DNA of 59,595 bases, filler included, from Basidiobolus ranarum (taxonomy: Eukaryota): the NCBI GenBank assembly GCA_040143965.1. It is 10 parts of 10 records of this genome, joined end to end, with 100 filler letters (N's around TTAATTAATTAA, not from the genome) between each part and the next. Parts side by side here need not be neighbours in the genome. Positions count along the whole stretch, not along the records: positions 23,919 to 29,791 come from JASJQH010008354.1; 9 more parts are not named here. One strand, written 5' to 3'. The notes under the pieces were generated by a model that was not told where the DNA came from, searched no databases, and worked only from the letters and a program-made list of their open reading frames with translations. How positions within the stretch are numbered: position 1 is the stretch's first letter; each line of letters opens with the position of its first letter. Below are positions 1 through 59,595 of the stretch, one piece after another. A program made the translations under genes and the position numbers.

Positions 1-2977
1 GAAGCCTTATCTAAACATGAAATAGAAGAGCTTCTACATTCGTACAAATACTTTGAATCTTAAACTGAACACACCAGTCGTGTCAAACCGCAATGAGCTA
101 GATAAAGACTACTTTTAATCACTAAAGATTCGTTCCAGATCTTTTGGTTATTTTCCTTCTTCGTCTTTGCAGTTAATTCTTGAACCGGTTGTCTTCTGTG
201 TATATGGGTAATAGCGAATATGTTTTTATCGGTTGATTCACGTCGCCATAAAATAAGTAGATATTCATGTGTAGATTCCCACATACTTGGCCTTATCGTT
301 TGGTAATGTAACTATCAACACGAAGGGGCACTGGGATGATTTACCTTTGGGGACAAGGGTGTGTATGGATATGATTTGAAATTGAACTGGAATGAATTTT
401 TCCAAAAATTGCTAGTTGATTAGATGCTCTAAGATATGATGATGGTACTGGTTTGTCAGTATGGTTAAAGTAAGTCCAAATCAATCTAATGTTTAGCCTG
501 CTCTTGTTGCTGATGGTAGCAATAAATTATGGTCAGAGTAAACCGATTTCATAGCTTATGCGTCATCTCATCTCATATATGAATGACTACTACATGAGAT
601 TAAATATCATTTGGTCATCACTATCTCACAATTTGATGCAATATTGAAACCATGCCTCATGTATTCGGAATATGGACCCTCGAAATCTAACTCAACATCA
701 AACTCTTGGTTCATGTAAGAGATGATTATAGCCTATTCCTGTAATCTGCCACGATCCCACTCCAAAATGGAGACTTGACCATTACGATGAGCATAGAATT
801 CCAGTTCATTCTTCTTTCACTGATGACTATGTGTTCTCATTAGACTCCAGTAGAAATCTCTGAGATGGTGTGGTTCTGAACTTTGAAAAGACATTCAAAA
901 CTGCCTTCATAGGGGAACTTTTTTAAGGGTTTTCCATAAAGATGATCGAAAGATGTTTCAGGCCAAGTCAATCTATTCTGCCTGTTACTTCCATAAAAGA
1001 CACGCTATTTAAAATGCAAACCTTATCCACCACCATGCCATTTCAGATAGTTATTTTGTTCAGGTATAGTTTGGCAACAGAGTTCATTCATGGCATTCTT
1101 CCCAATGTGCCGCGAGGTCACGTAGCGTTAGAAGTATCATGTACTACTCCTGCTCTACTGCATACTTTATGCAGCCTCCAGTAGCCGACCTAATTGCATA
1201 CAAGTGGGGAAGTTAGAATTTTGGATGCATATCATCCTGTAGCAATAACCTAGTTATTCTCAGCTAGAAAGAGTAATTAATTACATCCATGTACTAATCT
1301 GGAGATGTGGATTTGAATATCAACATATAAGTATTATCCGTACACGGGTAACATAGAATGATATGAATGGCATAAATTAACTCCTGGCCAGGTAGGATTT
1401 CAAAAACACCTACTTGATATTGGTATATAGTTCCGGTGCTGTCTGGTATTAGGCTTGATCAGATTCGATCTTATTTGATAGATTGAGCCAAGGTTCAATA
1501 CAACACCGATTGTAATCTACTGTTGCGTATTTCTGAGATGTCACTGCAAGGGTGCATGACTACGAGGTCCGTTTCTGTGGGATAACTGCCCAAGAAGCAT
1601 ACCTAATATACGTACTAAAGGTAGTAAATAGAATGCATGGAGATGAAAAGCGGTCTTGTCAAGATGGGCATTCAGATAACTGACCAAGCTATGGCTGATT
1701 TAAGCAGGCCAGTGATCGGAGAATTCTTGGGTAAGATTGATAGCCTGCCTTGGCATCAGCCCTGCCTATTAAGGATAGATGTGCATCCATTCCTGGTCCA
1801 TACGATTAATCGTAAAAACCTCAGCTTCGGTACCCGGATGAAACCCATGATTCACTTGGATATTTGGTTAATATTGCTAATGAAAAGTAATTGTGTAAGG
1901 ATGTAAGATATGGATGGGTACTGAAAATCACCATTACCAACCTATATAGCCCAACCCTAATATTCACAGTGCCAAATAGATCAATCCATTCCGACAATAT
2001 CCGCAGCATTGAGATTTTCACCAAATCCTGTGCAAAGCATTGAGACGATCGGTGGAAACATAACCATCAGCCGTAAGAAAGAGTGGCTATTGCTTGGTGC
2101 TTCCCTCCTTGATGTGTTTGACGATCGAAATGCAAGGACCGTCGAAGATTCGTATTAGAAAGCGGATGTTGGACAACACTAAACTAATGGCACTAGTCAC
2201 AGCTGCAGTGTTCTAATGCAAGCTCGAATCTTTCAAATACTAACTCTTCCTACATTCCCCCAACAACGACGATACCCAATAGGCGTCCCATAAATGTCAT
2301 TCGACTGATATGGACGAAACAGGTCTTAGCGTGTAACCTATGAGTCTTCACCTCTCTATTTATGCATTGAATACGTCAAGAATCGGTTAGTTGAGTGAGT
2401 GGTTCCTTATGGTAAGCGGTGAATATTTGGTAGAGTGGTCATTGCTATTGAGGTTTCACCATCATCAGGCATAAATCATAGTTGTCATGAATCATCGATT
2501 TTCATAGTGGAGATCTAAAAAATCTGATTCGATGTCTCACAGATCTGATCTTTGGTAGGCAGGTTTATTTGAATTTCATTGCTGAGCCAATCCGAGTGGT
2601 TAAGCGGATTTCATTTCTGCCAAAAAAGTATCTTCCCCTGACTAGCGTATTAAAGGGCTATTCAGCTCAACTAGCAATATGTTCTATGCTAGTGATAGGG
2701 GTAAATATGCCTTCCACTGCATGTCTCATGAAGGGTTAGTCGCTTTTTAGTACCAATGGTTGCTGGTATGTGTGGAGAAATAACCGCCCCCTTGATAGCC
2801 TTCTGAATTGAGAAATATCCTGGGTAGTATTATCCAAATGGATGGTTGAATTGGAATTTATTTCTTAACGTGAACATACAGACATTTCAAAAAAATCACT
2901 TTTAGTTACATTGATGGGAGGATAGGCACATAAGCAGGCGTATGGAATTTGGCGCCCGTGGTGAGGTGGTTGTTTCT

Positions 2978-4555
2978 CTAGCCCTGTCGATTCTCGAATT
3001 TGACCCTACCGTAGGGAAGTCGAATGGAGTTTCCAACATCGATGATCTGGAATTTATCTACCATCGTTACATGATAATTACGAATCATGATACTGAGGAC
3101 GGTTTTAATCTCCTGAATGGCAAAGAAGCGTCCTGGGCAAGCAAATCTACCAATACCAAATGGCAGGAAGTCCGCGCCAATCTTGGTTGCTTGTTTGTTC
3201 TTTCCAACAAATCTCCAAGGATCAAATTTCTCGGGATTAGCCCCTTGCCATTCTTCATTGTTGTATATCTCCTCGTGATCCAGGCTCACATGCTGTCCGT
3301 TGGGAACAACCATACCGTTGGCCAGCTTGATATCCTTGAATTCCATATGACGATGTGGTAATGCGAGGTGATCGTCACGGAAGCGGAATGTTTCGCGTAC
3401 AAAGCTGTCTAGTTTCTCCAATTTTCTGATTACATCGGAGGTCCATGTGGTAACAGGGTTGGAAGTATCGGTAATCCCCAACTCCTTGAATACTTCATCT
3501 TGTTCTTTGAGGAGCTCATCTACATACTCTGGGTAGGCAGCGATATAATACAGGGTGAAGTTGGAATTCATCGAAGTGGTATGGATGGAGGCGAAGATTA
3601 GTAGGATCAGTATCACTACAATTTCATGGATGTTAATCTCATTCTCTGGATACATCTCTACCAATGTCTGCAATATATCATCGGGTCTATTCCAAGCGGA
3701 ACCTTGTGATTTCTGCTCTTAAACACGTCTCTCCACTATTGGAGTGACGGCGTTCTCAAGGATATTCCAATGCTTACTAACGGGAGCGGCAATCATATAC
3801 TGAAGTTTTGCCCAATACTTATTTAGTGTTGGGAAATATTTGAACCAGGGATTGCCATTCAGAAGTTGAGCCGTATCCATAGTGAGATTTTTGAAGGATT
3901 CAAGTAGCTCCTTATTCTCGCAAAGCTCCTCCCCGACAAATACTCTAGCACTAGCCTTGGAGATTACATTGAGAAATTTGTAGGTAGGATCGTCCAAGAT
4001 TAGAGGCTCTTTCAGATCACCAAATTGTTCATTGATAAGGGTATCCAAATGGGTGACAACAGTGCCAGTGATATGTCGCAAATTGGGTGTGAGATGCTTG
4101 GTAATTGTTTTGTGTAAGATCTCGTTATATTTCCAAGAATCTTCACCCACAATCATCTCTCCGATGTCGATGTTATCGGAGATAGCACGAAGGAAGCTCA
4201 TATCAGGTCTGAGGGCCACATCACGTACCATATCTTTCCCTACGATTGTAACAATACGACCATTGAGGTTTGCTCGGAAAACTGGACCATATTTGGCCTT
4301 TTGCTTTTTCACCCAACCACTGGGATCTGCATTATATTCCTCGGTACTGCCTTTAATGGGGTTGGTGTAGGGGACCATTGGAGGTAGATTTTTCTGACCT
4401 TGGAAATGGGATTGTGCCAGGTAGACAGCACCAGCAACACCAAGACTCAGGGCGATAGCAGTGGTGGGATTGCTCAGACCTGCGTCATTAATGGTCTGGA
4501 AGACTGTCTCAAAGCCGGTACCATTTGCAACATCGGATAGCGCTTCAACAAACAT
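2978..4555 (-). pseudogene. Intronless cytochrome P450 interrupted by a single in-frame TAA (3719-3721)
   Basis: ORFs 3719-4555 and 2978-3673 share a frame and read ...PIVERRV*EQKSQGSAWNRPDDILQ... Motifs seen: N-terminal hydrophobic anchor, LPP hinge, I-helix FASIHTTS, ExxR (ETFR), PWRF and heme motif FGIGRFACPG. No plausible intron spans the stop. Confidence 0.85.
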
Positions 4556-5882
4556 GTTTATTAGAGAAAGAGTAGGAAATTGGTATGAGGTTCCATGGAT
4601 CTTGGTGAGCCTTTTATAAGAATGGTGAGTTGTCAGTTGTATCTATGAGTCGTCAAATTTGAACACATTCTGCGGATCACACCTGGTCCAGTTGTTCATG
4701 AAGACTCCTGTACTCCGTGATTTCTATTAGCTTGGGATAATCTGGCTCATATATTAGGTTTATAATATTAGAGAGGGTTTGAAGTAGTCGACCTACATCA
4801 TCGCTCATGGTATACTATGATATGTACCTCAGCTAAATCATCTGGAGATAATATTTTGAAGGGTCGGTGTTTTCCAAATAGGATATTGATATGCGTGTCG
4901 CCAAAATCGAATCCTTCGGAAAATCCGACAGGTTTTTCCGAATGGTGTTGGAGAGCCTCTCAAACAGAGTTTTCCCGAGAATTGGAAATTCTTATCAATA
5001 CCCACTTGATATCGGGTTTATAGGATCCAATTGATCTGATAGTCTACTTTAACGCTGGAAAGGGGCAAAGGGTGAAGATCAGGGCCTTAGAGAGGTTCGG
5101 CCTCAATGTGCTGGTGGTTGTCCATTCAAAGTGGCATAAAGGCACCGAGATTGTGTGATCATTCGCGGCGGTGCTGGAAAGCATAGTATTCTCCTGAGGA
5201 TATATTCCATTACATCTTGCATGATATGAAAGTGAGAGGTTGGACGTGTCACGGAGTGGATCAGGCTGAGCGATCAGCAGTGAGCCAAGCAAACCACCGT
5301 TGGTATCTAAGATACCCAATGCTTAAAGCCGATGCAAGCCAATCATGTGGTTGCTCTCTCTTACCTTCATCACTGGTACTAATCACGACAGCCATTCATT
5401 TGATGATGCTGAGTTGAGGATTTGATTCAGTCACTGCCTATATGGTAATGCCTTTCCATATGGAATCCCTCTTTTTCATTGCTTTGGTTAGCTGAAACTG
5501 ACCTATAGCTGGATCTTTCTAGCGATGAACGCAGAGAGGCTGTATATAGAATAAACAATGATTGTGTAAGTGTGTTGTGGGAAGGCTATGTTCTGTGCCA
5601 CATGGGCGATATATATCTTGTGGGCCATGTCGGGTATATTGAAGGCTATAATGCTAGACTTCAGCCGTGCAATGCATTACCCGCAATACTCCCATATTAT
5701 GTATTAGGTATCCGCAGGGTATTCACGTCATGTCAGATTGCTTGTCATGACATGAAATTCCCTTCAATCGGATGCAAATATGCACATGTATCCCAGAATA
5801 CTCAACATTCACCCACTATCATTGGTAACCAAAATGAGCTTGTAGGGCTCAGATTTACGAATATCCAACCCGTATTAAGCAT

Positions 5883-5982
5883 NNNNNNNNNNNNNNNNNN
5901 NNNNNNNNNNNNNNNNNNNNNNNNNNTTAATTAATTAANNNNNNNNNNNNNNNNNNNNNNNNNNNNNNNNNNNNNNNNNNNN
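5883..5982. other. Artificial contig spacer (N44-TTAATTAATTAA-N44)
   Basis: 100-nt spacer with six-frame stop linker; recurs nine times. Confidence 0.98.
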
Positions 5983-6240
5983 AGCTCACTAGGAACACTC
6001 TACTCTTGGCTCCATCCATTCTGGAAAACTCTACTTAGGCCCCATCCCTTCTGGAATTCTCTACACTTGGCTCCATCCTATCTGGAATACTCTCAGGCCT
6101 AGCTTACTAGGAAACTCAGCTTTGTCAACTCCTTGACTTTATCTTTGAATATTATATTCTAACTTGGCTTATTTATTTATTGTCATTGTTTAAATTGATA
6201 AATAAATATTACACCTTCTGGTGTTTATCATCCCCCCTAA
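5983..6240 (+). mobile_element. 3' end of a putative non-LTR element (copy A)
   Basis: Ends AATAAA-tatt-ACACC-ttct-GGTGT-ttat-CAT-CCCCCC-TAA, the same terminal architecture as 7136-7172 and 53520-53567; CpG-free. Confidence 0.55.
5992..6118 (+). repeat. Imperfect ~30-bp tandem repeat (3 full units plus degenerate ones), probably the 3' UTR of a retroelement
   Basis: Units ggaacactctactcttggctccatccattct / ggaaaactctacttaggccccatcccttct / ggaattctctacacttggctccatcctatct / ggaatactct... Confidence 0.75.
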
Positions 6241-6346
6241 GTGATATTTGACTAAGTACTGCTAACTAACTCATATGTGATATATGAAATAGTGAGGTGA
6301 ATAAAGATAGAGATAACAAATATGATAAAGACAATAAACTTCAACA
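6237..6346 (-). mobile_element. Partial Ty1/Copia LTR
   Basis: Reverse complement aligns with 44331-44441 (TGTTGAAGTTTATTGTCTTT...AGTCAAATATCACTTAG), the LTR that follows the Copia polypurine tract; begins with canonical TG. Confidence 0.8.
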
Positions 6347-7172
6347 CAACCTTTATTGGCATTCCATTTACTCCCCCTGGCATTGTTGTGAGGAAACACC
6401 TGTCAATTAGAATTGCCTTGGCTAAACAGGCTGTTCACAAGTTACTTGCAGTTACACCTCCCAATGCATCTTGTCATGAATGCCAAAGACTTCTCAAGCA
6501 GTTTGTGATACCAGTTCTAAAATATAGAGTTCATCTGCTCCCACTCAACAAGATGGACTATTCCAAACTTGACATATATATCAGCTACTGCCTCAGGCTG
6601 CTGATGCCTAACTTGCCTGAGACTCCCTATGATCATGCTCTAAGTGGAACATTTGGATTCTTCCCATATCATATCAGAGTAGTGCTACTGAGGGCTAGAT
6701 TTTACTCCAACCAAATGACTGCAGAAATCCACTGGTCAAGAAGTGGCTAGCCACACCATCTTCAAATTTACTATCATGCTGGAAACTGATACAAGATGAA
6801 CCTCTTGCTTTTGAACTAGCTTTACAACTGCATCAAACAAAACAGCCCAAAATTGTTGCTACTGACTTCCAGATGGATGTTTGGAAGCAACACCTTGCCT
6901 CCAAGACACCTTTTTTGATCCACGTTATTCCAGGTTTTTGTCCTATTGTCCTTTTGGTTTGTACTGAATATCTTCCTTTCTGCTTACCACCTTAACCTCT
7001 TAACACTGTATTTACTTCCTCAGAACTGGATTATATTGGTCACCAAGTAAAGTATGGATATGATCCAGTTTTGTCACAATATCTTAAAAGATTGATGTCC
7101 TGATTGTCACTTTGTTTAGATTGGTATATAAGCTAAATAAAGTCCACACCACCTGGTGCTTTTCATCCCCTA
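6347..7172 (+). mobile_element. Degenerate 3' part of a non-LTR (LINE-like) retrotransposon (copy B)
   Basis: FIGIPFTPPGI..H...RI..A...LLKQFVIPVLKY..L...KL resembles RT subdomain 7 plus thumb of non-LTR ORF2. Frameshifted near 6740 and nearly CpG-free. 7061-7170 matches the reverse complement of 53532-53641 with 5 mismatches in 110 nt. Confidence 0.7.
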
Positions 7173-8098
7173 CTACTGCTTATATACATTTGGTTATATA
7201 TTCAAAACATTACGCCACTGGATAGACCACACTGCGTATTTACAATAGCTTTCTCAGTTACTAACTCTTCACGCTTTTGGTCCACTATTTAGTTTCATTC
7301 AGTGTTAGGGTTTGTTCAGTTACAGCTCGTTCAATCATTTGTCCAGTAAGATCGGTCAGATTAACATACTAAAAAAGCTTCAAACGCTTAATGTTGCCTA
7401 TTACGAACTGTTAGTCAGCTCCTCACAAAGACGAATCAAGATCCAGTGATCTTGGGACGGTCAATTCAGTTTCAGAGTGGGATATTATAACTGCGTATGT
7501 AGGCAAAAGTTCTTTGTCTAACGTAGGCAACTATAAATAGTTTCAAGATAGAGGTCTTAACAACTGAGTCCATATGGAATTTACTGTTGAAACTAAAATC
7601 GATGCTACTCAAACACACATCTCGATTGTGGAATATACAGGAATATCATTTGTTTACTACGTCTTCTCGAAACGAGTTGTGTAACCACCATTGGCAAAAA
7701 TCGTTTGGCCAGTAGTCCAACCCTCGATGGCCAAAAATTTGATAAGTGGAGCGATATCGCTGGTCATTTATAGAACCAGCATTTTCTTCAAGGTAGAAGA
7801 ATGGAGTATCTATGGCCTTAGAGCGATATTGGTTACGGAGATTCTACGACTCCCAAATTCTTTCTGTCTCAAAATGATTATTGAGCATTCCATACTTGGA
7901 ATAAATATGACACAATGTTCCATTGCAATCAAACATTACCATAATTTATTATCTGCTTACTACTTTGATGACATACCATATGAATTCCATAAAAAAAGTT
8001 AAATAGGGCTGAAGAGCTGAGTGAAAGATGCTGTTAACATCTGATTATTAATATTTATTAATGTAATGTATACGAAATCAATATATATGCAAATCGAT

Positions 8099-8605
8099 CT
8101 AGACACTTAAGTCTTCAAGATCTTTAAGCATATGATTGGGACCAGAGATTTTGTAGCTGGATGGTCCAGGCTCTTCAATGTTGAGAACTTTGACAATTCC
8201 ATCATCGACATACATACTGTATCGCAGAGATCTCACTCCTAAACCAGGCATTACCTGAGTCAACCCAATCTTTTCGTGGAATGAGCAGTCACCATCAGAT
8301 ATAACCTCTACTTTATCCTTGATATCATAGTTTTGCGACCAAGCACGCATCACAAATGGATCATTTACAGCGGTACAATAGATGGCATCGACACCCTTCT
8401 CCTTGAATGAATCGTAGTGAAGTCCATATTCAGGAAGATGTTTGTTGCTGCAGATGGTAGTAAAGGCTCCTGGAAGACCAAAAAGGACAACTTTCTTACC
8501 CGCGAACAAATCTTTAACGGAGAGAGTACGCATTTCAGAGCCCTCCTCGGGGAGGGAGGTAAAATGCTCACTGTATGGAATCTGGTCACCTTTTTGGATA
8601 GTCAT
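8099..8605 (-). CDS. Prx5/AHP1-family peroxiredoxin, copy 1, intronless
   Basis: 168 aa; LFAGKKVVLFGLPGAFTTICS (PxxxTxxC), VNDPFVM.AW, SDG, GLGVRS.RYSM.VDDG. Confidence 0.93.
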   Translation of the reverse strand: MTIQKGDQIPYSEHFTSLPEEGSEMRTLSVKDLFAGKKVVLFGLPGAFTTICSNKHLPEYGLHYDSFKEKGVDAIYCTAVNDPFVMRAWSQNYDIKDKVEVISDGDCSFHEKIGLTQVMPGLGVRSLRYSMYVDDGIVKVLNIEEPGPSSYKISGPNHMLKDLEDLSV

Positions 8606-9490
8606 GTTGAATACGGTTTCATTAGCGCTACGTGCCTTTTATATTTCTAACATAATGATAGCTCTTGTTATCTCATTACAACATTAATAATGTTACAGCA
8701 GTCAAGCAACTAATCAATAGCCCGTTCAACTGATTTGGAAGCCACCTTTCACAAACGAATAACTCTCTCTCCGTCTTATCAACATTAATTTTTCTATTAC
8801 TAAGCACTTTGTAAATGCGCTTGCTTGAATCCCAAACAAGCGGTTTGAATAAAATAGAGCTACAACCCATAGCTCATAGCCTATAGCCCAGATCGTATCG
8901 ATTTCAAATCAAATAGATTACTAAAGTTATTTCTGAATTCCAAATTTGAAATATATCGATATACATCCTTACCTACACAATGTTCCCTGGTATCTTTTAT
9001 TTTGTTACCCAGTTGAGATCCTTTTGGACATAAACCTAAACCATCATCTCAGCCATCTTGACTGTCGACTTACTCTTACTTTGGTATTGAAAATGAAAGA
9101 ATTGAGCGTCAATGATTAATATTTAGATGACACAATTGGGATGTAGACTTATTCCCGTATATCACGGCTTAATAACCCTTTTTAGTATCTACTGGCTCTT
9201 GATCAGTATTATCGCTCTATCATATATGTCCATAGGTCGGTTACTTAATAGAGATAGTTAAGGTAATTAAATCTTTACAGGTGACACATGATAATCACTA
9301 ACTAGAGTTAAGCCTGATATGCTAATATTTGATTTTGTATTTCCCGTATTATGCGTCTTTCAATATGGATTCCATAAAAAAACTAAAATAGGTCCAAAGA
9401 ACTGAATGCTAGATACTGATAGAATCGGTTAAATGATATTTATTAATGTAATGTATACACAATATATACACTATACATACGCAAATCTAT

Positions 9491-9997
9491 CTAAACACCC
9501 AATTCTTCAAGATCCTTGAGCATATGATTGGGACCAGAGATTTTGTAGCTGGATGGTCCAGGCTCTTCAATGTTGAGAACTTTGACAACTCCATCATCGA
9601 CATACATACTGTATCGCAAGGATCTCACCCCTAACCCAGGCAACACCTGAGTAAGCCCAATCTTTTCGTGGAATGAGCAGTCACCATCAGATATAACCTC
9701 AATCTTATCCTTGATATCATAGTTTTGCGACCAAGCACGCATCACAAATGGATCATTTACAGCGGTACAATAGATGGCATCGACACCCTTCTCCTTGAAT
9801 GAATCGTAGTGAAGTCCATATTCAGGAAGGTGTTTGTTGCTACATACGGTGGTGAAGGCTCCTGGAAGACCAAAAAGGACAACTTTCTTGCCTGCGAACA
9901 AATCTTTAACGGAGAGAGTACGTATTTCAGAGCCCTCCTCGGGGAGGGAGGTAAAATGCTCACTGTATGGAATCTGGTCACCTTTTTGGATAGTCAT
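9491..9997 (-). CDS. Prx5/AHP1-family peroxiredoxin, copy 2, intronless
   Basis: 168 aa; 7 mostly conservative substitutions versus copy 1; PGAFTTVCS. Confidence 0.93.
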   Translation of the reverse strand: MTIQKGDQIPYSEHFTSLPEEGSEIRTLSVKDLFAGKKVVLFGLPGAFTTVCSNKHLPEYGLHYDSFKEKGVDAIYCTAVNDPFVMRAWSQNYDIKDKIEVISDGDCSFHEKIGLTQVLPGLGVRSLRYSMYVDDGVVKVLNIEEPGPSSYKISGPNHMLKDLEELGV

Positions 9998-10904
9998 GTT
10001 GAATACGGTTTCATTAGCGCTACGTGCCTTTTATATTTCTAACATAATGATAGCTCTTGTTATCTCATTACAACATTAATAATATTACAGCAGTCAATTG
10101 ATTAATTAATTAATGGCCACATAACCCAGATCGTATCGCTTTCGAATCACCACGGATGAATTACTAAATATACATCTTCACTTACATAATGCTTCCATGT
10201 ATGTTGTCTGGTTGAAATACTTCTGGACGTAACCCTAAGCCGCCATCTCTGTCATACTGACTGCCCAATTACTCTTACGTCAAAGATGAAGTGACCTAAC
10301 CTTTACTTTTGTGTCGACGATGAAATGATTGAGCTTTAACAATTAATATTTAAATGACGAAACTGAGATAGGCTTATTACTGTATATTACGACTAAATAT
10401 CACAAATTACTCTTTTATGTATCTACTGACCCTTTATCAATCCATCATAATGGGTTGGTTGCCTAATGGAGATAGTTGAGATGTTTTTTTCAATCAAATT
10501 TGGGCATAGCAGTATTACGTTGACAGGATGTGATATATGAAAAGCATTTACTAGAGTTAAACATGATAGACTTATACAAGACTCTTTTCCCTCTTGGCAT
10601 AGACCCTTAGGATATGAAGATCAGATATGAAAATGAAAACCACGTAATGACGATTTAGATTTGTTCAACGATCGACCTGTTGGCTCTAACAATGATCGAT
10701 CAACAAACATATGTGACAATAGAGCACCAAACATGGAACTCTGAAATGGCACTATGGTGACTAACTTCTATATGCATAGTCAAGAGACACTAAATTATAC
10801 ATTGGTTTACGCAATCCATTGTAGAGGTAGAGTTTACATCATTTGTAAACTGATTTATTCCACAAAGAATCTGATAGATGAAAATTAACCATCCATCCCT
10901 AAAC

Positions 10905-11050
10905 GGAAGATGTTCCAAAATAATCAATCACAAGGAAGATACTAGAATTTATGAGAATGTTCGCGATATTAATGCTAGAATTATCGAGAATATTCATCAT
11001 ATTTAGGAATTACATTATAAAAAGAGGCAAATCCTGACCACGAATATTCA
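10905..11050 (+). promoter_or_regulatory. Heat-shock elements and TATA box of Hsp70
   Basis: nGAAnnTTCn at ~10954 (aGAAtgTTCg), ~10987 (aGAAtaTTCa) and ~11041 (cGAAtaTTCa); TATAAAA at 11016-11022. Confidence 0.7.
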
Positions 11051-11112
11051 ATTATCCTTGTTTCATAGAATACTCCTGACTATATATATATACACGATAA
11101 AATCTACAACAA

Positions 11113-11862
11113 ATGTCTAAAGCTGTCGGAATTGATTTAGGCACCACATACTCTTGTGTTGGTGTATGGCAAAATGATCGTGTTGAGATCATTGCCAACG
11201 ACCAAGGTAATAGAACTACTCCATCCTACGTTGCTTTCAATGACTCTGAACGCCTTATCGGTGATGCAGCCAAGAACCAAGTGGCTATGAACCCTACCAA
11301 CAGTGTTTTCGATGCTAAACGTCTCATCGGTCGCCGTTATAACGACAACGAAGTTCAATCAGATATGAAGCACTGGCCTTTCAAGGTTGTCGATAAAGAG
11401 AGCAAACCTCTGATACAAGTCGAATACAAAGGTGAAACTAAGACCTTCACTCCTGAAGAAATCTCTTCCATGATTTTGTTAAAGATGAAGGAAACTGCTG
11501 AAGCTTATTTAGGTAGTGAAGTCAAAAACGCTGTTGTCACAGTCCCAGCCTACTTTAATGATTCTCAGCGTCAAGCCACTAAGGATGCTGGTGCTATTGC
11601 TGGTATGAACATTCTTCGTATCATCAATGAGCCCACTGCTGCCGCCATTGCCTACGGCCTTGACCAAAAATCCAGTGGTGAGAAGAATGTTCTCATCTTC
11701 GACCTTGGCGGTGGTACTTTCGATGTGTCCCTCTTGACCATTGAAGATGGTATTTTCGAAGTCAAGGCCACTGCTGGTGATACTCACTTAGGTGGAGAAG
11801 ATTTTGATAATCGCCTAGTCAGTCACTTTGCTCAAGAGTTCAAACGTAAAAATAAGAAGGAT
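11113..11862 (+). CDS. HSP70: Cytosolic Hsp70 (SSA-type), 5' part, truncated by contig end
   Basis: [57 protein letters not shown]; no targeting peptide. Confidence 0.97.
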
Positions 11863-11962
11863 NNNNNNNNNNNNNNNNNNNNNNNNNNNNNNNNNNNNNN
11901 NNNNNNTTAATTAATTAANNNNNNNNNNNNNNNNNNNNNNNNNNNNNNNNNNNNNNNNNNNN
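11863..11962. other. Artificial contig spacer
   Basis: N-run with TTAATTAATTAA. Confidence 0.98.
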
Positions 11963-13436
<1,474 letters not shown>

Positions 13437-14265
13437 TTTTCTTAAGGAAGTATACCACGTTAGAATAGACTATTGGAAACTAGAGTAAGTGTATGGAACC
13501 GAATAAATATTAAGAAAAAATTATCTCAAACTAAATGTTTGAGAATGTTGGTTCATCGGGATAGAATCAATGTGTAATACAATTAGAAATCAAGATGATA
13601 AATCAACGCTTTATGACTTGTAGGGTGATACACAGCCACCATTTCCCAGAGTTTACGTTAATAGTTATAGGCCATACAAAGGAAGGCAATGCAATGCAAT
13701 CAATGAAATATAGTACTGGGTGGTCCTAGAGCGTTCATGTGAATTCTCAATGTACCCCACGACCTGTCACCTGTATACCAATTTACCTCGCTACCAAGAT
13801 TGGTCGATCAGAAAGATTAATCGATTTTAATCACTTTTCTGAACTTGCAAAACAAATATATATAAGGAAGTTGTCTGGCCTAATTGATTAGTTACATTAC
13901 TCTCCCACAGTATCTACACAACATTCACACAGCGTATGCACAATACTTTTTATTGACAACACAGATCTATTACGTATAACATTCACGTATTCCTACTCCC
14001 AGTTAATGTCAAGAACCATTCCAGTGGGTGGTTTAGTAGGTGGTAGAATATCGACCTCCAAAAGCAACGTTCCCACCAGCAGCACTCGATAGGTGGAACT
14101 GCTTAAATCATATTTAGTGTGACTGTCACAATGGGATTGTATTACTATGTAATTGATGGTCACTCATCCATATGTTGGGTTTATTGACGAATATATAAAC
14201 CTCAACCAACCTCTCACACCTTGAACTTTTTCATTTAATTTATTTCTACTCCAAAACTTCATAAA

Positions 14266-15625
14266 ATGCAACAGACCGAAGAAAAAAAACGTCACCTTAG
14301 GGTAGACATGCACACCCACATTCTCCCAAAACAATGGCCTGATCTTGCAAAAAAATATGGTTACTCAGGCTGGGTTCAGCTTGACCATTTTGAAGAGGTA
14401 AGTTCTCTATGAAGGTATATATTTCTCTCTATGACCCAAATTGATTGGGTTGCTTTTAGGGAAAGGCTCGTATGATGCGTGATGGCAAATGCTTTCGAGA
14501 AATAGAGTGTAATTGTTGGTCTCCTTCTCAAAGAATAGCCGAGTGTGACTCGTCCACTATAGACGTTCAAGTAAGTGTATTCCCCTAGGTGTTATTTTTG
14601 GTTCTGGGTTCCTAATGAATTTTACTGAAAGGTTCTATCAACTGTTCCAGTCATGTTCAATTACTGGGCTAAACCTAAAGATACGTTGGACCTTGCCAGA
14701 TATCTTAATGATCACATCGCTCAGGTGGTGGCTGAGGATCCCAAACGCTTTGTGGGCCTAGGTACCTTACCCATGCAGGATCCTGAATTAGCAGTCCAGG
14801 AACTTCACCGCTGTGTCAATGAACTTGGCTTGGCTGGAGTTCAAATTGGATCTCATGTAAATGAATGGAATCTGGATGCACCAGAGTTAGACCCAATTTT
14901 TGCGGTGAGCAACTCTTACACTATATATCGAGATACTGCAACCTCTACTAAAGGTTTCCTGGGAATAACTAAAGGCGGCAGAGGAACTCAATACTGCTAT
15001 ATTCGTACATCCGTGGGATATGGACACAAAATCACGTATGGAGAAGTATTGGTTTCCATGGCTCATCGGAATGGTAAGATCTTAATGAAGTATCCATCGA
15101 TTGAGTAGCTAATAATCATATGATATAGCCCTGTGAAACCACGATGGCCATTTGCTCGGTCACTTTCGGGGGAGTTCTGGATCGTTACCCTAAACTAAAG
15201 ATCGGCTTCGCTCATGGTGGAGGTTCATTTCCAGGAACACTGGGTCGCATTGAACACGGCTTCCATGCTCGACCTGATTTATGTGCTGTTAAGACAAAGA
15301 GAAGTCCCATGTAAGTAATATTGAATGAAAAGCATCGTTGCCTGGTTTGCTGACTTCAGTTTGGCGTGCCTTCAGGTCTTATCTTGATCAGATATGGATA
15401 GACTCCCTAGTTCATGATGAAGCAACCCTAGAGTTTGTCATCAAAAAGATGGGAATAGATCGGATTATGCTTGGTACCGACTACCCTTTTCCCCTTGGTG
15501 AGCTAGAACCAGGAAAGTTGGTCGACGAAAGCAAATGGCTATGTGAAGAAGACAAGGCCAAAATTCTCGGACTAAATGTATGCAAGTTCTTGAATATGGA
15601 CCCAGAATTCTACTTGAAAATGTAA
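14266..15625 (+). CDS. ACMSD: 2-amino-3-carboxymuconate-6-semialdehyde decarboxylase (amidohydrolase_2), 6 exons
   Basis: DMHTHILPKQWPDL, VLSTVPVMFNYWAKP, GLGTLPMQ, FVHPWDM, KYWFPWLIGMPCET, FAHGGGSFP, GTDYPFPLGE; five GT-AG introns. Confidence 0.92.
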
Positions 15626-16314
15626 AATACGAACCGTTGCTTTCCGCATGTAAATGTACTTTCATGGCCAATAAGTTACTCTTTCCATTGTGTAAATGTA
15701 CTCTCATGGGCAATTCCCGTGACCCGTGACTCTTGAATAAACCAATTGAGTAATCGATATAGAATCAGCGAGAATCAGCGATCTGGTTAGAATCTACATA
15801 TTTCGTGGAAATTCATTGGTGATATATATCCATGGCTATTAATCCAGAAGGTTTTTTATACGGAACCAATACTTTTCCTAGACTAAGCAGCTTATGTGCA
15901 GCACTTAATTGGGAAAGGGATGAAACTGATTAGGATATGCAGGTGTAGATAAATATGCAACTATGGCACTAAACATGCCAAACGTTTTAAATAATTAATC
16001 TTAAGATGTGGCGTAGCTTTACGATCAAGAGATAGTTGTGCAGTGGAAGTTTTCTTTTTATTGTAAAACATTGTTGTTGGATACACAATTCCAATCTCAT
16101 TAAAGAATATCCAATTTTCTAGGCGTGGACATTTTATAACTATGATACAAACAAATATGTCGAGGAATAAATGAAATAGCTTGTTGGAATGAATGTTATA
16201 TGACATGAAGAGGAAACGCTGGAAAAATTTTACAAGTACAATAATGTAGCAAATACGGCAGGGTAGATGACACCAATCATCTCTAGACTAATTTAGCACT
16301 TAATTTACGTTAAC

Positions 16315-17343
16315 TTAACGTTGAGAGGCTGAGCTACGTAAGATCTCTAACTCTTGCAACACCTCACAAAGTTTAGACTTGAGCGCGCCATTTTCACTTT
16401 GAAGTGCTTGGTTGACCCTTTCAAGATCGTGTAGGAATTGCGTGCGTTTTTCTCTACTCCTACGAGCAGCTAGTCTGTTGCGCTCTCGTCTTCTGTTGAG
16501 TCGCTTTTCGACGACAGTTTGCGGTAACTCGGGCTCGTTAGCACTTTTCATGGATTTTTTAGGACTGGCTCCTTTGGATTTCTTGTCCTTTTCGAGATCA
16601 ACTCCATCTTCAAAGGTGAAAGAAGCAGGACTGCTAAACTCCTCCTCAATAGTAGGGACTTTACCATTATTTTGATTCATTATATCAATGAATGAATCTT
16701 GGTTCTTTTGAAGCTGAATGTTGGCTGCGGAGCGGTGTGCGGATTGCGAGAAATCCATGCCATCCATGTTCATAGCAGTGCTGCTCAAATCTCCCCAAGA
16801 ATAAACTCTTTTCCGACTATTTGAAAGGTCCGGATATTCTGGGAGATTACCAAGGGAGGTTCCCGAAAAACTAGAGCGTCTGGGGGCGTTTGATTCAGGA
16901 GTCTGACCAACTGTCAAATTACCGGAAGGAAAAGAAGTTAACACGCCGGTTGAGTTGGGCTGAGCAAAGTTACTCCAATCAAAGCGGTTTGGCATCATAT
17001 CATAGGGACCCATTGACGCGGCTTGAGATATAATATTCTCGGGAAAGCAGGTTTGAGAATCAATGTTTTGAGTCATGGGGTAGTTGATTGAATTTTCGTC
17101 TTCGCTGACACTGCTTCGATTCTCAGTCAGTCTAGGTAAGTTTTCAGATGCGTCGTTGTGCATGGAATCAATTTCGCTGTCGCTCTGGTTAAGGATTTCG
17201 TTATAAAACTCACTTTCAAAGTTGTTTATGGCCTCGTTCTTGGTGTCGACAAGATCATCCATTAAACCCCAAATGGGGTTTGCCATAGAGTCTGAGAGCA
17301 TGTGTGAAGGGAAATTGGCCATATTGTTGGTAGCAAGCTCCAT
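16315..17343 (-). CDS. bZIP transcription factor
   Basis: C-terminal RRERNRLAARRSREKR basic region plus leucine heptads; long acidic/Ser-rich N-terminus; first in-frame ATG at 17343. Confidence 0.88.
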   Translation of the reverse strand: MELATNNMANFPSHMLSDSMANPIWGLMDDLVDTKNEAINNFESEFYNEILNQSDSEIDSMHNDASENLPRLTENRSSVSEDENSINYPMTQNIDSQTCFPENIISQAASMGPYDMMPNRFDWSNFAQPNSTGVLTSFPSGNLTVGQTPESNAPRRSSFSGTSLGNLPEYPDLSNSRKRVYSWGDLSSTAMNMDGMDFSQSAHRSAANIQLQKNQDSFIDIMNQNNGKVPTIEEEFSSPASFTFEDGVDLEKDKKSKGASPKKSMKSANEPELPQTVVEKRLNRRRERNRLAARRSREKRTQFLHDLERVNQALQSENGALKSKLCEVLQELEILRSSASQR

Positions 17344-17840
17344 GATATGTGGTATGAACAAATTATTACTTTGTGTTGAATCTCGTGGGTAGTACGGTAA
17401 AAGACGCTAGACAAAGTTGTTTTGGACGGGTTTTCCGAAAGGGTGTCCACCTCTATTATATAGGTTTTTGATGGCTTCTAGTTCTCAGAGAAACAATGGC
17501 GGTGTAATGGTTCGTCACATTTTGATTTTACTTCTGATAGAGGTGATTGGCCCTGATTCAAACTCGGTTCTCATGATATTCAAGCAAGCGTTATCTTGCA
17601 GTAAAAAAATCCAGTAACATATTTCTTGGTATTTTACATCGAATAGAATAAGAAAGAATTTAGAACACCATTCCAAATTGAGACATCATTAATTACTAAA
17701 TATAGATGCATATGCTTCATGAAAACCTAGAGTCCATAGGGTAGGATAGGCTGTTACACAAACCTCATCGAAGTATGGAATATCCAAGATTTGCCTTACT
17801 TTAAGTATCAGGTTGGCGTCAATGACTTTCGGGATGTACA

Positions 17841-17940
17841 NNNNNNNNNNNNNNNNNNNNNNNNNNNNNNNNNNNNNNNNNNNNTTAATTAATTAANNNN
17901 NNNNNNNNNNNNNNNNNNNNNNNNNNNNNNNNNNNNNNNN
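17841..17940. other. Artificial contig spacer
   Basis: N-run with TTAATTAATTAA. Confidence 0.98.
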
Positions 17941-18399
17941 ATGAAGAATATTATCAGACTTGTGCCAGACATCAAGGTTATTTTTGCTTACGAGGTCAAG
18001 GGCAGCGTCCGAACGCTTTACCTGGACCAGCTGATGGTTGTCGTCTCGAAGACATGTATGCCGCTGTTTAAAACTGCGTAGTTGACGTCGCATACAACTG
18101 ATTGGAAGAAACTTACAATCAAAACTGGACTTTAGTCAGGGGAATTACTCGCACTTTACACAAGTTGCGCATGATTAAGACAGCATTCAGACTATTGATC
18201 CTATTGAAATAATCCGGTTTACTCCAAGATGATTGTAAACATGAACCTTGTCTCATATATAAGGCCTTTGGACTCTCGAATGTCATCATAGATAAGCACT
18301 TAAACTACCATCATAAGAAGCAGCTAGAAATCCTTTATTCCTTCCACCCTTCTTCGTTGTGAAAGATACTCTTCCTACTTAGTAACGAACAACCCGAAA

Positions 18400-18699
18400 A
18401 TGTCTAACATTGACTCAACATCTCACAAAACCCGAAGGGAATCTTCCCCTACCTCGTCCATCTCATCTGCCTCAACTTCAAGCGATATTCACGTCAAAGA
18501 GTACTTCAGCGAGTACGACCACACACCTATCCTAATTACCAAGAAATCCTTTGGTTTCATATGGAATGAAGAGGCATTTGCTTCTCGCTCCTCTTCTCTG
18601 TACCACAAGCTAAACAATCGGGCACATCATCGTCACCGGGATGAAGTTCAAGTACATGAAATCCGTCTGGCCGATCAAGAAAGTATACTTCCTTCTTGA
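18400..18699 (+). CDS. Small hypothetical protein (99 aa)
   Basis: ATG in AAAATG context; TATATAA ~140 nt upstream; Ser-rich N-terminus and motif-like ILITKKSFGFIWNEE and VQVHEIRL. Confidence 0.65.
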   Translation: MSNIDSTSHKTRRESSPTSSISSASTSSDIHVKEYFSEYDHTPILITKKSFGFIWNEEAFASRSSSLYHKLNNRAHHRHRDEVQVHEIRLADQESILPS

Positions 18700-19594
18700 G
18701 TGACTAACATATAACTCTTAATCCAGCTTAACGACTTGTAGCATCAATCCTGGCATAGATTAGTTTTTGAGGCTGTATAGATCGTTATTGCAAATTATTA
18801 TCGTGTACTCATCGCAATCAATATAAAAATAAACCATGTACATACCTAATGATGCAACCCCTCCCTACGCTGTCTACTTTTATGGAGTCGAAATTCATGG
18901 GAAAATACCTTTCTACCCTTATACAGCCATTAACCCACACACTGCACTCATCTCCTACAAGAGTAAAGATTTCCTTGCACCTCTGCTTTGCTGCCACACA
19001 AGATCGATTCAGTTAGTAAATCAGTTAGTAAATGAAAAAATAGTAACTATTCTTATTTGCAGTCTCTGCCAAGCAAATTTGAATTGGCAAATCAAGTACA
19101 AATTTGTACCACGCTAGATCCTTACACTTGCACCTCCTCTTAAGCTATTCACTAGGGGCTGGCCCAAAGTTCACCATATCCATATGAATGATTTATATAT
19201 ATATCAATACTCATGGGAAAAATCGTCATCCATGAGTCAATGAACGACAAAAATGATATACTTGCTCGCAGATGTCAAGTGTATTTTTAGTCAGCCTTGC
19301 GAAAGTAGTAATTAATAATCATCGGATATTTAAGTTGCTTTCCTTTGACATCAAATCAAATTGATCAAAAATAGCTATGGGGCAGGCACACTACACTCAT
19401 TCATATCTTTGTACTCCACAAATCACGTGACCAATCAAGAACGTGGATAATTACCCATATTTAGAACTAGAGAAAGAAATGGAGCACATAAAAAAGCGAG
19501 TAATTCGTTGAGGAATACTGGCTACATATACTTGACGGGTGTGTGCTTTCTCCAACAATAAGCATTTTGATTTTATACACTACTAATTGAGAAT

Positions 19595-20531
19595 ATGAGT
19601 TGGTTCCTTAACAAGATCAAACGTACTCTAACCGGGGATGGAAGTAGTGAACCCAACACTTTCAGTTTACCTGAGGATTACGACTACGTTAATGAGAGTG
19701 AATGTATGGGCTGCGAAGACCCTTGTGATGACCATAAGCAATATCCTAGTTACCTTAAGATAGATCGAGAAGAATCCATGGAAGGGACCGTCAAGCCTTA
19801 CTTTAAGCAGCTCTTAATTTCTACCGGAAAACATGATTGGGCAGAGCGCATTGAAGAGGTGCAAGGAAGTCTACCAGCAGCATTAAGCGAAAAAATAGCT
19901 AACCGCAAAGGACCTAGAATTATTGTGACAAATACAAGTAGAAAAATACCCGAAGGAATCAAAGAGGGCGACCACGAAGTTATCATTTTACCTGATAACA
20001 AACTGGTTCGTAATGTTAACATCAGCAATTTAGATTGCTTCCTCGATACATATGTCTACAGTAATGACCAACATTTAGAAGAATTCGAGGTAGAACAACT
20101 GCCAAAAGAGCTTGGCTTTATTTTGATCTGTTCTCACAAGAGAAGAGATAAGCGATGCGGAGTCACCGCACCCATTTTAGAAGAAGAATTCCTCCGAGTA
20201 CTTAAAGAAAAAGAAATGCAAAACAAGGTCGAGGTTTTGATGGTCAGTCATATTGGAGGTAAACTTATGATATCTTTCATATAATTCAGAATCGTACTTG
20301 ATAATTGATTGTATATCATAGGACACAAATTCGCTGGTAACGTTATTGTATATCCAGGTAAGCTTTCCTATGATGATTTTGTATTCAATGAAAACTCCTA
20401 ATATCAATTTTCTTCTAGTTGGTGTATGGTACGGCCGTGTCAAATCTTGTCATGCTAAAGCTATTGTGGAGAAAACGCTTCTTGATGAGCATATTATTCA
20501 GGAACTGTATCGTGGTAGGCTCGATTGGTAG
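19595..20531 (+). CDS. APD1: Apd1/Aim32-family sucraseferredoxin-like (thioredoxin-fold 2Fe-2S) protein
   Basis: Exons 19595-20258, 20322-20357, 20419-20531 give ICSHKRRDKRCG, SHIGGHKFAGNVIVYP, GVWYGRV, ELYRG. Confidence 0.88.
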
Positions 20532-22448
20532 ACTTTCCTTAAATCTCACTGGTCATTTTCAACTAGTTTTTCGCATCTAAATAATCACACATACCCTACA
20601 TGAGTTTTTTAATACGGCTCCTGAGGAGGTTGAGAGTCATCAACAATAAATTGTTGTAAACATCACTTTCATTGACCAGCATTTATTTGGTTCCATCTCC
20701 AAGGCAATTCTTCCAGCTAACTTTAGCTCATGCGATAGAATATCTGGGGCAAATGCTTCAATATCGCAGATACTTTTGTCGTGGATAGCTACATGCAAAA
20801 CAAGCATGCATAACTATCAAGTCAGCAATCCTCAAATAAATGACATTATATGGTATTCTATATTCGCTATCACTGAAACATGCCTTAATGTTACGCAGTT
20901 AATCACTTAGTGTCACGACTGCTAATCTCTTTGGCCTCAGCAATATATGTTTATGTCTCAGGGTCATTCATTGCAGGGCTTTCTTGATTGTCATTCTGGT
21001 ACTCACTCCCTCTTGGGTAACTGTTTTTGTATTTTCAACGAGCATACACAGATTTAGCAATCTTTGGGTTATCTTCTAAACATTCCTTTGCTTTGCGAAA
21101 TTAGGTTTCATAGCCGAACTTCCTTTTAAATCATGCGTGTGCTATGTTGAGAGCATTGGTTCGATTATATATACACCTTCAGTTATCTAGGTTACTCTTA
21201 GGAAAGTTGATCATTCTCAGTCATTAAACACACTTGGGTGCATTATCCTCCATGTTCCACTTGTTAGAACCATTTCTTTGATAAGATACTTGGAGCTCTT
21301 CCAATATATCCAATTAGTGCCATAATCAATATTCAGAAACGACATATATGGAGTTTCCAGTTGGTTGCTGCTAAACCATGGATATCGTATCTGCTATAGA
21401 TCAGGTGACTTCTGAAACTGGCAATGTCCAACAATACGGTGGTATATAGTATATAGACCACCTAGACTCAACTAGGAATTCGGAACAAATGATGTCTTCG
21501 TCAACTCAGACAAAGAAGGGGCTGCCTATAAGCTCATATACTCCTATCTCCAGATGAAGGAAATTGTGGGGGATGGTTTTGGGGAATCAAGTGCTTATAT
21601 ACAACTCTTTAGTGCTGAAACGAATACATCAATTGTTCCAGATATACCTGACTCATGTACATGCTTTGACTAATATAATTGGATAATTTGGAAGGCCCTT
21701 GCTATTTTAGGAGCATCCTAGAAACATACTCCAAAGATGAAGTGAATAAATTGTTATATTTACATGATGTAAAAATGTTGATGTCAGATATGAGCATTCA
21801 TCTCTACCTCTACATAACTAATGCACATCAATCAAGTATCTTAATTCTGAAACGATCTATTACAGATTCACTTCCATTTTACCAAGGCTGTATTTAAAGT
21901 TACTAGCCAATTTATGCATTTCTAGCCATAGCGCTGCTCATAAAGCCATCATCCCACCACAACTTGACTTAATATCTTGTTATTTTCTACTTGATGTCAA
22001 CGTTATGCAAATGGGTCTACATCTTATTGCTTCCCACTTTCGTCAGGACTGTTAATCTAACGAATGTAACACAAAGTAGGTCATAACTAAACTCCGAGGA
22101 TTACCACACTTTGCTAAGCCAATGTTTTTTAAGATTCTTGCTCCGAATTGTTAGATTGTTCAACTTGCAGTCTAGCGAATGGTTGTGGATTCTGTACTAA
22201 GGTATTGAACGTAACTTTTACTCTGCTATCGTTGAGAAGCAAAGTTCTTACACATCTATAAGAGTCAGCAATGCATTCAAGGTAGTTGGTTTGAACCTAG
22301 TAAGGAAGCTGAATGCGCGACAGAAGATTATCTTTATGGACAGTGTTATAGTAAATATATTCAATTTTTTTTCTGTTGTTTGTAGCACTATATTCTTAGC
22401 CCATTTTCCTTTTCTCTAAACAAATACATTGCAGTTCCGAATGTACAT

Positions 22449-22841
22449 GTGCTTAGCATCATCACCTTATTGATAGGCGGCTTGTTAGGGCTCACTGCTA
22501 TATATATTATTTATATGATTTTTAGCCATATGCTGTCTACAGAAGAGGAAAAAATATACTTACTATCACGCTCTTCAAGACGTATTTCGTTTAGTACTCC
22601 GTGGACTTTTGATGAAGAAGCTGGAATGAGTAATGGTAACTCTGAGGGTGCTTGGTCTCGAATCTTAGGAGTAGGAAGCAAGTTAAAGCAAAAATATAAA
22701 AAAGTGGATGAAAATTCCATTGAAACTGGTTCCACCACTTCTTCAATTATCAATCCAACCGAAAATGAGCCATGGGAAGCGGATCGAAAGCAGGAACTGA
22801 TCAGACAATATATTAACCCCTCTTACCAAAGAAGAACATAA
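22449..22841 (+). CDS. Hypothetical single-pass membrane protein; true start unresolved
   Basis: Open 130-codon frame with an N-terminal hydrophobic helix and a hydrophilic tail; ORF starts at GTG just after a possible acceptor (ttgcag), so an upstream exon is likely. Confidence 0.5.
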   Translation: MLSIITLLIGGLLGLTAIYIIYMIFSHMLSTEEEKIYLLSRSSRRISFSTPWTFDEEAGMSNGNSEGAWSRILGVGSKLKQKYKKVDENSIETGSTTSSIINPTENEPWEADRKQELIRQYINPSYQRRT

Positions 22842-23818
22842 AAAATTGAGCTCCAAGATCTATACATTATTGAATATAAAAATAGGTAATAACTGTATAC
22901 AATTTGCAAAGAAATGTCCAAATAAACCATGTCGCTCAGTACATATATATATATAACTAGAACGCATCGATAAGTTTCCATGGAATGTCTTTGAAATCCA
23001 GTCATCACATCATGGTGCTCACCAGGAAAACCAAGTGGAATTCGATGAAGTTAGTGAATATCTGAGCTCCAAAGCACTCAAGGCAAGCGCACCAAAGCTG
23101 TAGCCCGCATTGGATGCAAATACCCACCGGTTTACTTTGTATTGGCAGTATTAGGTGTGACTTCAATCGGATTGAGCAGGGAAGGTAGATTGGCTTACAC
23201 GAAATGGGATTTGGCGTTCCGATTAGTGTCAGACACTAAGGATCTAGAAGCCATAGACCATGTACTTTTTTGTGTTTTTCAGTGCTTTAGATGAATGGCG
23301 TTTATCTGTATAAAGAAGGTGCGTAACTCCAATGCTAGATTACATCAACCTAAGTCATTAACAGTGAGTTGGAGTGTGAAAGCATGATATCATAGCAGCC
23401 TGGCCCAGTCCTTCTAGCTTGGACAAGCTAGAGTTCATGAGCACGTACTACGCATACTCAAGCTGGGCACATGCAGCCAAATTACCAGATCTCAATGCAC
23501 GTTGTGTAAGCCCCCTTGTCATTCCTCCGGTCCTCATTGTTAGAGCCGGCAATTGGTGTATGCTGACTGGAGGTTTATCAACAATCCAACATTGCCACTG
23601 ATTTGCCGAAAAGCAAGTTCTTTAACCAAGCTATCTCGTATCTGTTAAGAAATGAGCCAACTTAGAGCATATTCGATGAAATCAATTACGACTGATTCTC
23701 TGCAAAATTAATCAAGTGTAAATGCGCTACGTGAGGCAATCAATACTCATATATAGGTTGTAGGCCCTTAATAACTTGATCGATCTTTTTACAAATCACT
23801 CTGCCACATTCTCACACA

Positions 23819-23918
23819 NNNNNNNNNNNNNNNNNNNNNNNNNNNNNNNNNNNNNNNNNNNNTTAATTAATTAANNNNNNNNNNNNNNNNNNNNNNNNNN
23901 NNNNNNNNNNNNNNNNNN
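23819..23918. other. Artificial contig spacer
   Basis: N-run with TTAATTAATTAA. Confidence 0.98.
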
Positions 23919-23970
23919 CGATGTGGAAGGCTGTGGTGGAAGACTGGACTGTTGCTTTCATGTCACTCAT
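23919..23970 (-). CDS. 5' end of a second DDGS copy (inverted), cut by contig start
   Basis: Reverse complement reads [17 protein letters not shown] versus [17 protein letters not shown] at 27317; the 16 nt upstream of the ATG (ctattcaattcttaac) are identical. Confidence 0.85.
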
Positions 23971-25544
23971 GTTAAGAATTGAATAGGAATGTTAAGATGC
24001 TATAACTAGCTCAACCCACGACTTAATATATACCTTTTTCAGTTGTATCGGCGATGTTGCTATTTGAACGGTGAGTTTATGACTGAAGCATCATTTAATT
24101 CGTTAGCTACAAATCGAGTATACCCTAACCTGATCGTTCATATCGTTCAATAATATGTCTGCGATCCCCCTTCCTTCCAGAGACGAGTCTTAGGTATGCT
24201 TGCGTTAAAGGATTCGGCGAAGTAGATGCTTGATTACGTGGAGTATATTAGGGGTAAGCATTATGTTACACGACGGAGTATTAAACCTGATAAGTTTAGG
24301 TGTAATGCTTTGGGCTCTTCTGAATCATCTGGGACAAGGGGGTACGGTAATCAATGATTGTGTGAAGCAAACCTTCTCACCACTTTATGCTTAATCATCT
24401 CATCTTTTCAGAGCATGTTTCAGTGGACCGTAACAAATAACATGGACGGTGATTGTCACTGATTCAGTATTGTCAATATGCCGATAAGTGCTTGAGTGAG
24501 AATCGGATCGGTGTTTGTATATGAATGAACAATCTCATCATCGAGGAATAGTACATTTGTCTCTTGTAGTGCATCCAGTAACTCGTCTCTAGAGGCTTAG
24601 GATCGTTTCGATACTTCTAGAAATAACCCTCAGATCCAAGTGTAACTCATTCCTGATAATACTTCTTGATTCGTTCTTGTATGTGTCAGGTTTAGGAACT
24701 AATTATTGGATAGCATTCGCATTGCGTCGTTTATATAAGCGTTAAAATCCAGTCTTAGCTTCACAGTCGATTCAAACCACTGAAATTACAAGATCGCGAC
24801 TTGATTATTGACCTTTGATTCTACGATTACCACAACCTGATAATATCTGCGAATACATCACTGCTACCCCCATGGATTCAATTCATAGGTCTGTTACGTG
24901 GTTACGTTGAGGTACAAATATATTGAGCCCCTTGCGACTAACCGTTTAGCTCGAATAGAATAGGATCATCTGTCGCTGATGGAGCAGGCTTGACGATCGA
25001 TGCTCCAGGTGTGGAGTCGGTAACGCAATAGAATATCAGCGACGGTAGTAGTACGTAGTGCTAAATCCATTTAATATATGCTATTATTGCCACAGAAATA
25101 GGGGATATGAAACTGTATTCTCCTTGATCCTCTGAGAGATGTAGTCCATAGTGAATCGGTTAACCGTTAACCTTTATTAACATCATGTCACCATCGTGGC
25201 TATCCAGTTTCCTGGAACGTGAGCTATGAGATATATATTTAAATTCGATTTTACAATCCGAGCGCATGACTCAGAGTTGTGGTTGCAATGGGTTCTTCTC
25301 ATTAGCGAGGTTTCACTTCCATAGACGCACATCGGGGTTCGGATGTCTATAGAGATGTTATTAGTGATGCAATTGGTCGTCAATAGTATATCCACTGTTG
25401 CCATCTATTCAGCGAACATTGCGTTTCTCCCTCATTGATGAGCATGCCCGTCTGACGTATACATCGGAAAATACGAGGAATTGGAGACAATTTAAGAACC
25501 ACGATTTCACTCCTGCTCAACCATCAATTGCATACAACCAAAAC

Positions 25545-26645
25545 ATGAGCAAGCCTAAAGCTACGCAACCTCCAGTCGATGGATCTTTTACTTACTTCAA
25601 TGATGGACGTGAGTGTGCTACGCAATGAAACTGCAAGCCAACTCTTACTTATACTTACACTATCAATTTATAGGAGAGGTAGAGCTTCTTCGTTACGTTT
25701 ATGCGTTGGGTTCTCAAGTCGAGAATAATCCTCAGGCAATTCTCGATGCAATTGACAAGTTCGGTAACGAAGAAAAGTACTTGATGAACGTAGGTCAATG
25801 GAAAGGCGTTACTGTTGAGGAACAGATAAAGGAGAATAAACCTAAGGTAACAAATATGCTTACTTTTTTATCTTCAACCAGATACATTTACCGCTTTTAC
25901 TGGTAGGTTATGGTTGAATTGGGCTGTTACGTCGGCTACAGTGCTATATCCTTCGCTAGGCATCTAAAAAACATTCCTGGATCACGTTATTACTCGATTG
26001 AAATGGATCCTCTCTTTTCTGCGATTGCCACCAAGGTAACGAATTCTACAGATGTATGAATAAAGTAGATATGCCAGTAGTAATGCGGCGCTTCCAATGT
26101 TATTGTAGCTAATCGAACTTGCAGGTCTACAGGATATCGTGAAGGTACAAATTATTGATTCATTACTCCATAGGATGACTCATCAACCTTAACTTCCAGG
26201 TTATCACAGCCTCCGCTGATAAGGGGTTATTAAAGTTACAAAAGCAATACAAAGTTGATAAAGTGGATTTCTTTTTTATTGATCACACCAAGGATCGGTA
26301 CTTAATATCTTATTGGTTTGGCTACCACTAGATACTAATCACTACTTATCCAATATCCAGTTATTTGCCAGATTTACAAACCATAGAGTCATTACAACTA
26401 CTACAAAAGGTGAACAATACATTCCAGTGGGATCGGCACTTCATATTCAAGCCGCTAAAGCTAACGTGATATTTTCTGCACTTTAGGGGTCCGTAATCGT
26501 TGCTGATAATGTCATTCAGCCAGGGAATCCCCCTTATCTAAACTACATTCGTAACCACAAACACTTTTCAAGCAGAATGGTAGAAAGTTACGAGCCATAT
26601 ACTGCTGTAAAGGACGCTATTGAAATATCTGTCTATACTGATTGA
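25545..26645 (+). CDS. Catechol-O-methyltransferase-like SAM-dependent O-methyltransferase (MysB-equivalent), 7 exons
   Basis: Spliced YFNDGR/EVELLRYV...AIDKFG...YLMNVGQWKG...KPK/VMVELGCYVGYSAI...FIDHTKDR/YLPDL.../GSVIVADNVIQPGNPPY...KDAIEISVYTD*; adjacent to DDGS. Confidence 0.88.
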
Positions 26646-27316
26646 TCTGAAAGCTGATGGCTTCATTGAATTAAAAAAAGTACGCCAGATCAAGAAAAAT
26701 TGATGTCATTTCCAACCAAAAGTTTAATATGTTCTGAGCTAAAGTCAAAGCGAAACTTTAATTAAAATGAGCAATACACCCTTACATCCAAAGTGCTCGT
26801 GACTATATATACATAGTAAATAAAAGGAAATCTTGATTAAACTGCGATCTGAGTCATTCCAAAGAATCCAGGATTTGTGGCAGTAGGAATAGTTGGTTCT
26901 CCAGGTGTGGCAAGCCGAAGATGAACCGCCAAAGACAATCTTAAGCGAATGACTACACAAAATCACATAACCAGAGGTCGAATTAGTTACAAATTTGATG
27001 ATCAAGGTTCTTGCAATCTGATGTGATAAGCTTTCAGATCGACGATCGCAACTCACATCAGGTAGCATAATCTACATGAAAACGTATTCACGAATTCTAG
27101 AGACTACGATTTGGCCGATTAGCAAGCATCCCTGCTTTCTAAAATAAGAAGGATTTCACGTATGTCCCAGTGATTAGACCTCAAAATCGTAGTGAGTAAG
27201 GTATTGCGTCTTTTTCCCAGCTCCTGATCGGAATCGTCCAAAATTGTAGGTATAAAAGAATCGTTGTTGATATCTCTTTAGTTAAACAGTTTGAACTATT
27301 CTATTCAATTCTTAAC

Positions 27317-28678
27317 ATGAGTGACATGAAAGCAACAGTCCAGTCTTCCACCAATGCCTTCCACATCGAAGGTTACGAGAAGATCACTTACGACTTCAAG
27401 TTCGTCCATGGAATCTTTAACTCGGAGAATGGCGACTTGGCTGAATGCTACAAGAAATGGGGACGTTGCCTTGCCGTTGTTGATCACAATGTCAGTGAGC
27501 ATTATGGTGAGCAGATGGCTGACTACTTCAAGCATTACAATCTCACGCTGAAGGTGTTCTCGGTACACATCGGGGAACAAGGGAAAACCATGTCGACCTT
27601 CTTGTCAATCGTGGATGCGTTCGCGGAGTTCGGACTGGTGAGAAAGGAGCCAGTGCTGGTGATTGGCGGAGGACTTGTTACAGATGTGGCAGGATTTGCA
27701 TGTGCCTCGTATCGTCGCAACTCCAACTTCATCCGTATCCCTACCACATTGATCGGACTAATCGATGCCAGTGTTGCCATCAAGGTAGCCGTCAACCACG
27801 GGAAGTTGAAGAACCGACTTGGAGCATATCATGCACCCATGATGACATTCTTGGACTTCTCCTTCCTCAGAACACTGCCCAAGGCTCAAATTCGGAATGG
27901 GATGGCGGAGTTGATCAAGATATCGGTGGTGTCGAATAAGGAGGTGTTTGATCTGCTTGACAAATATGGGGATGAACTCCTTGAGACCCACTTTGGCCAT
28001 GTGAATGGAACGGAGGAAGTGCGAGCGGCAGCGGACAAGATCAACTATGACGGGATCAAGACAATGCTGGAGTTGGAGGTCCCTAACCTTCACGAAATCG
28101 AGCTCGACCGAGTGATTGCATTCGGACACACATGGTCACCCACACTTGAGCTCACTCCCAAGGTTCCCCTTCGTCACGGCCACGCAATCAACATCGACAT
28201 GGCCTACTCGGTGACCATTGCTCAGAAGCGTGGGTACATCACTGAAGAGGAGCGAGACCGCATCCACAAGTTGATGAGTCGGATCGGGCTCTCTCTCCAC
28301 CACGAGTTATTTGAGATTGAACTCATCTCCAAGGCCACTGAGTCGATTAAGCTCACTCGGGATGGGTTGCTTCGTGCGGCTGTTCCTAAACCCATTGGAC
28401 TCTGCCACTTCATCAACAATCTGTCTCGTGAGGAGATGGAAGTAGCACTATTCGATCACCGTAAACTAGTGAAGAAGTACCCGCGTGGGGGAGATGGTGT
28501 AGATGCATATGTGGATGCCATCGACATGGAGTCAGGTGAGGATCTTCATCATCTACTTAAGCAGAAGACACCCAAGAGTGGGCCAATATTGAAAGTTCTC
28601 TATCAATCATCATCCGACAAGGAGAGGAGCAATGGGTCAGATCAAGTGTCAGTAGATACAGCCACAGACTGCTGCTGA
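27317..28678 (+). CDS. mysA: Desmethyl-4-deoxygadusol synthase (DDGS, MysA-type sedoheptulose-7-phosphate cyclase), intronless
   Basis: DHQS-fold motifs [28 protein letters not shown]-type [45 protein letters not shown]-terminal YPRGGDG. Confidence 0.9.
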
Positions 28679-29791
28679 AGCAAGAGCAAAGGGTGAGTAA
28701 TGGATGTAAACTAAGAATAGTACTGAGCACAGTGAAGAAGAGTGTATAATTGCTGAACTGTATTTGAATTGATGCAATTGAATAAACCAAGTACTCTTTA
28801 ACCATTGATCCAAATCCTCTATTCTGATTATATTACATAATCAATAACGGAATAAGTCATCTATCCTTATTACATTTCAAGCACAGACGACAAATAGAAA
28901 GAGCACAAAAAATATCTGGTTGAAGAGTTTTTTATTTAAATCAATATCTAGTTTTAACTTTTACCACTCCCCCTCCTCCACCTGCAACTCCACCAGATAT
29001 TTATAGCAGGTTTTCGGTGTAGGGGTCAACATTGACTCACTTCTAATTTATTTTCTTTATATTTCAATCAATTACCTAGTATATAACTAAGATATCATTC
29101 ACATTTGCTCGATTGTTCTCGCGATCTTTTGAAATCTAATTGATACAGACTGTATCCTAAATGTTAGTAACCAATGTATAGATTCGTATCATCGTTAGTT
29201 GCACATACCGAAGAAGAGTTGGGAAAGATTTAGACCAGTTGTAGACCATGGGAATAATAGATGTTGATAAGTAGATTTTAAATCTCAATATTTTTCAAAT
29301 TGTACCCATAGCAACTGTATACTAGCTTACGATGCATCAACACTCTGGATTGTGAAATTTCTACCCCTATTTCGAAGCTGAACTCGCTGAATATGAAGCC
29401 TACTTCCTCCTTAGCTGCATTCCAGTGAACGTAATTCAATGCTGTCAATACAACCTAAGGAAGAAGATATTTTACCTGTACGATTTCATATGTAATGAAA
29501 ACAAGGCAATATAAGACTATAAAGAGAAGTGAAAGCCCTTAACGCTTCTGTCAAGAATGTTAAATGTCTTTCAAAAACTCCGCCCTAAATCGAACAATCG
29601 TCTTGAGTATTTGCTAGATCCCGAGTTCAAAGCATCATCTGTCTTTTATTTACCTTCAAGCTCCATCAAGATCGAATCTAGTTAGTATCATTGGTTCATT
29701 CCTCTATGATGCTCTGTTTAAGCTTTAAGTTTTTCAGACAAAACGAGCCTATGAAATGTGAAAATTAACAGTCTCGAAACACCACGATCAG

Positions 29792-29891
29792 NNNNNNNNN
29801 NNNNNNNNNNNNNNNNNNNNNNNNNNNNNNNNNNNTTAATTAATTAANNNNNNNNNNNNNNNNNNNNNNNNNNNNNNNNNNNNNNNNNNNN
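29792..29891. other. Artificial contig spacer
   Basis: N-run with TTAATTAATTAA. Confidence 0.98.
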
Positions 29892-30228
29892 TAAGGAATG
29901 CAGTGGATGTTGGAGCAGATCAGGATATCCTTCCTACATGTTCACCCATGGTTTTGATGTTATGGCTGTCGATAACAATGAACTTCAAAAATTTGAAACA
30001 AAGGAACGAATTATTAATATATTATCGAGAAGATCCACAGTGCACCAAAGAAAATACGCCGTGGTCAATATATGTTCTCTTCACACATGTGTCGAATATT
30101 TTGCTGTAGCACATATGCTTAATCAGCCAGATTTTCGGCTCTTGATGAACATTGGGTGCTGCTCTCGTTTCCTAATGAAACTCCACACAACAAGCCATGC
30201 CCTATGTGTGTGCTATTGTTTGGGATAA
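29892..30228 (+). pseudogene. Degenerate METTL25/Methyltransf_32-like methyltransferase fragment
   Basis: AVDVGA/[frameshift]SGY.SYM..GFDVMAVD (SAM motif I), then SLHTC and LLMNIGCC, matching the LH(T/A)CGDL and xGCCY motifs of that family. Confidence 0.5.
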
Positions 30229-31171
30229 GCAATTCAAACTTCCAAGCTCTGAAAGGATGATCCAATAATGAAAATGACTTAAATACAACTTCTGTAGAGT
30301 ACTCCTTCAAATGCTCAAACTCTACTATAATCAATAGTCATCTAATCCAAATATGATGACGTTTAAAATCATCAATATCTTTTATTATCATGGTTATGAA
30401 TTATTGGTCCAACTACCAAAGGCCAGTAACTTGCATCGCTTAGCTAGTCTTGAGGTTTGTTGTCGCTTAACCTTCGCGTGATTAAATTATACCCCAAAAA
30501 CTGTCTCTAGCGAAACTCTCCGCAGACATAAGCATACACTCCTTCATAAGCGATTTGTAATTTTCTAGGCAATCAAGATTTTGCTGATGCCATTACTCGA
30601 GGCCGCGCCTGTTACCTTGGAGTACTGTGAAGCAGACTTCTTCTATACTCGATCTAATGGTCCCCGAATTATGATATTATATCAACTCTTTGGCAATCGA
30701 GTTGTCTATGGGGCTTGTTATTTTTGATAGTAAACTAATAGAGATTGGGTTAACCATATAACTAAAGCCTGTTGGTGCTGAACTAATGTGTCAAACTCTA
30801 TCAAATTGAGTGCAACTAATCACCTTTCAATTTTAATCAAATCAAATCTATTAGTTTATGATGATAATATATCAAACACCTAAAATGACCACAAAATTCC
30901 ATTTATTAATTGTGTTGTTTATACGAAATCAAACTATCTTCAGCAAGCTTAGTAGCGCGTGAATTTCTTTTGCGAGTCCTAGTTGATTTCTTTAGAAAAA
31001 AAGTTCGGCGAGTTGCACATTGGCGAACAACTCTTTAGAATAAACCTTATATGGAACTAAAGCTCCTACTTATTTTGAATACACGTAACTCCTGAGCATA
31101 CACTTATCTAAGAGATTTGATAAGCCCTTTATTATTTTGTGCGAACGCTCACAGCACTGTAGATATCAAAT

Positions 31172-34100
31172 ATGTTAATTTCAAAACCAGAGTGGATTTC
31201 ACATGAAGGTACTTATAATTCCTTCAGATCATTTTGGACCCTTTGCAAGTTTTGACTCCGATCTCTCCTTGAGTATACCTTGATACGTGTTTTTTGCCAC
31301 ATCTAATCTTAATTCTTTAAAAGACGAGAAGAAGAAGAAAACGAGTATTTTTTCACTTGACTTGCATCCTGATGGTACACGTTTGGCAACCGGTGGTTTA
31401 GGTTTGGATAGTTTTCCAATTCAATTGATATATATCTATGTTTTCCCGAAAACATTGAAGTTTTACTTATCTACTTTTAGACACCAAAATTAAAATATGG
31501 AATATGGAACCTATTCTCAATCTCACAGAAGAGGAAAAACCTGATGTCCCAAGACTATTGTCTACTATGGGCTTGCACAACGGTATACGTTTGTTTCTTT
31601 GCTGACCGACGTAGTACTATAGAAACTCACGAGTTTATTTACATTGTATTAGGAACGGTTTTATGTCTTAGTTGGTCCAACGGCACAGGTCGTTATTTAG
31701 CCTCTGGTTCTGACGACAATATCATTCTCATTTGGGAGCTAGATAGGTAGAATCAGTCTTTTATTATTAGATCTACAAGGATTTTGTGATTAAAATCAGC
31801 GTTGGAAAATATGTAGATCTTCAGATGGGTATGAAAGTGTTCCTTTCGGTAGTTTCGATGGAGTTGGAAATGTGGAACACTGGAAGGCTGCAAGAAGGTT
31901 GGCAGGCCACGAATCTGGTAATTATTCTTCTACAGATTACTTTTAATTCTTGTTAGTTAGTAATATCTCCTTTGATCTTAAATAATTTCAGATGTTACCG
32001 ATCTTTCATGGTCTCCAGACAACCGCTATCTTGCTTCTTGTGGTTTAGATAGTCATGTAATTATCTGGGATACGTTAACTTTTGGTAAACTTTATTGTAA
32101 GCAAATGAGTATGAATATTAGCTAAAGAAACTAACCTTCTATAAATATTCATAGAAAGAGTCAAGAAAATCGGGCAGCATCATGGCTTCGTCAAAGGAGT
32201 TACCTGGGATCCAGTCGGAAAGTATTTGGCCACTCAGGTACTACTCTTATCTTTCAGAAATATTTATCAATTTGCATTCATAAATATGGTTTATTTCTAG
32301 TCCGACGATAAAACGGTAAAAATATGGCGAACCTCAGATTGGTCTTTGGAAAAAAGTATCTCAGACCCATTCATGCAATCTGCTGGATCTACTTTCTTCC
32401 GTCGATTAAGGTAGAACTTGCTATCTCTTTCATAATTGCACATATAATCAACCTTATCGCACTACTTCAGCTGGTCACCCGATGGTTCTCACATTGCAGC
32501 AGCAAATGCAGTCAACGGATCAGTTCCCGTAGCAGCTATTATATCCAGGGACAGTTGGAAATCAGATGTTTCTTTAGTAGGGCACGATGCTGCCGTGGAA
32601 GTAGTGGTATGATTTTATTTAGTTCGTATGGATTCTTAATCAAAATTAATAACTCTTCAAAAAACCATTAACGCACTTAGAAATTTAACCCTATATTGGT
32701 TCATCACAAAGATGCGAACACTGTCCCAAGTTCAAACAAGAAAGACGCATTTCAGGATCTTACATCTATCTGTGCCGTCGGTAGTCAAGATCGAGGAATA
32801 TCAGTATGGATCAACAGAAACGCACGACCTGTAACTGTTGCACAATCTGTATTTCAACATAGTGTACTTGATCTTAGTTGGTGAGGAATATCAACGTTCT
32901 ACGTTCATTTTCTTCGAAATTTAATCTTTTGCTATCAATAGGAGTGGTGATGGACTTATCTTGTGTGGATGCTCTTACGATGGTAGTGTGGCAATCCTTC
33001 AGTTCAATCAAGAAGAGTTTGGGGTACCTTTAAGCAGTGAAGAAAAGGTAATTCTCATTATTTGACTGACATTCAAACACTAGCAATTTATGCTAAGATT
33101 GATGCGATTTGTAGGATATACTATTGGCTAAATATGGCTATAAGAAGAAAGCAGCCATTATTGCTGAGACTCCAGATCAACTTTCCCTAGAAGAAGAAAA
33201 CGCTATTATTAATAAAAACCAAGCATCTAAGCGTATCGCTGATCTTATGGGAGGAGACTCTTCTAAGCCTACATCAACTACCACTCAAAACGGAATTAAC
33301 GAAGTCCCGAAAACACCCACATTCCCCAGAAATACTATTATGGGTCAAAGATTGAAATCTAACAATGAAATTCTCCGTCCATCTGCTGGCTTGACTTCAG
33401 GTTCTGGAGGGGCACCTTCTACACCAGTCCAACAGAAAGTCACTGTTACAAAGGATGGGAGGAAGAGGATACAACCGCAGTTTCTTCGAGGGTATGTCTT
33501 TTATAATTGTTATCATATTTTGTCATTTGTCTCACACATTGTTAGACTGTCAGGTCCCTCTGATTCATCTCCTGCTTTATCGCCAATGACCTCTACCTTA
33601 GTAAGTTGTATTTGCTTCAAGAGGAATCAATTTCTACTTCTAATGTCAATTGTAGCCTCTTACATCCCGTCCAGATTTCGGCTTTACTCGGTCTAGTCTA
33701 GTTATTGGCTCAGAAATAGAAGCTGACTCGGTAACTAGCTGTCTCCCACAAGCTGATATCCCGACAATGGTTATTGGTAACAAGCGAAAAGATCACCATG
33801 AAAGTGGACCTCATTCAAAAAAAGCTAGTCTAAAGGTATTACCTGAATAATACACTTCTATTGATTAAGAGACAGTTTAACACGATTTGATTAACTAGGG
33901 TGATCCCAAGCAAATAGATTCTTGTGGATTACAAATAACTTCTAGCATTGGAAATTCCGTGGTAAAATTGGCAACTCCTAAAATTAAAGCTCATCTAGTG
34001 CGTACTAAAGTTGGGGAGGTTACCCGCACCTTGGAGTGTCATAATGATCTGGAGATGAAAGGTAAAGCATCTGGAATCACGAGCCTCTTTTTGACCCATA

Positions 34101-35397
34101 ATTTCTAATGCTTTGGAATAGAACCATCCAAGATTATATGCACAAAAAAAGGCATAATATCCTGGATTGATTACCTTCCAAATCACGTTGGGCTTCTCGT
34201 AGGAAACTCAATATTCACTGCTGTAGCGTGTGAAGATGGATGCCTATATGTCTATTCTTCCAGTGGAAGACGGTAAACTTTACTATCTCCTGTCACCTCT
34301 GATCCTTTACTGATTCCTACTCCATGAATGTAGTATTTTCCCTTGTATAATGTTGGATTCGCCTTCCTCTTTTTTGGACTGTCATGGCGCCTATTTGATG
34401 TGTATAACCGAGGCTGGAATGCTAAGTGTCTGGTGTGATATATTTGTAATATTTGTACTATGGTTGTGACGATGATTAACAATTTTACTTTAGGAACATT
34501 TTTGAACAACGAGCTATTATATCTGCTGTTTCAGTCGCACCTTTGCTCCTAAATCCTAGCTACCCATATACTTCGGTTGAAGGAATTGTGGCTATCACTA
34601 CCGCTACAGTCCGGCCACAAGGTATTCCAATTATTACGACTAGTGATGGCCATGGATACACTTATCACTGTGATATGGAGATGTGGGTTCGCATAGCGGA
34701 TAAATGGTTCCTTGGATCGGAATTTTGTGGATCGGGAGCTATCGTAACCGAAGAAAATAAAGGTGTACTATCTACCCTTCTACGAGCATCCCTAAAAAAT
34801 GCCGATTTTGACGAAGGAAAAGAGATGATCAGTACTCTAATGAGTAAGAATTACGATGCCCAAAAGGCGATTACCATGGCACACTTAGAAGTAATAATAA
34901 TCATGTTGAGCGTTTTATATACTTTCGCGGAGCTAACATTTTCAAAAAACACTAGACATTTTTGGAATCTTCAAAAATACTAAAATCACCTCAAGAGTAT
35001 CGCTATTGGCTTGTATGCTATGCTAGACGTCTGGCTGATGAAACTGAAGAGGCAAAAATAGAAGAATTATGCCAAGACCTTTTGGGGCCGAGTGAAAGGT
35101 AATTTCATTATATTCATCAGTTTGTTTGACTAAAAGTCTCACTTTACGTGAATTATTCAAGCGCCAAAACATCCGAAAAAAATCTATGGCAATCCAGTAT
35201 ATTGGTATAAACTAGGTTTGGTTTTATTTTGTTTTGTGCCTGTCACTAATTATAATTCTCAAAATTAGGGAATCTCCAAACATGAATTACTTCAAGATAT
35301 CCTTCCAGTGCTATCCAGCAACCGCAGCCTTCTTAAAATTACTTCAGAATACAAAAGAATTTTGGCCAGCCTAGAGCAAACAAGCACAAGCGAGTAA
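31172..35397 (+). CDS. HIR1: Histone chaperone HIRA/Hir1 (WD40 repeats, B-domain, Hira domain), many introns
   Basis: [60 protein letters not shown]-domain [13 protein letters not shown]-terminal [19 protein letters not shown] at 35395-35397. Confidence 0.93.
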
Positions 35398-35759
35398 ACC
35401 AGCAATCACTTTTGTTGCCTTCATGTGAATAGACATCCTTTGATATAATTGGCTTAATAAAACTACTTTCAGCACACTCCTGAATCACGAACTCTTGGTA
35501 CATCAGTAAGTGTTACCAAAAGGCCCAAACAGAGTGGAAATAATCTTGCTTCTCCAACTTACCAAAGTTTCCGTAACTGTAACACTGTCATTCGATCGTT
35601 CCTAGCCCCATCGTGCAACATTAACTGTAATAGTTTGCCACAGCTACTTGGTTCTATCGCTCTCATCTAGGCAACGTGGGCACCATGTGAACACCATCGA
35701 GATCCATCTAGTATAGTTCTTTGTTCATATCACATGTTTTGAACCTTAGAAATGCTGAA

Positions 35760-35859
35760 NNNNNNNNNNNNNNNNNNNNNNNNNNNNNNNNNNNNNNNNN
35801 NNNTTAATTAATTAANNNNNNNNNNNNNNNNNNNNNNNNNNNNNNNNNNNNNNNNNNNN
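35760..35859. other. Artificial contig spacer
   Basis: N-run with TTAATTAATTAA. Confidence 0.98.
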
Positions 35860-38361
35860 CTTGAGATTTTACGATTCAATATTACTGCAATTTACTGGAT
35901 GGGAAATGATTGGACAAATTTCCAATGGTAATCAAACGAGATTCGGCCGTGACTGCACCAGGAAAAGAAAACAACCCTCCAAAAATCTTATCCAATTACA
36001 TCTCGCGATCACAAATAGATGTACTTGACAAGGTACGTTGGTAGACCAAAATAGTGGCGATTTTCAAATTCTCCAATAAACCTTTCTCTCCATGACAAGG
36101 ACAAACAGGACGAGTGTACAGCATACACCTACCAAGAAAAATTCCTGTGGAAATAGATGCGACTCTAATTTATCTTTTTTTAGGTCACCCGACCCTTGGG
36201 AAAAAGCTCGCTTAGAGTTTGGTCCGGATATATCCATCCATAGTGATCACTCTCTTTTAGGTCCGCTCGCTTCATTCATACAATCTTCCCCTTTCTCTTA
36301 TGATGAAATTCCAGTAAATGAGGATGAATCCCCAGAAGGCCTCCCGAACTTGAGAGACCCCCCGGAAGAGTGGTTTGCAAGTAAAAACCAAAATATAGAT
36401 ACTTTTTTTGCTGAGGCTTTCAAGTTACCAAAAGTATACAGTAGTTCTTCACTTTAAGAATAGTATTTTTTGAATCTCTCAAAGCTAATCATATTTTTTT
36501 CACATTGGTTTTCTTAGAATGAACAATCTCAATCACAATGCTCGGAAATCAATTATTCTCCTGTAAGCGAAAAAACTCTATCAAGGAGTTCACACAAAAA
36601 AAAGGCTTATGATGTTGTCGTTCGAGTTCCTGCTACGGAGTTTTACACCAAAGTATATATTATTTTACTAAATTGTTTGAATTTCTACTAATTCAAGATT
36701 AAATTTTAGGAAGAACAGCCATGGCCCACAAGACGGAAGCCTTCCAATGAACTTCCAGAAGATGAATCCATATCCTATATGAAAGCTTCGCATTCAAAAA
36801 AGAAAGTTGGTCACCATACTCGGGTACGGCCTTTCATTTCGGATAATTTCAACAATAGAATAATTGATGATAATATGACTTGATATTTAGCATCGCTCTA
36901 ATAGTCGCAGCTCTAAAAGTGAAAAGGAATCATATACCACTCAAGATGGTCTTCTTAAGGTAATATTGTGTTAAGATTGAACAACCTCTGTATGAAATCA
37001 TCATTAGGAATCTTACTAATCTTATACAAAGTTTTTTGAGAGATCGAATGCATCTGATGGAACAGTTTACCACTTACCACTTCAGGTGATTTATATAATA
37101 CATATCTTTACAAGAACCGATGAACTTACTAGTAGACATTTTCTTCACAACAGGCCACGAAATGTCGTATACAGAGCGAATATACTGATACCGAGGTAAA
37201 ATCTTGCTGCTGATTACAAAGCGCTCATTCCACTAATTCTGAATTTAATTTTAGAAAACATCTTCAAAAAGAATATCATTACATCACAAGCGAAGCCTAC
37301 TAAATCCTGAGCGCATCACTCAAGACTCTTCTTCCATACTGAACACATCTGATAATACTTGCAACTCAAAAAGACATACAAGGAAGACCCGTAGTTGTAA
37401 CTATCTGGACTCTTTCAGGAGCGAGCCTATGACCTCCAGTGAGCCCTGGTCATACGATCTTTCCAAAGATGCTGGCTATCTATCAGCCAATGAAAGAAGA
37501 AGTTTACCCAAGATTCCTATGGATTCAAAATATACCGAGTCAAAGTCGAATTTAGCAAGCCATCGCCAAGATGCCTGTGTGGATTTGACCAACCTTTCTT
37601 TAAAAGTTCAACCAAGAACTCCGACCGTACACTCGAAATCGCATAAATATTTATCAGGTAGAACCGCACGCTCGAATGAAGATGACAAAGAAGTATCAGT
37701 TATTGCCAACACATCACTGCAAGTCCATCCACCTACTCCCATTGTAGATAGAAATTCCAAGTCTCAAGATACATCCACATTGAATGGTATAATTGGTCAC
37801 AAATATATTGAAGAGCAAGATGTGATTGACAACACCAAAGCTTCGTTGCTTGTTCACCCTCCTACACCAGCTGTACATAAAGTTCATAAACCTCAAAGAC
37901 CAAAGAGTTTCGTTCACATCTCAACAGCAAGCCATTTTCAACATGAAAGACCAATTGCTGAAAAAGATCGTTCTCAAGAGGGTCAATTATCTACCCTGAT
38001 GCCGGTCAAGACGTTGAATACTGTGAGAGCCAGACCAAAGTCACACATTGTAAAGCCGGCCTCTTACAGTCATGATTCCAAAAAAGACGCCATCAAAAGC
38101 TTTGACTCTTCGTTAAGATCATATCCACCTACTGCCAGCACAAACGATAACGATAAATGGGAAGAACCTAATCATCAATTGTTGCCCAAGCTCAGCCATC
38201 AGAAACCACCAAAAGTAACAAATACTTACCCAATTACTTGTGAGCTTTCGCAGCAGAAGAAAATCGATTTGTCAGTGGATAAGAGAGCCAAAATGCATGC
38301 ATTATTGCAACACCAAATTCGACGCTATGAGCTTATGCGTCAAGAAGTTCAAATTCGATAG
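35860..38361 (+). CDS. Multi-exon hypothetical protein, 5' truncated, largely low-complexity (S/T/K/P-rich)
   Basis: A series of short exons separated by GT-AG introns (~35930-37255), then a long terminal exon containing ORF 37429-38361; no recognised domain. Confidence 0.6.
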
Positions 38362-38697
38362 CTCAATATCACGCAATGTACATAATTATTTTATTAAAGC
38401 CCATGAATTATTGTTATCTTTATCCCATAAAGTGACACTCTCTTTGATGACGAAGTTGTATAAATTGGATTGGTAGTCATCTGGTTGATCCGGATGCTAC
38501 AAAATAGAGTATACAAATCTGGAATATACTGTGAGAAGCAGAAGTTTATCTTGATTTTTACTATCGACATCACATGTGTACTTGAAGGGAGCAAAATGTA
38601 ATAAAATTTCTCGAGAAAACTGAACTATTGAATACTTGTACATCATAAATAAACTACACTTTAACATTCCAAATTTGTATGTAGATGAGACTTATAT

Positions 38698-39919
38698 CTA
38701 GGAGGAGTTTTCTAATGATTGGCAAACAGGCAATTGTACCCGAAGGCCGTCGTATGCAGGACGATAAAGAATTCCGTCTTGTTGACTGAGCTCGCAGAAT
38801 TCTCGCTCCATATTATAATGATCTAGTCTATGACAAAATCCGGTGAATAGGGTAACTTTGGCTTTAATACGGCGTGCTTCCTCAAGTGCCTCTTGTACCC
38901 CAAAATGTGAGGGATGATTTTCCGCTATAATGGGTGAGATTAGCACACGAAGAGGTCTAACGAAAATACTCTAATAACTCTTACGTTTCAACATATCAAG
39001 AATAAAGACTTCACTTCCTTCGACCTTTTCACGTGTTTCGGGAGGAATATAAGAAACGTCTGAAATATAACTCACGTCTCCAAATCGAAAGCCAAGATTG
39101 ATTAGCGGTTCCCCTTTACTTTTGAATCCGTGATGAACTGTAATAAAACAAATTAAAGCATACCGTGATATAAAATCTAATAAGGCTCAAACTTTACCCT
39201 CTAATGGTACGAACTCAAGTCCTTCTATAACTATTGACTTGTTCTTTTTAATCTCAATAAACTGTAAAGATGGGATGTCACCCCCGCCTGAAAAAAGATT
39301 AATTCAAGATCATTTTCAAGTTAGTATGATGTAGACTTTACCTGTTGCCTTAGTCCTGTCAACCAAGTAAGGGAAAGCATGCTCTACGACTTCCAGAGTT
39401 TCGGAGGAAAGATAAATAGGAATATGGCTTTGGACTCTACCACCAAGTGTCCACTGTCTCAGATCATCTAAGCCGAGGATTGCATCAGCATGGCCGTGAG
39501 TAAGAATGATAGCATCTATTTGTCGGAGTCCGTATTCCACAAAGTACTTGATGGTTGATTCTAAAATCGCCAGGAGTTAATTTCCACGAAAAACAGAGTT
39601 TAGCTCTAGAATTCTTGAATACCATAAAATGTTTTTCCACAATCGATGATGACAGTTCTGTAAATTATTGAATAAATGAATTTGAGGAGGAATCACTGAA
39701 AAACATAAACCAACAATACCTCAAACGTCCATCGGGATGCTCAAACCTAACTAGCAAAGAGGTATTTCGTCTTACATTTTTTTCATGGCCTGGGGTTAAG
39801 GTAGACACACAAGTGCCACAAGACTGGTCAGGGTCGGTTAGACAAGAAACTACTGGGACACAACTTGACGTTCCAGTGCCTAGAAAAATCAAATCTTTAA
39901 TTTTAGGTGAGGTAGTCAT
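38698..39919 (-). CDS. Metallo-beta-lactamase-fold hydrolase (PhnP/YycJ-like), multi-exon
   Basis: LIFLGTGTSS, RRNTSLLV, IIDCGK, LTHGHADAILGLDDLR, SYISDVS, SHF, GFCHRLDH, AYDGL. Confidence 0.88.
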
Positions 39920-41723
39920 GTTAATGCTGGGATGAGTGTGCAAAGTAGACAACCAGTGGGCAAACGTGACAGAGGGTTGGTGTTAATTCATAAAACGATC
40001 CAAATATAGGCCAAGAAATCGATGCGTTATGGACAAACTTTGAATGATCTCAATCTTAGGGTGAATACGGCAATATACGAACCAATTCTTACCTAATTTA
40101 GTCCACTCAATCTCTTCAGACCAGATCAACTCATTATATTAGTCAGTAGCCCCCTCTATTGGTGATGATGACATACGATGAGAATTTGTAGTTATTCCAG
40201 CACTGAAATAATCAGCATAAGGGGGAACTAAAATCGATAAATGAGCTGTAAATAGGTATCCGCTGAAGTTGTACGTCCAAAGTAGTACTTGAACCCTTAA
40301 TTCTTATAGTAGCATTCTAAAAACGGCACTCTGTGTACGTAAGAACCCACTATATAGCAGGGCTGATGTACTCCCTCACCTTAGAGCGAGTTGTAAGCTC
40401 TATAGTTGCTCAAGGAGGTGTGGGGTTGTACATTTACTAAGAAGCGATTCTCATTGTAATTGTAATAAATCAAAGTTTGAGTTGACTATCGTCCGGATTA
40501 CATGTTCTATTTTCACGACGACGTAATAATGACACAATCATATTATAATAAGCACGATTCGAGCCCTCGTGAAGTATTGAGAATCATGTAGCGCTAAAGC
40601 GTTACCTTGTTGATATGCTTGTAGGATATCCACGCATGTGCAGTTAAGTAGCAATCAGCTATTATACAGACCTATGGCCTATGTAGCTTGCTGAGATATT
40701 AGATGGTATACGGTGCAATCTTTAGAGCCTCAGATGAAGAAACCATTGTAGATCTTTTGGGTCAGAAGACTCTTCATTCAAGTCACAGCATGATTTTTCA
40801 GAAGCTCCGCCTTGGAACTAGAGATGTTCGGCGAAATACATCTAAGAAATAGTTAAGCATTCCAACCCTTGATATTTCCTTTTTTATTATAGTTCCATGT
40901 ACATATTTGGAGTCCAAGAGCAAAGAAAACAAGATTCTTACGGATAATCCCTAATTAAAGTGACTCAAATTATGCGATGCATTGAGTACGTAGGATTACC
41001 CCTTTGAATGTAGGATAAGACCCGCCGCTTCATCGATTCTAGCTTGTCGCTACATGCTTTCCCGCAAGACATCATCCAAAAAATCTCTGGTGATGTCAGA
41101 GTAGTCTTTTAATATTAAATTGATTTTCTGCCGATACATCTTTTGTCAAGCATGGAAAATGTCAGGCTTTGAAGAAACAAAATGCGGCTTAGAATCGGGA
41201 TAAACATTGTTTGTAAGTGAGTATCAGCTCAACCTTCTTTCGCAGAGGCTCTTTTTCGGTAAGAGAGGGATGCAAAGTTTCAGTAATCCCAGGTGGTGGA
41301 ATGAGTCAGCCCAACAAGAAAACCTGGACTCCTCAAATGTAAGATTACGTTTGATATATAGTGAGTGGTCATGGTTGTTGCAGCTGAGTAAACGTTATTC
41401 AGATATCACTCAACAATTTCCTAAATCAGCAAAATTTTCTGTCAGATCAGAAATAGAATCATCCATTCCAATTTAATGTGGATTTTCCGACACATGGCCA
41501 TCTACTCCACAAGATGTCTACGGTGTGGCTAATAAAAGAGCACGCATCCCGCACGCTTTCCGATCGCAATCCCTGCAGAAATGTAGTTGGCCTTGTCACT
41601 GGAATGATGTCGCTGCTTCAGAGATCCCCCACTATCCTAAATTAGCCCAAATCAAAACCTGACCAACTAGGCTAAATTGTCTGCACTCGATCCGTATGCT
41701 TGCCACTGTGGATAGAAAGTGCC

Positions 41724-41823
41724 NNNNNNNNNNNNNNNNNNNNNNNNNNNNNNNNNNNNNNNNNNNNTTAATTAATTAANNNNNNNNNNNNNNNNNNNNN
41801 NNNNNNNNNNNNNNNNNNNNNNN
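41724..41823. other. Artificial contig spacer
   Basis: N-run with TTAATTAATTAA. Confidence 0.98.
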
Positions 41824-42000
41824 ATATTTTTAAGCTTCCAGTATAAAAAATTCAGCTTTGCTGGAGATTTGTAGTGGGATTAAGCTTTATTACTGAATAT
41901 TTAAGTTAACACCCCTATCCCACACTACAACGGTCAATCCCAAATGGATTAAAATTGTGATGGTTTTCCTACAATAACAATCCTCAAATTTCTGTTAGGG

Positions 42001-44441
42001 AATGGGGGCAAATATACCACAAAACTCTTCTCTAACTTCCATTGAACACATGGGATAAAACAGCTGACTACAGTGCCATATTCTCCACAGAAGAATGGAG
42101 TAGCAGAACATGCAAGCAGATCAATAATGGAAAAGGCAAGATCAATGCTTCATGATCAAGATTTACCAAAACAGTTCTGGGCTGAATCTGTGCAACTGCA
42201 GCATATATTAGGAATAGATGTCCTGCTATGTCTGTATTGGCTATGACACCTTATCAAGCTTGGTTTGAAAGTAAACCTGATATGTCTAATCTCAGAGTTT
42301 TTAGAAGTACTGCAACTGCAATGATTCCAGACCAGAAGTGATCAAAATTAGACCAAAAAAGCTAGAAATGTCTTTTTTTGGGATATTGTGTTGGGACAAA
42401 AGGGTACAGACTGTATGAAACTGAAAATAAGAAGCTAATCAATTCAAGGGATGTGGAATTTGCCGAAGAAGAAAACTTTTCAATCAAAACAACCCAGGAT
42501 CAAGAAAAACAACCAAAAATTGATGAAAATTCTTTTTCTCAACAAATCTTAATCCGTGAGAAAAACATTGAAGATTCCTTACCTGCACTCTCCTCAACTG
42601 AGCCTGTGGTGTTTCATTGCCCAAGTTGATACAGAAGTTGTAGTGCCAATTTCCCATCTTAGGAGATCCAATTGGATGAGTTCTCTGCCTGATTACTACT
42701 CTCACACTAGCCAAAAGGAGCCTAGTGCTAATTTAGCCTTTTTTGATAAACCCAATCCAGTACTGGAGGCTATGGAGAGCCCTAACACAAAGTTTTGGAG
42801 TTCTGCAATGGCAGAGCAGTATTAGTCACTTATAGATAACCAAACTTGGGCTTTGTTTAAGTTACCAGATGATTAAAAACCAATTGGATACAAATGGATG
42901 TTAAAAGTTAAAGGCAAGCTGATGGATCTGTAGAAAGATATAAAGCCAGACTTGTGGCTAAAGGCTACTCTCAAATGGAAGGACTGGACTTTAATGAAAC
43001 ATTTGCTGCTGTAGCAAAGTTTAATTCCATCAGAACCATACTTGTGGTGGCAGCAAAACACAGCTTAAAAATCCATCAAATGGATGCTAAAATGCTTTTT
43101 GAATGGAGAATTGGAAGAGGATATACTCACAGATCAACCAGATGATTTTGTGGATCCTGAGCACCCTGAGGATGTGTGTAAGCCACAAAAGTCACTGTAT
43201 GCACTTAGAGAATCACCCAGGGCCTGGTACAGTATGATAGATACAAACTTGGAATCACTTGATTTCCAAATGAGTATGTGGATTTTGGGATCTACTTAAA
43301 GACAGATAAGGACAGTAGGTGATACTTGCCTTATATGTATATAATCTGATTATAGCTACTAATAATGATGAAGCTTTCAGGAGCACCAAAAGAGATCTAT
43401 CAGTCCAATTCAAGATGATTGATTTAGGTGAACTTATGTATTTTTTAGGTCTGCAGATCCATACATATATATTGAGGAAATCTATCACTCTGAATCAATC
43501 TAAAAGCATCTCAGACATTCTCAGACATTGCAGGATGGTTAATAGTAAGCCAGTAGCAACTGCCATGGATCCAGGTGTGAAACTAGTCAAAAATCCCATT
43601 TGAAATGAAAAAAATCAGCCAAATATGGCTCAAAGTATGTTATTTGAAAGCCCTGAGTTCCCTTATTATTCTATGGTAGGTAGTTTGATCTATGCTATGA
43701 CTGGAACCCAACCAGATATCTCTTTTGCAGTGGGAGTAGTTAGCCAACATGTGTAAAACCCAGGATCTAAGCATTATGCAGCAGTTAAGCAGATTTTCAG
43801 ATATTTGAAGGGGACAACTGATCTGGGATTAAAATCCACATATTCTTATGAGAATAAGTATCTAATTGGGTTTAGTGATGCAGATTGGGGATGTGATATT
43901 GAGGACAGTAGATCTATCACTGAATATATCTTTCTCTATATTGAAGTAGCCATATCTTGGAATAGCAAGAAACAGCCTACCATAGCACTTTCAACAACTG
44001 AAGCAGAGTATATGGCAGCATCATGTACAACAAAGAAGGCTATATGTTTAAGGAAACTGTTTAAAGACTTGGGCATTTTTCAAAGTTCACCCACCATACT
44101 TTTCAAGGATAATCAAAGTTGTATTTCTTTAGCTGAAAATCCCAAATTTCATGCCAGAAGTGAGCACATTGACATTCAACATCACTTTGTTAGGGAAGCT
44201 ATTGAGAATAAGCATGTTCAACTGATGAAATGATTGCTAACATCCTTACCAAACCATTACCCAAGCCTAAATTTGAAGAATCAATATTTAAATTAGGATT
44301 GAGATATATGAATATTTAGTTGAGTGAGAGTGTTGAAGTTTATTGTCTTTATTAGATTTGTTTTCTCTAGATTTATACATTTGACTATTTCACATATCGC
44401 ATATAAGTTAGTTAACATTACATAGTCAAATATCACTTAGC
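42001..44441 (+). mobile_element. Degenerate Ty1/Copia LTR retrotransposon (integrase-RT-RNase H, PPT, start of 3' LTR)
   Basis: NGGKY...[67 protein letters not shown]. Many stops and frameshifts. PPT 44320-44330; LTR starts TGTTG at 44331; its right end is not determined. Confidence 0.93.
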
Positions 44442-45160
44442 TGTAAATTGGAACATATATTATATATATATGTGAATAATGTGAGAATTAGTAATTCCAT
44501 ATTGGAAATTTCAAACTCATCCAAATTGCCCCAAAGATAGCTCATTTTATTCCCACAGATGTTCTGAACACAGCCACAGTGTTAGTTTTTTGTATTTCCA
44601 CCAAAATGCATAAATGCTTTATTTCTGGACAATAAATATTTGTCTCAAACAGCTATTCACAACTCCCCTTTTCTAAAGTTCTTCCAAACACCCCATATTT
44701 TCCCAATAACTACAAGGATGTACAAGAATTGTCACAATAAGGAACTGAACAAGGACTGGAAACAACAACCAGAGGCTAGAAGGCAGGAGAGTACTTGGGT
44801 GTAGATCACAAGAAAAGACAAGACAACAATGGACAAGGAAAATACTTTGGCAAGAATCTTTATTGATAACAGGCATTGATCAGACCTCAGTCTGATCAAG
44901 GAATACATTGGCTTTTATAGATATTGCAAGATGAAACATAATATACTGAATAGGGAATATACTGTAGCAAGTTGAAGAGTTGGGGTGTTAGAGACTACAA
45001 GGACCAATAAAAGAAGGGATAAGGTAAGGATGATATAAGGAAGATCAGGTGACCTTCCATGGAAGGTCTTGGTGGAAATTCACTATGTGTGGAATGACAT
45101 GATTGGTTAGATTTCATGAAATGTTCCAAAGAACATGACTTCCAGATATCAACACATTAA

Positions 45161-45367
45161 ATGCCTTTCATTGCAAATTATGGAATCTGTACTTGTTTCA
45201 CAATTCACCCATCATACAATCTACCTTTTCCTGCTGCCTCAGACTATGCCACTTTCCTTATGGACATCAATATTCAACTAATATCCAAGCTAGGGAATGC
45301 TCAATCCCAGTACAATATTATTGCTGATAAGAACTGAGAGCAAAACCCAGATCTGAAGCCAGGAGAT
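45161..45367 (+). mobile_element. Ty3/Gypsy integrase C-terminal remnant
   Basis: PFIANYG...PAASDY...L..AQSQY...ADKN*EQNPDLKPGD matches the Gypsy pattern PF.ANYG...AQ..Y...AD..R...P.F..GD. Confidence 0.65.
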
Positions 45368-47684
45368 TATCACTAACAGAAATTGGAGGATCATTATTTT
45401 AGGAAAACCATACCAATTTTAATTCATTTTGGATTGACAGTTTGCTTACTGTCATAAAATTGTCACATTAGATTTGATTTTATTCAAATTTTTCAGTTTT
45501 AGGAGTGAAATTTCAAGATCTTGCAAAATAGTTGCACAGGATTGGCTAAAATCTCAGAGCACCATGGATCAACACATGTGCAAGCAACATGACTCAAATT
45601 TTACACATTTACAGCTTGAATGCTAAATTACCACCTTCACAATTCCTAGTTTCTTTGATCTATGCTCCTGAATACTTTCATAGAGTTCTTCATACCCAAG
45701 GTTTGGCTCATATCTAACACAAGTGTGTAAAAACATTGCCATCAAAGCCCACCATTATATTAACATTGCTGAATCATCATTCTTCCAGCTATCTGGTTGA
45801 TACCCTAAAATATTCTTCCACTCTGTATTAAATTCTTCCTAGATATCTGCACAGTCAACACCAGACTGTGTGTCAAGTTGAATGTTCTTCTCTTGAATCC
45901 ACTTTCTGCATACTTGCATTGCATTTTTCCTTCATACTTTTGAAAACACTCCTCAAGCACCTTGACAATTCTTATACATCCTTGTGGTTTGACAATACAG
46001 AAGGTGCTTTGAGGTGCTTGTGTGGCTTTTTCCTTGTCTTTAGTTTGGGGCTAATTTCAACACTTTGAAAAGTACCAGTTGAGGTTGGAGTGCTGTGAGC
46101 TGTGAGCTTTTTGGCTGGTGTTTTGGCTTGTTGAGAGGTGCCAGGTGTTGGATATACTTCCAAATTCAGCACTCTTACTACTGGTGTACCTGGTGTCATG
46201 GTGAAATTAAGCTTTTTTTACAGTATATCTGACTCTGGAAATGCATGTCTTTGTAATGGTGTGAAGAATTTGGTAAGTAGGACAGTGGAGCCTGAACTCA
46301 CTGGCCCCTTTGCTTTTCCCCTGGTTTACCAACTTTCTGCTCCTTGAGTACTTCTTTAGCTGCTTTTCCTTCTTTTTGAAGTCAATAATTGCATCATTTT
46401 TGGAGATGTTTCAAGAATAGGGCTATACTAGCCCAATTGACATTTACTTGCAAAAACCCATGATAAGCCACATGAAATAAGTCAAGAAACTTCCCACTGA
46501 TGCCTTGTTTTTGGTTTTTCCACAATTGGCTCAAATCAAGATGAATTTGGGCAAGATTCTGCACAGTTTCCAAACTGTTAAACTACTCATCATCAGAGTA
46601 AGTGAAGGCAGCTCTAACATTCAGAGTATTTTGGTTTGCCGGTTTTCCTATGAGATTTCTACTTTGATGTGTCCAAGCAATTTTGGGTTGTTGTGTAGGC
46701 TTAATGGTCTGCCGCATATTCTGCTCTGCTAGATTGTCACAATTACAATCATATGTATAGTGTTGGATTGATTCAGATCACATATGAGAATGCATAGAGG
46801 GAGCAGCATGTTACTGTAGCCTAAGTACAGCAGGATGAAGGTCTTGTATCATTATTGAGTGACTTGCTGACTGTTGACTAGTTGCTTCTAAACGCTTCAT
46901 TATTTGCAATATTGCTGCATTATTGCTTGTCATGGCATATATAGCAACTTTGTAGCTTTTACTTATGATCAAAAGCAAATCATCATGGTGTGCTGCCTGC
47001 AACTCTCCTGTTGTAATAAATATATCCAAATTTTCTTAGGAGGTTGCTCAAGAGCTGGCAAGGTAGCCATTTTGGAAGTTGATGGTGTTGATGGTGTGAC
47101 TGTTGAACTTTGCTCAACTATTGGTTTACTACATGATTGGGGGATTACAATCTCTTCACTAGCACTATTGCTGGAAAGGAACATATTTGGTAAATTAGTT
47201 AGTGCTTCATAGTCCAGCATGTTCATGCCTTTCAAGTGGATAGTGGATAGCAAGACTGCTGATCAATTGAGTTCTCAATTCTTGCTGATTTTTTTCCTTT
47301 AGTGCTGGCAAGCTCTTGCTTGTGAGCCAATTTTGATTTGATTTTGAATGGTTTTTTAATGGCATTGAAATTTTCAGATGGTAAACTTGTTGTAATAAAA
47401 TGCTTAGAAACAGCTTACAATAAACCAAAATAGCCATTATGGCAATATCTCATAAATCCCCTGATGAATCATCTGTGACACTGCATCAGCATCAGCCAAT
47501 GATATTGATGGGCTATATATAAGATACCACCCTGACATAGGGGGTATTCTTTGTTTTGATAATATTCTTCTCATGCTGCAACACATGAATTTAAAGAAAC
47601 CCTGCTATTATTGTCACACATCGATGTGCTATGAAAGCCAAGGCATGATAGAAAATATAATCACAAGCACAGCCACTTGTAAAG

Positions 47685-47784
47685 NNNNNNNNNNNNNNNN
47701 NNNNNNNNNNNNNNNNNNNNNNNNNNNNTTAATTAATTAANNNNNNNNNNNNNNNNNNNNNNNNNNNNNNNNNNNNNNNNNNNN
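47685..47784. other. Artificial contig spacer
   Basis: N-run with TTAATTAATTAA. Confidence 0.98.
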
Positions 47785-47950
47785 TAGTTTCAGCAAGGTC
47801 GGCAGCATCGATAGACCACTCAATGGTAGCATCCTCCCCTCGGCTCCATGTTGAGGAAGCCACAGGGTGTGTAATCGACACCTCGGCACTGACCAATGTC
47901 ATTAACAACACTAAGAAAAACAAACTGTAGATTGTATTGAAAGTGTTCAT
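47785..47950 (-). CDS. Small secreted protein paralog (Kre9/Knh1 N-terminal-like Ig fold), truncated by contig start
   Basis: Signal peptide then EVSITHPVASSTWSRGEDATIEWSIDAADLAET, identical to the protein at 48602. Confidence 0.85.
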
Positions 47951-48601
47951 TCTGATTTCAGTTTCTTGTATTATGAGTTGAAAGTTGTCAATTATAGCTA
48001 TATATACTCAAAGTCGATCGCCCAAATGCCCGTAACAAAATTGAGTATCGTATTCTTCAATGATGTATTATTCGGATAGTATTAGCACCTCATTGTTGAA
48101 CGACTTATCACTCTCTACTACTCTACCTACTCCATAAATAAATACCGTATTGTACTCATACTAAAAGGCATCAAGTCTGCATAAATCGTATCTAGCATAT
48201 AAACTCCGGAAGTAGCTACAAATTAACAAATGCTTCATTGAACAAGAGGGTAAACTCTAAATACCCTACAGTCGAACTGCATTCTAATCAATCCAATCCT
48301 CTCCATGCTTTAATTATTTATCCAAAAATTAAGACAATACGGAATTGGAATACAATGATGACTTCATTATATTCGCATGCACATCCATAAAGCTGTGTGG
48401 TAGAAGTTTAAGCCGAGTTCAATTATATTTAGCGTCATTATTGGCATATGCTAAGGCCAGGTAGCATAACATAGACAAAGAAGGAAATAACTAATAAATA
48501 TGTCATTGTCTATGCTGGTCACAAGCAATTCGCAAGAAACAGAAATATAAATAGGATTCGAATGTCGAGTGATCTAAAATCATCTTAAAGCAATCAATAC
48601 T

Positions 48602-48955
48602 ATGTTCTGCAAATCTCCACTCAGCATAGTTCTATTAGCTCTCCTTAGTTTGGCTTCGGCAGAGGTTTCGATCACACACCCTGTAGCTTCCTCAACATGG
48701 AGCCGAGGGGAGGATGCTACCATTGAGTGGTCTATCGATGCTGCCGACCTTGCTGAAACTATCACCATCGAACTTCGTGAAGGACCAAAGGCCAACCTGG
48801 CTCTCGCCTACACGATTGCCCAGGATGTTGATGCTAATGAGGAGTCCCACGATTGGATGGTTCCCATGGATTTGGCACCTGGAGACACTTACTCTATTCG
48901 TGTGATCACTAACACAGGAACCGACCGCTACAGCCACTACTTTAAGATTGAATGA
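48602..48955 (+). CDS. Small secreted protein, Kre9/Knh1 N-terminal-like (Ser-Thr-rich GPI family) domain without a tail
   Basis: 117 aa; signal peptide; IT.P....W..G....I.W, I.L..G, IA..V, W.VP.DL..G..YSI, YS..F.I pattern; TATAAA at ~48546. Confidence 0.85.
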   Translation: MFCKSPLSIVLLALLSLASAEVSITHPVASSTWSRGEDATIEWSIDAADLAETITIELREGPKANLALAYTIAQDVDANEESHDWMVPMDLAPGDTYSIRVITNTGTDRYSHYFKIE

Positions 48956-50356
48956 GTCAATCCGTGGCCATAGCTTTACCCTTTTGTGCATTCCCAAAGG
49001 CCCTTAGATACCGAACTAAATCCACCTCTGTTTACTCTACACATAACAATAGGACATCGTAATGTTCCCTTGATACCAAAATAAATTCGTCACTGTTTAC
49101 TTGCTAATAGAAATGTAGTCCAGGCCAGGTTGTAATATTGTATGGTACTGGTGTGGGACTGACTTATAGTACATTGATAAGTGGAATGCGATACATGGAA
49201 TTTGTAAATTTCATACAAGCCATTCTAATCATCAAAGTTGATGATGTTTTGGTGAGAAGAAAGGCGCCAGACAGGTGTATTATTCTCAAAATGATATATG
49301 GAGATTAAGTACCATGGTTAAATTACCAAGTATATCTATGTGATAAATTCGATCTGAGTACTTGGAATCATTTGAAAGAGTTTGCAGTCTCACTCTCTTA
49401 GCAAATGTTCAGGTAAACGCTACTGAGCAAAAGATAAAGAGGGCTTGGAGGAGCAGAGGCGCCTTATCAAAGAACCAGATTGAGAAATAATTAGCTTTTG
49501 CAATAATATCGAGCACTATATTTTTTTGATGATAAAACTTATCGTTAAAGAATTAAAAGTTCTAGTTAAGGAAAATGGAGGGAAGAGAAATTGTGTATTT
49601 TGCGCAACCTAATGGTCCACAATTGAATTGACACTAAGCAGTATATTATCTATGGTATGTTGCGATGCAAGTAATGGTTCCAGAGATCTAAGAAGTGACC
49701 GACACCTGGGGAATTTGTAAAAGCCAATATATTATTTGCTCTTGAGCTAATCTAAGGTGTGTACACTGAGGCAAATCTTACTATATATTTTTTCTTGGAA
49801 GTCAAAGCTATAGCTGACCTTGAGGTAAAGCTACTCACGAGTAAGAAGTGGAAGGATATAGACTTATGTTGCTGCCGCCTTGGATCTGTCCATTAAATCA
49901 GAGTGGCACATACAGCTGTTGGCAATGTTCAATATTGTATTCAGGCGTAGAGATTGTACTACACATACTGAGGTTAGTTCATAACTAGGTTAAAGATATC
50001 AGAATGGGAAATGCTCCCCATGTATTACAAAAAAGGGAATCCACAACCTTGCTTTTCTGTAAGTCATCATTATTATTTGAAAGGAGCCACCAATCCTGTC
50101 CTAGGTCCAAACTATTACTAATGGTACCAAATCTTATGCGTAGTGATGTTCTCTAGTAACCTGTTATTAACTAGATTTCGCTCTATTTCATTTAGAATCA
50201 ATTGATTTATTAGGTGCAACTTTGTTCGATAGATTTTGTGGTGTATAGCTCAACTATGCTGAATTTGAGGAGCAATTCGGTTGCCGTTCGGTAGATTAGT
50301 ACATCCGTACTTGGATATATACGCTCCAAACTCGTGCCTAGTTTTTAACTTTAAGG

Positions 50357-51850
50357 ATGTCGGATATTCTGAATCACGAAAAAGATCAATCAGATGCACC
50401 GCTAGATGGTGGCCCTGGGTAAACTAACATAACCTATATTGATATAAACTTTTCCTTGTTTACCAAACAATCCGATTGTAGGTGGCTTGTTGTAGCTGGT
50501 TCTTTTCTGTGCCAATGGGTGATATTCGGATACAATTTTACTTGGGGCATCTATGAAGATTACTACTATCGTGAGGTTTTCCAAGAAAAAGTGTCCATCT
50601 CTGCTTTGGCTCTAGTAGGGACTGTTGGGACCGCCTTAATCGTAGTTTTAGGCCCGATAAATGGCCCTCTTATCGATCGTTTCGGATATAGAAAGCTAGT
50701 GGGATTAGGCTCAATACTGCTTCCACTGGGAATATTGCTTGCTTCATTTGCTACAGAGGTAAAGAGATTACTCATGAGCCTGCTCATAGAACTTGGATCT
50801 AACTCATAATTTGTGAAAATAGTTATGGCACCTTTTCCTTACTCAAGGAGTTTTGTATGGGATAGGCGCCTCATTTGTCTTTTTTCCATCCGTGGGCATC
50901 ATTGCCGAATGGTTCAGTAAAAAACGTGGGTTGGCTTCTGGAATTGCTGTATCTGGCACCGGCGTTGGAGGTCTTGTACTTGGCCCCCTCACCCATAAGT
51001 TAATTGATATTGTGAACGTTGCTTGGACTTTGAGAATCATTGCTATTCATGCTTTTGTTTTCCTCGTGATTGCTACTTTTTTAATCCGAGGGCGTATTGA
51101 AAGGCCTCATCGTCCATTCCAGTTGGATTTCTCCTTGCTTAAAGACAATCGATTTGTTGTATTGCTAGCCACAACATTTGTGGAGTATTTCGCTTATGTG
51201 ATTCCGTTTTTCTTAACCCCAGGTATACAAAGTTAAACGTTACTGCTTCCTAGATATATGCAACTACAAGATGCTAATAATGAAATTTCTCACTAGAATA
51301 TTGTGTCTATATTGGTCTTGGTTCAAGTACAGGCGGATTATTTGTTGGGTTAATGAGTGGCGCTAACGCTGTTGGCCGAATTGTGTTTGGTTTTATTGCT
51401 GACAAATATGGGAATACGATTACTATGACTTGTTGTACTTTTCTTGCTGGAATATCCATATTGGTTCTATGGTCATTCTCACAGGGCTATGCCCTTATGT
51501 GTGTCTTCGTGCTTGCCTATGGATTTTTTGGTGGTGGATTTGTTAGCTTACTGCCGGTAGTAACTGCTCAAGTTACAGGTCTGTATGAACCATTGGAAAT
51601 ATACTCTAATCACTATACTCATTATGTTTTCATAGGCGTACAAAAGCTGGGTAACGCACTAGGACTAGTATTTGCTACCACTATAGTAGGTAACTTAGTG
51701 GGAACCCCCATCACCACAGCCTTGAAGGGTACAGCTGGAGAGGGGAGAATGACCTACATCCCTGCAATATTATTTTCAGGATTTATTACACTATCTGCTG
51801 CTTGCTGTTTATTTACCCTTCATCGGATGAGCATTCCAACAAGGGCTTGA
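50357..51850 (+). CDS. MFS monocarboxylate-porter family (MCT/Mch-like) transporter, 5 exons
   Basis: PLDGGPG/WLVV, GPLIDRFGYR, WFSKKRGLASGIAVSGTGVGG, GRIVFGFIADKYG; multiple TM helices. Confidence 0.9.
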
Positions 51851-52841
51851 TAACATGCAATTTGGCCATAACTCTTTATCGATATTGTGTATATCTTAGG
51901 CTCACTTGAAAACTTGACCTATTGTTCTATCCTCTTAGGGTTAGTCATACTTTTATCTTACAATTTAAACAATAAACTAACAAATTATATATGGTATCGC
52001 ATTCCCATTTGTTAAAATACAAAGTTAAAATCATGTGGAACGATCCTGTCTGAGATGGTACTACCGTCTTAATAACAAACCTGGATGACACTAAGAAAGT
52101 TCACTCCAAGATATTAAAATTTACTATTGAGAATGTCCCAGCAAATATTAATCGTTTTTCTCTTCACAGTGTGGAGATGATTTCCAATAATATACAAATA
52201 GTCCAAGTTAGGGTTACTGTTAGTAGTTCAATTCGGTAGAGCATATATATTCATAAATAGTTACCAAGTAAGAATATATAGGATATCAGTGTGCTAGCAA
52301 TATATTCGCATGCTTGCTTCTATATAAACAAAATGCCTTAACCTGTCAAGGAACATTATAACGCAAGCCCAGTTAATAGTGCGAATTTCAGCACTGATGA
52401 GGCAATTCCAAAACTATAAATATCAAACGCTTATATCACATTAATATAAGTAGCTAAAGTAGATACATACATCGCCAAAGTAGTTGGATTTATTCCTGCT
52501 ACTTGAATCCTGTAACCAAAACCTTTAGAAGTTCCATAGCCATTGTTTGAGGAGCTGTTTCAAAATTTTTGCAATATCATATATTGATTTAAATTTTTAT
52601 TTAATTCAAGAAACTTTGTTACCCACTTGAATAGAAGTATCAGTCAAGAGGGGGTCCCTGGCTTCAATGTCAAATCCGCTTTATGAACGTCTAGTTGGCG
52701 TAATCTTAATGTCCATATATTTTTTCCCAATATTTGTAGTTGGTATTCCAGGTAGAGGGAGAAGAGGGCTTTATTCAGGATGCATCTGGATAATTCCCTT
52801 TATCAAGGAGCTCTGCTTTACCAGGCGACAACTTGTATGAA

Positions 52842-52914
52842 GGCCCTGTAGCTCAGTGGATAGAGCGTCCGCCTCCTAAGCGGAAGGCCCCGGGTTCGAC
52901 CCCCGGTTGGGTTG
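52842..52914 (+). tRNA. tRNA-Arg(CCT)
   Basis: D arm GCTC-AGTGGATA-GAGC, anticodon arm TCCGC-CTCCTAA-GCGGA, T arm CCGGG-TTCGACC-CCCGG, T-run terminator at ~52921; acceptor stem weak. Confidence 0.85.
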
Positions 52915-53519
52915 CTAATATTTTTCTCTGTTAGAGTGTCATTCTATATCTCCACTTGAGACTCTGGAATTGAACATGTTATTGATATTACACCAGATCT
53001 AGACACATATTACGACAATGTCCTGTTTGTGAACAATATCGGAGTATTGGAAGTCTCCAGATCACATAAATATCTTATGAGATTAATTATCATTAAGCTT
53101 CAAGCCAAGATATGTGCCAGGTGGAAGTAAACTAAATATGGGAATCGTTGTAATGCCATGATACTTATAACTAATATAAGTCTAAGTCAGAAATAAAAGG
53201 TTAAGGAGGCAAATTTTATTTCCTTTATTGTATGTGATATATACATCAAAGTGGGCTCCATTCTACCAAATATATCTGACAGCTTGATGTATTGTTTTTG
53301 ATGTGATAAAAGAGAATGAGGCTGGATGAAACTACTCATATACATTATGGAATATTGAATCTCAAATACTCTTTAACTGATCTAGTATTCATTAGTAAAA
53401 AGATATTATGCAGTATTCCTGTGCGTGCCAAATTCTTGTGTATGCCTTTCATAGATCTAGGTGAAACTAACACAGCCTAGATGCCTATATAGTCACATAT
53501 AGCTTAGTACTTAGTGATC

Positions 53520-53641
53520 TTAGGGTTAGGGGGGGATGAAAAGCACCAGATGGTGTGGACTTTATTTAGCTTAAATACTAATCTAAACAAAGTGACAATC
53601 AAGACATCAATCTTTTAAGATATTGTGACAATACTGGATCA
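53520..53641 (-). mobile_element. 3' end of the same non-LTR family as 6347-7172 (copy C)
   Basis: ~95% identical to 7061-7170; terminates CAT-CCCCCCC-TAA-CCCTAA. Confidence 0.8.
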
Positions 53642-53741
53642 NNNNNNNNNNNNNNNNNNNNNNNNNNNNNNNNNNNNNNNNNNNNTTAATTAATTAANNN
53701 NNNNNNNNNNNNNNNNNNNNNNNNNNNNNNNNNNNNNNNNN
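53642..53741. other. Artificial contig spacer
   Basis: N-run with TTAATTAATTAA. Confidence 0.98.
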
Positions 53742-53756
53742 TTTAGAGTCGGCATT

Positions 53757-54482
53757 TTAGTGTGGAGGAGCAGAGTTTTTTGGTGCAGTTGGTGGGGCTG
53801 GCGATAGGGGACCAAGGGGTGTCGTCGGGACCGGAGGCGTTGTGACATTTTCTGGAGGGTTATAATCTAGATAGAATGGAAACACTCAGAATATCGAAAT
53901 GAACTATACATATACTAAGTCAACCTACCATCAATAAAGAAGTTATCTCCTTTACCAGCAATACTCTCGTCCGAGCCTGGAGCCATAATCACAAAATAGC
54001 ATTCTTTCGTTTTTGTAGTGTCTGGTTCACGGGTTGGATCTACTGGGAAAATGGGGTATTGAGGTGGATAGTTCTTAACTGTGTCGAAGCCTTGGTCGTT
54101 TGTTATAGTCCATTGTTTAACAAGAGTAGGAGGGGAACTTGCTTCATAAAGTTTTATGAGCACCATTCCACCCGTTAAAAAGGTAGGATATTTATTCCAC
54201 CATCTTACAAAGTACTCCTTGTTAACCACCCATCTCTCACCTTTTTCCGGCAAACAGTATACGGTTGGTCCACAAGGTCCAGTCAGTTTACTCACTGAAA
54301 TTAAGAAGAAAATTAGTCACTGGAGTTATTTATCTTGAATCGAAGAATATCATATGTATGAGGTTAATACCATCATCAGGGCCAATGGTAATATTAGCAG
54401 GCGTGTTTGTTGTTTGTGTAAATATATAGGCTATTTGGTATAGTATCAGAAATAATTTTCCAATAAGGCTATTCAAGCGCAT
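53757..54482 (-). CDS. Putative secreted protein with a Pro/Thr-rich tail, 3 exons
   Basis: MRLNSLIGKLFLILYQIAYIFTQ...PDD/VSKLTGPCGPTVYCLP...NFFID/DYNPPENVTTPPVPTTP...APPH*; two phase-compatible GT-AG introns. Confidence 0.7.
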
Positions 54483-55643
54483 ACTGTGCTGAGGCAAGTC
54501 GAGTGAAAAGACGCGCGACTACTACAATTAACAAGTCTTATGAGAGGGATTGCCAATGAGGGACACACTTGAAGTATTTGTTTTATTAAAAGGGAGAGAG
54601 AAGAGTGGAAAAATCGATACGAGAACAAGAGTTGAAGTTTTAAAAGATCACTACAGGTTTGATGAGCTAAGAACCTATGGATCCACAATTCCCTAAAGTA
54701 ATCCTCTTCTCTTTTTCATTAAGATCACTGCGTATTATTTAAGTAATGTTCATATCATTTGCGGAACAAGCGATTCATAATGAGCTGACTCTTATCACTC
54801 TTAAATTAAAGTAGATTGAATCGGGAAACTTCAAGATTTTCAAGAAACTTTCCCATCATGATAGTCATAAAGTTAGTAGGGGACCAGGTCAACTCCAATG
54901 AGGGGGTATGCAAGTGTCAAGTAACTCCAAGGCCTATTTTGGATAGTTGCGAATAATTAATCGATTGGTTCCACTTGCTGCATACATGGGGTTTCGACCA
55001 TAACAATTGAGCCCACTATCAAATCAGAGAATATCAAAGCGGTGTTAGCGATCAATTCCCCCCTCCTCATTGGACAGAAACCACGGTCAAGTGGTAATTT
55101 CATTTGAAGATGCGGCTAGTTTATTTGGAACTTACTTTTGAGCATTAACAAATATAGTAGTTCATCCAGTTGCTTCCACAATGGGGGATTCGGTCATCGC
55201 ATATTATAACCAATCGAATGCAAGATTGAGAATTACAGTATGAGGATGGATGAATGCAAATGCCAGGATCTGCTCTTATCCATCAACAAAGGTATTCTTG
55301 GGTGCTAAAGAGAAGGTATAGTGGAAGGCGGATGGTTATCATATGATAGAGTCAATTCGAGACTACTAGGCTAGAGTTCAAGTACGGGTTATTTCAATGG
55401 ATTTTATTTGAATTACTCAGGTGGGAATGGTCTAAGTTGAATTGGAGTATTTAAGTGGTATGTTTCTTGATGAATCAAACTTACTACAGTGAGTGGCATC
55501 ACAATCATTATTGTCACACTGTTAGAGCTAATCCATAAAGATCTGGTCTATATTTTGCATATAATGAACACTGAGATGTGGACACTACTTGTACCGTGTT
55601 TTCTTCACGCATCCATTTACAAATCTACATTGGGTAACTGTTT

Positions 55644-56012
55644 CTAATATCTAAGGCTTTCCATCAAAGACACTCGCTTTCCTCGAGAATGGTGTCGAGT
55701 GGAGTTGGGGGTGAGGGTGAGGTAGGTGGCCTCTGCTGCTACTCCTTCGTGGACTGGATGCTGGTCATTATGAATATTGCGTTTGATACGAAGGCTTCGC
55801 TTGTATTGGAAACAGTGTTCAAAGAATTCATCAGTTAGGCCAAAAATATGACGAACAACAGGGCTACGTTCGTTAGATGCGGAAATATGTGAGGAGCCGA
55901 TAGAGTGGCTAGAAGGAAGTGTTGGACGAGATGTCATGGCTTGAACTACACCAATATCATTGATGATACCTTCTACTTTATATCTTTCATCTTCATCTAC
56001 ATGACTTGACAA
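55644..56012 (-). CDS. Hypothetical protein, probable terminal exon
   Basis: 122-codon open frame with higher GC than its flanks and protein-like composition; no ATG start or upstream exon resolved. Confidence 0.4.
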   Translation of the reverse strand: MSSHVDEDERYKVEGIINDIGVVQAMTSRPTLPSSHSIGSSHISASNERSPVVRHIFGLTDEFFEHCFQYKRSLRIKRNIHNDQHPVHEGVAAEATYLTLTPNSTRHHSRGKRVSLMESLRY

Positions 56013-59000
56013 AGTGGAGATCTACTACCCAACCAGTGAAGGTGGGACCCTGGTGAAATAGAGGAGCTATATATTTTCATTAGAAAAATAGTATCATTCC
56101 ACACAATATGGTTGAATGTTAGAATAAATAGACAACTAGTGAAGTATAAACAATGAAATGAACATAAATGGCTGGGTGTCGAGGACGATTGGTACAAACA
56201 TAGTTTGAATCAGCCAAAAATAAGATTCAATTTTGGCATTAGCGTAGTTAAAAATACCTACCCCATCAATAGGAACATTCCTAGTGTGCTCAGAGATGGT
56301 AACAAGGTTACCGTTTCAATGATTCTTTGCCCATCTACTTACTACAAATAAATCTCCATGTGATCTAATTGAATGGCCATTTGTTTCATTGCCCATGGTC
56401 GGTAAATGAAAGTTGTAACCAATTTCCTCTGCATGTTGAGGGGAAATTTATTTCTTTGGCCCCCGTGTTAATAGTTAAATCTGGCCATTTATTGAGTACT
56501 GTCATGATATGAGGGATTCAGATACATTGCGGATCAGAAGCTACGGATAGATTCATTTTCTCAGAGACCAAGACACTAGTATCTCTTTAATGAACCGCTC
56601 CATTTGTATAAATTTGCCATGCTTGGTCTTTCTGCAGCCTAGATCCGTATGGTCTTTTGGCATATGAAACCCACGCAGTTATTTATTGCTAACATATGGC
56701 CCGCTCTGGTGATTATGGTGACTTATCTCGACAGCAACGAACTGCTCATCTAGTGTAGACGCATTTTTAAGAGCCTAGTCTAGCTGTTGAGTTCTAACAA
56801 TACATGCAGTGCTGAAGTTGGTAGGCCTTACAACCAAAGAGCTTTCTACGAATTACACTGATTTATTCAGCAGTAGATACTTAAGGTACTTTGATAGAAC
56901 CATTGCCATGCAGTCTAACATATATTGTAAGTTAAGACACTGTGTAATGCACAAATTAGTGGATCCCTTTTTAGATTGTACGGATAAAAATGACTAGTCA
57001 TTCTGAATTCGAGTTCTCGGTTGTATAAATGAAATGTTTATATCTGGGTCCAATTCGTGACGAATGGGTAAACCGGGAAACAATTACAATTGTTACAGCA
57101 TACAGAGATTTGGACGTGAAACTTCGCGGAGATGATTGGCTAAGAGGAAAATAACTTCTAATCTTAGGGTTTCTGCCTAAAGGTGCCCAAACTTAGCTCT
57201 TTAACGGAGGTATAGATGGGTAATTGTGAATGAAATACCGATTTACCAAGAGATATGGGGACACCGTATAATCGCTGTGGTGAAGCTGGGAATGGAGAGT
57301 TGGTGTTTCTTGAGAAAAATTCATTCTTTCGTAATTGTCATTCTAGATCTCTCATAGTTTCCGGAGAACAGAGATGAGATTGCCACATTCACATAAATCA
57401 AGCCTAGGCGACTGAATATGATCTCTCACCAAATAAGTGCAAAGCCTTTAATCTCAATGATATCTTAATGTGGATTCGAGCCGGTAACTTTGCAAGCATG
57501 TTTATGTTAATATTCGAAACCTCTTTATAATCTACAACGGAAGGTCAGATTGCATGGGACATAGTGGAGAGAATCAGGCATATTTCATAATCTACCCTTA
57601 AATACTCGATATGATCCATAAAATCGAAATTTAGACTGATCTTAGTGCCAGTTTTCTCTTTCAGATTATGTTTCTCCAAGAATAAGAAATCAAATGCGAA
57701 ATAGTCATTCATGTTAGTTTTCTCTGAAACTAATGGAATAACGGTGTATCATATGACTACATTGGAGGCTTTTCATAAGCTGAGTCGCAACTGTAAAATC
57801 CGGTTTTTATAACATCAAGAGATTCCACGATTACTTGATAAAGTAAAGCAGGCCAGGAGAGTAGATTCTGACACGGTAGCCTCATATGTTATAGAGTAAG
57901 GGGTAGTCATGCTAACTAAAGAAAATTGGACCAGGCTAAACCAAGATTGACTTGAGAATACCAAAGCCCACATTAGAATACAACGTAACTATCCCACTTC
58001 ATAACTTGTAATAAAGCTATAGATTAACTGATGGTCGTTGTTACCTGTAGATTAATGTTTTGGTTCAAATGAATACTGAGAGTGGTGATTATAATCCGTT
58101 AATTAGGTAGTAGCTGCAGTATCGATATTTGTCCGAGTGATTAGGCGCATTATTCATGTACATGGATACTGCTTAGTTTCAATAAATTAAAGGACTTGAT
58201 ATGCATCGGCATTGGATGTTTGGTGTGGATAATTGTGATGAGTAAATCCAGTTACTCTAATTTACAATTTGTGTTATGCTTTAGTCAGGTATTTACAGGC
58301 TCGGTTCACTTACCACGTATCTATGAGGTGTAAGGGCTTCTCACATGGTAAAGCGTAGCGAAGAGTTTATCGCGGTGTGGCCAAGTTCGGAGGACATCAT
58401 ATCTTAGGTTCAGAGGCAAGATCTGACGATTGATATGGTTATATTAGCGCATTATGCGTGCCAATGGAAATGTGGCCTAGTTATTTCATCAAATATATAT
58501 TCTGTAGCAGTTGTGCTTTTTACCAGATTCTAGGGATATAATAGGGATTTTATCAAATTCCGATGGTCAGAGTTTTGATTCTTTATTCTCTGGTGGTGTT
58601 GGCAGATCGGCGAGGGGTTTTCCCGAGTTATTACTGCGTGTATAAGGGATTAATAGTGAGCTGTGTATTAGTGAAAGTTGAAAGTAGTAGTGAGTGTAGT
58701 AATTACCAATTGATATTTGTAAGCATTAGCAAATTCTCAAAGCGATCTTGCGAAACCTGCTCCTAGACCATGAAACATTATGACGATAACCTGGAAGTAT
58801 TTATTGTAATGCAAATAGAATAGTATTAGAACAAATATGGCCAGTCCGTGTATGGGGGTATGATTCCTTCTATTGAAACATGGAGGAGGTAGATAATGGG
58901 GATAATGCTACTTTCTGATCTCGAATATATCACATCATCACATCATGAGAATTCTACGATCGTGTAGTCTTTAAGTTCATCTACGATATTTACCCATTCT

Positions 59001-59333
59001 CCTATGCTGGGCTTCTCCAGTGCGATCAATAACGACCGAACATTATGCACTTGGGTCTCTTGGCTTATATAAGAGTGACTGAGCTACTCCTCCCATCTGA
59101 CAGCCATCTACATTTGTCCCTTCGATCAAGCATCTTCAGATCCGATCAATTCGACTTTGCACAATTAGATCCAGCCAGAATTAAGACTTGGAAATTATCT
59201 ACATAGCCAACGCTGTTTACACACTTGTCTAGTCTCAGAATAAGTTTCTAACCCTGCCAACTTCGTTACAAATAATCTCACTCATTTACGTGCAATAGTT
59301 CAACCAAGGCCGTATTATTCAGCAAAAGGCATA

Positions 59334-59595
59334 ATGGATCTTCGCCTTATCCTCAACCTCGACAGCCATGAACTACGAGGTAACTCGTCAGAGTCTGACA
59401 ATGGTTCTGTAGAAGAGGTGGAGCATCTCATATGTAGCTGGGAGAATTGCAGAAAAGGGTTTGCGAGGAACTCAGATATGATACGACATAGGCGAACCCA
59501 CACATGAGAAAGGCCATATAAATGCGATATGTGTGGCAAAGGGTTTATACAGCGGGCAGCTCTTCGAGATCACATTCGCACGCATACTGGAGAAA
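59334..59595 (+). pseudogene. C2H2 zinc-finger gene with in-frame TGA in the first linker; runs off the window end
   Basis: MDLRLILN...[53 protein letters not shown]; TGA at 59505-59507; absent from the ORF track. Confidence 0.8.

Follow-up and report, generated by a model that had tools for sequence, protein, structure and literature searches.

Gene layout of the contig

The window analysed here is a 59,595-nt stretch of Basidiobolus ranarum DNA that consists of ten contigs joined by N-runs, and the finding covers the whole of one of them, contig G000:C8354, at positions 23919-29791. Artificial linkers (an N-run, TTAATTAATTAA, and another N-run) lie on either side at 23819..23918 and 29792-29891, and genes on opposite sides of such linkers are not genuine neighbours. 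Within the contig, the start of one demethyl-4-deoxygadusol synthase gene (DDGS') points left, a COMT-type O-methyltransferase gene (O-MT) points right, and a complete DDGS gene follows in the same orientation as the O-MT. This arrangement had been claimed in an earlier note on this DNA, and it is borne out by the sequence, as are gene identity, the intact frames and linkage to the host.

The O-MT gene (25545..26645, plus strand) comprises seven exons (25545-25608, 25674-25846, 25907-26035, 26109-26144, 26200-26297, 26361-26409 and 26487-26645) separated by six GT-AG introns of 55-77 nt, and its spliced model is identical to a 235-aa database protein, P0266. Between the O-MT stop and the DDGS start is a spacer of 671 nt (26646..27316; ~670 nt in the earlier note) with a TATA-like GGTATAAAA ~65 nt upstream of the DDGS start. 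The complete DDGS (MysA) gene is intronless (27317-28678, plus strand; 453 aa; P0001) and sits 3′ of the O-MT, the position of the ATP-grasp gene in many fungal clusters. A search of the whole contig yielded no ATP-grasp ORF, just as none had been noticed in the flanks. The divergent intergenic region between DDGS' and the O-MT (23971..25544; 1574 nt) is laid out as in fungal-type loci and is a probable shared promoter region.

DDGS' consists of a 5′ start of 17 codons on the minus strand (23919..23970, read from 23970 to 23919) that points away from the O-MT, as previously claimed, and is cut by the contig end. This stretch, counted with the adjoining 16 nt of 5′ flank, aligns to the full copy over 68 nt at 97% identity (E = 9e-27), far above chance. 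The 3′ end of DDGS' likely lies at G000:C1961:1-107, which is 99% identical to the DDGS stop codon and 3′ UTR in the window (28671..28777, plus strand); beyond the DDGS 3′ end, C1961 carries a DNA ligase I gene rich in introns. The assembly holds one full DDGS copy, and the middle of DDGS' is absent from it. B. ranarum would have a single functional DDGS if DDGS' were no more than a short piece of the gene or a product of misassembly. Such a reading accords with how little was assembled, namely 17 codons at the 5′ end and 107 nt at the other 3′ end, and with flanks in which a likeness of the two DDGS promoters past the last 20 nt was rejected as not significant (shuffle p = 0.26). It is nevertheless unlikely. 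DDGS has two different 5′ flanks and two different 3′ flanks, each of which breaks off within DDGS where a contig ends, as expected of a collapsed repeat, and DDGS' occupies the conserved head-to-head position relative to the O-MT. DDGS is probably present as two near-identical copies placed divergently around the O-MT, and the DDGS 3′ end on C1961 is most likely a collapsed near-identical duplicate and not contamination.

The earlier note had also raised the prospect that the contig itself is a contaminant from another organism. DDGS is compositionally foreign and nearest to amoebozoan and rotifer proteins, as a contaminant might be. However, the assembly's sole match to DNA ligase I (1/1) lies on the contig that the DDGS 3′ end overlaps, the neighbouring O-MT shows the GC3 of the host (0.39) in addition to its short GT-AG introns, and the ligase described below is located among fungal housekeeping-type host genes. 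Contamination is accordingly very improbable.

Identity of the cyclase and the O-methyltransferase

The best solved match of the cyclase is Anabaena DDGS (5TPR; 582 bits, E = 7.6e-174). Scores are lower against the EEVS ValA (4P53; 236 bits, E = 5.6e-69), DHQS (121 bits or less) and DOIS (90 bits), and the protein falls below the cut-off of the aroB model (201 < 305). Over its full length, it resembles characterised DDGS more closely than it does EEVS, DHQS or DOIS. In alignments, it shares E254/A268/T347 with 5TPR, where ValA has L/D/H; these are, we assume, the published sites of the DDGS-vs-EEVS fingerprint. The existence of fingerprint sites is reported in PMC4426668. Bit scores, active-site positions and the tree all bear out the original call of a DDGS-type cyclase over DHQS or EEVS, and on this sequence evidence the gene is a DDGS. 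Its codon use is distinctive, with a GC3 of 0.60 and 27% G-ending four-fold codons, a share that is 0-5% among six glycolytic genes and 4-16% among ten further gene stretches. Strong expression was rejected as the source of the high GC3, since codon adaptation to the six glycolytic genes is 0.38, in the range of ordinary genes.

The O-MT matches rat COMT (E = 4.5e-49) and PF01596 (above cut-off). Its IDHTKDRY and VADNV segments align to LDHWKDRY and LADNV of the rat enzyme, and the DHxK and ADNV motifs are presumably metal/catalytic residues of the COMT family. A COMT-like methyltransferase had been claimed, and that much stands. The name MysB is unsuitable given the COMT subfamily and an identity of 27% (over 138 aa) to cyanobacterial MysB, which falls short of orthology; when the genome was queried with MysB, the O-MT was missing from the six matches. 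A COMT serving as a Basidiobolus-specific replacement of MysB was rejected, the COMT type being the norm in ascomycete-type clusters. In a yeast genome paper, catechol O-methyltransferase is placed under mycosporine synthesis (PMC12204325).

The suspected relation to cluster-associated O-MTs found support in the tree, where the enzyme groups with O-MTs of fungal DDGS clusters (here and below, supports are SH-aLRT values from fast IQ-TREE runs). A split of 99.6 sets it, as sister to a Dikarya-type clade, apart from the three intronless COMT paralogues of this genome, and it lies outside that clade (97.7), which includes COMTs of unchecked gene neighbourhood. At 49%, its identity to a chytrid COMT is much the same as that to cluster O-MTs (45-51%), and the grouping therefore rests on the tree and on an FxDGRExEL motif. 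Four ascomycete O-MT + ATP-grasp fusions are among its best 150 relatives. In fungal-type loci, the commonest O-MT intron break, as coarsely placed by tblastn, is near residue 82, vs codon 79 here. Besides the three COMTs, the genome has one CCoAOMT-like gene (C2459), and any of these four could be a step-2 enzyme too.

An unlinked ligase and the predicted pathway

Of the two options offered for the ATP-grasp step, location on another contig or a pathway that stops at 4-deoxygadusol, the former is realised: a full MysC-like gene (P0121; 461 aa, single open frame) lies at G000:C7208:12081-13466 on the minus strand, between unrelated genes on either side. P0121 is homologous over its full length to the MysC proteins of mys operons, with 51% identity to Rhodococcus MysC from a mysABCD-type operon (E = 3e-123), 56-62% to cyanobacterial ligases and 29-37% to ascomycete ligases. 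Both P0121 and the Rhodococcus MysC control pass NCBIfam NF005315 (430 and 421 bits; cut-off 406), while a search for matching solved structures found none. A homeologue of the ligase region on C331 was rejected, an MFS paralogue alone being in common and no ligase remnant present. MysD was not found with one query in this fragmented assembly (0/2 candidates), and a disubstituted MAA is therefore not expected.

Because linkage is limited to two of the three enzymes, "cluster", the word used in the earlier note, is too strong: DDGS and the O-MT are linked, and the ligase is apart. A fungal MYC cluster has DDGS, OMT and ATPG physically together, an arrangement broken here by the ligase on C7208. 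The gene content suggests that the B. ranarum set acts like a MYC cluster though its clustering is not intact.

Most likely, two loci of B. ranarum together encode all three steps of a mycosporine pathway, with all chemistry, co-expression, product and role modelled on characterised homologues. DDGS would cyclise sedoheptulose-7-phosphate to demethyl-4-deoxygadusol, which the COMT-type O-MT would methylate with SAM to 4-deoxygadusol. The unlinked ligase would then phosphorylate the C3-OH and add one amino acid, by MysC chemistry as described in PMC10666671, to give a cyclohexenone mycosporine absorbing at ~310 nm. In Phaffia, DDGS, OMT and ATPG are necessary and sufficient, and DDGS and OMT by themselves yield 4-deoxygadusol in yeast (PMC10057719). 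As a first guess the product would be mycosporine-glycine, with a glutamine-type compound second, and its likely role would be to shield conidia and hyphae from UV and oxidative damage.

4-Deoxygadusol is itself an antioxidant and UV-B absorber, and the pathway might effectively halt there, with DDGS dosage doubled and the ligase uncoupled or otherwise used. The ligase is indeed unlinked whereas DDGS appears duplicated, and 4-deoxygadusol accumulates stably in ligase-less Phaffia (PMC10057719). This endpoint is improbable, since the ligase is full length, free of stops and above its family cut-off, and the MysC chemistry of PMC10666671 takes 4-deoxygadusol as its substrate.

Relatives, history and significance

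The same three enzyme types make up the MYC cluster of Phaffia rhodozyma (DDGS-OMT-ATPG), which produces mycosporine-glutaminol (PMC10057719). As in B. ranarum, Phaffia and ascomycete clusters have DDGS and O-MT head-to-head over ~1.5 kb (IGR1 of Phaffia is 1568 bp; PMC10057719); they lack MysD, for which the one query gave no match in B. ranarum either. Unlike in these clusters, the ATP-grasp gene of B. ranarum is unlinked. In a sequence comparison with the ascomycete-type loci, these also share the COMT-type O-MT with the FxDGRExEL motif. A comparison set of 80 metagenome loci (L112-L191) contains COMT in 79, DDGS in 44 and both in 43; as O-MT/ATP-grasp fusions served to fetch the loci, which overlap in part, 43/79 is not an unbiased rate. 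In all 43 loci with both genes, these are head-to-head, with 1044-2231 nt between tblastn hits. DDGS on both strands occurs in 0/80, in contrast to B. ranarum with its second, inverted DDGS 3′ of the O-MT. The B. ranarum DDGS and ligase are intronless, unlike those of fungal-type loci, where full DDGS hits span 136-235 extra nt (40/40). Among fungal-type ligases, 15/16 share 29-37% identity with that of B. ranarum, and one outlier shares 23%. The divergent DDGS'/O-MT pair may represent a conserved fungal core to which an inverted DDGS copy was added 3′ of the O-MT, with the ligase located away from that core.

Cyanobacterial and actinobacterial mysABC(D/E) operons (Anabaena Ava_3858-3855; PDB 5TPR) share 58-68% identity in DDGS and 49-62% in the ligase, with the same predicted chemistry as far as a mono-substituted mycosporine. 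In contrast to these, B. ranarum has a COMT-type enzyme in place of MysB, no operon and no MysD found, and its DDGS falls in a eukaryote clade (SH-aLRT 100). The gadusol route of vertebrates and green algae (EEVS + MT-Ox; PMC4426668, PMC7826186) starts from the same substrate and leads to a sunscreen-type product, but the B. ranarum cyclase is not an EEVS. Identity is highest, at 68-71%, to DDGS-like proteins of Planoprotostelium fungivorum (P0002) and Adineta spp. (P0007, P0255), for which a literature search found no characterisation.

All three B. ranarum genes branch outside the sampled ascomycete clades, DDGS within a eukaryote clade that includes an amoeba and rotifers. A direct bacterial origin of DDGS was rejected for the two placements tested (AU p = 5e-8 and 3e-59). 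The top matches of the ligase are cyanobacterial, and it bears the bacterial state at 31/39 diagnostic columns. A separate cyanobacterial transfer is unsupported, since the eukaryote-clade DDGS shows the same bias (17/23) and all tested placements of the ligase remain (AU p = 0.83 with fungi, 0.25 with cyanobacteria, 0.19 with actinobacteria).

Vertical descent, with a DDGS/COMT/ATP-grasp set older than the Zoopagomycota-Dikarya split, slow-evolving copies kept by B. ranarum and losses from most early-diverging fungi, is plausible at a little under an even chance. The three genes lie outside, yet adjoining, long-branched Dikarya-type clades, head-to-head layout and spacer size are in common with fungal clusters, the O-MT has its six host-type introns, and a "B. 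ranarum + Dikarya" grouping withstands testing (AU p = 0.47 for DDGS, 0.83 for the ligase). Against this, other early-diverging fungi, any further Basidiobolus included, are absent by name among the 120 matches listed for DDGS or the ligase, support for the ligase with fungi is 72.5 with long-branch attraction flagged, and DDGS codon use differs from that of host genes.

Those same codon figures for DDGS (GC3 and G-ending codons above the compared host genes) fit horizontal acquisition of the pathway, or at least of DDGS and the ligase, from a non-Dikarya eukaryote, a scenario that also has nearly, though not quite, an even chance. The donor would be amoebozoan-like or unsampled, and the ligase could separately be bacterial. 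Among the matches listed, DDGS is closest to Planoprotostelium (68%), to relatives of it and to bdelloid rotifers (71%); it shares with the Planoprotostelium group the tail motif VDAID..GE..H.LK..CC, where Dikarya have VDASDTGY, and both it and the ligase are intronless. However, a "B. ranarum + protist/rotifer" grouping fits no better than its competitors (AU p = 0.44), transfer may have run in reverse from fungus to fungivorous amoeba or rotifer, ligase GC3 is host-like (0.39), and the terminal CC is present in 4/41 fungal-type DDGS too. Gene conversion that is GC-biased and keeps the inverted DDGS pair near-identical could also account for the raised GC3.

A broader scenario, doubtful as a whole, would combine several of these elements. 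Mycosporine-glycine is a cyanobacterial and marine product, and Dikarya make glutamine-derived mycosporines. The head-to-head DDGS/COMT cluster would predate Dikarya, B. ranarum would have kept near-ancestral enzymes, including a ligase that makes mycosporine-glycine, and an inverted DDGS pair maintained by conversion, and non-Dikarya fungi would have been the DDGS donors to the fungivorous amoeba and bdelloid rotifers.

Reviews state that "Zygomycetes" contain mycosporines (PMC5666432), and our literature search found no paper with mycosporine genes of Basidiobolus or other non-Dikarya fungi. By its sequence, the system is a known pathway in a new lineage with rearranged genes; as the chemistry is already known, its interest is evolutionary and modestly biotechnological. 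It would extend mycosporine pathway genes beyond higher fungi into an early-branching gut fungus, and it provides candidate genes for the mycosporines of non-Dikarya fungi. The ligase stands between bacterial MysC and Dikarya ATPG and may offer a handle on the change in amino-acid specificity. With a Zoopagomycota member placed basally among eukaryotic DDGS, how old fungal sunscreens are and where they came from become testable questions.

The DDGS gene and a probable second copy

The window consists of ten unrelated contigs with artificial linkers between them, and the locus under study is one of these (G000:C8354, 23919–29791) from a 65-Mb B. ranarum assembly (G000) of 13,754 contigs. The cyclase gene, DDGS, is an intronless ORF at 27317–28678 that encodes 453 aa. 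Among solved structures, its top match is the Anabaena DDGS 5TPR (E 7.6e-174), followed by the EEVS ValA (4P53, E 5.6e-69) and then by DHQS enzymes at 5.6e-34 or weaker. At residues 254, 268 and 347, taken here to be the published DDGS/EEVS fingerprint sites, the B. ranarum cyclase and 5TPR carry E, A and T, and ValA carries L, D and H. Two further DHQS/AROM-like matches (35–36%) exist elsewhere in the genome, so the DDGS gene is not required for the shikimate step.

The best 120 of 3276 DDGS matches include, as named relatives, Planoprotostelium fungivorum (68%), Adineta ricciae (71%) and cyanobacteria (64–68%), and name no other Basidiobolus or early-diverging fungus. An earlier note had guessed that the source was itself an early-diverging fungus. 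This holds, since two proteins of the locus set have identical database entries labelled Basidiobolus ranarum, a species that a published abstract places in the Zoopagomycota.

The start of a second copy, DDGS′, lies at the contig edge (23970–23919, minus strand) and shares 97% identity with the DDGS start over 68 nt. A DNA search of the assembly returned one additional match, C1961:1–107, which repeats the DDGS stop and 3′ UTR at 99% identity. Past position 107, C1961 diverges from the DDGS flank and bears an intron-rich DNA ligase I gene, the sole match to its query in the assembly (1/1). A single assembled DDGS middle has two 5′ flanks and two 3′ flanks, all differing, which is the pattern of a collapsed near-identical repeat. 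Judging from the contig ends, a full-length DDGS′ is very probably present. The most economical arrangement would read ligase I <- DDGS′ <- -> O-MT -> DDGS ->, in which the pairing of 5′ with 3′ ends is ambiguous. The C1961 overlap ties the DDGS/O-MT locus to host DNA.

Further features lie on other contigs of the window. A near-identical tandem ORF pair (8102–8638 and 9494–10030, minus strand), presumably encoding PRX5-type peroxiredoxins, sits beside an Hsp70 start at ~11101 and would be a further case of local gene duplication in recent time, here of a stress gene. Judged by translation, 2981–4642 (minus strand) is taken to be a cytochrome P450-like gene and 43757–44230 (plus strand) a Ty1/copia RNase H-like fragment. 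The GAPDH C-domain has ten matches in the assembly, which fits extensive gene duplication, and one study reports that duplicated genes are kept in B. ranarum (PMC3281927).

The O-methyltransferase and cluster layout

The O-MT (P0266) is encoded at 25545–26645 in seven exons separated by six GT–AG introns, and the splice model matches the 235-aa database protein exactly. It belongs to the catechol O-methyltransferase family (rat COMT, E 4.5e-49) and is only 27% identical to a cyanobacterial MysB. In a set of 80 bacterial DDGS loci, MysB matches occur in 62 (median 53%) and MysC matches in 77, while a COMT query yields weak cross-matches in 41, at ≤54 bits. The low identity and this comparison rule out the O-MT as a MysB. 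The genome's best MysB match (42% over 84 aa) is an intron-containing, CCoAOMT-like O-methyltransferase at G000:C2459:233–1264 (L098), whose product begins with a stretch that looks like a targeting peptide.

Among the best 150 O-MT relatives, a C-terminal MysC-like domain occurs in 4 of the 149 other proteins. These are ascomycete entries (Aspergillus, Verticillium and Claussenomyces; P0269, P0270, P0271 and P0293), and may be genuinely fused or come from merged gene models. A search with aligned proteins of this fused type brought up 80 metagenome loci, which are unlabelled, partly redundant and biased to clusters, their fungal status being inferred from introns and similarity. COMT is found in 79, DDGS in 44 and both in 43, and in all 43 the two genes are head-to-head with a gap of 1044–2231 nt. 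The same layout is described for Phaffia (PMC10057719), with 1568 bp between the genes, compared with 1574 nt between DDGS′ and the O-MT in B. ranarum. In three fungal-type loci (L143–L145), COMT is head-to-head with a divergent ATP-grasp gene (23–28%), with no DDGS match within 14.8 kb.

An unlinked ATP-grasp ligase

A MysC-like ligase gene is located on a different contig (C7208:12081–13466, minus strand). It is intronless and encodes 461 aa with 51% identity to Rhodococcus MysC, a query for which it is the single match in the genome. An Aspergillus fusion query returned the same gene, and no second ligase was found; nor was a MysD gene found in the genome with one query. The ligase scores over the NF005315 cut-off, as does the control. 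Unrelated host genes flank it on both sides, presumably encoding, by translation, a V-ATPase c subunit, an NTF2/RRM protein, a WD40 protein, ribosomal L23 and a sugar transporter, and a sucrase/ferredoxin-like gene is also among the neighbours. Paralogues of this last type (PF06999) occur at C7208:15599–16631 (minus strand) and in the window at 19571–20580 (plus strand), and the similarity of the two contigs is confined to them.

The B. ranarum ligase differs from those of Dikarya. Its identity is 56–62% to 15 cyanobacterial-type and 49–54% to 12 actinobacterial ligases, versus 29–37% to 15 of 16 fungal-type ligases and 23% to the outlier. At 39 columns separating bacterial from fungal-type ligases, it carries 31 bacterial, 3 fungal and 5 other residues.

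Origin, product and significance

The trees include no sequence known to come from Basidiomycota. The clade that contains DDGS is one of eukaryotes (support 100) and also takes in Planoprotostelium-like, rotifer and fungal-type sequences. Placement tests, using 34 of the 61 aligned sequences, rejected grouping with actinobacteria or with Nostoc/Chlorogloeopsis; basal (AU p 0.54), with-Dikarya (0.47) and with-protist (0.44) placements are not separable. Within the eukaryote group, the DDGS-type cyclases P0002 (Planoprotostelium), P0007 and P0255 (Adineta), and the unnamed P0003–P0005, P0031 and P0043 form a clade (support 98.8); no paper on amoebozoan or bdelloid rotifer DDGS-type cyclases was found in the literature searched.

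In a 78-sequence O-MT tree, P0266 groups with the Dikarya-type clade (SH-aLRT 99.6), with three intronless B. ranarum COMTs, one chytrid COMT and one oomycete COMT on the other side of the split, and lies outside that clade proper (97.7). By raw identity it is no closer to cluster O-MTs (45–51%) than to the chytrid COMT (49%). The intronless paralogues (G000:C9878, C283 and C191; L099, L100 and L101) form their own clade (support 100), separate from the cluster O-MT. The ligase is placed between bacterial and fungal-type sequences, with no tested placement rejected and long-branch attraction flagged.

Ancient inheritance of the three-gene set has an even chance, and is favored by the congruently basal position of all three genes, the layout in common with fungal clusters and the intron-rich O-MT. 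Transfer, given the same even chance, would account for the lack of close relatives from other early fungi among the matches listed, for a DDGS tail motif also present in the Planoprotostelium group, and for intronless DDGS and ligase genes, whereas 40 of 40 full fungal-type DDGS matches span 136–235 extra nt. DDGS codon use also differs from that of host genes (GC3 0.60 vs. 0.27–0.53), although GC-biased conversion between the inverted copies could instead have raised it.

The locus is genuine and intact, and in all likelihood functional. By analogy with characterized homologs, DDGS would convert sedoheptulose-7-phosphate to demethyl-4-deoxygadusol, the O-MT would convert this to 4-deoxygadusol, and the ligase would phosphorylate the C3-OH and then add an amino acid; PMC10666671 and PMC4426668 describe this chemistry, the MysC step included. 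In Phaffia, each of the three genes is reported to be needed, and together they suffice in yeast (PMC10057719). On these grounds, the predicted product is probably a mono-substituted mycosporine. Glycine is a weak first guess for the amino acid, suggested by the bacterial residues at 31 of the 39 diagnostic ligase columns, which could simply reflect slow evolution.

In the literature searched, no description of these genes was found for Basidiobolus or for any other fungus outside the Dikarya; HGT supplementary tables, or a 2017 survey in ACS Chem Biol that covers C7-cyclitol synthases, may already list them. The main text of preprint 2021.12.02.471044 has 0 matches for mycosporine, gadusol or ATP-grasp, and the mycosporine mention in PMC6850671, which names Basidiobolus, refers to black fungi. 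A passage in a review states that mycosporines occur in ‘Zygomycetes’ (PMC5666432), and the compound class is therefore already known for these fungi. This is a known pathway in a lineage for which no genetic report was found; its layout is split and probably duplicated, and its ligase is unlike the Dikarya enzymes. In B. ranarum, the pathway may protect the aerial conidia.
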